Shown one piece after another: positions 1 to 12,726 of a stretch of DNA of 12,726 nucleotides. The DNA comes from Vibrio cholerae ATCC 14035. GTDB lineage: Bacteria; Pseudomonadota; Gammaproteobacteria; Enterobacterales; Vibrionaceae. The stretch spans positions 1 to 12,726 of the forward strand of contig NZ_JHXR01000038.1 of NCBI RefSeq assembly GCF_000621645.1, given 5' to 3'. The translations under genes were made by a program, and so were the position numbers. Every line of letters begins with the position of its first letter. Position 1 is the first letter of the stretch. Under the pieces are notes generated by a model. The model was given only the letters and a program-made list of their open reading frames with translations. It was not told the DNA's origin and made no database searches.

Positions 1-32
1 CGCGTTGACAGTCCCTCTTGAGGCGTTTGTTA
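1..32 (-). repeat. VCR attC site, partial (cut by the window edge)
   Basis: The sequence CGCGTTGACAGTCCCTCTTGAGGCGTTTGTTA is identical to the right-hand end of the full VCR copies. Confidence 0.9.
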
Positions 33-433
33 GCTTCGTAGCCTATTGTTTAACAATGGCTTTTAACACATTTGTTTGAAAGGCATTTTACGCAAAAGAA
101 TCAAGCAAGCACACGTCCAACGCCAAAAGCTGTGACGTTGGCTACCAAAACTTAAAACGATCAAGGTTAAGTTGGCCACGGTTAAGAGTCCGCGACAAAG
201 AAAGCAAGATCACAGCGATGATGCAGCATTTTGTGAAATCAAACTTTCCGAGCGGAACATCCAACAACGTTGAAGCATCGAGGCTTACTAGTTTTCAGCG
301 ACTTTGCACCCACTGAACTTTCAACACGTTCGACCAAATCAGCATCAAGAAAAGCTCAAAAGCCAAATTGTGCAATTTGAACGCTAAAATCTGAATTTTT
401 AGGACAATTAAACCGATTTTTGCTTTAAGAAGC
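33..433 (-). repeat. ORF-less cassette body, family A, copy 1
   Basis: It aligns over its whole length with 1390-1786 and 5378-5760. No ORF of 60 aa or more exists in any frame. The short ATG ORFs I traced by hand (7-32 aa) are not conserved between copies. A near-palindrome TATTGTTTAACAATG sits at 44-58. Confidence 0.8.
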
Positions 434-553
434 TAACGCCCGCTTAAGGGGCAGCCAACGCTATTACCAACTTACCGCATAACATCATCATCACAAAAAC
501 CAACGCATGGTAAAAATGCCACGCGTTGGCTGTCCCTCTTGAAGCGTTTGTTA
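434..553 (-). repeat. Divergent VCR-like attC site of the higBA cassette
   Basis: The ends are conserved (TAACGCCCGC...GCGTTTGTTA), but the central ~60 bp is unrelated to the VCR consensus. The inner stem shows paired changes: GGGGCAGCCAACGC / GCGTTGGCTGTCCC here versus GGGGCTGGCAACGC / GCGTTGACAGTCCC in the consensus. Confidence 0.85.
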
Positions 554-868
554 TGTACGTGCGCTTTGTTCCAGCGAAACAAACAACGGCTTTACAAACT
601 TTGCTTCTTCTTGATAACGATTTCTCGTATCCCAAAGATCAACTGCATGTTGAATGTTAAGCCAAAATTCTGGTGTGTTACCTAATGCCGCGGCTAACTT
701 GATTGCTACCGGAGCTGTTAACACACCACCATTAATTAAATTACTGACCGTATTTCTGTGTACGCCCATCGCTTCAGCGAGCGCTTTTGATGTGATGCCC
801 ATTGGTTCAAGAAATTCAACTTTTAACATTTCCCCAACGCTAACTGGACGACGTTTTGTCTTACGCAT
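551..868 (-). CDS. higA: HigA-type antitoxin (Xre/HTH DNA-binding protein)
   Basis: 105 aa. The HTH segment is ITSKALAEAMGVHRNTVSNLINGG. The gene starts 10 nt downstream of the toxin gene, giving the toxin-first order characteristic of higBA. The stop codon TAA (551-553) lies within the attC end. Confidence 0.85.
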   Translation of the reverse strand: MRKTKRRPVSVGEMLKVEFLEPMGITSKALAEAMGVHRNTVSNLINGGVLTAPVAIKLAAALGNTPEFWLNIQHAVDLWDTRNRYQEEAKFVKPLFVSLEQSART

Positions 869-878
869 AGTCGTTACC

Positions 879-1166
879 TCAATACTTATGTGGGTCTAAG
901 TAAGTATTTAGTGCAACACCATCAACCCACTGAAAAATCAAACGATACTGTTTGTTCACTCGAATTGAACACCAACCTTTAAGATTTCCTTCAAGATGTT
1001 CAAAACGATTACCCGGTGGAATTCTTAAGTCTGATTCAGCTTGAGCTGCATCTAAGATTTCCAGCTTCCGAAATAGAGCATTCTCTATGCTACTTGGAAT
1101 TAAACGATGTCGTTTATCATCCTCGTAAAACTGCTCTAACCACTTATCTTTAAATTCTAATGCCAT
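879..1166 (-). CDS. higB: HigB-type toxin (RelE/ParE-fold, plasmid maintenance system killer family)
   Basis: 95 aa from the ATG at 1166 (MALEFKDKWLEQFYEDD...IPPGNRFEHLEGNLKGWCSIRVNKQYRLIFQW). The ORF-track start at 1232 would lie inside the operator region. The gene is paired with a HigA-like HTH gene immediately downstream. Confidence 0.82.
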   Translation of the reverse strand: MALEFKDKWLEQFYEDDKRHRLIPSSIENALFRKLEILDAAQAESDLRIPPGNRFEHLEGNLKGWCSIRVNKQYRLIFQWVDGVALNTYLDPHKY

Positions 1167-1173
1167 TGCAACT

Positions 1174-1229
1174 TGCACTGTCTCATTGTGCATCCATAGG
1201 CAAAGACTAACGCATAATGACACTGTGCA
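1174..1229 (-). promoter_or_regulatory. Putative higBA operator: 14-bp inverted repeat flanking the promoter region
   Basis: The arms are TGCACTGTCTCATT (1174-1187) and AATGACACTGTGCA (1216-1229). They are reverse complements with 2 mismatches and lie directly upstream of the higB ATG. Confidence 0.5.
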
Positions 1230-1266
1230 CAAGTTTGATTTGTAGGAAGGATTTCAGAAAAGTACA

Positions 1267-1389
1267 TAACGCCCGCCTAAGGGGCTGGCAACGCATTAAC
1301 ACTAAACTCAACCTCAACAATCGAAACCACCGCGGCTCAATGGGACTGGAAACGCCACGCGTTGACAGTCCCGCTTGAGGCGTTTGTTA
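1267..1389 (-). repeat. VCR attC site
   Basis: The + strand reads TAACGCCCGCCTAAGGGGCTGGCAACGC...GCGTTGACAGTCCCGCTTGAGGCGTTTGTTA, the reverse complement of the canonical VCR. 123 bp. Confidence 0.95.
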
Positions 1390-1786
1390 GCTTCGTAGCC
1401 CATTGTTTAACAATGATTTTGAGAAAGCAATTTTACGCAAAAGCATCGAACAAACGCACGTCCAGCACCAAAAGCTGTGAAGTAAACAGCCAAAACTCAA
1501 AGCATTCAAGGTTAAGTTGGCCACGTTAAGAGTCCGTGACAAAGAAAACACTCTTTCAGCGATGATGCAGCCTTTGTGAAACCAAGCTTTCCGTTTGGAG
1601 CATCCAACAACATTGAAGCATCAAGGTTTGATGATTTTTAGCGGCTTTGAAACTGCTGAAGATTCCACACTTTCTACCAAATAAGCATCAGAAAGACTCG
1701 AAAGCCAAATTGTGAAACTTGAACACTAAAAGCTGAATTTTCAGGACAATTAAATCCAGACTTTGATAATTTTTGCTTCAAGAAGC
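1390..1786 (-). repeat. ORF-less cassette body, family A, copy 2
   Basis: Paralogous to 33-433 and 5378-5760. No ORF of 60 aa or more. A perfect palindrome CATTGTTTAACAATG sits at 1401-1415. Confidence 0.8.
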
Positions 1787-1908
1787 TAACGCCCGCCTAA
1801 GGGGCTGGCAACGCATAACACCAAACTCAAACACAACAACCATAACCACCACGGCTCATTGGGACTGGAAACGCTACGCGTTGACAGTCCCTCTTGAGGC
1901 GTTTGTTA
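1787..1908 (-). repeat. VCR attC site
   Basis: 122-bp copy of the VCR consensus with conserved inverted ends. Confidence 0.95.
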
Positions 1909-2422
1909 TGCTTAAACTTCAACACTTTACATTTGAACCAACTCAAGAATAACCCACTGAAATCATTCACCAAACTTCGACTTTCATTGAACTAGAACCG
2001 GCTCAACTTTTACCTATGAACAGACCAATGCAGGCTTTCATTTAGCAACTAGGCCAATGTGGAGACCCTCTCCGACAAACCAACTCACCACACATGGGCA
2101 CGATAACTCAATGAGGCAATCACACTGAAACTTACAGCGACAGACACATTGCCGTTTCATTAGGCAGCGAAAAACAATGCTCAATTGCCGACAGACTTTC
2201 AGCCTATAAGTAAAGGCACCAAACTGCTCAAAGCGACTTGAAAGAGCAAAACTCACCTCGCGCAGACTCAACAACCCAATGAGGCAATCACTCAGAAGTT
2301 ACAGCGCCAGACACATTGCCGCTTCGTTAGACAGCGGCGAACAATATTGAATTGCCGACAAAACTGAACGAAATGCCAAAGAGATCAAAAACCACAAACA
2401 ATTGATTTTAATAGATTAAGCA
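1909..2422 (-). repeat. Cassette body, family B, copy 1. Contains two copies of a ~97-bp internal element (2106-2202, 2274-2369).
   Basis: It aligns over its full length with 2545-3059. The only ORF (2038-2274, Cys-rich, TTG start, no SD) shows no coding-type conservation between the two copies. Confidence 0.8.
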
Positions 2423-2544
2423 TAACGCCCGCCTAAGGGGCTGGCAACGCATACCACTAAACTCAAACACAACAACTACAACCACCGCGGCTCAATGGGA
2501 CTGGAAACGCCACGCGTTGACAGTCCCTCTTGAGGCGTTTGTTA
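2423..2544 (-). repeat. VCR attC site
   Basis: 122-bp copy of the VCR consensus. Confidence 0.95.
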
Positions 2545-3059
2545 TGCTTAAGCTTCAACACTTTACATTTGAATCAAATCAATGATAACCAACTGAAATC
2601 ATTGGCCAAACTCCGAGTTTCCTTGAATTAGAACTGGCTCAACTTTTACCTATGAACTGACCAATGCAGGCTTTCATTTAGCGACTAGGCCAATGTGTAG
2701 ACCCTCTCCGACAAACCAACTCACCACACATTGGCGTGATAACTCAATGAGGCAATGGCGCTGAAACTTAAAGCGACAGACACATTGCCGTTTCATTAGG
2801 CAGCGCAAAACAATGCTCAATTGCCGATAGACTTTCAGCTTATAAGTAAAGGCGCCAAACTGGTCAAAGCGACTTGAGAGAGCCAAACTCACCTCGCGTG
2901 GACTCAAAAAACCAATGAGGCAATAACACAGAATTTACAGCGCCAGACACATTGCCGCTTCATTAGGCAGCGACAAACAATATTGAATTGCCGACAAAAC
3001 CAGAACGAAATGCCAAAGGAATCGACAATCACAACCTGCTGATTTTTATGGACTAAGCA
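2545..3059 (-). repeat. Cassette body, family B, copy 2. Internal element copies lie at 2742-2838 and 2910-3006.
   Basis: Paralogue of 1909-2422 with the same internal duplication. Confidence 0.8.
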
Positions 3060-3182
3060 TAACGCCCGCCTAAGGGGCTGGCAACGCACTACCACGAAAC
3101 TCAAACACAACAATCGTAACCACCGCAGCTCATTGGGACTGGAAACGCCACGCGTTGACAGTCCCTCTTGAGGCGTTTGTTA
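3060..3182 (-). repeat. VCR attC site
   Basis: 123-bp copy of the VCR consensus. Confidence 0.95.
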
Positions 3183-3201
3183 GGTATCTTGGATTTATAT
3201 T

Positions 3202-3774
3202 CTATATGTCATCGTCTAGTAACTTTTTCATTTCCTTTTTAATTGCAGAAAATAGAGGTTTAATTTCATCTTCTACATCAAAGTTGATATCTTTTTCTAA
3301 CTGTGAACTATCTAAAATCTTATCGCAAAGATCGTCAACCTTAACCTCAATATCATCAGGCAGAAATAACCGATTAACACGGAGAAAGTTAGACAGTTTT
3401 AATGTACTTTCATTTAGCTTATCAAAGTCACCATGTGAGCAGCTAGCATCGTAATAATGCCTTAAAAACATTATTGTATCTTGTAAATGAGCATGTAGAT
3501 CGGATATCACTTCAGAGCGTTTTCCATGTAACATGCTAAAACGCAGTTCCCTTTTAAATGTTGAATCTTTAAGAGCCGATTTGATGTTTTCAATCGCTGC
3601 TGTTTTCTCAATTTCAACTTTTGCTTTGTAAGACTCTAGCTTCAAGTCGTATTCATGTTTTATTGAGCTTTTAACTCTCTCTGTAATCCAAGTTTTTGAA
3701 AGCCAAACAATTACAGCAGAAGCCACACTACTAGCTGTTACTGAAGCTAAGATTGTTAAAATAATGTCGCTCAA
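3202..3774 (-). CDS. Hypothetical cassette protein, 190 aa: N-terminal transmembrane helix plus a charged, probably helical domain
   Basis: The long ORF runs back into the upstream VCR, so I trimmed it to the in-frame TTG at 3774, which is preceded by GGAGG with a 5-nt spacer. The N-terminus SDIILTILASVTASSVASAVIVWLSKTW is hydrophobic. The rest is K/E/D-rich. I recognise no family. Confidence 0.7.
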   Translation of the reverse strand: MSDIILTILASVTASSVASAVIVWLSKTWITERVKSSIKHEYDLKLESYKAKVEIEKTAAIENIKSALKDSTFKRELRFSMLHGKRSEVISDLHAHLQDTIMFLRHYYDASCSHGDFDKLNESTLKLSNFLRVNRLFLPDDIEVKVDDLCDKILDSSQLEKDINFDVEDEIKPLFSAIKKEMKKLLDDDI

Positions 3775-3792
3775 TGCCCCCTCCAAGATACC

Positions 3793-3914
3793 TAACGCCC
3801 GCCTAAGGGGCTGGCAACGCATACCACTAAACTCAAACACAACAACTGCAACCACCGCGGCTCAATGGGACTGGAAACGCCGCGCGTTGACAGTCCCTCT
3901 TGAGGCGTTTGTTA
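3793..3914 (-). repeat. VCR attC site
   Basis: 122-bp copy of the VCR consensus. Its GTTATAA end supplies the stop codon of the acetyltransferase. Confidence 0.95.
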
Positions 3915-4421
3915 TAAAGCGGACTCTACGTTAAGCGCTTTTTCTAACCACAACGAGCTGATGTACTGCCCATGTTTCTTGGCATATTCGTTGAAAATGC
4001 CGACTTCTCGGAAACCAAACCGTTTATGTAATGCTACTGATGCGTCATTTGGTAATGCAACACCCGACAATATACGATGGACGCCATAAGCACGAATGGA
4101 TGAAAACAGCTGAGTATAAAGCTTCGAACCTAAACCTTTCCCTTTAGCTTCTTGTGCCAGATAAACGCTCACCTCTACAGTGTCATCAAAAGCTGGTATT
4201 GCTCTGTACTTTTGGGAACATGCAAAACCTTGCAACACACCGTTTTCTACAGCCACATATATTTGATATTTGGCGGTTCTAGAAAACTGAGAGAACCATT
4301 CCTCACGATTTTCCAGAGTAAATGGAAATTCCTCAAAGCGTGCATTGGTTTGTTCAATATAAAAGTTAAAGATGTCGGTAATGCCCGCAATATCTTCAAA
4401 TTCACCTGTTCGAATTTCCAC
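3912..4421 (-). CDS. GNAT family N-acetyltransferase, phosphinothricin / methionine-sulfoximine acetyltransferase-like
   Basis: 169 aa. GTG start at 4421 preceded by AGAGGA with a 6-nt spacer. The acetyl-CoA loop is QEAKGKGLGSKL. VEVSVYL and NDASVALHKRFGFREVG match the PAT-type GNAT pattern as I recall it. Confidence 0.85.
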   Translation of the reverse strand: MEIRTGEFEDIAGITDIFNFYIEQTNARFEEFPFTLENREEWFSQFSRTAKYQIYVAVENGVLQGFACSQKYRAIPAFDDTVEVSVYLAQEAKGKGLGSKLYTQLFSSIRAYGVHRILSGVALPNDASVALHKRFGFREVGIFNEYAKKHGQYISSLWLEKALNVESAL

Positions 4422-4447
4422 AAAATGTCCTCTTTCTTCGAGCTTTA

Positions 4448-4570
4448 TAACGCCCGCCTAAGGGGCTGGCAACGCATTACCACTAAACTCAAACACAACA
4501 ACCGAAACCACCGCGGCTCAATGGGACTGGAAACGCCACGCGTTGACAGTCCCTCTTGAGGCGTTTGTTA
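4448..4570 (-). repeat. VCR attC site
   Basis: 123-bp copy of the VCR consensus. Confidence 0.95.
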
Positions 4571-4604
4571 GTTTGCTTTCGCCCAAATCGTGCGATTTAA
4601 TTAT

Positions 4605-4633
4605 TTTAAACACTTCGCATCATAAGCTATACT
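4605..4633 (+). promoter_or_regulatory. Candidate sigma70 promoter of the inverted TA cassette
   Basis: TTTAAA (4605-4610), a 17-bp spacer, then TATACT (4628-4633). The SD AAGGAG at 4650-4655 lies 7 nt before the ATG at 4663. Confidence 0.45.
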
Positions 4634-4662
4634 CTTTCAAACTTTGAGTAAGGAGCCTAGTT

Positions 4663-4905
4663 ATGCACACACTAACAGCAAATGATGCTAAACGAAATTT
4701 TGGTGAACTTCTTCTAAGCGCACAACGCGAACCTGTCATCATCAGCAAAAACAGTAAGAATACTGTCGTTGTCATGTCCATTAAGGACTTTGAAGAACTT
4801 GAAGCAATGAAACTCGATTATCTCAAACACTGCTTTGAGTCTGCTCAGAAAGACTTAGATAGTGGCAAAACCGTTGATGGTGCCACTTTTCTAAACACCC
4901 TTTGA
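4663..4905 (+). CDS. Phd/YefM family antitoxin
   Basis: 80 aa. MHTLTANDAKRNFGELLLSAQREPVIISKNSKNTVVVMSIKDFEELE matches the Phd/YefM N-terminal fold pattern. Strong SD. The toxin gene follows immediately. Confidence 0.85.
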   Translation: MHTLTANDAKRNFGELLLSAQREPVIISKNSKNTVVVMSIKDFEELEAMKLDYLKHCFESAQKDLDSGKTVDGATFLNTL

Positions 4906-4923
4906 TTGAGCGTTTACCTCAAT

Positions 4924-5241
4924 ATGCAAAATAAACAATATAAGCTCAGCCAATTAGCCCAAGAGCACTTACTCAAGATTAAACACTACACCATTGAAAA
5001 TTTCGCTGAAGCGCAGTGGCAAAAATATAAGTCGACCTTGCTTTCAGGTTTCCAAACTCTTGCGGATAACCCAGGACTAGGAAAAAGCTGTGAAGATATT
5101 TACCAAAATGGTTTTTACTTTCCAGTGGGGAAACACATGGCTTATTACACCAAAGAAGCAAACTTCATTCTCATTGTTGCGGTATTAGGGCAATCACAAC
5201 TGCCCCAAAAGCATCTCAAACAGTCACGCTTTGTTTCTTAG
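4924..5241 (+). CDS. parE: ParE family toxin (RelE/ParE superfamily)
   Basis: 105 aa from the ATG at 4924 (MQNKQYKLSQLAQEHLLKIKHYTIENFAEAQWQKY...FYFPVGKHMAYYTKEANFILIVAVLGQSQ). An alternative TTG at 4906 abuts the antitoxin stop, so the start is uncertain by 18 nt. Confidence 0.8.
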   Translation: MQNKQYKLSQLAQEHLLKIKHYTIENFAEAQWQKYKSTLLSGFQTLADNPGLGKSCEDIYQNGFYFPVGKHMAYYTKEANFILIVAVLGQSQLPQKHLKQSRFVS

Positions 5242-5256
5242 TCTCCGATTGCAAAC

Positions 5257-5377
5257 TAACGCCCGCCTAAGGGGCTGACAACGCATTACACAAAACTCAA
5301 ACACAACAACCGAAACCACTGCGGCTCAATGGGACTGGAAACGCCACGCGTTGGCAGTCCCTTTGAGGCGTTTGTTA
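5257..5377 (-). repeat. VCR attC site of the first cassette, slightly degenerate
   Basis: 121 bp. Differences from the consensus are GGGGCTGACAACGC, GCGTTGGCAGTCCC and a 1-bp deletion (CCCTTTGAGG). Confidence 0.92.
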
Positions 5378-5760
5378 GTTTCGTAGCCTATTGTTTAACA
5401 ATGACTTTTTAAACTCATTTTCTTGAAAGTCATTTTACGCAAAAGCATCACGCAAACACACGCCCAACGCCAAAAGCTGTGAAGTTGGCTGCCAAAACGT
5501 TAAGAGTCCGCACAAAGAAAGCCAGATCACAGCGATGATTCAACCTTTTATGAAACCAAACTGATCAAGTTGAACGTCCGACAACATTGAAGCATCAAAG
5601 CTTGTTGGTTATCCGCGGTTTTGAAACCGCTGAACTTTCAACGCTTTCTACCAAATCAACATCAGGAAAAACCCCAAAACCAAATTGTGCAGCTTGAACG
5701 ATAAAGGCTGAATTTTCAGAACCTTGTGCGTGAATTTTTGATGATTTTCCTGAGAGAAAC
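5378..5760 (-). repeat. ORF-less cassette body, family A, copy 3 (first cassette after attIA)
   Basis: Paralogous to 33-433 and 1390-1786. No ORF of 60 aa or more. Near-palindrome TATTGTTTAACAATG at 5389-5403. Confidence 0.8.
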
Positions 5761-5830
5761 TAACGCTTTCTAGACAGCTTCTTACCTTTCCAACAGGTAG
5801 GCTACCGCTATCTAATTAATAGACCACTGG
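5761..5830 (-). other. attIA primary recombination site. The crossover GTTAG is read on the minus strand at 5764-5760.
   Basis: This is the last GTTRRRY-type motif at the junction between the cassette array and the integrase-proximal unique sequence. The outer boundary is approximate. Confidence 0.65.
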
Positions 5831-5834
5831 GTGC

Positions 5835-5878
5835 ATACTACCATAACAACCTTCTAAATCAGTATGTTGAGCATCACA
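5835..5878 (-). promoter_or_regulatory. Candidate cassette promoter Pc: extended -10 (TGgTAGTAT) with an upstream CRP-like box
   Basis: On the minus strand, TGTGATGCTCAACATA (5878-5863) is followed by 22 nt and then TAGTAT (5840-5835) preceded by TGG. That places the CRP-like box centre near -42, a class II geometry. From memory, the V. cholerae Pc is CRP-dependent. Confidence 0.4.
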
Positions 5879-5925
5879 CCATTCAAAAATCTCAGCTTAT
5901 AGATTGCTGATGTCTGTATAGCCTC

Positions 5926-5966
5926 TTGACATAAAAACAACCAACAAATACTGTACAAATAACCAG
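5926..5966 (+). promoter_or_regulatory. PintIA promoter with an overlapping LexA (SOS) box
   Basis: TTGACA (5926-5931), a 17-bp spacer, then TACTGT (5949-5954). The LexA box CTGTACAAATAACCAG (5951-5966) compares with the consensus CTGT-N8-ACAG. Confidence 0.75.
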
Positions 5967-5988
5967 TTAAATATTCAGTGAGAACTAT

Positions 5989-6951
5989 ATGAAATCCCAG
6001 TTTTTGTTAAGTGTTCGCGAATTTATGCAAACTCGATACTATGCAAAAAAAACCATAGAAGCTTACCTTCATTGGATCACTCGTTACATCCATTTTCATA
6101 ATAAAAAGCACCCTAGCTTAATGGGAGATAAAGAGGTCGAAGAATTTTTAACCTACTTAGCCGTGCAAGGTAAAGTGGCCACAAAGACTCAATCACTAGC
6201 CTTGAACTCACTCAGTTTTCTATACAAAGAAATTCTAAAAACACCCCTTTCTCTTGAGATCCGCTTTCAACGCTCGCAACTAGAACGAAAGTTACCGGTT
6301 GTACTGACTAGAGATGAGATTCGACGTTTACTTGAAATTGTCGATCCTAAGCATCAACTTCCCATCAAGTTACTCTACGGTTCGGGGTTAAGGTTGATGG
6401 AGTGTATGCGCTTGAGAGTCCAAGATATCGATTTTGATTATGGTGCAATCAGAATCTGGCAAGGTAAGGGGGGTAAAAATCGCACGGTCACGTTAGCAAA
6501 AGAACTCTATCCGCATCTTAAAGAGCAAATTGCGCTAGCAAAACGCTATTACGATCGAGACTTGCACCAAAAAAACTACGGCGGGGTTTGGCTGCCCACA
6601 GCCTTAAAAGAAAAGTATCCAAATGCACCTTATGAGTTTCGTTGGCACTATCTTTTTCCGTCTTTTCAGTTATCTCTAGATCCGGAATCCGATGTGATGC
6701 GCCGCCATCATATGAACGAAACAGTACTACAAAAAGCGGTGAGAAGATCGGCTCAAGAAGCGGGGATTGAAAAGACCGTGACTTGCCACACTCTCAGACA
6801 TTCATTTGCAACCCATTTGCTTGAAGTGGGGGCTGATATACGTACCGTACAAGAGCAACTAGGACATACCGATGTAAAAACGACACAGATTTACACTCAT
6901 GTTCTTGATAGAGGTGCAAGCGGTGTTTTAAGCCCATTATCCCGTCTTTAG
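5989..6951 (+). CDS. intIA: Integron integrase IntIA (IntI4), tyrosine recombinase
   Basis: 320 aa. The tyrosine-recombinase signature is present: GLRLMECMRLR, HTLRHSFATHLL and TQIYTHV. An integron-specific extra segment lies around YPNAPYEFRWHYLFPS. The gene is divergent from the VCR cassette array. Confidence 0.96.
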   Translation: MKSQFLLSVREFMQTRYYAKKTIEAYLHWITRYIHFHNKKHPSLMGDKEVEEFLTYLAVQGKVATKTQSLALNSLSFLYKEILKTPLSLEIRFQRSQLERKLPVVLTRDEIRRLLEIVDPKHQLPIKLLYGSGLRLMECMRLRVQDIDFDYGAIRIWQGKGGKNRTVTLAKELYPHLKEQIALAKRYYDRDLHQKNYGGVWLPTALKEKYPNAPYEFRWHYLFPSFQLSLDPESDVMRRHHMNETVLQKAVRRSAQEAGIEKTVTCHTLRHSFATHLLEVGADIRTVQEQLGHTDVKTTQIYTHVLDRGASGVLSPLSRL

Positions 6952-6989
6952 CATGGGTTCTTTGCGAAATCATGAGATTTCACAGATAG

Positions 6990-7020
6990 AAAAAAGGGAG
7001 CATAAATGCTCCCCTTTCTT
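6990..7020. terminator. Bidirectional rho-independent terminator between the convergent intIA and rplT genes
   Basis: AAAAAA-GGGAGCAT-AA-ATGCTCCC-CTTTCTT. The hairpin is followed by a T-run on both strands (TTTTTTC on the minus strand). Confidence 0.8.
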
Positions 7021-7032
7021 AATAACACGCTA

Positions 7033-7386
7033 TTACAGAGCGCCTTTCGCCTTTTCAACCAGAACAGCGAATGCTGCTTTGTCGAATACTGCGATATCAG
7101 CAAGGATCTTACGATCGATCTCGATAGATGCTTTCTTCAGACCGTTGATGAAACGGCTGTAAGATAGACCATTTTGACGAGCCGCTGCGTTGATACGTGC
7201 AATCCACAGTTGACGGAATTGACGTTTCTTAGCGCGACGGTCACGGTAAGCGTATTGACCAGCTTTAATAACTGCTTGGAACGCTACACGATAAACACGT
7301 GAACGTGCACCGTAGTAACCTTTAGCTTGTTTTAAAACTTTCTTATGACGTGCACGAGCTTGTACACCACGTTTTACGCGAGGCAT
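7033..7386 (-). CDS. rplT: 50S ribosomal protein L20
   Basis: 117 aa, [35 protein letters not shown]..., matching L20. Confidence 0.98.
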
Positions 7387-7427
7387 TATGTCTCTCCTAA
7401 ACTAAACGAATATTAAACTAAAAAGAA

Positions 7428-7622
7428 TTAAGCGTATGGAAGCATACGTGCTACAGCAGCCAGTTCGCACTTAGGCAGAATGGCGTTTGGACGCAGCTGA
7501 CGCTTGTTCTTAGTAGTACGCTTAGTCAGAATGTGACGTTTAGTAGCGTGCTTGTACTTAATACCACCAGCAGTTTTCTTGAAACGCTTAGCAGCACCTT
7601 TGTTGTTTTTCATCTTAGGCAT
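7428..7622 (-). CDS. rpmI: 50S ribosomal protein L35
   Basis: 64 aa from the ATG at 7622 ([20 protein letters not shown]...), with GGAG upstream. The ORF-track start at 7694 is an artefactual N-terminal extension. Confidence 0.95.
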
Positions 7623-7725
7623 GATGAATAACTCCGCATTGTAGTAGTTAAATAACAGTGTAATCAGGGCGAATAAAACCCAGCCGCCTTTCAACGGCTA
7701 GGTTCATTACTTGTAATGCCGTTAA

Positions 7726-8277
7726 TTACTTCTTTTTAGGGGCTAACACCATGATCATCTGGCGTGCTTCAATTTTGGTCGGGAAAGACTCAACCACTGC
7801 GAATTCGTCAGTGTCCTCTTTCAGTCGATTCAAAACGTCTACACCGATGTCTTGGTGAGCCATCTCTCGGCCACGGAAGCGAATAGTTACTTTCACTTTG
7901 TTGCCTTCTTCTAGGAAACGGATCAGGTTGCGTAGTTTTACCTGATAATCTCCCACATCAGTCCCAGGACGGAATTTGAGTTCCTTAATCTGGATCTGCT
8001 TTTGCTTCTTCTTCTGCTCTTTTGTAGCCTTGCTCTTCTCAAAGAGGAACTTGCCATAGTCCATCACACGACAGACTGGTGGCTCGGCGTTAGGGCTGAT
8101 CTCAACGAGATCCAAACCAGATTCTTCTGCTGTAGCCAGTGCTTCTTGGATCGAAACGATACCTACAGACTCACCGTCTGCGCCAGTTAAACGAACTTCA
8201 CGAACGCCACGAATTTCACCGTTTAAACGGTGCTGGTTTTGCTTGACCGGAACTTGGCCACGTCTTCCGCCTTTAAT
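7726..8277 (-). CDS. infC: Translation initiation factor IF-3, AUU start codon
   Basis: Hand translation upstream of the ORF-track start gives ATT AAA GGC GGA AGA CGT... = (M)[76 protein letters not shown]. This is collinear with E. coli IF3 at 183 aa. The ATT lies 3 nt after the thrS stop. Confidence 0.93.
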
Positions 8278-8280
8278 AGT

Positions 8281-10209
8281 TTATTCCTCCAGATTAAGCT
8301 TACGGCTTGCAATCTCAGCTTGGATATGTGCAATAAAATCATCCAATTTAAATTTACCAAGATCTTTACCTTTACGTGTACGTACTGCGATTTCGCCAGC
8401 TTCCATCTCTTGGTCGCCACAAACCAACATGTACGGAACACGCTTCAAAGTGTGTTCGCGGATTTTAAAGCCTATTTTCTCATTTCTCAAGTCTGCTTTT
8501 GCTCGAATGCCACATTTTTGTAGCTTTTGAGCGACTTCATGAGCATAGTCGGCTTGTTTATCCGTGATATTTACAACAACAGCCTGCTCTGGCGCCAACC
8601 AAGTTGGGAAGAATCCTGCGTATTCTTCAATCAGAATACCGATAAAGCGTTCAAGTGAACCCAAAATCGCACGGTGGATCATCACCGGAATTAAGCGTTC
8701 ATTGCTTTCACCAACGTAAGTGGCACCTAAACGTGTAGGCAAGTTGAAATCGAGCTGCACTGTACCACATTGCCACGCACGATCTAAACAGTCGTAGAGT
8801 GTAAACTCAATTTTCGGACCATAGAACGCACCTTCGCCTTCCTGAATTTCAAATGGAATGTCCATTGCCTTCAGAGAATCGATCAGCGCTTGTTCTGATT
8901 TGTCCCAAATTTCATCGCTACCCACGCGCTTTTCAGGGCGAGTAGACAACTTCACCACGATATTTTGGAAGCCAAAAGTCGTGTAAGTGTCATACACCAT
9001 CTTGATGCACGAAGTCACTTCTTGTTGAATTTGATCTTCAGTACAGAAGATATGCGCGTCATCTTGAGTAAAGCCACGCACACGCATGATACCGTGTAGT
9101 GAACCTGATGGCTCGTTACGATGACAGGAACCAAACTCAGCCATGCGCAATGGCAGATCACGGTAAGATTTCAAACCTTGGTTGAAAATCTGGATGTGAC
9201 CCGGACAGTTCATCGGCTTGATCGCGTATTCTCGGTTTTCTGATGAAGTCGTGAACATCGCATCTGCGTATTTGTCCCAGTGACCTGAACGTTCCCAAAG
9301 TACGCGATCCATCATCAATGGACCTTTTACTTCTTGGTAACCGTATTCGTTCAATTTATGACGAATAAAAATTTCCAGCTCACGGAAGACTGACCAACCG
9401 TTGTGGTGCCAGAACACCATGCCCGGTGCTTCTTGCTGCATATGGAACAGATCAAGTTGCTTACCGATTTTACGATGGTCACGTTTTGCAGCTTCTTCAA
9501 GGCGAGTTAAATGCGCTTGCAGAGCTTTCTTATCATGGAACGCTGTACCGTAGATACGTTGCAGCATTTTGTTATCGCTGTTACCACGCCAGTATGCACC
9601 CGCAATGTTCAGCAATTTGAAGTTTTGACAAAAGCCCATGTGTGGTACGTGTGGACCACGGCACATGTCAATGTATTCTTCGTGATGGTAAAGACCAGGG
9701 CGATCATCACGCGCCACGTTTTCATCAAGAATTTCCATTTTGTAGCTTTCGCCACGCGATTCAAAGGTATCGCGCGCTTCCTGCCAGCTCACTTTCTTTT
9801 TGACAACCGCGTATTTGGTTTTCGCTAACTCAACCATGCGAGCTTCGATTTTCTCAAGATCTTCTTGAGAGAGAGACTGCTCGAGATCGATGTCGTAGTA
9901 AAAACCGCTGTCAATGGTTGGACCGATCGCCATTTTCGCATTCGGGTAAAGTTGCTTAAGCGCGTGGCCAAGCAAGTGCGCGCATGAGTGACGCACGATT
10001 TCCAAACCATCTACTTCATCTTTCGTGGTGATGATTTCTAGGCTGGCATCGTGTTCAATCAGATCGCAAGCATCAACGCGCGCACCATTCACACGACCTG
10101 CAATAGTTGCTTTCGCAAGACCAGGACCGATAGATTGGGCAACTTCGAGAGTAGATACTGGGTTGTCAAAATGACGCTGACTACCGTCAGGAAGAGTAAT
10201 AATAGGCAT
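8281..10209 (-). CDS. thrS: Threonine--tRNA ligase
   Basis: 642 aa, [19 protein letters not shown]...[10 protein letters not shown]...MNCPGH...[11 protein letters not shown]..., collinear with E. coli ThrRS. Confidence 0.98.
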
Positions 10210-10226
10210 GTATTATCCTTACAGTG

Positions 10227-10247
10227 GTGTTGCACACCAAGCAACAC
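10227..10247 (-). promoter_or_regulatory. thrS leader hairpin resembling the tRNA-Thr anticodon arm (putative ThrRS translational operator)
   Basis: The minus-strand RNA reads GUGUUGC-UUGGUGU-GCAACAC: a 7-bp stem and a 7-nt loop with U at the position 33 equivalent and GGU at the anticodon position. It ends 6 nt upstream of the SD AAGGA (10216-10220). Confidence 0.55.
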
Positions 10248-10411
10248 TTGTGTGAAAAAATACGCTTTAAATTCAATGCTTTATGAATTTTGCGTAACGA
10301 TTTTTGAAGATTTGGTACAAATTTTGGTACAAATACGGATGCACCAGCTTAAGTACTTGGATTGCATTCTAACGAATCGACATGAAAGCGCAATCAATAT
10401 CACAAAAGCGC

Positions 10412-10443
10412 AGAAACAAAATACGCCCACTTAAAGTAGGCGT
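10412..10443 (-). terminator. Rho-independent terminator downstream of the immunity gene
   Basis: On the minus strand, ACGCCTACT-TTA-AGTGGGCGT (9-bp stem with one mismatch) is followed by ATTTTGTTTCT. It lies 35 nt after the stop at 10478. Confidence 0.6.
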
Positions 10444-10477
10444 TTCTAATACAACGCAAAACTTCTTAGAGATACTC

Positions 10478-10828
10478 TCAATTCATAGGTTCTAAGGTTT
10501 CACCATTCGTTAAGGTGATTTCTTCACCTAAATAGCTAGCAAAATCTCTTATCTCAATTTTGCTTAGTGTGTTCCCTTTGTACTCAAATAGGCCTTCATG
10601 GCAAATATTATCCGGAGAGCCACACGTTATACGAATCGTATAGATAGGATGTTTATTCTCTACAATACTGAGACCCGTTGCTGTGGGCTCTGGGAACCAA
10701 ATCATTTGTCCAATAATCTGAGCATTTGGTACCGAATATTCAAATTTAAAAAGAAACGTAGCCAAGAGCACTACGGCAAGACAGGTTGATACCAGTAAGA
10801 TTGCAAACCACTTTATGATTTTTTTCAT
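10478..10828 (-). CDS. tsiH: Membrane-anchored or periplasmic small protein: T6SS immunity protein (TsiH-like)
   Basis: 116 aa. The N-terminal hydrophobic anchor is MKKIIKWFAILLVSTCLAVVLLATFLF. The ATG lies 1 nt after the effector stop. Its position directly after an effector is typical of an immunity gene. From memory it matches VCA0286. Confidence 0.75.
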   Translation of the reverse strand: MKKIIKWFAILLVSTCLAVVLLATFLFKFEYSVPNAQIIGQMIWFPEPTATGLSIVENKHPIYTIRITCGSPDNICHEGLFEYKGNTLSKIEIRDFASYLGEEITLTNGETLEPMN

Positions 10829-10829
10829 A

Positions 10830-11501
10830 TCACTCAGATACCGTTAATTTGTTGGTCTTATAGTCATAATCTAAATCAATTTCACTTAACTGAAACTGTT
10901 CAATATACGCGCTTGGTACAACAACAGGAGGTTTCCAAGCCGGGTCTAACCCCATTGCATCAGCTAAATCTATGACAAATGTCATGCAGTTATGGCTATC
11001 CAAGTCATAAGGTATCTTATCAGGGCTATTATTAAGATCCATTTTTCCCCTTAACCATGAATCTGCTTCAGAGAAAAACTTTCCTCTTAATACCACTCCC
11101 GAAATTCTCCCCTCCTGTCCAGAACGTAGGGACACTTCTTTAAGAACCTTCAGTAACGAGCTTTCAGTAATTAGACCACTTTTTATAGTTACATTTGATA
11201 CCCCAACCTTCCTCACATTTCCTGGGATATCCGATTTAGGGTTCTTGTAACGGCCATACTCATAATAGCGAGTAACACCTGTTTCACCATTAATCAAAAT
11301 AACTCCAGCGTGACCAAGGTAGGGGGCCTTCACTGCAGGAGTTTTTATTTTTACACCCCATAACTCAAAAGATTGTTCATCTGCGACTGAGATTAGGTAG
11401 TCAGGAAATACTACAGGTATCAAAAAATCGTCATTACCTGAAAGAAATATCTCATATGGAGTTGTATCGGCTACTGGAGTTGATGATACAGTGTCAGTCA
11501 T
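10830..11501 (-). CDS. tseH: T6SS effector, papain-like (NlpC/P60-type) hydrolase (TseH-like)
   Basis: 223 aa with no signal peptide. A candidate catalytic His sits in YLGHAGVIL (H64) and a candidate Cys in DSHNCMTFV (C172). The ATG overlaps the PAAR gene stop (TAATG). From memory it matches VCA0285. Confidence 0.78.
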   Translation of the reverse strand: MTDTVSSTPVADTTPYEIFLSGNDDFLIPVVFPDYLISVADEQSFELWGVKIKTPAVKAPYLGHAGVILINGETGVTRYYEYGRYKNPKSDIPGNVRKVGVSNVTIKSGLITESSLLKVLKEVSLRSGQEGRISGVVLRGKFFSEADSWLRGKMDLNNSPDKIPYDLDSHNCMTFVIDLADAMGLDPAWKPPVVVPSAYIEQFQLSEIDLDYDYKTNKLTVSE

Positions 11502-12031
11502 TAGCTATCCCTCAATAACCAATTTTTTGTTTTGTTTGGCTTCACTGATACTTTTTTCATCTTGTCGCCTTTAGCTAAACCTTTTAGTTCACCATTAGCA
11601 TCAGTCTTCATCACTAGCTCTGAACCATCATCAAACAAGCACAAGACCTCCATAAATGGGCATATGGAACCATTGGTATCTTTTACCTTAACGTTGATGT
11701 CATACAGTGTTTTACTCAAAATTGAACTTGGTGCAGGAGTATGCGAATCGCCTATATTGACTGATGAACTGCCAATAGTTACACCACCACAAGAAATACT
11801 ACCACCTGTGATAGCTGCGGGTTTTCCATTGATCATAACGGTTGAAGACCCAGACGAAATGGATCTCCCATGAGGTGGATGTTTAGGTTTGGAATGAGGT
11901 TCTAATGGATCCCCTAATCTAGCTGCAGGCATAAAGTCAAATTTAACATTAGGCGAGCCACTGGTAATCTTTGTTGGCGGAAACCCATCATGATCGGTGC
12001 CGATATCACCGACAATAACTGCCTTTACCAT
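11501..12031 (-). CDS. PAAR-domain T6SS spike-tip protein with a ~75-aa C-terminal extension
   Basis: 176 aa. It contains a literal PAAR motif (FMPAARLGDP), a second PAAR-like repeat (NGKPAAITGG) and a Gly/Ser-rich beta-repeat region. The C-terminal region LYDINVKVKDTNGS...NWLLRDS resembles nothing I recognise. From memory it matches VCA0284 (PAAR2). Confidence 0.88.
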   Translation of the reverse strand: MVKAVIVGDIGTDHDGFPPTKITSGSPNVKFDFMPAARLGDPLEPHSKPKHPPHGRSISSGSSTVMINGKPAAITGGSISCGGVTIGSSSVNIGDSHTPAPSSILSKTLYDINVKVKDTNGSICPFMEVLCLFDDGSELVMKTDANGELKGLAKGDKMKKVSVKPNKTKNWLLRDS

Positions 12032-12131
12032 AGATAAACTTCTACTGTTTATTGAGATGGCTCATTTCTGTACAAAAAACATACCCAATTGATATTTGAT
12101 ATGTAGCTTCCAGAATTTGGCTTATATGCAA

Positions 12132-12161
12132 CTAAAAATTGCCTAGCTAGGCAATTTTTAG
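12132..12161. repeat. Perfect 30-bp palindrome upstream of the PAAR operon
   Basis: CTAAAAATTGCCTAG|CTAGGCAATTTTTAG. A third copy of the half-site core (AATTGCCTAA) lies at 12178-12187. Confidence 0.85.
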
Positions 12162-12385
12162 CCTAAATCGAGCAACGAATTGCCTAACTTGCAACCCCGT
12201 TCACCAGCTAATTGATTTTGTGACGTCTGCAAACGGTGAATCATACGTTGATAAAACTACTTTAAGGTACAAAGGTCTAGAATCATTAGTTCGTAAGCTA
12301 TTCTCACAATTGAGTATACCTAAAGAGTTGAACATAATGCATCACATGGCGACTCTTTCCGAACTTATCGGGTAAGGCTTCAATT

Positions 12386-12420
12386 TATAGCTACACCCTT
12401 ATAAATTGGGTGTAGCTATA
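12386..12420. repeat. 13-bp perfect inverted repeat (stem-loop)
   Basis: TATAGCTACACCC-TTATAAATT-GGGTGTAGCTATA, about 130 nt downstream of the VNTR gene stop. There is no flanking T-run, so I do not call it a canonical terminator. Confidence 0.8.
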
Positions 12421-12551
12421 CAGCATTCAGTAACTTCAAAACTATTGCGCACAATTCTCTTTGAACTGTTCATGATAATCAATGAAACTCATAACCTTAG
12501 GTTATGAGATTCAATATCTAACAAAATAAAAACGTCACACCAAATACATAT

Positions 12552-12726
<175 letters not shown>

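Follow-up and report, generated by a model that had tools for sequence, protein, structure and literature searches.

A paar2-tseH-tsiH operon at the right-hand side of a pandemic-type Aux3 island in Vibrio cholerae, and a predicted VgrG-like adaptor domain on its PAAR protein

Background

The paar2-tseH-tsiH module of V. cholerae is already known and well studied as part of Aux3, whose pandemic form (VCA0281-VCA0286) was described by Altindis et al. (2015) and Santoriello et al. (2020). Altindis et al. (2015) established T6SS-dependent secretion, toxicity and immunity for the exact TseH protein encoded by the DNA analyzed here, showed experimentally that VCA0286 (TsiH) protects against TseH, and noted a TTR domain in PAAR-2. 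The arrangement in which Aux3 is flanked by gcvT and thrS was described by Santoriello et al. (2020), who found the P4-type integrase of the pandemic form to be truncated by IS5. Dependence on RpoN was reported as 47-, 35- and 19-fold for VCA0284-86 (Dong et al. 2012), and Hersch et al. (2021) have the PAAR2 tail recruiting TseH.

Three further systems are close to this module: the PAAR protein VCA0105 (PAAR1, PDB 4JIV); the VgrG spikes that carry a TTR domain, represented by enteroaggregative E. coli (EAEC) VgrG1-Tle1 (6SJL) and Pseudomonas aeruginosa VgrG2b (6H56); and orphan PAAR-effector-immunity cassettes with Tae4, Ntox44 or DUF6402/DUF6201 proteins. Here the locus in a 12,726-nt stretch of V. 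cholerae DNA (the window) is compared with these systems. Gene identities, folds, homologies, the att duplication, base composition and synteny in other genera come from the present analysis, and T6SS-dependent secretion, periplasmic toxicity, protection by TsiH, PAAR2-dependent loading and RpoN dependence are taken from the papers.

Results and Discussion

Identity and genomic context of the module

Three minus-strand ORFs were found at 11501-12031, 10830-11501 and 10478-10828, where the first-pass annotation of this sequence had placed them. The first is paar2 (VCA0284 equivalent), whose 176-aa product has a PAAR spike-tip domain and a C-terminal extension according to Pfam, PDB and AF2 comparisons. 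The second, tseH (VCA0285 equivalent), encodes a 223-aa NlpC/P60-type papain-like cysteine hydrolase effector, identified from Pfam, PDB and the literature. The third, tsiH (VCA0286 equivalent), encodes a 116-aa immunity protein with an N-terminal membrane anchor, identified from hydropathy and homologues. The gene junctions are as tight as annotated: the paar2 stop codon (TAA, 11503-11501) and the tseH ATG (11501-11499) share one A in the TAATG at 11503-11499, and a gap of 1 nt separates tseH from tsiH (TGA-T-ATG, 10832-10826).

The operon probably ends at a minus-strand terminator-like hairpin with a T-run (10423-10443), 35 nt past the tsiH stop. A second minus-strand hairpin of this kind (12488-12508) separates paar2 from the Aux3 gene upstream, the VCA0283 equivalent, which is cut by the window edge and present with its 3' end (minus strand, 12552-12726, stop codon at 12554-12552). 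This is the VNTR gene that had been described as adjoining the module; its hexamer repeat was located at 12678-12726 (TTCTGG x8.2, which is ACCAGA in the coding direction) and is translated into repeated PE dipeptides. The complete gene product has 409 aa in locus L010 and 382-443 aa among strains.

The window was 100% identical over 10,446 nt to L010, a V. cholerae small-chromosome record, and 99.5% identical to other V. cholerae small-chromosome loci, in which the gene order is gcvT, int, IS5 transposase, VNTR gene, PAAR, TseH, small gene and thrS. In the V. cholerae records that are 100% identical to the window, pandemic-type Aux3 sits between gcvT and thrS. Its other end, in L010 and other V. 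cholerae loci, carries a gene for a 383-385 aa Phage_integrase protein followed by a DDE_Tnp_1 transposase. The gene set, gene order, thrS-side insertion and att repeats are all like those of the published pandemic form, and no difference from it was found; the window ends inside the VNTR gene and therefore does not include the integrase, the IS5 transposase or attL.

This identity of the locus, together with the identity of TseH to PDB 6V98 and the Pfam match of PAAR2 given below, bears out the proposal that the module is Aux3 (PAAR2, TseH, TsiH), and also the remark that it was probably not new, since Aux3 is already published. We put the probability that the region is the right-hand 2.4 kb of a pandemic-type Aux3 island, and that its three minus-strand genes are the VCA0284-0286 equivalents forming the paar2-tseH-tsiH operon, at about 0.96; nothing contradicts the Aux3 identification.

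Where the island ends relative to thrS had been left as a question, and is largely answered by an att region of 123 nt (10234-10356, strandless), recognized from direct repeats and alignment, which is duplicated at the gcvT-int side of the island. Two repeats were distinguished at this end, repeat 1 at 10292-10356 and repeat 2 at 10225-10261. The second is attR in the assignment of Santoriello et al. (2020), which we follow, and is situated 16-52 nt upstream of the thrS start codon (ATG, 10209); a crossover within repeat 1 or within repeat 2 is compatible with the data. The 123-nt duplication is present at both island ends in locus L002 (direct repeats D2/D5/D6). In the Aux3-naive loci L022 and L024-28 the gcvT-thrS intergenic alignment places gcvT directly beside thrS with a single att copy, and the att spacer is polymorphic among naive strains, L022 resembling the attR side and L024 the attL side. 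The module has a G+C content of 0.396 against 0.457 for thrS, and its genes have a GC3 of 0.32-0.35 against 0.44; the remark, made by eye, that the region is more AT-rich than thrS therefore holds.

The effector TseH and the immunity protein TsiH

TseH matched the Pfam family TseH (PF25218) with 104.7 bits (cut-off 27, E = 6.6e-30), and its residues 21-223 are 100% identical to PDB 6V98, a 'cysteine hydrolase'. The motif LGHAGV supplies His64, and SHNCMTF supplies His170 and Cys172; the first-pass annotation had taken these as contexts typical of papain-like or NlpC/P60 enzymes, a reading supported by the Pfam and 6V98 matches and by conservation. Among six homologues of 42-74% identity H64, C172, E81, E113 and E201 are invariant and H170 is not conserved. 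H64A is a catalytic mutant of TseH (Tang et al. 2021), and a 2024 structural survey lists Glu, His and Cys as essential.

It is rather unlikely that TseH is something other than a peptidoglycan endopeptidase, its papain-like site acting on a different substrate in the envelope (a lipoprotein, amide or ester, for example). [quoted passage not shown] 2021, among other sources), and this strong dependence of toxicity on prey species and Mg2+/Ca2+ extends to envelope-stress pathways. However, TseH has an NlpC/P60-type fold (2024 structural survey, among other sources), cells are lysed by periplasmic but not cytoplasmic TseH, and purified TseH lyses permeabilised E. coli (Altindis et al. 2015).

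The most hydrophobic 19-residue stretch of TsiH, aa 9-27, has a Kyte-Doolittle value of 2.69, compared with maxima of 0.94 and 1.15 in the other two proteins. This anchor, and the correspondence to published TsiH, agree with the earlier description of gene 3 as a small immunity protein anchored at its N-terminus. No Pfam model matched TsiH. Its family is very narrow: relatives occupy only 6 clusters among 1.84 billion representatives, all 90-123 aa long. TsiH homologues follow TseH homologues in four other loci of other genera, with E-values of 6e-34, 2e-9, 5e-9 and 0.2.

Two other readings of the TsiH N-terminus were considered and rejected. A lipoprotein is not indicated, since the residues around Cys16 (L-V-S-T-C) do not form a lipobox and hydrophobicity continues beyond this cysteine. 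The alternative start found in some annotations, which gives 75 aa, is unlikely given the length of the relatives, which align from residue 1-2 in five of the six clusters (residue 10 in the other) and keep the hydrophobic N-terminus.

The PAAR2 cone and its C-terminal extension

The PAAR domain proper, delimited by the PDB match and alignments, comprises aa 1-95 (minus strand, 11747-12031). PAAR2 matched the Pfam model PAAR_motif (PF05488) at aa 19-86 with 58.1 bits (cut-off 27, E = 1e-15), the profile on which the assignment of gene 1 had been made to depend, and the V. cholerae PAAR crystal structure 4JIV_D at aa 4-94 (E = 2e-37). Its AF2 model (pLDDT 89.6) aligned with 4JIV_D in Foldseek with a TM of 0.96, an rmsd of 0.7 and E = 3.8e-12. 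The "literal PAAR motifs" that had been described are one literal PAAR (aa 35-38) and one PAAI (aa 71-74), so the claim stands for the first and not for the second. Across 44 relatives C81 is invariant, and H14, H46 and H54 reach a conservation of 90% or more; the literature gives these residues a role as metal ligands. The close homologue crystallised in 4JIV reportedly binds the tip of the VgrG trimer. VCA0105 has the same PAAR cone, with 66% identity, an rmsd of 0.7 A in the model and conserved His/Cys positions, but is a bare cone of 93-96 aa without a cargo-binding extension.

The extension of PAAR2 covers aa 96-176 (minus strand, 11504-11746) and thus measures about 82 aa beyond the PAAR fold (aa 95/96-176) rather than the 75 or so estimated earlier. 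In the AF2 model it consists of a linker from aa 96 to about 108, a five-strand transthyretin-like beta-sandwich at aa 110-165 approximately (strands 110-115, 128-133, 138-142, 148-155 and 161-165; pLDDT about 94), and a low-confidence tail ending in NWLLRDS. A Pfam search with the extension of the window protein alone returned nothing significant (Big_1, E = 0.087; MG4, E = 0.18), and the homology emerged only when a family profile was compared with PDB sequences. A profile of 24 extensions matched the TTR domains of the VgrG proteins in 6SJL (aa 780-833, E = 2.5e-8) and 6H56 (aa 11-65, E = 1.5e-7), against E of about 0.8 for transthyretins. The best-probability Foldseek match of the extension was also 6sjl_A (0.97), with an E-value that is not significant, and for this reason the case for TTR homology rests on the sequence profile.

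Judged by that profile, the extension is a predicted homologue of the effector-binding TTR domain of VgrG spikes. It had earlier been called unexplained, which no longer fits. It shares with EAEC VgrG1-Tle1 and P. aeruginosa VgrG2b a predicted small, homologous beta-sandwich with the motif FxL.D..G.P..N..Y.....G....G.TD..G.T, a place at the C-terminal end of a spike component and an adjoining cognate effector gene; the difference is that the Aux3 domain hangs on the PAAR tip and not on VgrG. It is followed in Aux3 by a short W-[LF]-[LI] tail, which was compared among PAAR-TTR relatives only. The earlier guess that the extension is a cargo adaptor agrees with the VgrG homology and with Santoriello et al. 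(2020) and Hersch et al. (2021), where TseH is stated to be loaded onto PAAR2 through its tail.

Cargo co-variation across genera

The PAAR domain stays 66-77% identical across relatives irrespective of cargo, whereas the extension drops to 16-47%. Short PAAR-TTR genes ending in W-[LF]-[LI] were all followed by TseH-like and TsiH-like genes, and relatives with other tails by genes for Ntox44, Tae4, DUF6402 or unknown effectors. The L037 protein is an example of a Tae4-type PAAR. The orphan cassettes resemble Aux3 in their three-gene layout, tight junctions and related PAAR with a TTR-like extension, and differ in carrying another effector and immunity pair with a correspondingly divergent extension and tail. 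The extension and the terminal W-[LF]-[LI] motif thus appear to track the downstream effector family across genera, with a putative role for the motif, and direct binding of TseH by the PAAR2 extension is supported indirectly by this co-variation with effector type.

A mere spacer or solubility domain, with TseH loaded inside the Hcp tube or directly on VgrG, is an improbable account of the extension. Altindis et al. (2015) noted that TseH, at 24 kDa, could be accommodated by the Hcp pore, an interaction with PAAR-2 not being established then, and a 12-residue stub of the tail suffices as linker for Cre fusions (Hersch et al. 2021). Against this, the extension is a folded domain with predicted homology to the VgrG domain that is bound to its effector in 6SJL, the extension and its tail motif, unlike the PAAR cone, co-vary with the family of the effector encoded downstream, and the later papers place TseH loading on the tail.

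The region upstream of paar2

A pattern search upstream of paar2 revealed a candidate enhancer array of the bEBP/VasH type (minus strand, 12132-12184) composed of GGCWA-N4-TTGCY dyads, two of them exact (12171-12184 and 12150-12163) and the third, imperfect, within a 30-bp perfect palindrome (12132-12161). With an N5 spacer the dyad search gave nothing relevant, whereas the N4 spacer did match. The same array occurs at -165 to -110 upstream of the PAAR genes of loci L029, L037, L050, L084, L045 and L108. Between the array and paar2 lies a candidate sigma-54-like -24/-12 element, TGGGTATGTTTTTTGT (GG-N10-GT; minus strand, 12072-12087), 41-56 nt upstream of the paar2 ATG. Its -12 element is GT, not GC. 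In alignments its counterparts in L029, L037 and L084, at an equal distance, are canonical TGGAAT-N5-TTGCT sites. The canonical GG-N10-GC is absent upstream of paar2, a search for TGGCAC-N5-TTGCW with up to 3 mismatches gave 57 matches against 63 expected, none of them convincing upstream of paar2, and a sigma-70 scan detected no minus-strand promoter-like site there. The published RpoN motif is located inside the paar2 ORF.

From sequence comparison the promoter and enhancer upstream of paar2 are putative assignments, and the dyad array with the sigma-54-like site would be an architecture common to V. cholerae and Desulfovibrionaceae cassettes, the dyads alone occurring also in Enterovibrio. 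A tentative reading, which we regard as possible rather than probable, is that PAAR-TTR cassettes including Aux3 are self-contained 'plug-in' weapon modules in both cargo choice and regulation. Cargo choice would be written in the variable TTR domain and the short terminal motif, W-[LF]-[LI] being a TseH-specific docking signal. As to regulation, every cassette would come with an enhancer and a promoter of its own (three GGCAA-N4-TTGCC dyads at about -165 to -110 and a sigma-54 -24/-12 site at about -57), and the real V. cholerae Aux3 promoter would be the GG-N10-GT site at 12087-12072 and not the published motif in the ORF.

Proposed mode of action

The N-terminal cone of PAAR2 would cap the VgrG spike of the type VI secretion system, while its transthyretin-like domain and tail would hold TseH as cargo. 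On firing, TseH would be delivered into the periplasm of a neighbouring cell, where its Cys-His(-Glu) active site would attack the cell envelope; TsiH, anchored in the inner membrane and facing the periplasm, would protect kin cells. Translational coupling is predicted for the three genes, and a strong dependence on RpoN has been reported for them. A P2-like prophage that integrated immediately upstream of thrS would have brought in the island, and of this prophage pandemic strains would retain a truncated, poorly excising remnant.

In environmental-type loci (L005, L012 and L016-18) the three genes directly follow P2-like gpU, gpX and gpD, PAAR proteins also cap phage spikes (4KU0, 9F4B, 9VYI and 6P1Z are among the structural matches), and several related cassettes adjoin phage or recombinase genes (L032, L037 and L038). 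That the module is itself a phage part, with PAAR as the spike tip of a P2-like prophage, TseH as a tail-delivered lysin and TsiH as a superinfection-immunity factor, is nevertheless very improbable: TseH was found through T6SS-dependent secretion in strains whose prophage remnant has no tail genes (Altindis et al. 2015, Santoriello et al. 2020), the operon shares its RpoN dependence with other T6SS auxiliary clusters (Dong et al. 2012), the closest solved PAAR relative is the T6SS protein VCA0105 (66% identity in the aligned model, against 24-28% for phage tips), the extension is a predicted homologue of T6SS VgrG adaptor domains, and a terminator-like hairpin and about 520 nt lie between the operon and the upstream genes.

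Conclusions

Among T6SS effector clusters Aux3 alone is specific to pandemic V. cholerae, and it is a model for the fixation of a prophage-borne weapon in a pathogen. As this pandemic role is already published, the present analysis adds no discovery on the importance of the module. Its additions are modest: an independent, tool-based confirmation of the PAAR2 extension as an apparent homologue of the TTR adaptor domains of VgrG; a survey across genera in which extension and tail appear to track the effector family; and a candidate enhancer and promoter architecture, which would correct a published RpoN-site assignment. They could guide the engineering of PAAR2-based protein-delivery tags, and may help to explain the co-regulation of Aux3 with the main T6SS cluster. 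If the plug-in reading is true, the shared enhancer and promoter architecture would mean that a cassette landing in a new host is wired at once into that host's T6SS activator.

The paar2-tseH-tsiH operon belongs to the Aux3 cluster

The interval 10478-12031 carries the three minus-strand genes placed there by the first-pass annotation, and the ORF listing gives paar2 at 11501-12031 (176 aa), tseH at 10830-11501 (223 aa) and tsiH at 10478-10828 (116 aa). Both junctions that it described were read in the sequence: TAATG (11503-11499), in which one base is common to the paar2 stop and the tseH start, and TGA-T-ATG (10832-10826), which separates tseH and tsiH by 1 nt. The three-gene operon is bracketed by terminator-like hairpins located 3' of the VNTR gene (12508-12488) and 3' of tsiH (10443-10423). 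The impression that the module is AT-richer than thrS was borne out by G+C content (39.6% versus 45.7%) and GC3 (32-35% versus 44%).

Pfam searches assigned the product of the first gene to PAAR_motif, as had been predicted, and that of the second to the TseH family, while no Pfam match was found for the third. Residues 21-223 of the second product are 100% identical to PDB 6V98, the residue range cited in the literature for the V. cholerae TseH crystal structure, and residues 4-94 of the first matched the V. cholerae PAAR structure 4JIV (E = 2e-37). Across 10.4 kb the window shows 100% identity with one small-chromosome record of V. cholerae (L010), and its identity with many other V. cholerae records is about 99.5%. 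The gene order in these records is gcvT, integrase, IS5 transposase, VNTR gene, PAAR, TseH, small gene, thrS, infC, rpmI, rplT and integron integrase. This arrangement corresponds exactly to the Aux3 cluster (VCA0281-VCA0286) described by Santoriello et al. 2020. The observation is thus confirmed and its Aux3 interpretation (PAAR2, TseH and TsiH) is supported. Altindis et al. 2015 defined the TseH/VCA0286 effector-immunity pair, reporting that the effector is secreted in a T6SS-dependent manner and is toxic only in the periplasm, and that VCA0286 rescues. The module was rightly suspected not to be new, Aux3 being known in detail with respect to genetics, structure, mobility and engineering use.

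The residues expected of TseH were found, with His64 within LGHAGV and both His170 and Cys172 within SHNCMTF. Residues 9-27 of TsiH are strongly hydrophobic, in keeping with the suggested membrane anchor. The TsiH family is very small: a search of 1.84 billion representatives yielded 6 clusters. Since the homologues are 90-123 aa long and 5 of 6 align from residue 1-2, the 116-aa start is favoured over the 75-aa start of some genome annotations. Public records disagree on the 10478-12031 DNA (L001, L004, L009, L015, L016-18): some omit paar2 entirely, and several give a tsiH of 75 aa, from Met42 and devoid of the anchor. A 51-aa ORF antisense within the paar2 upstream region (12220-12375, plus strand) has no Pfam match, is uncalled in all annotated loci and is probably spurious.

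The PAAR2 extension and its relation to cargo

PAAR2 has a single literal PAAR (aa 35-38), where more than one had been claimed, and one PAAI (aa 71-74). The structure predicted from a 44-sequence alignment was confident (mean pLDDT 89.6). In this model the PAAR cone (aa 1-95; TM 0.96 to 4JIV) is followed by a low-confidence linker, a predicted five-strand beta-sandwich (aa 110-165) and a floppy tail. When 24 extensions were combined into a profile, it hit the C-terminal transthyretin-like (TTR) domain of the VgrG spike protein from EAEC (6SJL aa 780-833, E = 2.5e-8), a structure solved together with the Tle1 effector, and likewise that of VgrG2b from P. aeruginosa (6H56, E = 1.5e-7). Transthyretins proper gave only a weak echo, and structure searches agreed in direction with TTR, not being significant alone. 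The extension had been called unexplained; in fact Altindis et al. 2015 already named it a transthyretin domain and possible adaptor, and later literature describes loading of TseH on PAAR2 via the C-terminal tail, so that the question is essentially closed in the literature. The guess that it is a cargo adaptor agrees with that work, and our homology test likewise points to a TTR adaptor.

Genes downstream of related PAAR-TTR genes were surveyed in other genomes. W-[LF]-[LI] tails were found in Vibrio anguillarum, V. ruber, Salinivibrio, Halodesulfovibrio and several metagenomic contigs. All surveyed genes with such tails were followed by a TseH-family gene and then by one whose product, about 120 aa long, has a hydrophobic N-terminus and is recognisably TsiH-like by BLASTP in 3 of the 4 compared. 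PAAR-TTR genes with other tails preceded Ntox44, Tae4, DUF6402/DUF6201 or unannotated effectors. Cone identity was 66-77% among all surveyed relatives, and extension identity was 23-47% in TseH-linked proteins versus 16-23% in the others. A conserved cone with an extension that varies with the cargo is what a cargo-specific adaptor would predict; this is supporting evidence and not proof, because simple co-inheritance within a clade predicts the same pattern.

Related PAAR-effector-immunity cassettes (L032, L035, L036, L037, L038) often adjoin phage tail-fibre, lysozyme, CI-repressor, integrase or serine-recombinase genes, which suggests that such cassettes, like Aux3, are commonly carried by prophages or other mobile elements.

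The Aux3 end and the flanking genes

The first-pass annotation had also asked where the island ends relative to thrS. In the full-length locus L002 the two ends of Aux3 each carry a copy of a duplicated segment of about 123-130 nt, and both ends were aligned with the Aux3-free gcvT-thrS intergenic regions of two naive strains (L022, L024). Element-specific DNA runs from tsiH through position 10357, followed by the duplicated block (10356-10234, with weaker similarity to 10225) and, below 10225, by purely chromosomal sequence down to position 10209, the thrS ATG. Within the block lie repeat 1 (10356-10292) and repeat 2, the attR (10261-10225), of Santoriello et al. 2020, which places the end of Aux3 16-52 nt upstream of the start codon of thrS. 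Since naive strains are polymorphic between the repeats, this alignment does not separate them and either could carry the crossover. Two tandem copies of a 12-nt unit, TTTGGTACAAAT, lie inside repeat 1 (10311-10334), and similar copies, ATTTGTACCAAAT, are found directly upstream of the Aux3 integrase gene (positions listed in the full-length locus L002: 4917-4932, 5168-5194 and 11177-11192); these units may be sites bound by the integrase (arm-type) or by an accessory factor.

Upstream of the module, the window edge cuts a gene that carries an array of ACCAGA hexamers encoding PE repeats (12678-12726). The copy number of the array varies among strains (homologous gene in L001-L023), the product ranging from 382 to 443 aa with no informative Pfam match. 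We take this gene to be VCA0283, one of the loci typed by MLVA in V. cholerae. An inverted repeat with perfect 13-nt arms and a 9-nt loop (12386-12420) sits exactly where similarity to one environmental Aux3 type (L012, L016-18) stops (12425); that type has another gene, of 293 aa, where the VNTR gene would be. The stretch 12386-12425 may mark a boundary between modules or a site of recombination. The chromosomal integron starts in the left half of the window (1-6951), with the integrase gene at 5989-6951 (plus strand) and cassettes that encode, among others, a HigB/HigA-like pair (551-1232), a 217-aa protein of unknown function (3202-3855), a GNAT acetyltransferase (3912-4421) and a Phd/ParE-like pair (4663-5241). 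The repeated recombination sites of the cassettes can be recognised by the translated string ARLRGWQRI, which recurs in several spurious ORFs. The infC gene (7726-8280) is 129 aa from TTG in the ORF list and 129, 141, 162 or 183 aa in public calls, consistent with the unusual non-ATG start for which it is known.

A candidate regulatory region upstream of paar2

Dong and Mekalanos 2012 reported that RpoN induces VCA0284-86 by 47-, 35- and 19-fold, and gave CGGCACCGATCATGA as the RpoN motif. This motif maps to 12002-11988 (minus strand), inside paar2 codons 10-15, and therefore cannot drive full-length PAAR2. It also lacks the -12 GC and is unlikely to be the promoter of the paar2 operon. Upstream of paar2 there are two exact copies of the dyad GGCWA-N4-TTGCY (12171-12184 and 12150-12163) and an imperfect third inside a 30-bp perfect palindrome (12132-12161). 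Among the first 38 loci the dyad occurred upstream of PAAR genes only, and in a further 80 PAAR loci the 400 nt preceding the PAAR gene showed an enrichment of about 8-fold. GGCAA-N4-TTGCC dyads about 20 nt apart are conserved in position upstream of PAAR genes in the window (12132-12184) and in L029 (3338-3393), L037 (3336-3391), L050, L084, L045 and L108.

Desulfovibrionaceae and Halodesulfovibrio cassettes have three dyads each at the same distance (-165 to -110), and 3 of 4 (L029, L037, L084) have a canonical sigma-54 site, TGGAAT-N5-TTGCT, at about -57, where the fourth (L050) shows no more than a GG-N10-GC element in which A replaces the preceding T. Enterovibrio cassettes have one or two dyads at -165 to -110, and no sigma-54 site was detected beside them. 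In a divergent Vibrio MAG the dyad positions are kept with altered bases. The aligned V. cholerae position (12087-12072) reads TGGGTATGTTTTTTGT, a GG-N10-GT element that differs from the invariant GC by a single base. From these alignments we propose that the dyads and TGGGTATGTTTTTTGT form a candidate enhancer-plus-promoter region of paar2; the array shared by Vibrio, Enterovibrio and Desulfovibrionaceae looks like candidate enhancer-binding-protein sites. As far as these small, phylogenetically non-independent samples suggest, what this locus would add to Aux3 is the association of tail motif with cargo and a conserved enhancer architecture.
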